64,000 nt of DNA from Raja brachyura (taxonomy: Eukaryota): contig OY740781.1 of assembly GCA_963514005.1 (NCBI GenBank), forward strand, positions 59,086,001 through 59,150,000, read 5' to 3'. This document shows, in pieces, positions 1 to 64,000 of the stretch. Both the position numbers and the translations under genes were made by a program. How positions within the stretch are numbered: the first letter of the stretch is position 1; each line of letters opens with the position of its first letter. The notes beneath the pieces are model-generated. The model saw only the letters and a list, made by a program, of their open reading frames with translations, was not told the DNA's origin and searched no databases.

Positions 1-2010
1 ACTTAACAGTTCCTTATAGCCGGCTGCCTGTTCTGCAGCAGATAATTTAAACGTTCGAGCGGGCATGTGCTGGGATGGAGGAATGTCGCCATTAATAAAC
101 TCAATTTTATGCCCCTGAATATTCTGCAACACATACTCGTCACCAGTAAAATTACCCCATGCACCCAAAAACCACCGAAGGCGACCACCAACATGTGAAG
201 TTAAACAGAGAGAAAAGAGAGAACCAGACCCCCTCACCTCCGTGGTTACCGGCGGTCCTTGACACGCGTGTGCGGACGTGGAGGTGCTGGGTTGGCTTGA
301 GGGCGCGGCGTCTTCGTTTTCCACCAGGGTCTCTGCCGACCCTGTCCTAAAAAAGACCCCTGGTGCTGGGTCTGATGTTGCTGTCGTTGTGGAGCTTGAG
401 GGTGGGTCCTCGTCGAGGTACTGGCAGACCCTCGTGATCGAATGTATGGAGACTTTGAGCCTGACGGTGTGGGGGCACTCTGAGGGCGCATGATCCCCAC
501 CGTTTTGGCTTGCTCGTCAAGCTCTTTGACTCTCTTCGAGAGGTCCTCCCCAAAGAGCTGACGGGGCGGGGGCGGCGGCGGTGGTTTGCACAATCCTGCA
601 AACTTTGGATTGAGCGCTGGGCGGATGCTGGTTTTGCGAAAACCGTTAATTTCGTGCTGGGTCGCGTACAGGAGGGCCAGGGCATCTTCCTGGTCCAAAT
701 TCAATTCGTCCCCGTCCACCGACCGCACAAAGGCGGTAATACCGGCCGTGAGGAGCTTCAGATCCGCTGCAGTTTTACCTCCTGTTGACGGATAGCCGCA
801 CTGATGTTGCCCCATATCGGCGTATTGACCACAGGCACGTTGAGGGAGTTGCAATTGGATGGAGCCTTGTGACGGCTCATTGCCTGAATGAGGCCTTCTT
901 CCTGCTGCTCCAGGCTGATGGTAGATGTTGGTGAAGACGCCCTGTGCCTGTTGCTGCCCTGCTGTTGTTGACGTTGAAGCAGGAGCTCCAGCAGCCGCTC
1001 CATACGGTCAATGCGCCTTTCACCCTGAACACTCAGGTGGTCGGAGTCCTCCGGCTCTGAAAAGAAACCGGTCTCCTGTCATCGGCCCCACCTTGTCGAG
1101 GCCCTGCCGGTGCCGGTAGTTGTCGCTAACAGCCGCCGAGGCGAAACTGGGCGATTCCTGCGCGGGCATGTTCAACCGCCTCCGTTTAGCGGGAGCTGAA
1201 GCCGCTGCCACTAAGGACACTTGCGGCATGGTGTCGGCACCAGCCGAAGCATGGCTGCCTGGGGCCCGCGCAGTCTTGCCGGCTGCCCACATCGTGGACC
1301 TTGCCGACGCATGGTCTCGCCCACCCATCCATGGGGGGCTCGGCGACCGTGACGAGACCCGACTCAACCAACCCGTCCCGGCGTCGAGAGTCAGGGTGTG
1401 CCGGCTGGACCTCACAGCCGCCCCGGGTCCCGCCCTGGAACCTGACCGCCCCTCCGCGGCAGGCAATGCCTTAGCCCTAACAGGGTTAGGCATCTGGGCT
1501 CCTGCCCTCCCCCTTCTCGGAGGGCTGAGTGGAACAGGACGTGCAACGGCACGTGCCCTGCTCGAGGTCGCCAGCGAGCCCGCTGACGACCTGACTGCCA
1601 TGGCAGGGTCCTCCTGCTCTGGCAGCACACCACACTCCTCCTCGTCGAACTCCTCCGAGCTGTGGTGTGCTGGCGGACCTGGACCTGTAACACAGGGCTT
1701 ACCCACATCTCCGCCTGAGTCCCGGCCTGCGTTGCAGGTACTGCCGATAGTAAAGGCCCCGAAACTGTTGACCGGCGAACTCGTCCTGGCGTCCTCCGGC
1801 CCTTGGAACTCCCATCCATGTCCTTGCTGCAAGACAAAACCCACAACAAGGACCACCAACTAAAGGTAGAATACTCACCTCCGTGGTCCCTTCTGAAGGG
1901 CTGGCGAGGAGCACGCTCCACCGCCAGCCGTCGCAGCAACGCGGTACGACGATATGTCGAGCATGCGCGCCGGCAGGCTCTTCACGAAGTCACTCACGTG
2001 ACTCCGAAAT
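1..2010 (-). mobile_element. 5' part of a DIRS1-like (tyrosine-recombinase) retrotransposon: frameshifted gag-like ORF1 and start of the RT ORF, continuing beyond the left window edge
   Basis: Minus-strand peptides HKAPSNCNSLNVPVVNTPIWGNIS..QEVKLQ (758-1003) and DALALLYATQHEINGFRKTSIRPALNPKFAGLC..LFGEDLSKRVKEL (246-854) resemble DIRS gag. They are joined by an apparent 1-nt deletion near 760. The frame 192->1 reads VGGRLRWFLGAWGNFTGDEYVLQNIQGHKIEF, like a DIRS RT-ORF N-terminus. GC content drops abruptly at ~2010. Confidence 0.75.
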
Positions 2011-2277
2011 GAAATTAAAGGACATTACACAGAAGGAAAGTTTCCAAAATTTAATAAATATTAATGAGTAACACATAACAAGATAATAATATTGTGAATC
2101 AAGATGTATTGCTTTTCAACAATTCTGAATTTTCTGCATTCTTTCAATTGATTCATAAACTTATGAAATTTTAATTCTGATGAACCCCAACAACTAAGAA
2201 TACAGACTACACAGTAACTTTATTTTTAATACTCGGAAATTGTAGGACAAATTGCCAAAGGAATTACTTGTTAGAAA

Positions 2278-2535
2278 CTGGTGCTTCAGATCACCAAGTT
2301 TACTCCGACCATCTTTCACCTGCTCGCACTAGTTTTGCTATTCCACTCTCACATCCACTCCCCACATACAAGGGCTAATTAACCTATATACCTACATCTT
2401 TGGGATGTAGCAGGAAACCAGAGCACACAGAGAAAATCCACAGGATCATAGAGAGAACATGCAAACTCCACACAGACAGCATCCGAGATCTTGATCGAAG
2501 CCGGGTCTCTGACAGTGATGCCACAGCTCTACCAG
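2278..2535 (-). mobile_element. tRNA-derived V-SINE (HE1-like), degraded
   Basis: Reverse complement contains the V-domain text tgtgtggagtttgcatgttctc...ctctggtttcct..catcccaaaga and a CR1-like tail. Confidence 0.7.
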
Positions 2536-2615
2536 ATGAGTCACTGTGCTGCCTCAACATTATTGACTGTCTCTAATTACTTTCACTGAGAGCTGTGTTG
2601 TTCCATTTTAAAAGA

Positions 2616-2914
2616 GCAGCATGATGGCGCAGCGGTAGAGTTGCTGAGACCTAGATTCCAGCCTGACTATATGTGCGCTGTCTGTAGGAATTTGTACATT
2701 CTCTCCGTGACCTGCCTGGATTTTCTCCAGGATCTCTGGTTTCCTCCCACATAGCAAAGGTGTACATGGTTGTAGGCTAATTGGCTTGGTATAATTGTAA
2801 ATTGTCCCTAATGTGTGTAGGATAGTGTTAGTGTGCGGGATCGCTGGTTGGCGCGGATTTGGTGGGATGAAGGGCCTGTGTCCGCACTGTATCTCTAAAC
2901 TAAACTAAACTAAA
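2616..2914 (+). mobile_element. tRNA-derived V-SINE (HE1-like) with CR1-type 3' tail and (TAAAC)n end
   Basis: A-box-like tggcgcagcggtagag, V-domain, tail gaagggcctgtgtccgcactgtatctc followed by taaactaaactaaactaaa. Confidence 0.8.
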
Positions 2915-3863
2915 AGGGAGGTAAAAGACAATTTAGTCACATATGGACAAGATTAGGGGAGAATGACAAATTTTGTTCCCTCAAGATCATTAATAAACCA
3001 AATGAACTTTTATGATAATTTCGCAATTTCATGATCACCACTATTGATTATAGCTTTATCTTTTCCCAGATTTTTGTTTCATTAATTGAAAAGTAATCTC
3101 ACAGCTGCAGGGGTGGGATTTCAACTTAACAGTCAAGTTACTTCATCTCTGTGCAAAAACAGAACACTGTAAATATTGGAATGAATGCCATCACCATGAT
3201 ATGTTAACTCTATTTTATTCTCTACAGATGTTATTTTACTTGCAGAATATTTACAGCATTTTAACTTAAGTAAACATGACTTCCATGCTCTAATGTTGGT
3301 GTAAATACATCCCTAATTAATTTGCATTTTGTAGAAATGGATTTATTGCCAGAAATTGTAAGGCCATATAGCGGAACTGAATAGCTGCCTCAATAGTTTG
3401 TGCTGGCAATTATTAACAAGCTCAAGAATTAAAATGGATGTGGCCAGTGATTCAGAATTCAGCCATAAAACCGCATTAGATTTGGACTTCCCAAACCAGT
3501 ACTTCTAAAGACAGAGTTGTGGAACTTACTGACTGAATCTTGCCCATCACACCGGATCCCTTCTACCCCACTCCCTACCCCCCTGCACTCCACCACCCCT
3601 CCCTCCTTCTTTTCCACCACCCCTCCCTCCCTCTCTCTCTCCCCTCCTCCCTCCCTCATCCCTCTCTCCCCCCTCCCTCATCCTTCTCTCCCCCATCCCT
3701 CCATCTTCTCCCCCCATCCCCCATGCTCTGGGCCGGGCTGTGGTGCTCGCCCTCTCGACGTAATGCTGTGGTGCACCCCGGTGTCCCCGCCCGCGGGCAG
3801 GAGCCGCTGGAGCGCTGCCCATCCCGTGACCCGCGGTGTCCCTCGCCAGCGGGTAGACACCAG

Positions 3864-4349
3864 TGTAGTGGCCATTTGGCTTGTTTTGTGTGTCACTAAT
3901 TATGGCACGTGTCTTTAAATTTTAAACTGCCCGTTATATTGTGGGTGGGATTTATGACATATTTTAGGGCGTGTTTGGAGATACTTTTCTCACACAGAAG
4001 CTTAGTTTTTAGTTTTGTTTAGGACCAGCATGGGGAAGGTTTACCCTTTGACCATGCGGAGTGTAACGGACATACGAGGAGTTTTCTAACCTTTTAAGCG
4101 AAAAGCTGGAGTTCGATGAAGATTATAGTCTATGAGTCTGAAGAAGTTTGGATGCACCTTATTGTTTTTCATCAACTGTGAAAAATCTATTAATCAAAAG
4201 ACTGTGTTATGAAGATTTATCTGTGAAGAAGCTCTGAATGTCTCCGACGGAGAGCTGGCATGCGTATAATGACATTCTTCTTAACCATGTAGTCCACTTA
4301 GTGGCTAGAGGGAGTAATCTCTTGAACTATATAAAAATCTGCTGTTACA
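3864..4349 (+). repeat. 5' LTR of the BEL/Pao element (486 bp)
   Basis: tgtagtggccatttggcttgttttgtg ... aaaaatctgctgttaca, repeated with substitutions at 7252-7738. Confidence 0.9.
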
Positions 4350-4970
4350 TTAATTCAAAGGATACCTCCCATGGGGGGTGGAAGCCAGTCCCAGAGAGTG
4401 GGACAGAAGATTTGGCTAAGATCTTGAAAGAGGTTTTGGCCAGAAGACCGGTTCCAGCCAAGGAACTGAAGACAATAGATCTCGGCCAGAGATGGCCTCG
4501 AGGTCTATTGACAGCAACACAACTTATCTGAAGATCTAAAGACATTATCACAGAAATTGTGAGTAAAATCAACTTTTATTTCTTTGAATTTTGAAGCTGC
4601 AAACCTTTACCTTTATACAGGTTCTCTAAGAAGAGCCAGAAAGTGTTTTTCCACTGTCTGGAGATTCCAGCCAGTTCGATCTTGGATTGTTTTGCACTCT
4701 TAATATCACGCATTTTATTTTTTTCTATTCCTCTCTTCTTTCTTTCATTTATTCACTCTTTGGCTACACTACTTTGGTAGTCTAGGGGTTCCATCTTTGC
4801 ACATCTCACTTTTTCTCTTTCTTGCTTTTTCTCCTTTTTTTCCAATTCAAGCTAAAAAGTTAAAATTGAAGCTGTACAATAACTATAAATTTAAATGCCG
4901 TTGGTTCTATTTTTGTACATTTCCTTCTGATAAATAAAAATATTTTTAAAAAACAAAGGAAGTACGGTAC

Positions 4971-6700
4971 ATGTTAGAGCCACACTATGTGACTATTGAA
5001 AATCATAAACTAATTGCAACTAACAAAACTGAAGAAATATCAGAACCTACGAGTAGTAGTTTTGCTATCACAACCAGACCTGTGGAAAAGACAGATAGAA
5101 TGAAAGGAAAGGTATCTAGTAGCAAGCAAATAGTATTTTGTTTGTTATGTGATGAAGTTGATCACACCATAAGATGGTGTCGAAGATTCAAGATGAAAGA
5201 ATATGAAGAAAAGATGGATTTCTTGAAAGAGAAGGGAATCTGTTTTGGATGTTTGAAAAATGGACATATGGTGAGGGACTGTAAGAGTCCTATGATTTGT
5301 TATAAATGCAGGCAATATCATCCTGAAGCACTTCTCACTGAAGAAGAGCTATCAGAGCAAATAGAAGAGGATGAACCGGTGCAAATAGAAGAAGAGCTAT
5401 CAGAGCAAATAGAAGAATATGAACCAGAGCAAACAGAACAGAAGAAGAAGCCAGCTACGAGTGATGCTATCACCTCGCCTCAAGTAACTGCCCATGTTGG
5501 GGCCGGGGTAGAAGCTTGTAATTTTTCTATCTTACCAGTACAGGTAAGGAATAGTAAGACAAATACAGTGTTGCAAACATATGCTTTTTTGGATCACGTA
5601 GGTTGAACTACCTTTTGTCAGAAAACTTGACTAGAAGGCTGAACCAGGAGAAGAGACTGAGATTTGATTACGTACCATGACTAAAGATAAAGAGAGCAGG
5701 AGTCATTATATTACGAGTATAGAGATATCCAGTTTGGATGAAGATAAATGTATACCAATATCTGAAGTGTTTACACATGGAACTATGCCTGTTGGTCGTC
5801 AAAATGTACCAAGACATGAAGACTTGAAACAATGGCTTTACCTGAAGGATGTCAAGATAGCTGAAATAAATTATAGTGTTGATCTAGTTATCGGAACTTA
5901 TGAAAACATTGGAACCTATACAGATTGTTAGGAGCCATGGTGATGGACCGTATGCCTCAACAACACAACTTGGATGGGTTAACTTTGGCTCCTTGAAAAG
6001 GAATAATGAAAACGAGAATCGGAAGAACTATGCTATCATTGCAGTTAATCAAATATCTACTGAAAAATTAGAAAAGCCGGTGATGAAGCCATATAATCAT
6101 GACTTCAGGGAAAATACCAGCAAGGAAGCTGAAGAGATGTCGAATGAAGAGTTGAAGTTCATGGATATTATGAACCTCAGTAAAGATTGACAGACACTTT
6201 TGTCTACACTTACCTTTCAAACAAGAAAGTGTTAATCTGCCGAATAATCGTTGCATGGCAGAGCAAAACCACCAGAATTTGAAACTCAAGTTTGGCGAGA
6301 ATACTACATTTCTTGAAGTAAAAATCTCTTTGAAAAATAATTTCTACAAGGATGATTGCTTAAAATCCATATCTACTGAGCAGGAAGCTATTCAACCAGA
6401 AGAACATCTGATTTCCCTTTGCAATAAGGGAAGATTCACACTTTCCAAGTGGATAAGCAACAATTGTGAAAGCATTCCACCAGAGGATAGAGCAAAGAAA
6501 CCAGAGAGTTGGATTTGGATAGAGACAATCTGCCAATGGAAAGAGCATTGGGAGTTACGAATGTTGTACAACTGAAATATGTTAGCGCAAAAGAAAATCC
6601 AGCGAATGAAGTGTCCAGAGAACTGACAGTGAATCGCTTCTTAAGCGATAAGAGATGGATCAATTAACTAAAATCTCTCTGTAAGCCAGACAGAGAATGC
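4971..6700 (+). pseudogene. Degenerate BEL/Pao gag-protease(-pol remnant) coding region
   Basis: Three tandem zinc knuckles (CLLCDEVDHTIRWC, CFGCLKNGHMVRDC, CYKCRQYH), an aspartic-protease motif TYAFLD, then GDGPYA..TQLGWV, and RT remnants FYKDDCLKS and FTLSKWISN. The region has many stops, frameshifts and large deletions. Confidence 0.8.
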
Positions 6701-7060
6701 CCAAAGCATGAGTTGGGATTTAGAATCTCTGCTAATGATCCTTAAATTAAATCAAACCTAACGGTGAACTTTATTGATAAAAATCCTGTTATTCTCTCAA
6801 AAGATTTTCATGCTTCAACATTACTGTTACAACACATCCATTAGTTGATCGGACATGGAGGAAGATGTTTCATGCTGTCAAAGCTTTGAACTGTTATGTT
6901 TTGGACTATATACTGGTTGGTGTGCATGGTACAACTTTAAACTAAAACCAGTGTTTTAATAAGATTAATAATCTAGTTATATTTGTTTCTAGAAGGCAAA
7001 AGTAAAGATGGATGAGTCAATGAAGAATCCTGATTGTGGATATATAGTGCATGCTATTTT

Positions 7061-7132
7061 TCCTTGTTAGTATAGTGGTTAGTATCCCCGCCTGTCACGC
7101 GGGAGACCGGGTTTCATTTCCCCGACGAGGAG
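7061..7132 (+). tRNA. tRNA-Asp(GTC) gene copy, probably a pseudogene (T-arm substitutions), inside the BEL/Pao element
   Basis: 72-nt tccttgttagtatagtggttagtatccccgcctGTCacgcgggagaccgggtttcatttccccgacgaggag is near-identical to the vertebrate tRNA-Asp consensus. Acceptor and anticodon stems pair, with anticodon GTC at 7094-7096. GGTTCGATT has become GTTTCATTT. TTTTT follows at 7156-7160. Confidence 0.88.
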
Positions 7133-7251
7133 TCACGGGGTTCAAATTCTCTGACTTTTTGCTTTTGAAATATGTTAAGCCTTCATGGCTACTTTTTTGA
7201 TGTTTATTAGTAATTGCCTTGTTATATACTTGGAACAATTAGGGGCGGGTA

Positions 7252-7738
7252 TGTAGTGGCCATTTGGCTTGTTTTGTGTGTCATTAATTATGGCATGTGT
7301 CATTAAATTATAGACTGCCCGTTATATTGTGGGTGGGATTTATGACGTATTTTAGGGCGTGTTTGGAGCTACTTTTCTTGTGCAGAAACTTAGTTTTTAG
7401 TTTATTTTTGGACCAGCATGGGGAAGGTTTACCCTTTGATCATGCGGAGTGTAATGGAGACACGGGGTCTTTTAACATTTTAAGGGATAAGCTGGAGTTC
7501 AATGAAGATTATAGTGTATGAGTCGGAAGAAGTTTGGATGTACCTTATTGTTTTTCATCAACAATAAAGAATCTATTAATAAAAGACTGTGTTGTGAAGA
7601 TTTATCTGTAAAGAAGCTCTGAAGGTCCCCGACGGAGAGCTGGCATGCGTATAACAACATTCTCCTTAACTATGTAGTCAGTACACTTAGCGGCTAGAGG
7701 AAGTAATCACTTGAACGATATAAAAATCTGCTGTTACA
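7252..7738 (+). repeat. 3' LTR of the BEL/Pao element (487 bp)
   Basis: Copy of 3864-4349, preceded by the PPT and containing AATAAA at 7563-7568. Confidence 0.9.
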
Positions 7739-7743
7739 AGCAG

Positions 7744-8488
7744 GGCTCGGCACTGCACCCCCCCCCCCCCCCCCACCCCCATCTCCCTCTACCACTCTAT
7801 CTCCCTCCTCCGCATTTCCCTCATCCTTCCCTCATCCTCCTCCCCTCACTACCATTCCCTGCCCCAGAATCTACCCAGGTTGTAGAGCAGCACCAGGGCC
7901 TGGAACCCGGCCTGGTTCTCATACTCGGCCCCGCCCTGGCTGTAGGCAGCCGAAGCACTCATGGACCTGGGCGCTGACAGAGCTGGGCTCGCTGTGCCAG
8001 GGGCGGGGTGAAGGTGGAGGTCGGCTGAGCCAAAGCTGCCAGCAGAGCAGGAAGCAGAGGCTGTGCTGCAGGATGGCAGCTGCCAGGCATCCCCCGGGGT
8101 GCTGGTACACCTTAACCAGGCCCAGGGCTTGGGCACGACTGCCGCCCTCGGGACAACTCCCGCCCTCAGCTCGCCTGCCGCCTGGGCTCTAGCCCAGGCC
8201 CTGACTTCATCTCTGGGCTCAGTCCTTGGTCGCCAACCTGACGATGCCCCTTCCTGAATGACAGGTGATGAGCCCAATCTGCGTGGCGGCGACTGACACC
8301 AATCTGCGCATGTGCGGTTTTTACGATTTTTACACCTCAATAACTTTTTTAATATATAATTGATCGGATTGAAACTTGTTGCACTCGCAGCGTAGGAGAA
8401 CGGTGAGTAAGCTGGTAAAACATTATAGCGCTATCACATACTGTTTTGGCTTAAATAGAAAAACCCCGCAAACAGGAAGAGCACAAGA
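7744..8488 (-). mobile_element. GC-rich repeat, possibly a non-autonomous Helitron-family copy that the BEL element inserted into (left part ~3540-3858)
   Basis: Similar C-rich low-complexity and GC-rich sequence lies on both sides of the BEL element. The right end (revcomp tcttgtgctcttcc) loosely resembles the subterminal 5' region of the Helitron at 14134. The terminus is lost in the gap. Confidence 0.35.
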
Positions 8489-8659
8489 NNNNNNNNNNNN
8501 NNNNNNNNNNNNNNNNNNNNNNNNNNNNNNNNNNNNNNNNNNNNNNNNNNNNNNNNNNNNNNNNNNNNNNNNNNNNNNNNNNNNNNNNNNNNNNNNNNNN
8601 NNNNNNNNNNNNNNNNNNNNNNNNNNNNNNNNNNNNNNNNNNNNNNNNNNNNNNNNNNN
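8489..8659. other. Assembly gap (N run)
   Basis: Run of n. Confidence 0.99.
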
Positions 8660-8989
8660 TCATTTGTATCTGTTGCACTTCATTAAAACATCACTACATC
8701 CCACCTCCTTCAGCTGAAACTGATCAGATCATCGGACCTTGTGCAGCTATTCAAGGCTACACATGAAACTAATGGACCACTGCCTTCACCCTCTCTCTCA
8801 TTCACACTCTCGTCCTTAGCTGGATTATTACCAGGGCATTTGGACTGAGCAGAAAGTGAAGAGATAGAACATGAAATTTATCTTCTTGTTGCTTGCATAT
8901 AATGGGCTATGGTATTGCACAAATTATGCTATTGTAAAAAGTAGGAACTGTTTTTTCCTGAAATAATCCAGCATTTCACATGAACAAAA

Positions 8990-9198
8990 CTCTGAACATT
9001 AATACACCTTTATCTGTTGTTTGCACTTTATCAATTTATTTATTCATGTGTGTATTTACGTATATAATGGTATATGGACACACTAATCTGTTTTGTAGTC
9101 AATGCCTACTATGTTCTGTTGTGCTGAAGCAAAGAAAGAATGTCATTGTCCTGTCATGGATACATGACATTAAACTCTTTTGACTTTGACTTTTGAAC
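8990..9198 (+). mobile_element. 3' tail of a Rex/Babar-like LINE
   Basis: gtgctgaagcaaagaaagaatgtcattgtcc...tgacattaaactc matches the reverse complement of the tail at 48890-49090, which is attached to a Rex-type ORF end. Confidence 0.6.
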
Positions 9199-9639
9199 TG
9201 GAATGGAAGGGTTTCTCTGCAGTGCAGAATTCTGGACATGTGCATGGAGCTATTTTTGACAGTCGCCATCATGTGCTTCTACAAGCAATGAAGGAAAAGT
9301 CAAATGTCTTGGTTCAAACTTAAGGCCACACTCTCCAGAGAAGATGCAGTTGAAATGCTTGGATACTGACCAGGTGCTTGGTCTTTGGGAAACCCAAGTG
9401 ACTTCCATTTTAATGTAAAAAGATATGGCAGAACTGAGGAAAAGTATAAAAACAATGATTCCCTGGCAAAAACTATCGGCTTTCACTGGGGTCATGCAAA
9501 CTTACAACATGTATGGTTGCATGAGAGCATTGCCCACACTGTCTGTACCACAGTTGTTAGGTTGAAGCCTTAAAAGGGTTTTGTACTGCAAGTTATCTTG
9601 ATGCATTACTCTACATCTTGCATGTTGAGAAACTAACAT

Positions 9640-10380
9640 GCCAGATTGTGTTATTTATTTTTCAAGGTGATGGTGAACAGCCAACTTGGTCCACTTTCTC
9701 CTTTTCATGATGTTACACCTTCATTGCTGTTGGCTCTTGAGTTCCAGGTTATAGGCACAGTTACAATGAAGGAATGCAACATATTTCTACGTCACAATGG
9801 AGTGCAATTTGGAGAAAAAAACATAGGAGGTGGTATTCCCATGCATCTGTTTCCCTATGCTTCTTTGGGTGGTGAAGATTGCAGATTTGGAACCTGCTGT
9901 CAGAGAAATGGATGTGTGTAACTGCAGTGCATTTTGGAGTTGGTACAGACTACAGCCACTACCTGCTGATGGTGGAGGGAATAAAGGTTTAGTGAGGTGG
10001 ATGGGGGAGACAATCAAATTGATTGCTTTGTCCTGGATGGCATAAATATTCCTGAGCATTGTTACATTGGACAGTAAATGGCACTTGAAAGCACTAATGA
10101 TTACATGTTTGAATACTTTACTGATGATTGAGAATAGAAATGTCCAGGCAACAGTTAGTAAGATTGGATTTTCCTTCTTATTGTTAACAAAGCTTGCCTG
10201 GGCAATTTTCTTGAGAGTGTTACAATTACGGTGTTGTAACTGAACTGAAACAGCTTTGCTACAGGCACAGTTGGAACTGGAGCATGGATCTTCAGTAGTT
10301 CCATGTACCTATTCAATCCAGTCATCTCAGTTGTTTCTTGACATCATGTGGTCTGAATTAATGTCACTGAAGACTAACTT
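9640..10380 (-). mobile_element. Ancient degraded non-LTR retrotransposon (L2/CR1-group) ORF2 3' region
   Basis: The minus strand shows remnants resembling the C-terminus of chondrichthyan LINE RT ORFs (text around tgcagtgcattttgg/actacagccact and gtggtattcccatgcatctg). No intact frame. Confidence 0.45.
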
Positions 10381-10699
10381 ATGTGTTATAGGAACGAACT
10401 GCAGGTGCTGGTTTAAACCAAAGATAGACACAAATTCTGGAGTAACTCAGCGGGACAGGCAGCATGTCTGGAGAGAGGTAATGGGTGTTGGGACCTCAGA
10501 AGGAAGCTGAGATTAATCTATTTTATTGCAAATGCTTCGACTTTTTCTTTAACACTCACATGCTGGGTCTCACCATAATTGTATGAACCTTACTATTCTG
10601 TTAGCAAACCGCAATTCTCGACCAGCATTCACAACCTGGACGGCAGAGGTTTTTTTATTTGAACTCTAGGTTGAGATATCATTTTGCTTTTTCATTTTA

Positions 10700-12890
10700 C
10701 ATGTACCTAGAATTATGGTCTTAAATCTAGGGAGGGTTGACTTCAATAGTACAAGACAGATCCTGGTAAAAGCATATTAGGAGCAGCAGTTAGAGGGAAA
10801 ACAAGTCTGAAAAATGGGAAATGGTGAAAAAGTAGTATGAGTTAGCGTTTCGTAAAGGTTAGCGTTTCGTAAAGCAAAGAAGATAAGATTAGTGAACCTT
10901 GGATAACAAAAAAAATCACGGGTTTGATCATGATAAACAGAAGGGTGCATATGCCAAGTAAAGGAAATTGTTATCTATTGAATTATTTGGGGTTTACAGA
11001 TACAGGAGAGATCTGATGAAAGTAGTTTGGAGGACAGAAATGGAACGTGAAATGGCCCTGGTCAACAGAATTAAAACAAAATCCAAAACCCATATATATA
11101 TTAGAAAGAAGAAGGTAGCTGGGAAAGGAGTAGATCTCTTTTGGACCAAAAATCAAGTCTTTATGTGGAGCCAGGGTTATGACCTTTCTTACACTGTCAG
11201 GTTCTGGGTTTCTGCTTTGGGGTGATAGACGGTGGTCACAAGTGATATGTCACCATATTCCATACTCCATATTCACCACTGGGAAGGATGGGGAGGCTGG
11301 AGGGTTCGGGGAGATGTAAGTTGATCATTTGAAATGTGTATCCCAGGAAATATTTGAGATACTTGATGCACAAACCCGTGTGGGTTTTCATTGGGTGCTC
11401 CGGTTTCATTCCACATTCCAAATACGTGAGAGTTCGTAGATTAATTGGCTTCTGTAAATTGTCCCTAGTGTGTAGTATAACAGCGTGGACTTGGAAATCC
11501 ATAGAGCCTATTTGCGCACTGCAGGGAGCAAGGGAAGACACTGCGGGGCCTCCAACAGGGATTTTTGCATCTTTTTTACCCATGAGTGAAGAATTAGAAG
11601 ATTGGAGGGTAGCTAATGTTATTCCCATATTCAAGAATGGAGGGAGAAATAAGCCAGGAAACTACAGTCCAATGAACCTTTCATTAGTAATAGGGAGACT
11701 ATTGCAAAAAAATTCCTAGAGATAGGATTTATGATCATTTGGAAAGACAGGAGCGACTATGGGGAGTCAGCATAGTTGGAAATAAAACAGAAATCATGCC
11801 TCATAAATCTGTATTTTTAGGAGAATTTTGTGAAGGAAGCTGGTGAAGGCGTGGAGGATGTTGCTTGCATAGACTTTAGTAAGGTTTTTGGCAAGCGCTC
11901 ACATGGTAGACTGATCTAAAAAGGTTAGGGTATGTGAAATTCAAGGTGTTCTGGCAAATTATAAAATTGTCTTGGGAGGTGGTAGTGTTGGTGGGAAGAG
12001 GGGTGGGTTTGTTGCTTTTCTGATTGTATGTCTTTTATCAGTAATGTACCTTTGCTGTTTGTCATATATAAATAACTTAAATTAGATTGTCGCCGGTCTG
12101 ATGAGTATGTTTACTGATATCACAAAGATTAGTGATAGCAAAAATGGTTGGCTAAGTATAGAGAGAAACACAGATCAGCTGGAAGGTTGGTCAGAATAGT
12201 GACAAATGGCAATGAATCCAGCCAAATGTGAGGTAATGCAATTTGGGTTGTCTAATATTAGCAGAACATTTACAATAAATGTCAGAAACTTTGGAAGTGT
12301 TGATGTGCAGAGGGGACATATAATGCTAGTTCCTAGCTCCCTGAAAATGATTACACAAGTGGATAGGGTAGTTTACTTTGCTTGCTTTCATTGGCAGGGA
12401 TATTGAGTATGAGATTTGAGACATAGTGTTGCAGTTATACAAAATATTGGATAAGCCACACTTGGAATGCATTGTACTGCTCTAGTCACCACACTATAGA
12501 AGAGATGTGGTGGAATTCTAAAGAGTGCAAAAGAGATTCACCAGGATGCTGCCAGGAATAGCGGGCTTTAGTTACAAGGAGAATTGGAATAGGCTAAGAT
12601 TATTTTCATTGAGGCACAATGGCTTATAGATGTTTATAACATGATTATATGCCTAGATAAGGTAGATAATTACAGTCATATTCCAATGGTAGAAGAGCCT
12701 AAAGCACAGTCTAGAGCAAGAGTCTAGAAAAGTCCGGAGCACATAGGGTTAAGGAACGAGGGAAATATTTAAAAGTAATATAGGACCAGGTTTTTCCTCA
12801 AAGGGTGGCAGGTATAAGCTTCCAGAGAACACAGACAATACAGATACAATAACAACGTTTAAGAAATACATTTGGAGAGCTATATGGACA
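10700..12890 (+). mobile_element. Old CR1 LINE ORF2 remnant, interrupted by a V-SINE
   Basis: Peptides EDWRVANVIPIFKNGGRNKPGNYSPMNL and MAMNPAKCEVMQFG, plus DFSKVF-like text, are typical of CR1 RT. Many stops. Confidence 0.8.
11350..11490 (+). mobile_element. V-SINE fragment
   Basis: gtgggttttc..gggtgctccggtttc..ccacattccaaa..ttaattggcttctgtaaattgtccctagtgtgtag, similar to 2700-2820. Confidence 0.65.
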
Positions 12891-14504
12891 GGATGGGTAA
12901 ACTGATAGGACTGAAGGCTGATAAATCCCCCTGGGCCTGATGGTCTGCATCCCAGGGTACTCAAGGAGGAGGCTCGAGAAATCATGGATGCATTAGTGAT
13001 CATTTTCCAATGTTCTGTGGATTGGAGAATAGTTGATGTTATTCCACATTTTAAGAAAAAGAGGGAGAGAGAAAGCAGGAAATTATAGACATGTTAGCCT
13101 GACATAGGTGGAGTCTGGAGTCAATTTTTAAAGATGCAATTATCATTATGCTGGAGTCAATTAATAAAGATGTAGTAGCAATGCATTTGGATAGCAGTAA
13201 CAGGATAGATCCAAGTAAGCATGGATTTATGAAGGGGAAATCTTGCTTGACTAATCTTGAATTTTTTGAGGATGTAACAAGTATAATGGATAAGGGAGAG
13301 CTTTCAGAAAGGGAGAGCTATCTGGACTTTCAGAACACCTTTGATAAGGTCCCACACAGGAGATTAGTGGGCAAAATTAGAGCACATGGTATTGGGGGTA
13401 GGCTATTGACATGGATAGAAAATTGGTTGGCAGACAGGAAATAAAGAGTAGGAATTAACGTGTCCATTTCAGAAAGGCAGGTGGTGACTAGTCGGGTGCT
13501 GCAGGACTTGTTGCTGGGACCACAGCTGTTTACAATATATATATATGAATGATTTAGATGAAGGAATTAAAAGTAACATTGGCAAATTTGCAGATGACAC
13601 AAAGCTGGGTGGCAGTGCGAACTGTGAAGAGAATGCAGGGTGACTTGGATAAGTTGGGTGAGTGGGAAGATGCTTGGCAGATGCAGTATAATGTGGATAA
13701 ATGTGAGGTTATCCCCTTTGGTGGCAAGAACAAGAAGGCAGATTATTATCTGAATTGTGTCACATTAGGAAAAGGTGAAGTGCAACGAGACCTGAGTGTC
13801 CTTGCACATCAGTCACTGAAAATAAGCATGCAGGTGAAGCAGGCAGTGAAGAAAGCTAATGGCATGTTGGTCTTCATAATGAGAGGATTTGAATATAGGA
13901 GCAAGGAGGTCCTGCTGCAGTTGTACACGGCCCTGGTGAGACTGCATTTTGAGTATTGTGTGCAGTTTTGGTCTCCTAATTTGAGGAAGGACATTCATGC
14001 TATTGAGGGAGTGCAGCGTAGGTTCACCAGGTTAATTCTCGGGATGGAGGGACTGTCATATGATGAAAGATGAAATGAGTGAGGTTTATATTGACTGGAA
14101 TTTACAAGGATGAGAGGGGATCTTGTAGGAACATCTATATTACTAAAAGTAAGATCTTGACCGCTTTTAACTCACTGCAATATGATTTCCGAGAGAATGC
14201 CGCCACTTACAGCTGTCATTTTTGGCCACCTCGCTCAGAGACCCCCTCCACCAGACTGGACTGGAGGATTTTTCTCATCGATGAAAAATCAGAGATATAT
14301 TAATGTATTAGAAACATTCACCATTCTCTCTGCTGCCCCTGCTGGTGGGAGGGGGGAGGGACTATAAAACCTGGAAGTGGTGCACCTCACTAGGTCTCTG
14401 CAAGATGGAGGAAGCGAGAGTGTCACGTCTCTCTGAGCTCTGACTAACACTGAACACATGTCCACTCAAATGTGAGTGCCCTTAATGTGGTTTGAAAATA
14501 AAAA

Positions 14505-15432
14505 TATGGTTACTTTGGAATGCTGCACTGCAAAAAAAGGCTGTTGATGGCAGTGGTAACTGCTTTTGAAAGGCTGCACTGCAAAAAATTGGCTGTTGTT
14601 GGTGGTGGTAACTGCTTTTAAATGGCTGCAATGCAACAAAAACAATGGCTGTTGGTGGTGGTAACTGCTTTGAAAGGCTGCACATTGAAAAATAATGGCT
14701 GTTGTTGGTGGTGGTAACTGCTTTGAAATGCTGCACTGCAGAAAAAATGGCTGTTGTTGGTGGTGGTAACTGCTTTGAAAGGCTGCACTGCAAAAAAAAT
14801 GGCTGTTGTTGGTGGTGGCAACTGCTTTGAAAGGCTGCACTACAAAAAAATGGCCGTTGTTGGTGGTCGTAACTGCTTTGAAAGGCTGCACTGCAAAAGA
14901 AAATGGCTGTTTTTGGTGGTGGTAACTGCTTTGAAAGGCTGTACTGCAAAAAAAATGCCTGTTGTAGGTGATGGTAACTGCTTTAAATGGCTGCACCGGA
15001 AAAAAATGGCTGTCGGTGGTGGTGGTAACTGCTTTGAAAGGCTGTACTGCAAAAAAAAGCCTGTTGTTGGTGGTGGTAACTGCTTTGAAAGGCTGCACTG
15101 CAAAAAGAATGGCTGTTGTTGGTGATGGTAACTGCTTTGAAAGGCTACACTGCACAAAAATAGATGGTTGTTGGTGGTGGTAACTGCTTTTAAAAGGCTG
15201 CACTGCAAAAAAAAAATGGGTATTGTTGTTGGTGGTAACTGCTTTGAAAGGCTGCACTGCAACAAAAAAATGGCTGTTGTTGATGGTGCTAACTACTATA
15301 AAGGCTGCACTGCAACAAAAAATGGTTGTTGTTGGTGGTGGTAACTGCTTTGACAGGCTGCACTACAAAACAAAATGGCTGTTGTTGGTGGTGGTAACTG
15401 CTTTGAAAGACTGCATGGCAACAAAAAAATGA
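14505..15432. repeat. Minisatellite, ~52-bp unit, about 17-18 copies
   Basis: Unit tggctgttgttggtggtggtaactgctttgaaaggctgcactgcaaaaaaaa. Confidence 0.95.
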
Positions 15433-15440
15433 AATGGCAG

Positions 15441-15678
15441 GAAACTGCACTTGAGTTTGGTGGCCCTGCACCCTGCTTGCAGTGGTATGAAACTGCACTT
15501 AAATTCTATGGCCTTGCAGCCTGCTTGAAGTGGTCGGAAACTGCACTTGAATTTGGCGGCCTTGCACCCTGCTTGAAGTGGCTGGAAACTGCACTTGAAT
15601 TCGGTGGCCTTGCACCCTGCTTGAAATGGTAGGAAACTGCATTTGAATTTGGTTGCCTTGCACCCTGCTTGAAATGGA
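15441..15678. repeat. Minisatellite, 48-bp unit, about 5 copies
   Basis: gaaactgcac recurs at 15441, 15489 and 15537 and onward. Unit gaaactgcacttgaatttggtggccttgcaccctgcttgaagtggtag. Confidence 0.92.
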
Positions 15679-17139
15679 AATTCAAGGAATTGCCATGAGT
15701 CAACTGCTAGCCCACCAGCCATTAGTGAGCTGCCAGCACATCAGGCTTGAGTGACTGAGCTGCCACCCGAAGAATCTATTTGGCCCACAACGTCCATACT
15801 AACCGGTCCCTTCAGCCCACAGTACCCATACTAGCACTCCAGAAAGCCCGCCACTGGCCACCAATATTGGAATTGGTGGAGAGGTGGAATATTGTGTTGG
15901 GGGACCAGCCCTCCTGTGTGAACATGTGACCCAACGGGTCCCACTTTGTCTAGTATATAATATGATTAAGGGATTGGACATGCTAAATGCAGGAAACATG
16001 TTCCCAATGTTGGGGGAGCCCAGAACCAGGGACCACAGTTTAAGATTAAGGGATAGGCCATTCAGAACTGAGATGAGGGAAAACTGTGGAAAACTCTCCC
16101 CCAGAGAGTTATGAATTTGTAGAATTCTCTGCCTGAGAAGGCAGTGGTGTCCGATTCACTGGATGCATTCAAAAGGGCTTAGGCTCTTAGGGCTAACGAA
16201 ATCCAGGGATATGGGGAGAAACTGGGTACTGATTGTGGATGATCAGTCATGATCACATTGAATGTATTAGCGGTGTTGGCTCGAAGGGCTGAGATGACTG
16301 AGAATTAATTACTAGGGGCTGGTGGCTGGGGATGTTGGCTAATCACAGTTGAGAGGCAGAACGGGCATCGAATCACCCCTAGTAAATGCCTACTATGTTC
16401 TGTCTGCTGAAGCAAAGCAAGCATTTCATTGTCCTATCAGGGACACATGACAATAAACTCACTTGAATTTGACTTGCCCTGCCCAGCGTGCCGGACCTGC
16501 CTGCCAACCCATGGCATCTCGCCCTCTGTCAGCGATTTTGTGAACAATTTATGGATGTCTCTGATAAAATATTAAAGGCAATAGATTTAAATAGCTTCAA
16601 GATTTGCTTTGAAAAGTAATTAAAACATGAAAAGTATGGCAAATTATTACTTTTTAAATGGCAATAAATGTTTGGGTTAATATCGGCATTTGGAAAACAG
16701 ATACCCTTATGTCTCTTATTTCCCGTACCCTTTATTTCACTTGGTGTGTTTACATTATTTACTCGTACAAGATAAGATCTTGTGGTTTTAGTCATTATTG
16801 AAGTTATACGTTATTATGTAATCAGCCGTCTTGTGAATTTTTTTACGTCCAATGATTACGGTGCAGGGTTGCGTCAGTGAGAGTCAGGTTACAAGATAGT
16901 GGGCATTTGCCACACAATATAACGCATAGTACCCAGATAACACGCACAATATGAGTTTGTGCTGATAGTATTTCACTGCTTTAGATTAGGTTTTATCGCT
17001 GTGTCTTTTTTTTTTCTTGCGGTCCTATTCAGCTTTCCAAACAGACGCCCTGTCGATTTCATGCAATAACTGTTGCATGCAAACTTGGAGCAGATTTCTT
17101 CGTAGGCATCTCGGGGGCGGGGGGGGGGGGGGGGGGATC

Positions 17140-17330
17140 CCCACTGACATTAATAGATTTGAATAGAGGTGGTACAGAGTGAGACCCAATTAATTTAAAA
17201 TTACTGTCATAAATCATTGGAAGTGTAACTTACAATGTTAATCGGTACGGTGATTAATTGGTATTAAAAAAGTATTAGCGTGGAATAATTTAAATCACTG
17301 AAAAGTAGCTTACTATTATTAACATGGCAA
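17140..17330. promoter_or_regulatory. Candidate ISL1 enhancer (PBX-HOX/MEIS motif cluster)
   Basis: ctgtcataaatca at 17204-17216 is TGATTTATGACAG on the minus strand. TGATTAAT at 17251-17258 and several TAAT cores. Non-repetitive sequence. Confidence 0.45.
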
Positions 17331-20300
17331 TAGAAGCTTGAGTTAAACTATAACGCTTCCCCTTTATACTTTTGTAGTTTGCTTAGTTGTATTTTGTATA
17401 ATGATAATATTTCTTGATGGGTTTATGCCCGGTGTCTAGATGTTAAATATATATTTGGAATTGCGGTTTCAAGGTATTTAATTTACAGAGACGGCTGCTC
17501 CACAGTTTCTTGATTCATTGAAAGATGACAAGCAACGTCAGTGATTGCTGTGGAGTTCTCTATATGTGTTATACAATAAAGGGTATTTCCTGAAGTCAAA
17601 TTTCGGCAATCATAAATTGAAGATAGGGACGGCGATTCTTCTTAAATCAGTGGGACCGCGTTTTTTCCTAAATTAATCTCCTTGATTGTCGCTGCTGAAG
17701 CTCATTGCTTACTTCAATAAATGCAGTGTCCAGTTAAGACGAAATAAATTAGGGTACGCTAAACACATGTCCCACACCAAAAGCATACATTCACATGCAT
17801 CTTGAAATCCTTGTAGTTAGAGTGGAAGCAAATCATCTTCGGCTAGAAATGATCCCATAAGTCGCCAAACAGTTGAATATAAATCATTAAGTGTAAATCA
17901 AGAAATAATTTTGAAATTGCCCTGAACTACCAACTATAGCGATCCGTGTAGTGTGCAGCAATATGTTGCAATACCCGTATGTACTGTTCCACACATTGAA
18001 ACACTGGCCACGCATTAAAAGTACTTCACCGGTCGTAATGTGTTAAACCACGTGTTTCTCATTTACAGGTCAACTCAATTTCTGACAATACGAAAATGAA
18101 AATGAAACAAAGGTCTATAAAACGCCATATACTACACATATCTGTTGTGTGTTTAGAATGTGTGTTGGAAATGTGTCTTTTTGTATGGAGCTTCGTATAA
18201 TTGTTTAATATTAAACCATTTTTGGGGTAAATAATGGCTTATATCAACATCTATTCTACAGTTAACGAAACTCACATTTACAAGTCCGATCACAAATTTA
18301 GACCAGCCTTACCTTCCAATTATTATAATCCAACGTAAGTGCAGCCTGTTCCATTTCCCTTTCAGTGTGAGTTGTCATTTACCATACACACAGTGAAGCT
18401 CGTCAATTAAATAGTTTAAAAAATTTTTTAAATGACCGAATGAAGTCGCATTTAGCGCCTAGTCTGCTTAAAACAGATTGCTTGCCTTCACAATGAGAAT
18501 AGAAGAATAACATTTTAACGCACAACATTGTGGGTTTTTTTAAAGGAGTTAATTTCAGATGTTCACTTATGCTCCAGTTAAAGATATGTAATTGTACATT
18601 TTAACACGGGACTCTGTATATAAAACACTCTACATATTTGGAAACCACTCATTTTAACATCTGATATTAGAAATATTGAGCTCCTGTTCTCCGTTTGCAC
18701 CCGGCTACTACTGACACTTTGAATATACAATACTAATATTTTGGAATACAGTTATCGCATAATTGATTGTATTATGCTTTAAGTAGTATGGGTGCAGCAT
18801 AACAGAAAACTGAGATAAATCCTTCTATGTTGACTCAAGATCATCATATAGTGAACTCATTTTAGGTAGGCTACTTTTACTTCGCCCAAAATAATTGACT
18901 TTGAAATCTCGCTCCCATCTAATATCGGAAAGTATTGCGTTTTAAATCTAGAATTAGGAGGGTGTCACACCAGACTGATTTAGTTCTGACAGTTACAAAC
19001 TTGGATATATATTGAAGTAGAGCGCCCCCTTTCAAGCTATATTTACAAAACGTTATTTAAGCGGTTCCGTCAAAATAAGTTGACGCACCATAGAATTTAT
19101 TCATTTTCAATATCCGGGTAATTGACGGTACGATTATTTGCAGTCCGATACGTAACCTATAATTATTATAATCAAAAGTTTTCAAGAGAGATTTAGCTCT
19201 TAGCTCTTAGCTCTTAGCACCAAAGGATGATCAGCAATGATCATATTGAATGGTGGTGCTGGCTCGAAGGGCCGAATGTCACACTCCTACACCTATTTTT
19301 TTTATGTTTCTATAATCCGTATAGATAGCAATGTGCTCAATAGTACTGTTGGGTTTCTATAGTAACATTTAGTCTTCTTCAAAAAAACCTCATTCATATT
19401 ATGTTGGGACTCACGTGGTCGCTCTTCCCCAGATAGGTATTGCTCGAATGGCTTGCAAGACCTGGACAAAACATGCTGTGCTTCAACTTGACATTCCTAC
19501 TTTGTAAAGAACGTTAGTTCGCTTGTTAAATGCCTATTGTAATCTCAGATGTCTCCCTAAATTGAAGTACTGCTGTCTATACTAACACTCGGAAACTCTA
19601 TATCGCTGCATCGATCAGCATATCACCTACATATTAATTTAACCAAATATTTCCCGTTGTGTGCATGTTTATTCGCAACTCAACAATTCGAGCGAAGTCA
19701 TACTTTTCCGTCGTATACATTCGAATTATTAACTCTGCAGTACACTTTTCGCTGATGACCAATTAATATTAGTAAATGACAAAAATGAGTAATGCATTAT
19801 AAAAATGAGTAACATATTCAGTGTATTTATTTACGTCGCCAGGAAAAATGTGATTAAATCCGAAATACGCAAGGTAAACTGCCAAAACATTAACAATTGC
19901 AAAACATTGAAGTCTGAAGGTCTGGACCTGAAACGTCATCGATCCATGATGCTGCTTAACCCATTGGAGTTACTCCAGCACGTTGTATCTTTTATTGACA
20001 ATCGCATCATTAGCGTCTATTCATAGTGCTGTAATAACGTTCAATTAAAGATAAAATCTGATTTATATTAAAACGTTTTAAAGTTCCTTTTTCGAAGTTT
20101 CGATATATTTTATTTTCTTTAGTCTGGTGTCATATAATTTCATGTCGCTGTTTCTCAATTAACAGTTACTGACCACTGTTCTATTATAAATTCATAGCAA
20201 AAAAAAGTTACAAACTGTAGTATATCAACGCTGTAGACTGACCACATTCAACTACTTATCAATTTAATTTAATTAAAAATATATATTGGATATATAGCAT

Positions 20301-23254
20301 TAACTGTACACAGTGCACGGCTTTGCTCCGTAATAAATTTGCTAGGAGAAATAGATGTGCAGATAGGAAAATACCGCTCTTTAATGCTGTGCGTTCTTTT
20401 CTACATGCTTGTATGCAAGATAAAGGGAAGAGAGCGTGGTTTGGATCCGATGTGTCAAGTAGCCGGATCAGCTGGCTGAAGGGAAGTATGCACTGTCTCT
20501 TTAAGCAGGTTGTTGCGCTAATGAATTGCATTCTGTTGATTTGAAACTGAGGCTCCAGGCTGCTGTCTTTCTCTTGGCGGTATAATGCCCTCTCAATAGA
20601 TTTAGTGCTAATATGGTACATTTGTTCTACACATTCAGCAGTCAAGGTCCATGAGATTAAAGATCGGCCACCTCTGGAGAATAAAGAAACCTCCAGGGAA
20701 TCCAATAAATTTGATGATTGATTTCTCTGGTGCATTTTCCTCCGGAATAGAATTCATACCTCAGCACAATTCCTCTGCATTGCCGCTCTAATTTAGTTTA
20801 CGTTAACTTCCCTCGTTCATCAGGCTTCCAAATGCAGCAAAAATTAAAAAAAGAAAGATTTATTGTTGTATTGGCTTCGAGTGGGCCTGGAGTATACGAT
20901 CGGGATATAATATAAACCAGCCTGGAATTAAATGATTACGTATGCAATCTCCGTAAAAGCATATTTTAAATGGGTTTTTTTTCAGTGCTGGTTTTATAGA
21001 TTGCTTTAAGTAAGACCAGCTCCTGTGGGCTTTGGCGCAGTGCATTTAAAAAACGCTCGTTTGAACAAGATACATTTAATCTTAAAACTGTAAGCGCAAT
21101 GTTAAGGAACCGTCAGCTGCGCCGTTGTCTGCAGTGACAGAAACGTGTCTTATTCCCACTCGGCTATTTATTTCAATAAATTCACATTTTTTAGAATAGA
21201 GTTAATATCACTCGCTGAGCCATTATGGCAAATTGTGTACTTAAGTCAGAACTAAAGGTTGAATATCTTTCAAGTTCTCTCACAGGGGCTCTTGTGTTGC
21301 AGCGTCTGTTATGTACTTACTCTAACAAATTGCAGCCTGGTTGTACTCCATCCCCACACAGACTGTTAGTTTCAACTGCGTTTTAATAGGGTCTGACATG
21401 CTACAATGCCGGTAGAGATAGCTGTTATGCTACTTTTTTACGCTGCACTCCAAGTTTAGTATTTATATTAACACCAAGAAATGTCAGATTGTCACGGTAA
21501 ACGGTGTCTGAGACATTCGCTTTTATTTCACGCACAGACGAGGTTCCTGTGTTGGAGGGCTAACGGTTAAAACTCTTCTGCGTTGCGCAAAAACAAAGCC
21601 ATTCTGACCCGCTGATGTCATGTGGTGAAAGGTTACTGATCATTTAGTTTGCTTTTCACGCGTCGTTTCCTGTGGCTTCCACGGATAGGGAAAGGATCGG
21701 TCCGCACCCCCTTCTCACGCAGGACACAGCCAGCCCACACCCCGCCCTTAAAGTAGCTCAAATGCAAATATTTGTTTCATAAAACGTGAAAATGACGTTT
21801 GGTTTGGTTTATGAAATACGACTGAGAGTAAAATCAACTCTTAAGAATGTTAGACACAAAAAGCGGGAGTAACTCAATGGGTCAGGCAGCAACTCTTGGG
21901 CTGTGTCTGGGCTGATTTCGATAGTCTCGATCCACACGGGTTTCCTCAGACACTGCCTGTCGCACTTTAATTCAACTCTGACATCCTCAACTTCGAACCC
22001 AACCACTAATACTTACCCACTAATATTTAGACGGATCGAAGTTAGTGCAATTATTATCCCTAGCAAGTGAGCTAGAACGCATATAGAATTGTGTATGTAG
22101 ATTCAAGGTTCAAGAGCATTTAGTGTCATGTGTCCCAGTTAGGACAATGACATTCTTGCTTTGCTAGATCGACAGGGGCTATGATAGATTATTTTAGCAT
22201 AAAACTCCACCGAAAGCATAGCTAGTTGAGGCGAAACATCTCACAAGCAGCATAATGTTCAAGGTGCCTTGGCGTTAAATAGCAAGGAATATATTATCTT
22301 ATGTCTTTGGCACCCTGCAACGACTTCATTGAGCAGCAAGTAGATACCATTGAATTACTCCGCCCCCTAGACTGAACACAAGCCAACCTAATGTGTAATG
22401 TGAACTGAATTTGCTCCAAGGAAGTGCAGTCCGCATTCTCTTTTGGTTTTGAAATGCAAAATGTCAGCAACCACAAAGGGGAAAATGGTTAGTCACATTT
22501 ACAAGGCGGAAGGGGAAAATACTCAATGTGCCTTTCCATAGCTGTCCTACTTAAAATACACACACGCACATATCGCGTAAATATGCTTAGCTGTGCCTGA
22601 CACGAAGGATATCCAAAGTGCCAGGGTTTCAGAAAAAAAAACCTAATTAAATAATGGATTGAATTTGACGACTACGCATACTTGTAATACACGATTCTAG
22701 CAAGATACCAGACTTTAGATAAATCTACAAAATATTCTTCGATTTGATATCATTTAGCTTTACCTTAGATATCTTCACAAAGGGAAATAATGACACTACA
22801 AAATTCCACATTTTTTTGTGTAGACTTAAAAGTAACCAAACGTAAGCCATGTGTTTTTAATAAACCTTGTGATTATTAAATTTAAAATAAAACAAGATAT
22901 GGCGTAATATCATTTAAAATACTTGAAATATCATATGTATCGTTCCGTTGTCAGAAACTGGGGCCATTCTGTGAAACGTGGCGATTCTTAGTTAAAGTAC
23001 TTAACTAATAGACTTAGAGAAAATGGTTGCAAAGTTTATGAATGTCGTCTGCAATTGCCTGAACAGGGTGGAACACGAACAAAAAAATAGCCCATGGTGG
23101 TCTTGTCCCCCCGTGAAAGCAAAACAAAATGATCGCTGAGTTTAGAACAGGAATCGTCTCTTGTCTTTGAAATCCTACCACTCCATTATAACATTTGGAT
23201 AACGACAATATTGTTCTGAATATATTCCTAAAATAGAATCATAGCAAATTTACA

Positions 23255-23640
23255 TTGGTGGGGAAGGTGGGCGTTCGTCCCGTTGAGTTCGTCCCAATCA
23301 GCATAAGTGCTGCCCAGTCTAATCCTACTTTCCAGCCATTGATCCGTGGCCCTGCAGGTCACTGCTCTTCAAGAACACATCCAGGCATTTCTTAAACGCA
23401 TTTTTGTTCAGGCCATGCGTTCCAAATTCTTGCCGCCCTTTACGTAAAAACAAAGCCTCGCCTCTTCCCTCATCCTCGTAGTTGCTTTGAATCGATGTTG
23501 TTTGGTTGAGTGTCCCTCTACTCAGGGAAATGTGACCTCTCTATTTACGCCGTATTGGACGCTCAATTTATCTTGCGCTTCAATTGTCCTCTTTTCAATG
23601 GTGCTAAAGGTATCAGCCCTAGCCCTCCAATTGTTCACAT
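23255..23640 (-). mobile_element. Very old CR1 3'-end remnant
   Basis: Degenerate match to the reverse-complement CR1 tail pattern seen at 45960-46300 (ggcgttcgtcccgttgag, gcgttccaaattc..accc-like, gtaaaaa). Confidence 0.45.
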
Positions 23641-24044
23641 ATGTAAAAATATATTTATATTAATCATGAACTGAAATATTCACGCTACATCCTTAAATCT
23701 GAACTACTCTTAAGACTGTTGGCTGACCAACGTGCAATTCGCTTTATGGGGCATAAGATTCAACTCTACATCCCTGTCATTGTTATATAAAGCTGATTAT
23801 ATATCCCACCAAAAATGGACTGTCGTTTATTTTACTACACGTGCTTTGTAAGCTAGCATGCAATTGTGCATTGGAAACGTCCAATGGAAGGTAGTTGCTC
23901 AATCTCTCCCTGGTACATTGTTTACCGGGTACACACACTCGCATATAATTTGTGCAATTATCCATCCTGTAGGCGAAACCTGTATACCGAAACAGAATGT
24001 TTATCAAATAATTTGTTGCTAAAAATGGATAACAGATGAATGGC

Positions 24045-24300
24045 GAGATTTCGGTGCCATTTTATAGGTGAGTTTAAAGCTCATAAATTGTTATGGAGAG
24101 GGGCTTGACAGATCAGCCCCTATCTCCACCTCCCCTCGTCAAGGCAACAAACGGCTATGTGATGGACATCACAGATTGACACGTCCTGCTAGAAAGCCTG
24201 TGAAAATTGCAGAAATATTTATATTGATGACCTATAAAAATTACACACCTAACAAAGGACAATGTCACCTTTATTAAAACATGGATTTCATAAATGCAAA
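24045..24300. promoter_or_regulatory. Candidate ISL1 upstream enhancer
   Basis: Cluster of TCATAAA/TTTATA (Hox/Cdx-type), TGACAG (MEIS) and AACAAAG/ACAATG (SOX) motifs about 4 kb upstream of the ATG. Confidence 0.4.
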
Positions 24301-27300
24301 AAAGCTTAAATCATCAGCTACATACATTCCCTACATAAAACCGTTCCCTTTTCACGTAGACCGCTCAGTTCAATTGAATCATATTATTAATGCTAGTGGT
24401 TATATAAGCCTCGTGCTGGAAGTTAGCACCGACACAATTGTGAGATTATTTTATTGAAACCGAGAACGCATAACCTAAGCACAATTTCAGTCAACCAGTC
24501 CTACAGTAGGAACAATAAACACTATGTCCGATATAAACACATTACCCTTCATTATTTTGTCTGCAGAATTAACGTTACATGTTCATTTCAATTAATGGAA
24601 ATAAATTAAAAAGCATATCCCATTTTAAAGTTGTATTACATTTTGGAATTGGTAGGGGTGAATTGATCATTGTGCTTCACCGGTGATAGCAACAGAGTGA
24701 AGCTGCTCATTGGACAGCAGATATATTCAAAAGGTATCACAGGCAACTCCTCGGGTGCGAGGATGGGTGTAAATACGTTGCGTATTCATTTTGCGAAAGG
24801 ATAAAGCTGTTTTAAACGATGACCTCCAATGGAGCATTTCTCGTGCCTGAGTATTTCGGTATCCCATCGTCTCTGGCCTATCTGTATATTTCGGAACGGG
24901 TGATCGTATTCCAGCAATGTCTTAAATACTCATGACAGGGAGCCTAATGTGGCCTCGGAAAACTGCACACAGCAAATTACGTTCAGGTGGATGTGTTTTT
25001 TTTGTCCAAAATAATACTAATTTCCGTCCTGATGCCATCGCTTTACATAGTAATAATTAAAATGAGCGCATTATTAAAAAAAAAAACATTTTGATGACAA
25101 ATGGAAATGTGGAGAAAACCAAATTCAAGAATTATCCTTAGCTGGTGTTCTTTAATCATTCTATTCCATTTTAAAACAAGCTACTTTATTTGCTGGAAAA
25201 TAATTACCGGCGACCATTTCCCCCCTCTTCTAATTCAAACTGGGTGGAAATTACAGGTTGGCGCGTTGAATTTCAATAGGAAACTGATCTGGAATTGTCA
25301 AGTAGATATTTGGGAGAGGGACCACTCGGATCCCAAAGCGCAGGCTTTTCGGCCAATTTACTGCTCTATTAACGGCGGACAAACGACAAACTGCTTTGTT
25401 TTCTTCCTCACTGAGCTGTGGTCTGTCACTACAGGCTTCCACTGAACCACGTGCTTGTTTGTCAGTATAGGACTATTATCCCCAATTAGTCTTTGTAATT
25501 ACGTATTGGGCTTACGCACAGTTGAAATATATATTTAAAAAACGCACCGCTATCTGCTGCTCGTGCCACCCACGTGTGTTACTTCCAAATAGCAGGCTCA
25601 CATATAAAAAGCTTCGCTAATTAAGTTTGTTCAATTGTGCACTCGCGAAAATGCGTAAAAGGACGAAGCTCGTTATAAGTGTTTGTATTTCAAAGGCATA
25701 AGATGCACAAATGGACAGTTCAAGGTCCAACGCGCCAGCCTGTTACCAGTTGCAGCTCTGTATCTTTACTCAATCTGTTTTTAGTCAGCACCAGCGAATC
25801 ATAGATTCGGGCAATTTTAATCAACGTTCTATTCTTTTTGCTCACATGATTTCGTCCAGTCTTTTCGTTACTCTTCTTTGGCCTGTTTGTGAGATCGTAT
25901 GGTTTACAAATGTATGTACACTGGCGCGCGTACACACTAAGTAAGCACAGGGGTACAATGTTGATAGGAATGGCATAGAGCTTTTTTTTAATGCGAAGGA
26001 CTATGGACAAACGTTTGTGATTCCTGATTACGCGGCTTGGTCCGCAACAAGCACAACATTAGCGAATTTAATCACAGCCATTGGAAAGTTGACAGAATTG
26101 TTAAAACATTGAGAACTAACTACAGCTGTCGATTGAGCCTAAAGGGGTTATATTCATTTTGGCAATACTCCGCTCTATTTGCATTTATTTGGGGCAGACA
26201 AATTCAGAGGTCTCCAGGTTCATCATATTCAATTTAGAAGAGGTAAAAAAGAAACACATCTATGGAGATTTCGGGCGAACCAGGTTTTGCAGTGCTTGCT
26301 GCAGACTATTTTGCTCCAGATCATCAGCCGAACCTTTGCACGAATTCTGAATCGCTAAATTGTAAATATTAGTTAAATTATTTATTCATATATTCAGACT
26401 CAATGATACCCTTAGAGTATTTTCAATCAAACGTGCTCTTATCCAGATGCTGTGCGTATTCCAGGAGTGAGTTTAATTGATAAAATACACACACCTCCAT
26501 ATCTTGCAAAATACCTTCCCATTATTTAATTGTTGCTCATTAAATCAGATTTCGCCTTTAAAATAATATCGTTGAAAAGTATGATGCCTGATGCCAGCTC
26601 TTACCTTAATGCTGCAATTTTCTGACATATGGCGCTAAACACAGATAATAAAACTTCAGATTTGCAACTCGGCATAATAGATCAGCTCTTATTTTGCCCA
26701 TCGCATTCCTGGCCTGAAGCATTTTCCGCAATCTTCTCCAGAAAACAACTAAGACAATGGATTATCTGCACTGAGTGTTGCACTATAAACTTGTCTAATG
26801 GAAACTCTGGGTATAACAAGATGCATATGTTGCACTCATATTTATTTATTCAAGAAAGATACAAGTCGTAAAACAGTCAATCGAAAGTAGTTATAGTCGC
26901 ATTTTATTGTTTCGGTTTATACCGTGCCTGCAGTGGAAGCAATATCGCGTTTATTGCTTCTGGACGCTCTCGTTGCCGCACACTGACCTTGCCATGCACT
27001 TCGCTAAACACCTAAACGTATCGCGTTCAAAGAGATCCGATTGCGTGCTTATTGTAACTTATTCGCTATCCTACTTACAACCCCTCCAACAAACATTTTG
27101 TCAAACATTTGTTTGTAAAACAAAATGTCGATTTCCCATGGGCTGCTGTGCTGTAAACCGCATCCTGGAAGATTTTCATCGGGCATATGATTTCGGGTTC
27201 CAATTACCTATGGAAGGGCGGGAGAAAATTAAACTCTCTAACTTAAACAATTGCAAAATATTAACACTAATGCTGAACCTTTGAAGTGCAATAAACGCGA

Positions 27301-27399
27301 AGTGTAAAAGCTCAGAGAAGCTTATGCCATCCCGCCAATGTACATGTGCAGGTGCTGCTCTACTGTCGGAGACGATCGCCAAATGCAAAACAGAGCGGG

Positions 27400-28054
27400 G
27401 ACTGTACAAAGAATAGAAGGCTGGGAGGCAAAATCCGGAGGTGGAGGCGGACCTCAGAGAAAGAGAACATGCGAGCAAGAGGGAGGAGAAAAAGAGGGAG
27501 GGAGAAGAGGTTGTATAAGTCGGGGCAAGGAAAGAAATGAAGCTGAAGGGCCAAAGGGTTTAAGCGAGAGGAAGCTGCAGCGGCCCTGCAGCCCAGAGCG
27601 CACCGCTCTGCTGCCTGTAGAGGAACACAATGCAAACATCTGGTGCTGCTCGGGTCGAGCACAAGACCAATCGCAGCGTAGTGAGGAGAGAGGCCGGAGG
27701 AAGAGGGGATTGAGTGACGTAGAGGGGGGGGGGGGGGGGGGAAGCCCGGGGAGGACGGCTTGCGTCTGACGTCAGGCGCGTTCGACGTCAAACCAATGGC
27801 GAGAGGGTGGAGGAAGCGCAAGCGGAGAGTGAGAAAGATAAGGAGCAGTGAGCATGAGCGGCAGGACTGCGCGCACCGCCTCTGTGCACAATCCCTACCC
27901 CAGAGTCTGGCAGCAACGACCGCACTCCTCTTAACCGGCCCTCCTCTGTGGATATAACCAAGGACTCCCTGCCTCCCCGCCCTTGCAACAACAAAAAAAC
28001 AAAAAATCCAAGGGGAAAAGCAAACAAACAAAAACTTTTGCACAATAACAAGAA
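27400..28054 (+). promoter_or_regulatory. ISL1 promoter / 5' UTR (GC- and CpG-rich)
   Basis: CCAAT at 27667-27671 and 27793-27797, palindromic CRE TGACGTCA at 27767-27774, CRE-like CGACGTCA at 27783-27790 and TGACGTA at 27715-27721, GATA site AGATAAG at 27836-27842, and a long G run. Confidence 0.75.
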
Positions 28055-28082
28055 ATGGGAGACATGGGAGATACACCCAAAA
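28055..28082 (+). CDS. ISL1: ISL1 coding exon 1 (MGDMGDTPK, 28 nt)
   Basis: ATG GGA GAC ATG GGA GAT ACA CCC AAA A|gtaagt. The N-terminus is diagnostic of ISL1 rather than ISL2. Confidence 0.95.
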
Positions 28083-28944
28083 GTAAGTTTTCTTCATCGC
28101 TGTTGCATTTCGAAGATCGGATTCAGGTGCAAGGAGTTGACGTTCCTGTAACTGTAACTTTACTGTGATCTCTGGCTTTTTAAAATTTCATTGCTCTTTT
28201 ACATTAATTGGATTATTTTGGTTTATTTCATAAGTTGTATAACAGTGGTCTTAAGGCTCAGGTAAAAAAAAAAAAATTGAGGGTCTGCATTGTTAAATGT
28301 ATTCCCATCGCTGGCGATATTGTGAATAAAAGGGTAGAGTTTAAGTAAAGCAGTGCAAAACATTTAGCAGCATTCGGATTACTTCTTTCAGAGCCTTCTC
28401 AGATGTAGCGCAGATACATGCATCTGAGTTTTCAGGCTCTGCTAAGATAAGCACAATTTGATATTACTATAAATTGTATACTTTTGAAAAAAAAACCCAA
28501 ATGGTAATAATGTGATGCATGGGTTTATTTTGCAATGTTTTTTTAAAAACATATACATAAATAAGCACGCACTTTCAAGAAAAACTTTGCATGCCGCTAA
28601 AGATTCTTCATAATTATATTTTTAAATATCAGAAATCTATTCCTGCACGCGTTTTGCTGAAGCAGTGTGAAAATTCAAAAAATAGAAATGGAAATTCATT
28701 TCCTGCTAATTTACAATCTTTTCAACTAACCGTCAGCACCAAAAGTGTACATTTAATAGTACCTCCGTTGTTTTAATACCTTATTTTGAACGCCACCCTG
28801 TAGTAATACGACCTGAAAATATATCTGCAAATCCCTCCAGCAAATATTACAGATAAATACTTTGAAAAATGCAATAGTCGAATATATATCTAAAACAAAA
28901 GCCTTTGATCGGTTTCACGACACCATTTTCATATCAAATTACAG

Positions 28945-29134
28945 AAAAGCGCCTTATTTCACTGTGTGTCGGTTGTGGGAATCAGATTCACGATCAGTAT
29001 ATTCTTCGCGTATCTCCGGATCTGGAATGGCATGCCGCTTGTCTAAAGTGTGCAGAGTGCAATCAGTATTTGGACGAAACCTGTACCTGCTTCGTTAGGG
29101 ATGGTAAAACATACTGCAAGAGAGACTATATTCG
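28945..29134 (+). CDS. ISL1: ISL1 coding exon 2 (LIM1, 190 nt)
   Basis: acag| [63 protein letters not shown] |gtgagt. Confidence 0.97.
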
Positions 29135-30355
29135 GTGAGTGAAGATTTTGTATATTTTAAATAAAGATAATATTCCAACAGCATCGTTCCTGTCCTGTCT
29201 CCAAAAACACCCCCCACCACTACCACTACCACCTCCTTCCCATCCACCAACACAATGTTAACCCTTGGATGGCTTTATTCCGTGTATGTCCTTATCTTAT
29301 CTTAACTGGGGAGATCAAATTGCCCATTATTTGGCAGCGAACAATTGGCATATTTATATCATGTAACTGTTTCCTTTGGTACAGACACATGAGTCTGTGA
29401 ACTGAGAACATGCGAATTTCGATACCCCTGACTCTGATGTCCACGCATCACAACTTTTAACAACAGGTTCGGTGTTTTAATGGTTTGCGGGGCACAACAA
29501 ATTCGTTTAAAAACGTCGCTGTCATCAGTTTAGTCTGTGCATTTCTGAAACTAGGTAATTATAGATTGGGAATGAGGCAGGCGAACTGACAATGCAAATC
29601 AATTCTGCGAGCACTGTCATGTGGAGAAATAGTGGAGCAGAAAGGTGATCTCTTACCAGCACAGTGGTATTTCACCCAGCATCAACCTCTCCAATGTAAA
29701 ATGTTGTGCATAAACTGACGTGTTGATTTGTTTAACTTCTACCAATGAATTTAAAGCACTCAATGTTTTCGGAGAACAACCATAAAGGGAACTCTTTGCT
29801 TTACCCTGACAAACAATATCAGCAACACCATCGTTCATTGAAAACCCACCTCTCAAAATAACGAGTTTTATTTTAGATGCTACAACATGACAATCTTAGT
29901 TTGGATTAGACGTCTTAGTTTGGCTGAGAAATAAATATTGATATTTAGCATGTCAATGCGCAAGGATTTAACTTTGTATCAGGCTGTACAGACTGTAGCC
30001 AATTTGGAAATATATATAAGTAAACCAATTTAGATTGTTGTCAACTTCCTTTATGTTTGTCGATTATAGAGGTTGACAAGCTTTAACATTATGCAAAACT
30101 GTATCATGGTCGATAATTACAATCAGAATTTAAATAGGTAAATATGTTTCACGTTAAGAGTAACATGAGGTATGATTTGGTCTATTGTTTAAGTAGGATG
30201 TTATTTGTTTTGACAAAATAAATCCACAGAATATCAAAAGCAATTCTGTCTTGGTCCCTTTGGTCTGTCTGCCTAATCGCTTTGCGTTGAAGTATAAAAC
30301 TACTAGAACCACTTTTGACCGTTAGTAAACCTCCCTCTTACCTCTTGATTTGCAG

Positions 30356-30612
30356 ATTATACGGAACTAAATGTGCAAAGTGTAATATAGGATTCAGTAA
30401 GAATGACTTTGTGATGAGAGCGCGCAATAAAGTGTATCACATCGACTGCTTCCGCTGTGTGGCGTGCAGTCGCCAGCTCATCCCCGGTGATGAATTCGCG
30501 TTGCGGGAAGACGGACTCTTCTGCCGGGCTGACCACGACGTTGTGGAGCGAGCATCGGTTGGCCCAGACCCACTAAGCCCCATGCACGGCAACAGACCTT
30601 TACAGATGGCGG
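30356..30612 (+). CDS. ISL1: ISL1 coding exon 3 (LIM2, 257 nt)
   Basis: tgcag| [85 protein letters not shown] |gtatgt. Confidence 0.97.
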
Positions 30613-32772
30613 GTATGTATGCTTTCAAAACTTGATTTTATCTAAGTGTCCATGTTTATTTAATGTGATGAAAGCAACACTCCTACTGCTATACTACATT
30701 TTGAACTATTTATATATCTATAATTATCGGTGGGCAATGGTAATGTAATTAGCGCAGTGAACGTCAGTTTTGTTAAAATTCGTACATTTATTGAAACGCT
30801 TCAAGACAGACTGGAATGTATTATTCAGATATTGACAGTGGCCTTTGTACAGTCTAAATACTTAAGGATTTGGTGTTTCCATTGAACCATACATTTTGTC
30901 CCTGATTGATATAAACGCATGTATATAAACGTGGACTGCATTTAATTCTACATGCTTTTGAAACTTTTTGGAGATTAACACCAGTCCCAAGCAACATTGT
31001 GTTTCAAATTGAACTGCTTTAATCATCAGTAGTTCGAAATAAGAGTGTTAAAGACAGTTGATTTCAGTTGTAAATGTTCCCATCACTATTCCCATGTTCA
31101 TTTTATAAACATTTTCCTGAATCTAGTAGGTAACTGAACTTTAATCCAATAATAAATTATGCAGAATTGTTAACTGATGACCTGTTGTGTATTGTTTGCT
31201 GGTCAATAGAATTTCCTATCGATATTTATGTAAATGAAGACATTACCATTAAACTTTGAATTTGAGAACTGGAGCAAATCTATGCTTTAATGTATATCAA
31301 GGATGTTCTCTACATTGCAAATATATCCAAATTATTTTCATGAATTGATTTCAAAATATTTCAATTCACATAGTTCAAAGATCGTCGGAGGTATTGTTTC
31401 ATTGTCTATCAGGGCGTTGTTACCTCCATTGCTTAGATCTCCAAAAATAATCCAGTACATTTTGCCCTTATTGAATATACATTGCATTCCGAAAGGGAAT
31501 CGATGTGAGATCTAGATAATTATAGGTTTGAGGACTTTTCAAGTAGAGTCTGGAGTATGTGATATTTCATTCTGATTAGTATTAGATCTTATTGTTATGC
31601 AGTGATAGCTCTCCTTTTTTTTAATCTTTATAGTGGATCATGGTGCTAAATTTGCACCTTTGATCAAATAATTACATTTCAAATTACAACTCTACTTTTA
31701 ATGATGGGCTGCATAATTCACTGCACTTGCATATTTTTTTAAATAATTTTCAATAATTGATAAAAGAATATTACCCCTTTATACATAAAAAATACTTTAC
31801 CTTTTTTAAATTCCGTTGCCATATGCAGTTTTATCAAATGCATTGCAGCATTTTGTTCTAAACTGATTGTGAACAATTATCATTTGGGGGAATCCAATCT
31901 ACTGCTGTTACATTGGATTTATGATTCAAACGTTTCAGTTTAGACCTCCTTCGCTGGGAAAAATATTTTATTTCAGGGATAAATGTGGCAAAGCATTGAA
32001 AATGTTATTTTGCTCGCTGCCGCTGACCTGCCCAAAGAAACTCCGATTACTCGTCAAACGTTTATTTCTCATCACTTCCCGAAACTTTGCGAGAGTTTAA
32101 TTTCTCACCTAGCATATCTACACGAAGAGTGGAATCCGGCCTAACATAGTGCAAAACAAAGTTGCTGTGATGTAAACCTGTATACAAGAGATGGCTGCAG
32201 CAAAAAAACGCTACGCCACTGATCGCTTGACTTATTTTGTAGTCTTGATTAGATCAGCAATGGACTTGTATCCGAACTGCATTTGTACAGAATTTACTGC
32301 AATTAGCATTCATCGACTAACTAGAAAATGCTTTCTTATTAAAGCCCAACCTCAAGCGCATTGTTTCAATTCTGTCTTTAGACTGCTGTTTCTGATTAAT
32401 TTAAACTTAATTGGTATCTACAGATAGTATACATACCGCAGTCAGAAGCTGTTTAGGATATACTGACTGTTTTTTCATGCAGTTAAATCAGTTTTGGAAG
32501 CCATATCTGAAAGTTTCAAAATTAGTTTTGACTTGATTTTAATGTAACTGCGCAGACCTAATGCTTCATTCAATATCAGACTCTATGCCAAACCTGTGGT
32601 TCGTTTATTTTCTAAGGAGTGTTTTTTATTGCAGTTCGCTCAATCTCATCACTATAACTCTGGGATCCTTGTGAGATTTAATTTTAATGCCAGAACAAAT
32701 ATCACACCAAGCTCTACTGCCTGCCGCGTTTTTTCAACAAAACTAGGATATGTTGCCTGTGTTTTTTTGCAG

Positions 32773-33059
32773 CAGAGCCCATTTCTGTCCGACAGCCAGC
32801 TCTGAGGCCACACGTTCACAAGCAGCCTGAGAAGACGACGCGAGTACGGACAGTTCTGAACGAGAAGCAACTCCACACGTTACGGACTTGTTATGCAGCC
32901 AATCCCCGGCCCGATGCGCTCATGAAGGAGCAGCTCGTGGAAATGACAGGCTTGAGCCCCCGTGTCATTAGAGTCTGGTTTCAAAACAAGCGCTGTAAAG
33001 ACAAAAAAAGGAGTGTGCTCATGAAACAATTGCAGCAACAACAACCTAACGACAAAACA
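32773..33059 (+). CDS. ISL1: ISL1 coding exon 4 (homeodomain, 287 nt)
   Basis: tgcag| [96 protein letters not shown] |gtaagt. Confidence 0.97.
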
Positions 33060-33912
33060 GTAAGTGCCTTGACTTCCTGGACTTTTAAGGAAATATTGGG
33101 GCTGAAAATGCCCATTTCTATACACACGGTTAAAAACAAAACCTATTTAGAACCTGATTTTTTTTTGTAAGGAATGGTACAATTGCATTGATATTAGTAT
33201 CAAGCTCAATTATAATACAATTTGTATGATGATAAATAATATTTTGTTGTTCAGATATATCAAACTCATTCTTGATGTATCAAAATGCTTTTTAATACCA
33301 TAGCTTGTGGAGATGACATATTTTCTCTCTGTCAAGCTTTGCATGTTGGTTCACTTAATTCAAATGGAACTTTTTACAAGTTTACCTCGTAAGCATGGCC
33401 ATTACATTCAGGCAATACTCTTAACCTCCTATTCATAAACCAGGCACTAGTGCTTACCTGAACCAGACTAAATAAGTTATCTTAAAGTGAATGAATATTA
33501 CATTTCCAACACTGGAAATAACGTTTATTTAGATGTCACTATGTTTAGATAATACTTATCTCTTGGTTAGTCCAGTGATGATAGTAGATACAATCATCTA
33601 TCTCTTCAACATTACTAGTGATTTTTAGTCTTTATAATGCATTGAGTATTCAATATAAAGATTAGAGGAGAATTCATTTTGGATTCCTAATGTTCAAATG
33701 AACTATTTTGTAATGAAATTGTTACATTGCGCAGGATTTATGTTATGGGGGACAGGAAATGGCTGAAAGCAATCTCAATAGTGTTAACATTACAATATGT
33801 TTGGTACAGAAGGCTGTGTTAAGCTTTATACATGTTAACAAATTGAAAAATAAAGAAAGAAGTGTTGATACAATTAAGCAACAAGTCTTGTTGCTTGTAT
33901 TTTTTTTTAAAG

Positions 33913-34080
33913 AATATCCAGGGGATGACAGGAACCCCCATGGTAGCAGCCAGTCCAGAGAGGCATGATAGCAGTTTGCAAGCCAATCCAGTGGAGGTGC
34001 AGAGTTACCAACCGCCTTGGAAAGTTTTGAGTGACTTCGCTTTGCAGAGTGATATAGAACAGCCTGCATTTCAGCAACTG
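33913..34080 (+). CDS. ISL1: ISL1 coding exon 5 (LHX3-binding domain, 168 nt)
   Basis: ttttaaag| [56 protein letters not shown] |gtgagt. Confidence 0.96.
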
Positions 34081-35555
34081 GTGAGTGCCAGCAACATGCA
34101 GAACACCATCACCACCACCACAATACAGACTTTACCAGACCTCACTGCAATCAGGGGAACTACCACACACCAATCCATATATAGACAATTCATGGATATA
34201 AAAATTGCAGAATCCCTCTTTTGCCAGCCTTAGCATTTTGATTTTGACGACCATCAAGAACGTAGGGAGAAACTATTTTGTTTACTTGAGCTTTCTCCCA
34301 CAGATCCAAGTAGTTTGTGTTTAACATAATACCCTGGAGATGACTGTTGATGTCTGAAACAGAAACTCTTTCATTTTATTCAAATTGTTGTTAAAAAGCA
34401 ATTTAAATGAAGTGTTTCAGATTCAAAACACTACTGATCATGTTAATGAAAACAGGTGATCATAGGATTATAGACAGGACACATGAACCATGAGCTAAGC
34501 TGATTTCAGTTTAAAATACCATTAATGGCAATAAACAAAATGGATGCTGTTTCAATGTTATTTCAGCTTTAGCTTCGGTGTTATTAAAAATGGGTTAATT
34601 GATCATCATAACCTCCATCCACTGGCCTAATGGGTAATGAAAGACAAAGTTGAAAATACCTTATTTCACCTAACTCTCCTGTAAAGGTGAATGTAAGGTG
34701 TCTAGCATTATAAGCTCTCATTGATGTCAGAGTTTTGTCCTTGAATAATTTGGTGTTATTTAATTCTCTAGCATATATATAGCTATTTTACATTTTTAAG
34801 GCATTGCAAAGCCACAATTACTACATTGAGTTGAAGTTAAATCTAAATTGTGGTTCCCTGTGGTACATACATTAAACATATTTTAGATACTTAAGTAAAA
34901 TATTGGTATAAATATGTATGCAAACTGCATGTATTGTACAAATAAAATGTCTCAACTTTGTAAACCTATTTCAGTTTATCCGTTTCAGGTCAATGGCAGC
35001 TTCATTGCAAGGTGTCCCAAACAAATGATAGACATATGTCTTGCTTTATTTTCTTGGGAATACCTTTGTCATATATTTTTACATATTTAGTGGCAGGAAA
35101 CATCATTCTCTTGTTTCAAATTACAAAGAAAGTGTGGTGCTCAAGAGTTAAACAACTCTGTGATGTCTTGCAATAAATAATAAATAGCTGAAAAATATTT
35201 TAGCTGAAAATGTACTTTTGGAGAGAAACTGTACAATTAACACCATTAAATGATGTTACACTGGGATTTACGAAAAGGCCTACCTGTGCTTTGCTATGAG
35301 ACCTTGAATATTTACAAAGGCATTGTTTTAATTTTAGTGATATACGGCACTTTAGGTAACTTGGCAGAAAGCACTTTATGTTTTTAATGTAATTTGACAT
35401 TAATGATAATATTAATGCAAACCACTGTACAGCCATAGTTACAAAAGTAAAAAATATATATTTTTAATGAATGTAATTTTCAGATATTTGTGTCTTTGGA
35501 TTAATGTCACATTTTAAGGAGGCCAGAGATTATTGATTTGCTATGATTTTTACAG

Positions 35556-35672
35556 GTTAATTTTTCAGAGGGAGGGCCAGGTTCTAACTCCACTGGAAGT
35601 GAAGTAGCGTCTATGTCCTCCCAACTCCCTGACACACCAAACAGCATGGTAGCGAGTCCTATAGAGGCATGA
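35556..35672 (+). CDS. ISL1: ISL1 coding exon 6 (C-terminus and TGA stop, 117 nt)
   Basis: tacag| [38 protein letters not shown]. The six exons sum to 1047 nt, or 348 aa plus stop, with consistent phases. Confidence 0.97.
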
Positions 35673-36741
35673 GGAACCTGAAATCTCAGTGCAGCCCTAC
35701 AGAGAGCCACGAGGAACCCTGGACCCTCAATACTCTCTGGCCCACACTTTTTAAACAAAAAAGTTCTTGCAACCTGGTCCATGTCTGATCAGAAAGCAGC
35801 CATCATCCGTTTGCACGAAGTCTCTGTGTTCAAACAACCAATGTTGTACCCTAGCAACACTGTGACGACAATCAGACACTAGAGTGGGATTTGGCTACCA
35901 TCGCAAGTAGAAGAGATTCCCGAGACATCCGGGACTTCATTCAGAGACATTTTTGAAGATATAGGATGTACACTCGAGTGATCCTGAGGGAATGCATTGC
36001 ACACGCAAACAGATAAGATGATCCAGTGGAGTGACTGTAGTCCCAACATCTTCAATGGTGCTGCCTAGAAAGGACATCAGTGGGTCACCTTTGCCAAAAA
36101 AAAAATCAGAAGAGTCCCATACATCTGCAAAAAGTGGACTGGAAAGACAATCGTGACATGCAGAATGTACCACAGCCTAAGTAGTTCAGCGACTGTCCTA
36201 TCGGATCAGTTCTGAAAGGTATAGTTGCATTTTTGCAGTGCTTTTAGTTGATCTATAACAAGGACTATTGGATTCTAGATCATTAGCAAATAGCTGGTTC
36301 ATAAGATCACTGTCCCTACAAAGAAAGTATGAAGGCAACTACTGATGTTTCATTTTTTTTAAATTTTTTATTAAAAAGCTCAAGCATTGCAACAAGGTAT
36401 ACCTCTTTTTGCCACAGCTTCGTGGGATTTGTGTGTGAACTCGTGTCCGTCCAGAATTGTCCCAAAGATGTGTATGTTCCTAGGTTAAACCAGTTACCAA
36501 CAACGGATTTAGCTCTGGAAAGAAACAATTTCTTGTTCTTGTACTGCAAAAAAATTAAATAATTTATTATTTATTGTCAACAGACTTGCCACTTTTCATG
36601 TCTTTTTGACATTTTATGTTTGCTGAAGTAAAATATGTACTGTGGTCTTTGGAAAACATGTCTAATTTTATGTGTCCTGTCTTTTCTTGAAGATTATGTA
36701 AAACGCCATATGTAGAAATATATCCTCAAGATTATTTCACT

Positions 36742-36747
36742 AATAAA
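36742..36747 (+). terminator. ISL1 polyadenylation signal AATAAA
   Basis: tatttcactAATAAA ends a ~1.1 kb 3' UTR whose last ~370 nt resemble my recollection of the mammalian ISL1 3' UTR end. Confidence 0.7.
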
Positions 36748-38648
36748 AGCAAAATAACTGAAAAATTATGTAAGTTTTTTGCAGATTCTGCAATTGCATT
36801 TTCAATAAATTAGCTTGCAAGGCTAACTGTTTTTTACAACTTTTTTAGTTGCTTTATTGTTACATGTTTAATGGAAGACACCAATTCCAATTTTAATCAC
36901 CAATCTTTTAAAAACTCAAATATAAATATTTTGATTTTTTTTTCTGTTAGTATAGACAAAATATCTATTATAGTTTGAAGAAAAACATGTAATTAATTAC
37001 ATTCACTTAGATATGAAGAATAATGTTTGTCATATTCCTATCTTTTGACAACTTTTATTGTGAAACTATGTCCAGCGTGTGAACAATTAGCTGAGTTTCA
37101 AAATTCGACTTCGGCTAAAATGTTCCTTGATTAGTGCTGATAAGTTTGGCTTTGGTAAACCGCGCTGTTAGTATGACATGTTTGGTTATTAGTTATTTGG
37201 TGGTTTTTACATTAGTAGTCCTATTAACATGATTCCTTAAGGGCGGCAGATAGACTGAGAGGCGGGTGGGGGATTCCAAATGCAGAACTGCTGGTTTCTT
37301 GTGGAGTAACAAAGAACTGCAGATGCTGGTTTACAAACAAAAACACGAAGTGCTGAAGTAAATGGTGATTTGTTGTATTTTTCTATCTGCGGGTAAACAC
37401 ATCTGGGCCAAACATATAAGATAGGAGCAAGGTCTGCTATCTATCTGTCGCAATCGAGCTAACAAGACACTTCCCGTGACACGTAATACTTTTAAATAAA
37501 CAAAGGTACAGCAGCCCATTCTCCTTCCCACTATATATAGTTGCAGTGGGCAAATTAGAAATGCGCGCCCAGATCATTTACTTGATAAAGTTAAAGATTA
37601 ATATGAACTGGATTCGAACTATGCAATTCCCTAAAGAAGATTCGGTTATTTTGTTGTGAGCACGTGATTGTCATGGAATCAGTTACAAGAAAACGGCAGA
37701 GGCAAGGGCAACTCACATCCGTTCTCATCACTGCAGAATCTCCCAACTGGTTGGGGCCAATTGATTTTTATCTAGAGTCTGACAACTTCCTTTCCGAAAA
37801 AATAATCTTGCAAGTCATGATTTAAATTAAAAAAAAACATAATTACTCCACTCCTTTCTTAAACAAGTGCATACCTCGGATGATGGGTGTTTAATGATAA
37901 TTATTTAAATAACATAAATGTAATTTAATTGCAATAGAGTTCCTAAACGTCCATTAGAGTAACCACTATAAGTATTTGGTACTTCTTATTTACAGACGTT
38001 TTAATTTTGCCCATGTCAGTTCAAAATTGCATCCTCATTGCATCGCCCGCAGTACATAGATTTAATGGAATGCCATTCAGTATAGGTTCAATAGTCACAG
38101 ATTCTACCTGATTAGCCGTCAAAATGGACAGTTGCTGCCTCACAAACCATCCGGTCGACGTTTATCTTCTTGACCTTATTTGTCCATTTGGTTTGCTCCA
38201 TGCTGTATTTTCAATTCAAATTCACGGTTGAGATCCCATTAGATGTCAAATGCACCTTCTTTGCCCCGGTAGCTTAATTTACATCCAACCGTAATATGGA
38301 TGCTTTCCCACGGAAGGTGAGAACAACTGTTAAAAAATATATATCGCCACATTGAAAGCGAGCGAATGTCAAGAGCTTAAAAATATCACATTAAGACATG
38401 CGGGGGAATTAGAACCGCGTCCGATTGTCTTTCAAACTTTAGAGTGGTAAGATTCAAGGAGATTGTGCATTGCGAGCAACTGTAATGTATGTTCTGAAGT
38501 GAAATTTTCCTGAATTGGATGTGGGGCTGCATTATAGGCCACAAGCGAAATTTATTCAAGGGTTACCACTTAGCTTATAGAATTGTGGGAATCTGCTGCC
38601 CTTCATAATTGCGGCATTTCGGATAAATTTGATGCTCTTTCTCTTTTT

Positions 38649-38681
38649 GCGCGCGCGCACACACACGCACACACGTGCGTG
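38649..38681. repeat. Alternating purine-pyrimidine (GC/CA) microsatellite
   Basis: gcgcgcgcgcacacacacgcacacacgtgcgtg. Confidence 0.8.
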
Positions 38682-41264
38682 CCCACGAAAACATTATTAG
38701 CATTCTATCGTAAATTATTACACACTTATTGTGGCTTATTTTAATTGTGAGTTGAACGTTGCGGATGGAATTTATGTTTCTTCCGATGTTAATTGCGGAA
38801 TTTAATTGCAAGTGTTACATGTGGACATTTGGTAAATATAATTATGCACAATTTGATTTGTCAAGCGTTTGAAAAGCTGTCTCTTTAAGAGCGCGGCCAA
38901 TATTTGTTCACGTTCATGCTACCTGTGTAGACGGACCATTGATGCGGATTGTATTCGGAAATATGTTGACGTAGTTTCAGGAAGCGAACGATTTAAAAAA
39001 AAAGTTTGCTACCAAGTGCCAAGAACGTTTGGTTTAATGTCTATATTTATAATGGCCGATGCGAACTTGCCTGGATTCTTTCGGCGGAGGTTCCTGTTCT
39101 TGGCGTTGTTTGTCCTGATAGTGGAACAAGCCACTGAATGACATTGTTTGCGTTCAGGCGCCACAAAAACAAACTTTACAGCTCGATGTCCGAGCAGTTG
39201 ACGAACAATTCCTTTTCCCACTCATCCAAATACGAATCTTCCCAACCGGTGACTAAAAGCACACAGCAAAAAGCGATATTTTATATTCACAATGTCCCTC
39301 TATTAAATGCTACTAATTACTTCTTGCAGTTCGCCTGCATTAACCTATTTGCAACCCCATCTACCTTCGGCTGTGAACCGCAAATCGTATTCCTTTTGAA
39401 GACAGCCCCGTGCTAATGTGATCTCTACAATGTTTACTTAAAACGCATACCGAGCTATTTAATTTAACCGGAGAATGTATAATTATTCTACCACATACAA
39501 CTAAAACATAATTATGTGTTGAACATTTTAAGCACGGCTTCTGACAGATACTGACAGATATTCAAATGAGATATTTCTCTGTAGTAGCAAAGAGCAGTTT
39601 TTTTAAATGTGAGGGTAACATTGCTGTTGTTAATTTCTCAAAATATTAAAGCTTTGTTTTGAAAATATGGCTCTCTTTAAACGCTAACATGTATTTAATA
39701 TAACTTAACCTTCCGATCTGAGAAATTTGAAATAATCAATCATGTATGCAAATATATATACATCTTATACATGCGTAAGACATTACTTGTGCCCGCCTCA
39801 ATGTGTGTTTGGCAACTATTAACTTGGACTGGTGTTGATTTCCGAAAATCGTCCCTTTTTAATGCTGTGAAACTGCTAATTGTGTTTGTAGCCTTGGGGT
39901 TTTATATATATTTAAGAGATCTTACAGAAGCGAAAACAACATTTAAATCCGCCTAGTGACATATACCGCCTCAGGGGAGCAAACTGCGCCTCGGAAAAGG
40001 AAGATTTTTTTTTGTTACCATTATTAAGGCTCAGTGGAAATATACGTGGTGGGGAGGGGAGAGTGTTTGAGATAGTTGTGAGGAGAAGGGAGCGGGGTGG
40101 CGCTGATCACCGTTTGAAACAGGTTGGTGTATCTTTGAGCCTAATCAAAACAAGTTTGACTTGTGAGGTCTTCGCGTCTAGACAGAACTGGACTCTCGGC
40201 GGCTCCTTATCTGAGAACGGAATCAGTTCACAGAGTTTCTCAATGCCCAGAGCAAGGGGCTGGCATTCCGGGACAAAGGGACCCACAGCTCACATTGACA
40301 CAACTACCTACCAGACCCCGTCAGCGGCAGACTTTCGGAGCAAGGGAATATTGTTCACGTTGACAACATTTCGGTAATGTTTCGGCCAGTTGACATATTC
40401 ATGACCGCACAACGTGCATACCGAGAGTATCAACTATAATATCTTCCTCTCACTCCTGAAAAAAAAATCTGGGGAAAAGTTCACTGCACAATCTCAACTA
40501 TTATCGTGGCCTAGACGCACTCACGTACAGGAACGATGGCCATCGAATATGCTCCCGTTATTGCAGTGGCTTGAATACAGAGAGTGTCGGTATACAAATA
40601 AAATAAATGAGACGTCTACATTTGTGTACCATTGGCTTCAGTGCCTGTTAAACTACGAGTTTAAAATATTTTCGGTAATGCGTTCCACGTTAATTTGTTT
40701 CCTTTGACTAAAATCTGCACTGTCAGGGGCGTCACGACCCACGTTTTATTATCTATGCATTCCAGCTGCCTTAACTGTGGCAGCTGTTGTACATTTCTGA
40801 CTAAAACAATATCCAATACTGTACTGTGAAATAAGAGGTACCACAGGTCTATTTGAAGTTGGTATGTAGATGGAGGAACCGGGAAGGTCTGACCACATTA
40901 TTTTAATTGGCATGTCTACAATCCTGATTAACAGCAACGACACAATATACAGCAAATGCAAACTAGAATCCGTGCAGTCCCACCGAATGTATTTGTTGAA
41001 GGCCAGAATATTTTGTGGGTTTTCATATTAAAATTTAAACTGGGGACCATTTCTTAATTATGACGTTTGAAACTGAAAATGTCAAAATGTCTTCGTGAAA
41101 ATTATTTTGTGTTTTCTTTTTATCTCGAAAGGATCGCCTTGAACTCTATCGGCAGGGCCTACGGTGAAAAAAAAGGTGGCTTGTTGAAAAGGGCCATTTC
41201 AAACTGAAATATTTCAGTGTAACAAGGGACTAGGTGGCGTTTAAGGCAAAGGTCTTGCAATACG

Positions 41265-41372
41265 AGACACAAGGAACCGCAGATGCAGAAGGGTCCCGAT
41301 CCGAAACGTCGCCTATCCATGTCTTCCTGAGATGTTGGCCGACCCGCTGAGTTACTCCAGCACTTTGTGTTT
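41265..41372 (+). mobile_element. Short palindromic interspersed repeat (Penelope-end-like family)
   Basis: acacaaggaaccgcagatgc, then gaagggtcccgatccgaaacgtc..gacccgctgagttactccagcactttgtgt. Same family as 42781, 55085 and 59600. Confidence 0.6.
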
Positions 41373-42780
41373 TCTTGCAATACGAAACACCTTAGTTTTA
41401 AGTGTGAGCGATGTGGCAATATCAACTCGTTATAATATTAAATATGCATTGTCTTTGATGCAAGTAAATTGTAAGATTTGCATCAAATTACCTGAATGTC
41501 AACCATTGGGACAGGTGGTATTTTGCAAGCAGTATATAGCGTGCCTTCCTTTCATTAGGACGATTACTCAAACGTTGTAATTGCACGCAATCACAGTTCA
41601 TAGCAACCTATTAGTAGTTAGCCATAACATAGCCACTCTTGTGTGGTCGAGCCAGCTTTTTCCAAGTTATATAGATCATCATAGATGGCACATTATATGG
41701 TCATCTTTTGCTTATGAGTAACTATGGGCCTTACTGTTAGAAGAATGTCTCTACCATTCTTTGCCTGTTTGCAGCAGTGACCTGGATTTAAACCTGAATG
41801 CCTATCACAGCTATGTCGTCCAAATGCTCATGGAACCGTGGTTATTCCTAGCCCAAATGTGTTGGAATCACCTTGAATATCGTTTTCACACACTGACTCC
41901 CTGTTGGGCTACCTGCGTTGATTTTGATCTGTCAGAAATACCGTTCTAGGAAACAGTGTGGAACCAAAGAGCATAACCAGGCACGAAGGGACACCGATTC
42001 TCGAAGTTATTAATATCATAGTCCGCAACGCAATTGTACGTATTATATTACTGAAGTTCCCAGGGGTGAAATGGGACTATCCTTTCCTCAGTAATGGCAA
42101 AATCAGGAAGTAAATTCACACATTGTAAACTAAAGTAAAACTTACCCCACTCTGACTATGAGTCGATCTTTCTGTGCGAGAAATTAAAAATGAAAATCCG
42201 CGGTAAATATATTCTCTTGCAAATTTGTTTATTTTAATCATGCGATTTGTCAACATAAAATGACAATCGTTTTAACACGCAGACATGGCCGTGGGAACTT
42301 TTCGGAAAGAAAGTCGTTTCTAAATGTCTTCGGGCAGCAAGAAACGTTTCACAAAGTGGTTTTCCTCCATCACCACTCCCAAATCTCCCTTGGAAATGGT
42401 AAATGCTATATCTGTAACTTTCTTCTTCATCAATTGTTAATTGTCAATCGATAATTGTCCTCGCATGGAGTGTTCAATTATGTGATATCGTCAACTGCAA
42501 GAATCAAAGACTTAAAGCATCTCGCCAAATTGTAAATGCATAAAATGGAAACGGTGCACCGTTTGTAACAATAGCAAAAGATGTGGGCGCAGGTGCCCGT
42601 CAGCAAAGTCTCCAGGTGTATAGGAAATGTTTACCAATCCGCCTCAAATCCACTTCCCATGCGGTTATCTCATTCCCTTCCAAAAATATAAACCCAGGCA
42701 ATTTCTCCTCGTGGTTTTTTTGTTACTGGCGAGTCAGACTTTTTGTTGGGTATTGCTGAAACGTATTTGTTTTAGTATAG

Positions 42781-42878
42781 AGTCTGAAGAAGGATCTCGA
42801 CCCGAAACGTCACCTATTTCTTTTCTCCAGAGATGCACTCTGACCCGCCGAGTTACTGCAGCTTTATGTGTCTATCTT
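42781..42878 (+). mobile_element. Short interspersed repeat with a minimal hammerhead-like core
   Basis: agtCTGAAGAaggatctcgacccGAAAcGTCacc..tctccagagatgc..gagttactgcagc. Confidence 0.65.
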
Positions 42879-44329
42879 TTGTTTTAGTATATACTTTTAA
42901 ATATAACAGTGGAACAAAATCTTTAAACCATAAGATAATTAGGCGATGATCCATTTGAATGTCTTATTGTGAAATGTGCAGAGCAACAGTACCATAGGTT
43001 AAAACAAAATAAGCAAAATAGGGACTTCATCAACGGGGATACTTAAATTAAATGCAACACAGCAAGTAAATAAAAAACCATCACAAGTCAGTTGCTGCGG
43101 TTCAAAGCAGAGCTTCTTAAGGGTACAAAGCAATGAATTATTCTGTTTTATCACAGAAACATGCCTCCACCATCAGCGCTATTTTTATATAATTTAATGA
43201 TAGCGCCTCTCACATTAAACTTAGAACTGCATGTGTAATACAAACTCCCTTTCTGAATTACATTACCCAAGGAGGCAATGCCAGCTGAGAAATATCAAAT
43301 AAGGACGCCGCATGTTGGCGATACCAACTCCGTCTCATAGGTAGTTCAGGAAAGGACAACCAAAGGTTTCATCTTTGAGGGTCAAGGCAACGGTCCGAGG
43401 CGGTGAAGAATATCGACTCCATATCTCAGCTGCTATGTTACTGAATTTTGAGCACATAATATTTTGGTTTGTTGTACATGATGTACTCCAACCTTAATAA
43501 CAAAGTCGATCCGATTCTGTTATTTCATTTACGAGGCATTTCATATAATCCGTAGTTTCTCCTATACTAGTTAACACACGATCGGACGTTGTGTCCTCGG
43601 TTCATAGAACAAACGGGAAGCGTTTGAATATGGTCTCCTTATTTCAATCACACGGTATTCGTGGTGCCATATTACATTTCAGCAGTACGCTAGAAAAATG
43701 GCAGTGGAATTATGTCGCAAAGTAACCAAAGCCATTAAGATGACATTGACCCAGCCTGGAACAGTAATAGACCTTCCTCAGCATGTTGTTTAGAAAAATA
43801 ATTGAAGACGTTTAAGAGCAGAGCATGCTTGTTTTTTTTTTTGCTGTACTGTCATCCGGAGAGTTGAACAATTACTTTGGAGGATGACTTTAGTCCCATT
43901 GGATCAGCATTCACAAGCTGTCATTACATTCTTCATACTAGTATAAATTGGTAAGATAATTCTTATCACTAGAAGGATATCAGTAAACAATGAAGACGCA
44001 TTGCATCAACTTGCTATGTCAAATTATACTGAAAACCCAAAATGATAATTAATCGAGCTACAATATTCGGTACTTTTATTTATTTGCATATAGAAAACAG
44101 GTAGACGTTGTTTCGGAAATTCAATTTGCTTCTATAAAAGGTATACATTTGAAGTTGCTTCACTTAAATTACTGACAGTGTTCAATTGCATTTTTTTTCC
44201 TTATGATTATACTAATAGAGCAAGAATTTCCAACAAAATATTATTAGTTTCCATGTTTTCCTCAGTGTTTATGTTCATGAATCATCTGGATCATGCTATC
44301 ACAATTAATTATTGAGGAATTTGTTTACA

Positions 44330-44772
44330 AGAGTGATCCCAGAATGAGAGGGTTAACATATGATGAGCGTTTGATGGTACAGGGCTTCTACTTGATGGAG
44401 TTTAGAAGGATGAGGGGTCCTAATTGAAACTTATCAAAGAGTGAAAGGCCTGGATAGGGTGGATGTGGAGAGGATGTTTCCATTACTGGCAGAGTCTAGG
44501 TCCAGAGGTCATTGCCTCAGAATTAAAGGATGTTCTTTTCGTAAGGAGAAGGGGAGGAATTTCTTTAGTCAGAGGGTGGTAAATCTGTGGAATGCTTTGC
44601 CACAATGTCAATGGATATGTTCAAGGCAGAGATGGACAGATCTTTTATTTGTATGGGTGTCAGGGATATGGGGAGAAGGCAGGAGATGGGGTTAGGAGGG
44701 AGAGACGATAAAATGGCAGCGTAGACTTGTTGGGCTGAATGGCCTAATTCTGCTTCTATCACTTATGAACTT
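44330..44772 (+). mobile_element. CR1 LINE 3' end
   Basis: MKGLDRVDVERMFPL..SRSRGHCLRIKG..FFSQRVVNLWNALPQ, then the tail gggctgaatggcctaattctgct. Confidence 0.85.
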
Positions 44773-45794
44773 CATTAATGTCCATGAGAAATGAAAGAGT
44801 ACTATCATCAATTGCATAATACAACAACTAACATCATTCTTTAATTTGGCACTTCTATTTTTTTGATGACTATCTAATTTTAATTACCTTATCTCTTGTG
44901 AGTTTCTATTGGAGTCTCTTGAATCTCATTCTCTTTGGTCAACGATCACATATATCTGCATCCAGTAAGCCCTGATAAGGGGTAGAAGCACAAATAAAAG
45001 ATTGGGACATGTGAGTACAGGCCACCTAAGGCTGAACTCAATTGTAAAAATGTTTATATTGTCTTGGAGATTCACTCCGTAAACTAAAGATTAAGGAGCT
45101 GTTAGCTTAAATGTTTAAGTTTAGCACATGTATGTTAAGAAAAAGGCATGTTTGCATCCTTAGATGGTAATTAGGTCACTAATAGTGCTCAACTGACACT
45201 TGTTGATTTGTACAAGACACCTCTAGAATCCAATGACCTAAAAAAATATTTCTACAGCACATATCAATTTACTGCTATTGCATTTTTGAGAAAAGAGAGC
45301 TTAGAAAGACATCCACTGACATAGAAATAATAGGTATGATCCAGATGAATCATTAACAAAAACAGAGATAAATATGGAAATGAACAATATGTTGTTATAA
45401 TGCCCTGCTTTGTTGATGTAGTAATGAGAATAAAAACAATTCAATTGTGCAAAGTAAGTTATTTAAGTGATGTTACTATGAGCGTACACCTTGTAGAAGA
45501 AAATTGTAATCTTAAATCAATCATTCATTCATTCCTATCGAGGGAAAAGCAAATAAAGTGTAATTTACTATTATGATACACCTCCCCCTTGATTGCTCTG
45601 CTCAGTCTGGTCCAAAGTATTGGATTTAAATAACAAATTTTTATCTTTTCCTGTAGTCTTCTCCTATCCTCACCAGAACCCATGTTTCCACAAGTACCGC
45701 CAGGATTCCAGTTACCCAGACTAAATAGCCATTCTTTTGATGCAATCATAGAATATTAGAAAATTACAATTTCTCTCAGCTGACATCTGAACTT

Positions 45795-47030
45795 CAAGAC
45801 AACAATGAAGAATGTTTTATTGTCATATGTCCCAGATAGAACAATGAAATTCTTACTTGCTGCCACGCAAGAGAATATGTAATCATAATAAATAATATAA
45901 CAAAAAATCAGAAAAAAAGAACAAACAATAACAGTGCAATAATAATAATTGACAATAGGTGCAGGATTAGGCCACATGGTCCTTCAAGCCAGCATGGCCA
46001 TTCAATATGATCATGGCTGATCATTCACAATCAGTACCCCTTTCCTGCCTTCTCCCCATATCCCCTGACTCTGCTATCTTCAAGAGCCCTATCTGGCTCT
46101 CTCTTGAATGTTTCCAGAGAACTGGCCTCCACTGCCCTCTGAGGCAGAAAATTCCACAGACTCACAACTCTCTGTGTGAAAAAGTGTTTCCTCATTTCAG
46201 TTCTAAATGGCTTACCCCTTATTCTTAAACTGTGGCCCCTGGTTCTGGACTCCCCCCAATATCGGGAACATGTTTCCTGCCTCTAGTGTGTCTAAACCCT
46301 TAATAATCTTATATGTTTCAATAAGATACCCTCTCATCCTTCTAAACTCAGCCGCTCCATTCTCTTAGCATATGACAGTCCCACCATCCCGGGAATTAAT
46401 CTTGTAAACCTACATTGCGCTCTCTCAATAGCAAGAATGTCCTTCCTCAAATATGGAGACCAAAACTGCACACAATACTCCAGGTGTGGTCTCACTAGGG
46501 CTCTGTACAACTGCAGAAGGACCTCTTTGCTCCTACACTCAACTCCTCTAGTTATGAAGGCCAGCATGCCATTCGCTTTCTTCACTACCGGCTGTACCTG
46601 CATTGTCTGATGAACTAGAACCCCCAGATTATTAGACTAATAATAATAGTCTATTGTAGTTCATAGCTTATGAAGTTGTAGTGTTTAATAGCCTGATAGC
46701 TGTAGGGAAGAAGCTGTTCCTGAAACTGGACATTACAGTTCTCCGGCTCCAGTACCTTCTTTCCAATGGCAGTGGTGAAATGAGTGTGTGGCCAGTATGT
46801 TGTGGGTCTTTGATGATGTTGGTTGCCATTTTGAGGCAGTGACCATGATAGATTCCTTTGATGGTGCGGAGGTAGGAGCCGGTGATGGCCTGGGCAGTGT
46901 TTACAACTACAGTTTTTGCAGTCTTTTCCAATCCTGGACGTTCAAGTTGCTGAACCAGGCCACGATGCAACCAGTCAGTATGCTCTCTACTGTACACATG
47001 TAGAAGTTCAAGAGAATCCCCTTGAGTAAC
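45795..47030 (-). mobile_element. Rex/Babar-like LINE 3' end, interrupted by a CR1 (45945-46630)
   Basis: Minus peptides VESILTGCIVAWF..RLQK and NIIKDPQHTGHTLISPLPLERRYWSRRTVMSSFRNSFFPTAIRLLN. The 3' tail (tttattgtcatatgtccc..acaatgaaattctt) lies at 45795-45945. Confidence 0.75.
45945..46630 (-). mobile_element. CR1 LINE 3' end
   Basis: MQVQPVVKKANGMLAFITRGVECRSKEVLLQLYRALVRPHLEYCVQFWSP plus the CR1 tail. Confidence 0.88.
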
Positions 47031-47493
47031 TGGACAGTGATCAAAAGCAAGAGTACTGGGTGACATCCATTCCTGTGATGTTTTGCCACTCATGGTGTAG
47101 GAACATTCAGGTAAATGTGTACAGCCAGTGTCTCAAGTGAGTGCGTCCAGGGTAGAACATGAAACAAAGTCTGGACGTGTACCACATTGTGACATATTTA
47201 TTAATTCAAACGCTTATTCTTCAAACACTTCAAACACATTTTCACTCAAAACCAGGCACAATTATAACCAACTTTCGCTCATACACTTAATGCAAAAGTA
47301 TTCTTTCACTAGGATTATCAAATATGTAAAAATACTTCATAATATACATTAGTTTATGTTTACAACATGTTTGGCACACACATTGTTCCTATACCAGAGT
47401 TCTATTTTCTATAACATTTTGCTTGTATAACACTCAAACGAAACACTTTAATATTTATTTTATAAATACACTTAATCACTTCCAATGAATGGT

Positions 47494-48882
47494 CATAAGA
47501 TCATAAGATATAGGAGCAGAATTAGGAATTTTGGCCCGTTGAGTCACTCTGCCATTCGATCATGGCGGATCTATCTTTCCCTCTTAACTCCGGTCTCTTG
47601 CTTTCTCCAAGTAACCTATGATGCCCTTACAAATCAACATGGGCGGAAATGCTGGGGGCAGGAGACACACGCACCCCCATCCCCCCCCCCCCCCCCCCCG
47701 TTTTGAGAGGTGGGGGACCATCCCCCACATTTTTTGTAATTTTAAATTTTAAAATCCGGTAAAATCTCTGCTTTCCGTGAGACAGTGAGGGTGGGACTGA
47801 TGATCGAGAGCGCCGATTGGACGAGAGAGATGTCGGTCAGCAGGCAATGGGGAGGGGGGACCATGATGATTCAGCGCGATGATTGGAGGAGGGAAGTGTC
47901 GGCCAAAGGCGGAAGTAGGGGGTGGGACTGAAGATAGAGCGAGGTGGTTGGAGGAGGGAGACATCTGTGGAGCAAAGACCATGGAACGGAGCTTGAATTG
48001 CTTGCCCAGGTCATAGGATCGCAAGCAAAAAACACTCTCGGCAGCCCTGGACACAGACCTGTGCCTCATCCACAGCCAGGATTGATCCCAGGTCTCCGGC
48101 GTTGCAATTGCTGCTGAACCGCCACTATACCATCCCCGTCCCCACCCGAGTGCCCCGCCCCTCATGCCCAGNNNNNNNNNNNNNNNNNNNNNNNNNNNNN
48201 NNNNNNNNNNNNNNNNNNNNNNNNNNNNNNNNNNNNNNNNNNNNNNNNNNNNNNNNNNNNNNNNNNNNNNNNNNNNNNNNNNNNNNNNNNNNNNNNNNNN
48301 NNNTGGGCCCTGTGGACAGTAATTACGGGAACATTGAACCAGGCTTACGGCAAGCGTGGAGAAGCAGTGCTAATTCCAGCTCAACTCTGCCTGTCTCGCC
48401 GGGTTAACCTACAGCCCTGCCTGGACTGTCGGGGCACCAGTCCAGAGCCGTGGAGCTAGCAGCCAGCTTTTCTGCGCTGGCTGTAAACCTGGGNNNNNNN
48501 NNNNNNNNNNNNNNNNNNNNNNNNNNNNNNNNNNNNNNNNNNNNNNNNNNNNNNNNNNNNNNNNNNNNNNNNNNNNNNNNNNNNNNNNNNNNNNNNNNNN
48601 NNNNNNNNNNNNNNNNNNNNNNNNNNNNNNNNNNNNNNNNNNNNNNNNNCCCGGTCCCCCCATGTTTTGATAGCAATTTCCATGCCTGCAAATCAAGAAC
48701 TTTTAAAAATACCGCTTTAAAAATACCCATAGCCGTCTATGGCAATGAATTCTAACGACCCATCACCCTCTGGCTAAAGAAATTCCTCCACATCTTTATT
48801 CAAAGGGTACATCATTTAATTCTACTGTATGCCGTCTAGAAACAACCTCTCCACATCCACTCTGTCTAGGCCTTTCATTATC
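47494..48882 (-). mobile_element. CR1 3'-end remnant split by a hAT element
   Basis: cataagatcataagatataggagcagaattagg tail at the left. The sequence resumes after 48696 (ggcaatgaattc..caccctctggctaaagaaattcctc). Confidence 0.65.
47638..48688. mobile_element. Non-autonomous hAT-type DNA transposon (contains N gaps at 48172-48303 and 48494-48649)
   Basis: Exact 8-bp TSD caaatcaa (47630-47637 and 48689-48696). Imperfect TIRs catgggcggaaat / atttccatgcctg. Confidence 0.8.
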
Positions 48883-48884
48883 GA

Positions 48885-49335
48885 ATATTCAAGATTCAAG
48901 AGAGTTTATTGTCACGTGTCCCAAATCGGACAATGAAATTCTTGCTTTGCTTCAGCACAACAGAATATAGAAGGCATGAGTACAGAACAGATCAGTGTGT
49001 CCATATACCATTATATAAATATATACACACATGAATAAATATACAGATAAAGGGCAAATAAACAGATAATGGTCTATTAATGTTCAGAGTTTTGTTTGAG
49101 TTGAGTTTAATAGCCTGATGGCTGTGGGGAAGTGGCTATTCCTGAACCTGGACATTGCAGTCTTCAGGCTCCTGTACCTTCTACCTGAAGGTAGCGGGGT
49201 AGATGAGTATGTGGCCAGGATGGTGTTGGTCCTTGATGATGCTGCCAGCCTTTTTGAGGCAGCGACTGCAATAGATCCCCTCGATGGTAGGGAGGTGAGA
49301 GCCGAGGATGGACTGGGCAGTGTATCACAATTTTA
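48885..49335 (-). mobile_element. Rex/Babar-like LINE 3' end
   Basis: Same family as 46680-46900 (gtttaatagcctgatggctgtggggaag..cctgtaccttct), with tail attcaagattcaagagagtttattgtca. Confidence 0.75.
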
Positions 49336-50219
49336 TTGGAGTTAGATTAATGGACAAATAATTTGTAAATCAGAGACATACATTCAAATCATTCCACGAC
49401 AGCAAATAAATTTAAATTCAGTCAAGTATTAAAGAAAATCAGGAATAAAAAACTAACACGAGTGATAATGACAACATTTACCTATGTCCTTTATGGAAGG
49501 AAATTTGCCACCTTGACCTTGACTGGTCCACATTATACTGCATAACTGTGATTTCAGACCAAAAACCATTTAATTAATTTTTAATATTCCTCTGAAACAA
49601 TTCAGCAGGTCGGTCAATTATAATACAACACAGTAAGAAAAATACTTGGGGAAACAACCTGTTTAAACCTGAGGCACTGGATCTGAACACAGCAAAGACA
49701 CAGCTATCATAATCCACTCTGTAAAGTTCTCCTTATGACCACCTTGGAGCAATTGCTTAACATGTGAATACCATCCTTTGAGCAGACAAGTCACAGTTGG
49801 GATAATTATAGAATCGTACTTTGTAACCTGTCCAATTTTCCTTCTGCAAGAAATAATCACAGGCTGTACAGCACAAAAAAAGGTCCTTCAGTCCAATTTC
49901 ATATTGACCATGTTGGCAGATAGGACTTGTCCCAATTGCCCCATGTCCCTCAATTCCCTTCCCATCTGTACATCTCTCCAAAAGTCTTTTGGGAGTGTTA
50001 ATTATATTTATTTCAGTTTGAAGAAGGGTCCCGGCAATCTGAAGAAAGGTCACGTCCTGAAACAGCACCTGTTCATATTCTCCAGGGATGCTGCCTGAAC
50101 CGTTGAGTTACTCCAGCACTTTCCTGTTTCTTTCTTGCTACTCCAGCACTTTCCTGTTTCTTCCTTGGTAAACCAGCATCTGCAGTTCCTTGTTTTTACA
50201 AAAGGTGCACTGTGGTTTT

Positions 50220-50723
50220 GACAATAGACAATAAAAAATAGGTGCAGGAGTAGGCCATTCGAGCCAGCACCGCCTTCTCACCATATCCCCTGACTCCGCA
50301 ATCTTCAAGAGCTCTATCTAACTCTCTCTTGAAAGCATCCAGAGAATTGGCCTCCACTGCCTTCTGAGGCAGAGTATTCCACAGATTCACAACTCTCTGG
50401 GTGAAAAAGTTTTTCCTCATCTCCATTCTAAATGGCCTACCCCTAATTCTTAAACTGTGGCCCGTTCTGGATTCCCCCAACATCGGGAACATGTTTCCTG
50501 CCTCCAGCGTGTCCAATCCCTTAATAATCTTTTTTGTTTCAATAAGATCCCCTCTCATCCTAAATTCTAGAGTATACAAGCCCAGCTGCTCCATTCTTTC
50601 AACATATGACATTCCCTCCATTCCGGGAATTAACTTGTGAACCCACGCTGCCCTCCCTCAGTAGCTTTCAGTGATTGATGACCAAGGACCCCCAGATCTC
50701 ATTGTACTTCCCCTTTTTCCAAC
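50220..50723 (-). mobile_element. CR1 LINE 3' end
   Basis: Minus peptide GLYTLEFRMRGDLIE..IIKGLDTLEAGNMFPMLGESRTGHSLRIRGRPFRMEMRKNFFTQRVVNLWNTLPQ. Confidence 0.88.
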
Positions 50724-52400
50724 TGCCTATCCTGACTAAAATTATAAAATGGTAATTATTAAATATAAATAGTAACGGCATGGGAGAGTTATGCCTACCT
50801 AAGAGATCGATCTCTTAAGTAGGCATAATTCTCCGTGCCTTTCATCCGCAGTGCATGTAACATGCGAAGGTTTGTGCAGCCCATCTGCCGTTAACGCTGC
50901 TTCAAGCCATCAATTTCCAGGGGACTGAAGGCGCTGAAATTCTGCCTTTGCAGTGCTGTGCATGCGCAGCAGCATACTGCGCATGCGCAGGGCAAGTTTC
51001 TTGGCAGGTTTTTCAAACATGGATTGCCATTATCTTAAGAATATCTTAAGAAACAAAGAGAGAAGAATGGAGTTCATGTACAAATGATGTGGTAAGTCGA
51101 CTTCTTGGTGCTATATGTTTTTTAATTTCCCGGCAATGAAGACGTTATTTTTTACCCAAAAATAATGCACAAAAATTTACATGTGTCTTGGAAGCCGAAG
51201 TTGGAAGGTTGTTAGCTAAGAATGATAGACTTGGCTATCCTTCAGTACAGCAACATCAAGAATGATGTTGTTGTACTAATGGACAGCCAAGTCTACCCCT
51301 CATTGCTGGCAGCTGATGGGAAGCGGCTATAAAAGGACAGCGCCGCTGGGGAGGGGAGAAGGAGGGGGTCAGGGAGCGTACCAGCAACTCACTTGCCGCA
51401 ACATTCCTGGCGTGGAGCCACCGCATTGTGGCCGGGGTGAGAAGTAGCTCGGGTGGCTGCGAGCGGCCGCCGGGAACGGACAGCTCAGTTGGCTGCGACC
51501 GGCCGCCACCTCAGCTCCTTCTGCCTCCCCCCGCTCACCTCTGGCAATCCTCTCCATCTGAAAACCTATCTCCTGCCGCTCGCCAGCCTCACTAATGTCA
51601 GCCGCTTCCCGCATATCCTTAAATTCCGACAGCACGATCAAGGGACCAATTGAGGTTACTTGGCTGTCGGAATTTAAGGATTTGCAGGAAGCGGCTGACA
51701 TGAGCGAAACCGGCGAGCGGCAGGTGAGAGATGTTCAGACGGAGAGCACTGCCAGAGGTGAGCGGGCAGGTAGAAGGCGCTGAGATGGCATCCGCTGTCC
51801 GGTCCCAGCAGCCACTGGCAGCCACCCGAGCTACTTCTCTCCCCGCAGCAGTGGTGAGTGCGGGAATTACTGGCATGATCCCCAACCCCCTCCTTCTCAA
51901 TGCTCCTGCCCTGCCTGCAACTCTACCCCTGACCAGACGCCCCACACGCTGTGAAAGGAACTCTCCCCCCAATTAGTACCTTGAGTAAGTATTGTCTTTC
52001 AATAAGATCACAACTGATTCAACTTGTCCCAGTGATCTCCCTTTTTTCCCCACCATCTCTCCACCTGCCGTCACCCTCCACCCCCCCATCTATTCAGTAA
52101 TTCAGAATGAAGGAGATTTGGAAGCCTTGGGCAAATTGCTTTCTTTATTTTTATTTTTTGTGCGTGAGAAATTCTATGTCCCCCCAGCATTCTTTCAAAA
52201 TTTAGCAACTCAAAATGGGGGTGCGTTTTCATTTCCGGGAAATACGGTACTTTACTAAGAGAATTGGGATTTCGAAGACTTTATAAAAGTCAACTGACAA
52301 CTTACGGAGAGAACAATCTGCGCATGCGCGGTTTAAGATTTTTTTAAAGCCGACTGACTGCCTACCCTGAGTAATTACTCAAGGCACGTGCCTGGTAAAT
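50724..52400. mobile_element. Unclassified non-coding fold-back element with multiple internal palindromes
   Basis: Sits between two parts of a minus-strand CR1. Similar direct end motifs actgcctatcctgact / actgcctaccctgagt. Hairpins at 50777-50839, 51226-51295 and ~51365-51935. Confidence 0.55.
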
Positions 52401-52402
52401 AG

Positions 52403-53180
52403 CTGCGGTCCCAGCACTGAGCCTTGCGGTACCCCACTAGTCATTGCCTGCCATTCTGAAAGGGACCTATTAATCCCTACTCTTTGTTTCCTGTCTGCCA
52501 ACCAATCTTCTATCCATGTCAGTACCCTACCCCATGTGTGGGACCTTATCAAATGCTTTCTGAAAGTCCAGGTACACTACATCCACTGACGCTCCCTTGT
52601 CCATTTTCCTAGTTACATCCTCAAAAAATTCCAGATTAGTCAAGCATGATTTACCCTTCGTAAATCCATGCTGACTCGGACCGATCCTGTTACTGCTGTC
52701 CAAATAGAAACATAGAAACATAGAAACATAGAAACATAGAAATTAGGTGCAGGAGTAGGCCATTCGGCCCTTCGAGCCTGCACTGCCATTCAATATGATC
52801 ATGGCTGATCATCCAACTCAGCATCCTGTACCTGCCTTGTCTCCATATCCTCTGATCCCCTTAGCCATAAGGGCCACATCTAACTCCCTCTTAAATATAG
52901 CCAATGAACTGGCCTCAACTACCCTCTGTGGCAGAGAGTTCCGGAGTCTCACCACTCTGTGAAAAAAGTCTTTCTCATCTCGGTCTTAAAGGGTTTCCCC
53001 CTTATCCTTAAGCTGTGACCCCTTGTCCTGGACTTCCCCAACATCGGAAATGTGCCATTATTTCATCTTTTATAATTGACTCCAGCATCTTCCCCACCAC
53101 TGATGTCAGGCTAACTGGTCTATAATTCCTTGTTTTCTCTCTTCCGCCTTGCTTTAAAAGTGGGATAACATTAGCTACCC
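52403..53180 (-). mobile_element. CR1 RT fragment with a nested younger CR1 3' end (52704-53050) carrying a (CATAGAAA)n tail
   Basis: Minus peptide SQHGFTKGKSCLTNLEFFEDVT..YLDFQKAFDKVPH. Repeat atagaaac x4-5 at 52704-52742. Confidence 0.85.
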
Positions 53181-53185
53181 ATCAT

Positions 53186-54136
53186 CATTTATCATTTGCA
53201 AAGTCAGCATGGATTTACAAAAGGTAAATCATGTCTGACGAATCTTATAGAATTTTTCGAGGATGTAACTAGTAGAGTGAATAAGGGGGAACCAGTGGAT
53301 GTGTTATATCTGGACTTTCAGAAGGCTTTTGACAAGGTCCCACATAAGAGATTAGTATACAAATTTAAAGCACACGGTATTGGGGGTTCAGTATTGATGT
53401 GGATAGAGAACTGGCTGGCAGACAGGAAGCAAAGAGTAGGAGTAAACGTGTACTTTTCAAAATGGCAGGCAGTGACGAGTGGGGTACCGCAAGGCTCAGT
53501 GCTGGGACCCAGCTATTTACAATATATATTAATGATTTGGACGAGGGAATTGAATGCAACATCTCCAAGTTTGTGGATGACATGAAGCTGGGGGTAAGTG
53601 TTAGCTGTGAGGAGGATGCTAGGAGGCTGCAATAAGGAGACTTGGATAGGCTGGGTGAGAGGGCAAATGCATGGCGGATGCAGTATAATGTGGATAAATG
53701 TGAGGTTATCCACTTTGGTGGCAAAAACAGGAAAGTAGACTATTATCTGAATGGTGGCCGATTAGGAAAAGGGGAGATGCAACGAGACCTGGGTGTCATG
53801 GTACACCAGTCATTGAAAGTAGGCATGCAGGTGCAGCAGGCAGTGAAGAAAGCGAATGGTATGTTGGCATTCATAACAAAAGGATTTGAGTATAGGAGCA
53901 GGGAGGTTCTACTGCAGTTGTACAGGGTCTCGGTGAGACCACACCTGGAGTACTGCGTACAGTTTTGGTCTCCTAATCTGAGGAAAGACATTCTTGCCAT
54001 AGAGGGAGTACAGAGAAGTTTCACCAGACTGATTCCTGGGATGTCAGGACTTTCATATGAAGAAAGAATGGATGGACTCGGCTTGTACTCGCTAGAATTT
54101 AAAAGATTGAGGGGGGATCTTATAGAAACTTACAAC
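53186..54136 (+). mobile_element. CR1 LINE RT region (frameshifted)
   Basis: QHGFTKGKSCLTNLIEFFEDVT..VTSGVPQGSVLGP, ISKFVDDMKL and WRMQYNVDKCEVIHFG. Confidence 0.92.
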
Positions 54137-54690
54137 ATTTTTTTTTTGTTTTTGTTTATATTATTAGAAGTTAATACAGTACAAAACAATATAGTGGCAC
54201 CTAATTTTAGGTGCCAGCTATGTTATAACATAATACATTCTATGTACAACCTCTAGTTTTATGTTTTTGAAAAGGAAGTAAAAAAAGATAGAGAGAAGAA
54301 AATGAGGAAAAATAGATAGTAGAAAATAGAAAAACGTGAAGTGTGTATATAAGAAAAGAGAAAGTAGAAAGTAGAAATAGGAGAAAAAGACCCTGAAAAA
54401 AGAAAAATTTCTAATCTTTGTTTGGAGATGTAATTCTATCCATGACCTGACCTGAAATCAGTAATCTTTACGGTGCTGCTGTATCACATGTTTCCAAAAT
54501 GTCGATGAAAGGGGACCAACTCCTTAAGAATTGGTCATATTTATCTATTAGGCGGAGTCTCATTTCTTCAAGGTGAGCTATGTCCGTCATATTACTAATC
54601 CACATTTTAATAGTTGGTACAGCTGTATTTTTCCAAAATTTAAGTATCAATTTCTTTCCAATTATTAACCCATATTAAACAATATGGGTT
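54137..54690 (-). mobile_element. L1-clade LINE 3' end (ORF2 C-terminus, 3' UTR, poly-A)
   Basis: Minus peptide ILKFWKNTAVPTIKMWISNMTDIAHLEEMRLRLIDKYDQFLRSWSPFI resembles fish-type L1 ORF2 ends. Poly-T on the + strand at 54138-54153. Confidence 0.7.
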
Positions 54691-54807
54691 AATAATGAAC
54701 AATAAATGTCTAAACACCAGTTGGTGACCATTTTTGGGCCACTGCATGATTCTAGAAATGTCTGCTAATTTTAGATAGTTGGGTGCATTTATAGTAGTGC
54801 ATTGTCA

Positions 54808-55075
54808 ACAGTGGCACAACTAAGAGTTCCAGCAACCCGCAGTTTTAACCCCGACCTTCAGTGCTGTCTATATGGAATTTGTACATTCTCCTTGTGAAAT
54901 TACTTGGATTTCCTCCGAATGCTCCAGTTTCCCCTGCATCTCAAAAGATGTCTGGTTGATAGGTTAATGGGCCACTGTAAGTATCCTCTAGTATGCATGT
55001 GAGTGCTCAGTGTGGTGGGAGTTTAATAGGATTGGTGAGAAAATAAAATGGTGCAGAATGATTGTATATGGGTGT
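54808..55075 (+). mobile_element. Degraded V-SINE
   Basis: gtgctgtctatatggaatttgtacattctccttgtg..ggatttcctccgaatgctccagtttcc..aggttaatggg. Confidence 0.65.
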
Positions 55076-55085
55076 TTTTAAATGA

Positions 55086-55318
55086 TGATAGACATAAAAT
55101 GCTAGCGTAACTCAGCGGGACACGCAGCATCTCCGGTTAGAGGAATGGGTGACTTTTTGGCTCGAGACCCAGCTTTAGACTCCATATCTGAAGAAGGGTC
55201 TTGACCCGAAACATCATCAATTCCTTCTACCCAGAGATGCTGCCTGTCCCGCTGAGTTACTCCAGCAATTTTGTGTCTGTCTTCATTGTAAACCATCATC
55301 TGCAGTTCCTTTGTACAC
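55086..55318. mobile_element. Palindromic short repeat (inverted pair of Penelope-end-like units)
   Basis: Arm gtaactcagcgggacacgcagcatctc pairs with gagatgctgcctgtcccgctgagttac. The centre contains ctgaagaagggtcttgacccgaaacatc. Confidence 0.7.
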
Positions 55319-56759
55319 TTTTTTAAAGGCTGGTCAGTTAGAACATGTTCGGCTGGACAGCCAGTCTTCATGTTGATCGACTCACTGACACTCTAACGTA
55401 CGAAACACCTTATATTTGAAGAAATCGATTGGAGGGAGCTGGCAGCTCGAGGAGTTATTCCCACTGACAAACATTTTTTTAAATGTAAATGATTGTATCA
55501 GACCAATGTACAGTGTTGTACAAATGTGTCTAAAATAAAGAGTTTGGTTATCTGTTTGCCACGATGCTCTTACATAATTGCATTTGATGCTAAAGATGTG
55601 GTCACTTAACAAAGTCAGTTTGAATGCTTGTCTTGTAGAACACCTCTCTTCAGTCTACATACTGTATGACCTTGAGTTTCCAGTTGCCTATCATATTAAT
55701 TCTCAATTTCATACCCACGCTATTGATCTTCTGGACATTTCCAACATTTTCTCTCAGGTTCAGAAGAAGCTCTGACCTGCATTTCATTGCCTTTCATTGA
55801 TTTCCCTCTTACCAGATAATTAAATAAACTTCTGAATGATGTTTAAAACTCTACCTTCAACTTAACAGAGGTATAGCCTTTATCTTAGCCAGTCTGAAGA
55901 GGGGTTCCAACCTGAAATGTCACCTATTCCTTTTCTTCAGAGATGCTGCCCGACCTGTTGACTTACTCCATCATTTTGTATTTATCTTCGGTATATTTCA
56001 GCATCTGCAGTTCCTTCGTACACAAAGGTATAGTCTTTGTTCTTTCAATCCTCCAACACTCTCTATGCAACCTAACACTACAATTTTTTCTCACTTATCC
56101 CAGTTCTGATGAAGGGTTTTCAACCTAAAAAACAATTTCCATTTCCCTCTCCACAGATGGCACGTAGCCTACTGAATGTATTTTCAGTTCTGTTAATTTT
56201 AGTTTCACTTTTGTGGCTCCTTGCAGTCTTTAAAACATTAGAATGAAAACAAATCATTATTAAGCTTAACTTACTGAAGAAAATGGTGGCAAATATTTTT
56301 CTAATACTACTCTCTATGCCCAAGGACAAATAAAAAGAGGTTCAAATCAGTCATTCAGCAAATGTATTGCATTCTTTATAACATGCAAATATAAAGCAGA
56401 ATGCAAAGACCCGTTTGATTGCTGAAATTAATTTATATATTTCCTCACCTCACACCACATTATGTACTGATCTACCTTTTCCATTAAAATCTCCTATATG
56501 TATTGCCTTAATCAATGCATATGGTAAAAGGTTTTATGTCCATTGTACAGCTGCTTCAGAAGGAAACTTCCCTTGAGTTCTTATTAAGTTTACTCAAGAG
56601 TAAAGAGTACTTTTATCAAGAGTTGATGAAAGAATATTGACCTGAAAAAGTGACTCATCTGCTCTCTCCACTGACACTGTTTAACTTGAACAGCAACTCC
56701 AGCAAGCCAATCCACCTGGATTATGGATACAGGTCAGAAGATGGGTCACAACCCACAAT

Positions 56760-56942
56760 TTAAGAGGGCTATATTTAAGAGGGCATTAGATGTGGCACTT
56801 GTGGCTAAAGGGATCAGGGGGTATGGAGAGAAGGCAGGTACGGGATACTGAGTTGGATGATCAGCCATGATCACATTGAATGGCGGTGCAGGCTCGAAGG
56901 GCCGAATGGCCTACTCCTGCACCTATTTTCTATGTTTCTATA
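56760..56942 (+). mobile_element. CR1 3' tail
   Basis: ggatgatcagccatgatcacattgaatggcggtgcaggctcgaagggccgaatggcctactcctgcacctattttctatgtttctat. Confidence 0.85.
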
Positions 56943-57304
56943 TCACCTGTTCTCCAAAGATGCTGTCTAACCCACTGAGTTACTCCAGCTTTCTGTGTCT
57001 ATCTTCAGTTTAAACCAGCATCTGCAGTTCCTTCCTATGCATTGTGGAAGTGAGCATTGATGACGTGCAGGGCTTACATGTAAGTAAAAGCACTTGGTGA
57101 CACAAGGAACTGCAGATGCTGGGATCTTGAGTAAAACACAAAGTACTTTAATAATGGGTTTGGCAACATCAGTGGAGAGAATGGATAGGCAATGTTTTGG
57201 GTTGGACCTTTCTTCAGTAGGGGGAGAGAAAGTTGGAAGAAAGGTGGAAATGCGGCAAACCCTAGTAAATGAGGGAGTATTTGATTGGCAGATGGTCGAG
57301 TTAA

Positions 57305-57758
57305 ACCCCTGTCCCACTTTGGCGATTTTGTAGGCGACTACAGGCGACTAGGCTGTCGCAACATGGTCCCCCTGGTGTCATCGCCTGTATGGTCATGATT
57401 AGTCTCCTCAGTCACCCAAGGAATCGTAGCGTTTTTCTGGTCCCCGCTGGATTTTGAAATGTTCAAAACGTTTCAGAAACAGTCGGCGACAGTTGGCTTG
57501 TTGTAGGTTGTCGCCAGGATGATGTAGATTGTCGCCAGGATGATGTAGGTTGTCGCAGGTGCTGACTTCGGTGAATTCCATTGACGACCACCTACGTCAA
57601 CCGGCGACACGTACTGGCGACTGAATTGTCTTACCTTGTCGTAGCTTGTCGCGGAGGGGGGGGGGGGGGGGGTCCAGTCGCCTTTTTTTCAGCGACCTGT
57701 TATGACTCTGACAGTCGACGGCAGTCGCCGAAAATATCGTCTAAGTGGGACAGGCACA
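57305..57758. mobile_element. MITE, PIF/Harbinger-like
   Basis: TIRs cctgtcccactt..gcgatttt / aaaatatcg..aagtgggacagg, TWA-type flanks, and many internal ggcgac/gtcgcc motifs. Confidence 0.7.
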
Positions 57759-58849
57759 TAAGTGACAAAGGCTGGTGCTAGGCAAGGTAACAGAGATCAA
57801 ATGCTGCTGGTAAATTGTATATGCTACAATGGATAAAAGGAAGAAATACAGAAACATGGTCAGTTCAAATTCTCTATCTAAAATTACACTGAACATTAAA
57901 ATAAACACTTCAGAAGCAGGTGCTTTTTAGAGTAAATAAACTACTTTGAACTTAGTGAATTTGTAAAGGTTCAAAGATTACACAGTGGCTGAGTGAAAGC
58001 ATAAAGCACTGATAGTGAATTTTCGATTAGTTTGTCAAATCTCAATGAAAACTCTGTTTGACCTTCAGCTTCACCCTGAAGCTAATTTTTATGTTGACTT
58101 TCCATTGAGGTAACTGGTAGTTGCTGCAGAATAAACAATCACTTCGCAGTTGTATTCTGAACCTCATCCTTTCCTGAATTCTGGCTTATGGAATATGAAA
58201 TGCCTGTTAAGGGTATTACTGGAGTAAGGATTAAAATGAAAGAAAGCAGTATTCAAAATATATGACACTTAATATATTTAGTAAGTGTAAGTGTTGAAAA
58301 CATTCATTTGGTGAAGGTGTCCATGGAGCGAGAATGAGAACATTGGATTCTGATCAATAATCTTTCATCAGAACTCGGAGGCTTTCCAACGCACATTAAA
58401 AGCAGCAGACATAATGAACGTCAGATGCTGGATTCCTGCATAGAACACAAAGTGCTGGAGAACTTCAGCGGGACAGGCAGCATCTCTGGAGAACATAGAT
58501 AGGCGGTTCGGGTTGGAACCCTTCTTCAGATTGATGGCAGTGGGGGAGAGAAGGATGGAAAAGAGGTGGGTGGGGAGGGTGGGGGGGGGGATCAAAGCTT
58601 GGCAATTGATAGTTGGATACCAGTGCAGGCGGGTTTTGAAAGGCAGATGGATGCACAAACCCAGAAAATGAGATATTAACTCTCTCTCTGCCACTCCCAT
58701 TGTGACTTTTCTGTCTTTGGCCTAGTCCGCTGCAAGTGAAACCGCATATAAATTGGAGGAATTGCGCATCATCTTCTGCTTGGGTGGCCTATAATCTAAT
58801 GGTATGAACATTGAATCATCATTTAGGTAACACCCTCACTTTTGTTCCG

Positions 58850-59596
58850 CACTGGGGCACCGTACGATTGACAGCCTCACCAAAACTGTCTGTTTTTTCG
58901 TCTTTAATGTGATTTTAATGTGTTGAAAGTTTGTTTTAAAGTTCTCTGGTTTGTTTTATGTGGGGGAGGGGAGAGGGTCAGGGGAAACTTTTTTTTCAAT
59001 CTCTTACTCTGCCGGAGATGCGATTTCTTTCTGGATCGTATCTGGATCGTATCGCCGGTCACTCTGCGGCCTAATATCTTGGAGCTGGAGGCCTTGCTCG
59101 GGACTGACTTTGAGCTCCACCGTGGGGTTACCATTGGAGCCGATCCCTTGCCTGGGATCGCTCCAACTGCGACCTGCGGACTTTACCATCGAGAGCTCGC
59201 AGTCTCGGTGGAGGCCGTGGATGTCGGGAGCCTCAACGTCGCAGAAGGTTCAACAAGTCCCGACCCGTGGCCCGATCGCTCGGCGCGGGGGAGCTGAGAT
59301 CTCCCTGATCAGGAGTGATCGCCCCGATGTGGCGGGTCTGAACGCCACAGGTTACGGGAGTAAGATCGTCCCATCAACGGAAGGCTCGATGCCCAAGACA
59401 AAGAAGGGAAGAGACTGAACTTTTTTTTGCCTTCCATCACAGTGAAGAATGTGGAAGAGTCACTGTGGTGGATGTTTATGTTAAAATTTATTTTGTGTGT
59501 TCTGTTGCTTTTTATTTGTATGACCCTTGGCAAATGAAATTCCTTGTATGTTGCAAAACATACTTGGCTAATAAAATATTATTGCATTGAATTGTT
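58850..59596 (+). mobile_element. Non-autonomous retroposon with a GC/CpG-rich body and LINE-like 3' tail
   Basis: CpG-rich body in an AT-rich context. Ends in a stem-loop gtatgtt-gcaa-aacatac, AATAAA and an (attg)-type repeat. Confidence 0.5.
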
Positions 59597-60350
59597 TTGT
59601 AGGAAGGAAACGAAGATAGACACAAAATGCTGGAGTAATTCAGCGGGACAGGCAGCATCTCTGGAGAGAAGGAAGGGGTGATGTTTTGGGTTGAGACCCT
59701 TCAGAATTTGAAGAAGGGGTTTGACCCGAAACATCACCCACGCATTCTCTCCAGAGATGCTGCCTGTCCCACTGAGTTACTCCAGTATTTTGTGTCTACC
59801 CTCGTTTTTTTTTCTCTTCTTCCCCCCCACCCACTCATCATCTCAGTACGCACCCAATTCTCTCACTATGCCAGATAGACAAAAGTGCTGGAGAAACTCA
59901 GCGGGTGTAGCAGCATCTATGGAGCGAAGGAAATAGGCAACGTTTCAGGCCAAAACCCTTCTTTAGACTCTCACTATGCCAGCACCCTTCTCCCCCTCCC
60001 CACATCCTGTCCCTTTCCACCTATATCCCTCCCTCTGGATTTACATTTCATTCCTCTTCTACTCTTATCTGATACTCTTTTGTTTCCTTGTTTCCTTTAG
60101 TTCCCTTTTGTCACTCTTTTGTCTCCTTTTTATCTCTGGGCTTTGTCCACCTATCTGCTGATTAAAAAAAAACACCCTCACCAGTATTTACCCATCACTT
60201 GCCTGGCTTTACCCCACCCCCATCATTTTTCCAGACTTCTCTCTCTTATTACAATCGGGATGAAGAAGGGTCCCAACCCGAAACATCGCCAATCCATGTA
60301 CTCCAAAGATGCTGCCTGACCCGTTCAGTTACTCCAACTTTGTGTTCTAT
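59597..60350. mobile_element. Cluster of palindromic Penelope-end-like short repeats
   Basis: Multiple units of agatagacacaaaatgctggagtaa..cagcatctctggag and tgaagaaggg..acccgaaacatc in both orientations. Confidence 0.65.
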
Positions 60351-61059
60351 TATAAAGCAGCATCCACATGAATGCTGCCTGAAATTCACACATATTACAT
60401 AAACCCAGTGGCAGTAAGCAAAAGGCAGGGTAGCATTTAAAATAAACCTATTGACATTGTACTTCCTCTCCAGTGGAACACACAAATTCTGAGATCAAGT
60501 ACACAGAGGAGGATACAATTTATCCCAGTTGACTATAATGTAAGAGGAAGGGAGGGAATGGGTATGTTGGAATTAAATATTATTGCCCATGCGACTTAGC
60601 ATTGGTGTTGTTTTATGTATTTTCTTAGTAATCTGCTTCATGACAATGACGTCAACTTCACAAAACTAAGAAGAACAAGCAATATATTCCCATTGCCATA
60701 CACTTTAGGGGCTGTATTTTCCACACATTTCAGGCAGAAAATCTGTCAAGGGAACAGTGTTGGCAATTTGGATGCCCTGCACAAGATTTGTCCAAACTTG
60801 TTATTTTTCACCCCTCCTCTTCCCCACCCCACTCATGCCACTTTGTATTTGAGAGCCTTTGGATCAGAAGAACCATGAAGGTTTATAGAAGGACAAAGAA
60901 CTGTTGGCACATCTGGGTCACCTTCTCCTCTGTCTGAACGAAAAACAATTGTGGTGATTAACATAGCCTTTATTATTTCCTATCTTATTTCTCTTTTGTT
61001 TAAAAAAAATGCGCATCTATTATTGAGCCTCCAATGTTACTGGGGTAGATAGATGTGCT

Positions 61060-61750
61060 GAGAGTCATCATATTGTTCAGTAAAGGGCCGTTCAACCCAA
61101 TTTACCTATGCTGACCAATATCCCCTCCACACTAGTCCCAGCCACCTGCATATGGCCCATATATTATCATATAATAGATTACCCATATAAACCTGTCACA
61201 CTTGCCACGTCTCCAAGCACTTGATGCTCTTTCCACACTCCTCCCCTGAGCTATAAGGAATTACACCTGTGTTTAATCTGCTCCCCTAATCTATCACTTG
61301 GTATAAATGCCTGAGATCATCACCAATTGGGTACTGACTAACCAGTTAAGCATTCTGTCAGTTCAATAGCAGTTCTAAGTTCTGTTGGTTCCAAGTATAT
61401 ATTTTTTTGGTTCCAGTCATGTCTGGGTTTTGGGTTTTCTTCAATACTTCTCGGTGAGCTTGCATTCAAGTCCTTTCTATTTCTGAACAACTTACCTATA
61501 TATATTACCCATATAAACCAATCTTATCCTTGCCCCTGTCCAAATGTTTTTTTTTGATGTTGTGATGGTACCTGCTTCAACTACCCCCTCTGGAAGCTCG
61601 TTCCATATACCTACTGACTTTGTGTAAAAACCTTGCCCCTCGGGTTCCTAAGTAATCTTTCCCCCCTTGCCTTAAACCTATGTTCTCTGCTTCTTAATTT
61701 CCCTACTCTGAGTAAGAAAAAAATACGCATTTACCTTATCTATTCCACTC
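61060..61750 (-). mobile_element. Old CR1 3'-end remnant interrupted by a ~310-bp insert
   Basis: ctagtccca..cctgcatatggcccatat on the left and cctgtccaaatg..gtacctgcttcaactacc..ctctggaagctcgttccatatac on the right. Confidence 0.6.
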
Positions 61751-63084
61751 ATTTTGATAATCATATTTTGGTGAAAAAATTAGTACATATAAAATTGGAA
61801 AATCTAGATGGATGGGGGGGGGGGGGGGGGAGGAAGAGGGCATAACATTTCCAGATGATCCTTTGACCAGATGCCTTGTCTGATCTACTGTATTGTTCTC
61901 TCAGATGAACACAATAGTTCCCTGGCACTATTGAAGGAAGAGCAGGGAAAAACTCCCAATTTTCTGTCGGCAGCAATAATCATCCATCAGTTAATATCAC
62001 AAACCAACAAGGTGTCTGGCTACCATCACAATGCTGTCTGTGGCATTGATGTCAAGTTAATTCAAGCAAGGCATATTAAGTTTAATGTTGTATGAATGAG
62101 CATGGTGAAGTACAGGTACAATGAAAATACTGTCTCTTAATGTATGCAAATTGGATGTAGTGTTTTTTGATTACCTACTTTTCAAAAATTGAATATTGCC
62201 TGCAAAGTATTTAGGAAATTCCTAATGTCATGAAAGCTGCTATATAACTGTCCATTTTTCTTATCTTTACTTTCTGCTTTAGATTTTGTTTCCAATTTTA
62301 ATCACTCCATACATTCAGTTTAATTATTATTAACTAATCTGAACATTAAATTAAATTGGATTAAAACTGATTAGGGAATTACTTTTATATTAGAGGATTC
62401 AAGAAAAATGGAACTTAACCAGTGCTTTCTGTTCAGATAGATTGTTTGAATGTGAAAACACACCATAACCTTTCTTCTGAAAATCTTCATAATTTGGTTA
62501 AAATTCACATAGAAAAAAACACTATCTGACGTGCTTGAATTTCTGGTTATTGCTCAAAAAAATAATTCCTGTTGGTACTGTTAAACAGATTATACTGTGG
62601 AAGTGGCAAAGTGGAAAGAATCTTTCCCTTAGCGACTTTAAAAAAATATCCATTTCATTGTCTAATCTCTACATTAAAATACACATCATTAATTTGAATT
62701 GTGTATTGGGTACATCAAATTGTTGGGTTGCACTTTCTAGTGGAAAGGCATTTAATGGCATATGCAACAACCTCTTAGAGGAATAGTTTTTAATTTATGT
62801 TTTAACTTTAAGCTTCTCAATGATTTAAAAGTTTTATAGGGTACTCCTGTTTGATCAAGTATTGGAAATCAATCCATCCTTTGGAACAACTGGTTTACTT
62901 ATGGAAGCTGTGATTTAATTGTGTTGTGATTAATTGTGTCAATGCATTAGACCTGTATTATGATTGTATTTCATTTCCTTTCAATTGCATTTGCAAAGAT
63001 TATTGTACATATTGGGCCGTGGGCCTTGGTTGCTTGGAGGTGCGGAAGAGAGAGATAATATAAAATTAAGCCACAAATAAATAA

Positions 63085-63975
63085 ACAATAGGAGCAGGAG
63101 TAGGCCCTTCGAGCCAGCACCGCCATTCAATGTGATCAAGGCTGATCATCCACAATCAGTACCCCGTTCCTGCCTTCTCCCCATATCCCTTGACTCCACT
63201 ATATTTAAGAGCTCTATCTAACTCTCTCTGGAAAGCATCCAGAGAACTGGCCTCCACTGCCCTCTGAGGCAGAGAATTCCGCAGACTCGCAACTCTGTGT
63301 GAAAATGTATTTCCTTATCTCTGTTCTAAATAACTTGCACCTTATTCTTATACTGTGGCCTCTGGTTCTGGATTCTCCCAACATCAGTAACATGTTTACT
63401 GCCTCTAGCGTGTCCAAACCTTTAATAGTCTTATGTTTCAATAAGATCCCCTCTCATCCTTCTAAATTCCAGAGTATACAAGCCCAGCAGCTCCATTCTA
63501 TCATCATAAGACAGTCCCGCCATCCCGGGAATTAACCTTGTGAACCTATGCAGCACCGCAATACCAAAAATATCCTACCTCAAATTTGGAGACCAAAACT
63601 GCACACAATACTCCAGGTATAGTCTCACTAGGGCCCTATACAACAGCAGAAGGACCTCTTTGCTCCAATACTCAACTCCTCTTGTTATCAAGGCCAACGT
63701 GCCATTTGCTTTCTTCACTGCCAACTGTACCTGCATGCTTACTCTCAGTGACTGATGAACAAGGATCCCCCAGATCCCGTTGTACTTCCCATTTTCCCAA
63801 CTTTACACCATTTAGATAATAGTCTTCCTTTGTGTTTTTGCCACCAATGTGGATAACCTCACATTTATCCACATTAAACTGCATCTGCCCTCACAAACCT
63901 GTCCAAGTCACCCTGCAACCTCATAGCATTCTCCTCAAAGTTCACACTGCCATCCAGCTTTGTGACATCAAACAA
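63085..63975 (-). mobile_element. CR1 LINE 3' portion
   Basis: Minus peptides MQFNVDKCEVIHIGGKN and IKGLDTLEAVNMLLMLGESRTRGHSIRIR, plus the CR1 tail. Confidence 0.9.
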
Positions 63976-64000
63976 ACAATAGTAGTGGAAAGACAAAAAA

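Follow-up and report, generated by a model that had tools for sequence, protein, structure and literature searches.

Cer7 of C. elegans, a BEL/Pao element of the Tas clade, is said to encode a tRNA-like sequence that reportedly matches its PBS, unlike the elements described here, whose tRNA-derived sequence has no PBS complementarity. Lentiviruses and Ty1 carry a central PPT, a second plus-strand priming sequence upstream of the PPT, and in Tf1 the leader pairs with the element's own LTR-derived RNA; neither arrangement involves a tRNA-derived sense sequence, and their likeness to the present elements is one of sequence pairing only. Replication of the Belpaoviridae is poorly understood and is assumed to be Gypsy-like, and the ICTV profile gives an 18-nt PBS for tRNA-Arg or tRNA-Gly (PMC8742986). 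The Sinbad group was later named the Sailor lineage (PMC6238403). As described in PMC3118150, PMC6238403, and PMC8742986, Sinbad/Sailor elements show the same order of Gag zinc knuckles, DUF1759, Peptidase_A17, H2C2-integrase, and DUF5641 as the relatives analysed here, and share TG...CA LTRs, a 5-bp TSD, and a PPT with the element reported below.

tRNA sequence inside LTR elements has precedent in Helenus and cqgypsy_1. Helenus TRIMs (TRIMp3, PMC10886601) likewise contain tRNA-derived sequence, mostly non-functional tRNA and not complementary to the PBS; they are short and non-coding, are moved by Gypsy/Copia, and keep the A and B boxes of a tRNA that lies inside both LTRs, whereas the tRNA reported here lies in the 3′ UTR of coding BEL/Pao elements and the part that is kept is the 3′ end with CCA. 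The Culex element cqgypsy_1 (PMC3286476) holds whole tRNA copies with CCA, credited to reverse transcription of mature tRNA, in the form of a tRNA-Lys/Glu dimer that occupies the PBS in a single Gypsy element and comes with a 26-nt duplication; in BEL/Pao, by contrast, a single isotype recurs at the 3′ end across phyla. The term tRNA does not occur in the available portions of PMC3118150, PMC6238403, PMC8556966, PMC554778, and PMC2774666, and our nucleotide motifs have no match in the accessible supplements of PMC8556966 (11 of 14 text files), PMC6238403 (4 of 5 files), and PMC8220671. A literature search outside Repbase and subscription journals returned no published description of a tRNA-Asp sequence after pol in BEL/Pao.

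Here we describe such a sequence in a 64-kb stretch of Raja brachyura DNA (the window) and in relatives of the element that carries it. Our main reading, to which we give roughly even odds (about 0.5), is that Sinbad/Sailor-group BEL/Pao elements carry, after pol, a sense piece of mature tRNA-Asp with CCA that was captured and whose 3′ end has been kept for plus-strand priming.

The element in the window (Table 1) has the protein order of BEL/Pao, two TG...CA LTRs, a short TSD, and a PPT. Its LTRs are identical at 439 of 491 aligned columns (K2P 0.098), the flanks form a 5-bp TSD with one mismatch, and the PPT is an ordinary G-rich tract, distinct from the tRNA end. The internal pieces match, in order, relatives bearing PF03564, PF05380, PF17921, and PF18701; the longest ORF (4950-5606) matches BEL/Pao polyproteins, the best being a little-skate protein at 50% identity, and the last pol piece matches relative P0185 at 15 of 27 residues, a low score taken alone. 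Missing are the Gag start, the cores of RT and integrase, and the greater part of both RNase H/Peptidase_A17 and DUF5641. The BEL/Pao identity proposed in a preliminary description of this DNA thus stands on ordered matches to BEL/Pao Pol relatives, and the copy is, as also proposed, dead, its gag-pol broken by frameshifts, stops, and internal deletions. The window holds no second copy of the element family.

Table 1. Coordinates of the element and its features within the 64-kb window
Feature	Position	Strand	Remarks
Left TSD, ACCAG	3859-3863	+	right copy AGCAG at 7739-7743, 4/5 identical
LTR element	3864-7738	+	3.9 kb with gag-pol remnants
5′ LTR, TG...CA	3864-4349	+	486 bp
Non-canonical leader	4350-4376	+	not complementary to tRNA-Asp; pairs with LTR ~4024-4052; candidate for self-priming
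gag-pol remnants, Sinbad-group BEL/Pao	4956-7015	+	frameshifts, stops, internal deletions
Last pol piece	6917-7012	+	matches Pol C-terminus; stop at 7013-7015
TATATA hexamer	7041-7046	+	15-20 nt upstream of tRNA; background-level, putative at most
tRNA-Asp(GTC) copy	7061-7132	+	20/21 pairs intact; T-arm damaged; A at position 68
Degenerate second copy of tRNA variable loop and T-arm	7129-7155	+	8/2000 shuffles; small hairpin before T-run
TCA	7133-7135	+	relatives encode CCA at same position
TTTTT run	7156-7160	+	terminator-like; 24 nt downstream of tRNA; common in element UTRs
PPT, AGGGGCGGGTA	7241-7251	+	adjoins 3′ LTR
3′ LTR	7252-7738	+	

Some further features of the element and its surroundings deserve mention in their own right. 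The copy has suffered several separate internal deletions yet kept both LTRs, the leader, the pol end, and the 3′ UTR, which suggests a non-autonomous derivative mobilised in trans. Within the LTR, a TATA-like box (4328-4333) lies about 20 nt from the 3′ end and AATAAA (7563-7583) about 150 nt upstream of that end, the reverse of the usual order. Pyrimidine-rich low-complexity tracts flank the element (3577-3695 and 7757-7866; 70% alike over 122 nt), and the element may have inserted into an older repeat. Elsewhere in the window, the minus strand of positions 1-2000 is GC-rich with overlapping ORFs of 172-279 aa, which by eye resemble the 5′ part of a DIRS-type retroelement; adjoining tandem arrays of 52-bp units (17.5 copies) and 48-bp units (5.2 copies) occupy 14513-15677; and related fragments at 13185-14073, 45948-46603, 52395-54256, and 63073-63889, some with RT-like ORFs, are presumably CR1/L2-type LINE ends.

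The tRNA-Asp(GTC) copy lies in sense orientation between the decayed pol and the PPT/3′ LTR, where the preliminary description had placed it, and both tRNA finders agree on it: ARAGORN calls it at 7060-7134 as the sole tRNA in the 64 kb, and Rfam RF00005 matches 7061-7132 (48.4 bits, E 2.7e-07), the only gathering-level Rfam match in the window. There is no second tRNA copy in the 64-kb window. The copy is nearer the pol stop than the PPT, starting 45 nt after the stop and ending 119 nt before the 3′ LTR. Judged as a type 2 Pol III gene, its cloverleaf and A box are intact, and the B box is broken in the window copy and in that of relative L004, with the T-stem closing pair broken and the T-loop departing from the Rfam consensus; these are the T-arm mutations noticed earlier. 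That no CCA is encoded holds literally, the qualification being that TCA follows the tRNA at the site of CC(A) in relatives. A target-site duplication around the tRNA is not significant (1614 of 2000 shuffles do as well), as the earlier observation of no obvious TSD had it, a CATG..CTA..TTT likeness being rejected as insignificant against shuffles, and no poly-A is present at the tRNA. The degenerate second copy that overlaps its end was first noticed by eye and then shuffle-tested; the small hairpin that it forms has a z of −2.2 (8 of 200 shuffles).

Scanning a collection of bacterial genomes with eight aligned relatives as the query yielded four BEL/Pao loci, L001-L004, evidently animal retrotransposon contigs present in four bacterial assemblies as host contamination; no BEL relatives were found in plasmid and phage collections. 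The 3′ UTR is present in three of the four (L002 lacks its 3′ end), and these three 3′ UTRs form the DNA sample for the tail feature. ARAGORN calls no gene and Rfam finds no match in L001-L004, including L004 2800-3300, and the L004 copy is detected by direct alignment only. Specifically, L004 2924-2986 aligns without gaps to tRNA positions 10-72 with 48 of 63 bases identical and scores 66, which 0 of 200 shuffles reach, the best of them scoring 30, while the other seven locus-strand tests are not significant (the closest at 10 of 200). This copy sits just past the stop of an uninterrupted pol and is followed by CCT; it is decayed, with 5 of 21 cloverleaf pairs broken, the anticodon changed, and the first nine positions lost. 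In L003, the segment 7011-7038 starts at the stop, matches the 3′ third of the tRNA, and continues with CCA (1 of 2000 shuffles when the 40 nt after the stop are considered, 6 of 2000 for the whole 3′ UTR). The 3′ UTR of L001 has no trace of tRNA-Asp (1053 and 759 of 2000 shuffles).

In both L003 and L004 the seven bases before the TG of the presumed 3′ LTR are the last seven of the tRNA with CCA, the LTR start being inferred weakly in L003, from a 7-nt match, and circularly in L004, a locus that has no second LTR. As a direct repeat, the tRNA-Asp end brackets the 3′ UTR (L003 7031-7037 and 7158-7164; L004 2983-2988 and 3232-3238), and the second repeat sits at the PPT position. Two other features of L004 lie nearby. 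A TGG-starting sequence at 3117-3135, in the 3′ UTR beyond the tRNA-Asp copy and an N gap, resembles a tRNA-His primer-binding site. A 239-aa ORF at 4231-4950, inside the presumed 2.1-kb LTR of this intact BEL/Pao element, has no Pfam match; by Atlas features and structure it is SGNH/GDSL-hydrolase-like, with nearest clusters mostly from molluscs and annelids.

These relatives bear directly on whether the window sequence is a genomic tRNA gene with a TATA box and terminator, that is, a working Pol III unit acting as supply, promoter, or insulator, which was the earlier interpretation and which we now consider quite improbable. The near-intact A-box region and cloverleaf in the window, the T5 run downstream, and a TATATA..GCAT string upstream of both the window and L004 copies are what such a unit would show, and the TATA-like and TTTTT sequences are indeed where they had been reported. 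But the upstream flanks of the two copies are not significantly alike (340 of 2000 shuffles; downstream, 544 of 2000), the hexamer and T-run occur at background level (in the 5′ UTR of the element itself, 26% of positions have the start of a T5 run within 30 nt), and the 3′ UTR of L004, as far as it is sequenced, is free of T5 runs. Moreover, relatives encode CCA, most have no A box at all, and the L004 copy is decayed beside an intact pol. A mature tRNA source is favoured because relatives encode CCA at the tRNA position, and these facts are better accounted for by a mature tRNA that was copied into an older remnant than by a gene taken from the genome. The window copy has little damage, of an amount that decay after insertion would produce (LTR K2P 0.098; 20 of 21 pairs), which suggests a young capture. 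The suggestion that the element may spread tRNA genes likewise loses ground: this is unlikely because the L004 tRNA has decayed, in pairs and anticodon alike, beside an intact pol. The preliminary description had also proposed examining relatives with a tRNA finder and for an intact B box; generic finders are blank there and the B box is broken, while direct alignment does recover the L004 copy.

A tRNA end close behind the stop predicts that Pol proteins which stop late will spell the tRNA 3′ end, and we tested this prediction on Pol C-terminal tails. In one frame the window tRNA spells FPDEES. Of the 150 top-ranked relatives of the L004 C-terminus, 118 have a recognisable end motif, and 7 of these 118 tails (35 of which have at least 12 residues) match the motif [FI]P.[EGK]EP, a pattern settled after inspection of this first set. 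With the pattern fixed beforehand, 21 of 114 tails (39 of them long) match in a second set of 119 new proteins. The motif is absent from backgrounds of 163,704 and 189,009 positions (0.004 expected), and no tail carries it without the final P. Because the final P can be spelled only with CC behind the discriminator base, the tails encode a CCA tail. Close relatives are among the tails counted, and the totals do not measure independent events; named hosts include the starfish, sea urchins, and sea anemone Acanthaster, Patiria, Strongylocentrotus, Diadema, and Actinostola. The result of a codon-aware scan that leaves out the CCA is weak, with scores of at least 16 in 2 sense tails versus 1 antisense tail; at a score of at least 15, 9 of 10 tails are placed on tRNA positions 50-58. 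In the fish clade nearest the window element, the motif occurs in 0 of 119 tails, only 17 of which reach at least 11 residues, and this count says little because most tails end at once and the window tRNA lies beyond the stop.

That the C-terminal peptide is conserved for a protein function, with the tRNA likeness arising by chance, is most improbable. All 28 motif tails share one frame, and two patterns for the other reading frames match no tail, as conservation of a peptide would have it; but the L003 motif follows the stop and is untranslated, the L004 and window sequences extend to the whole tRNA, and most relatives end before the motif. In sum over DNA and proteins, a sense tRNA-Asp piece with CC(A) is found in L003, L004, and the 28 Pol tails, and nearly the whole tRNA is found in the window and L004. 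Most carriers keep just a T-arm remnant and the 3′ acceptor strand, and most relatives with the feature retain only the last 25-30 nt of the tRNA. None of the element copies seen has an unaltered T-loop, which is either shortened or changed, and the best-kept part is the unpaired, purine-rich 3′ end with CC(A).

The base at tRNA position 68 is A in the window, L003, and L004, and A is likewise implied by 25 of the 28 motif tails, with G in the remaining 3. Among the full-text matches listed for four variants of the tRNA end, all 17 papers have G68 and none A68; they are mostly on mammalian tRNA, with one on Drosophila. Unless the host tRNA-Asp itself has A68, this base would link the window copy with the motif that the elements carry and would speak against a new, random retrocopy. 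A quick tree with SH-aLRT support only was built from 69 of 215 eligible integrase-DUF5641 rows, comprising the eligible motif rows and loci in full, alternate rows of the other invertebrates, and 16 chosen fish rows. It places the fish clade with L001 (SH-aLRT 98) apart from L003, L004, and the motif-bearing proteins; the window element, its own family represented by one copy, is placed outside the tree, from its likeness to P0002 and P0165. The feature therefore occurs in two distant clades that at least one negative separates, and it is either old and patchily lost or was captured more than once. By eye, integrase peptides of the fish and invertebrate relatives resemble six published families, all six of them listed as Sinbad in PMC3118150; the tree holds no named Sinbad references and does not separate Sinbad s.s., Sparrow, and Surcouf.

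Among the points against our main reading are that the window family is sampled by one copy, that L001, sister to its clade, is negative, that the PPT of the window element is not the tRNA end, that the DNA sample amounts to three 3′ UTRs, and that the codon-aware scan is weak. Alternatively, the whole tRNA in the window could be a one-off retroposed tRNA or tRNA-headed SINE, unrelated to the motif of the invertebrate clade: it is a single copy in the window, the L001 3′ UTR has no trace, a long distance in the tree separates the two clades, and cqgypsy_1 offers a precedent (PMC3286476). We regard this as improbable, since isotype, strand, and position match L003 and L004, A68 is common to all, a T-arm repeat adjoins the window copy, and neither a TSD nor poly-A accompanies it. 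A tRNA-derived SINE was rejected separately, because the hallmarks of one (a body, a LINE-like tail, an end of poly-A or repeats, a TSD, many copies) do not come together here, with copies counted within the window. Membership in Helenus/TRIMp3 was likewise rejected, the tRNA lying outside the LTRs of a 3.9-kb element with gag-pol remnants. For the L004 copy as a known Helenus LTR, 5 of 6 motifs are absent from the Helenus supplement and the sixth has one unrelated 9-mer match, by exact matching in which line breaks can hide matches. The earlier expectation that the tRNA belongs to the lineage, being neither a one-off nor a known SINE, is borne out by the tRNA end in L003, L004, and the Pol tails.

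The leader at the PBS position offers no counterpart to the PBS of the Belpaoviridae profile (PMC8742986). It lacks a TGG start and contains no 18-nt PBS of the ICTV kind, in an alignment run against tRNA-Asp only, consistent with its earlier designation as non-canonical; the absence of a canonical PBS leaves the protein-based BEL/Pao placement intact, and many members may deviate. No complementarity to tRNA-Asp or its trailer was found in the window leader (330 of 500 shuffles score as well). A PBS for tRNA-Asp (3′ end, internal, or trailer) was accordingly rejected for the window and L003, with a weak match in L004 (34 of 500). The tRNA copy does not supply the minus-strand primer, because the leader is not complementary to tRNA-Asp, and the idea of a primer supply, put forward earlier, fails for that strand. 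The window leader pairs with LTR positions ~4024-4052 and, in the second LTR, with 7412-7440, each time at −22 kcal/mol; 0 of 200 shuffles and 1 of 108 internal control 25-mers pair as well. The geometry of this pairing resembles Tf1 self-priming. With LTR ends placed by eye in the other loci, the pairing is not reproduced in L001 (13 of 40 shuffles) or L003 (97 of 100) and is marginal in L004 (3 of 40).

Taking the parts of our main reading separately, it is highly probable that the tRNA-Asp is lineage-wide and of mature-tRNA origin. That its 3′ end serves in plus-strand priming is plausible at somewhat less than even odds, and that the host tRNA-Asp itself is the plus-strand primer is doubtful. 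The proposed course of events would begin during minus-strand synthesis, when the reverse transcriptase could switch onto a packaged host tRNA-Asp at a common 3′ sequence and copy it into the element, on more than one occasion. The captured tRNA body would then decay, and the 3′ end would be retained as a cis-element, a plus-strand priming site acting either as a second PPT or as a landing site for the 3′ end of the host tRNA. We infer a role in priming because the last seven bases of the tRNA with CCA reappear ahead of the LTR in L003 and L004, and a plus-strand site is the most likely because host tRNA-Asp, having the same sense as the copy, can pair there with minus-strand DNA and not with element RNA.

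It is unlikely that the remnant, though lineage-wide, acts instead as RNA, its T-arm hairpin serving termination, stability, packaging, or processing by tRNA nucleases. The remnant follows the stop at 0 to 45 nt, and L003 keeps a G-run/C-run hairpin that the window has in repeated form, both of which an RNA role would accommodate; but the T-loop is altered in every copy while the unpaired 3′ end with CC(A) is the best kept, and the 3′ end recurs before the LTR in L003 and L004. Returning to plus-strand priming, a stronger version, in which Sinbad/Sailor elements prime the minus strand with their own RNA through leader-LTR pairing and the plus strand with the 3′ end of host tRNA-Asp, is a long shot.

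The tRNA-Asp end after pol is apparently an old and previously undescribed signal for element copying. Its 3′ end, kept across cnidarian, echinoderm, and probably vertebrate elements, offers a testable handle on DNA priming in a major aquatic lineage that lacks a canonical PBS. It also explains the recurring Pol C-terminal peptide, and some predicted tRNA-Asp genes in such genomes would be parts of retrotransposons. If true, the reversed use of tRNA would explain the repeated capture of whole tRNA with CCA at this exact site, from corals to skates.
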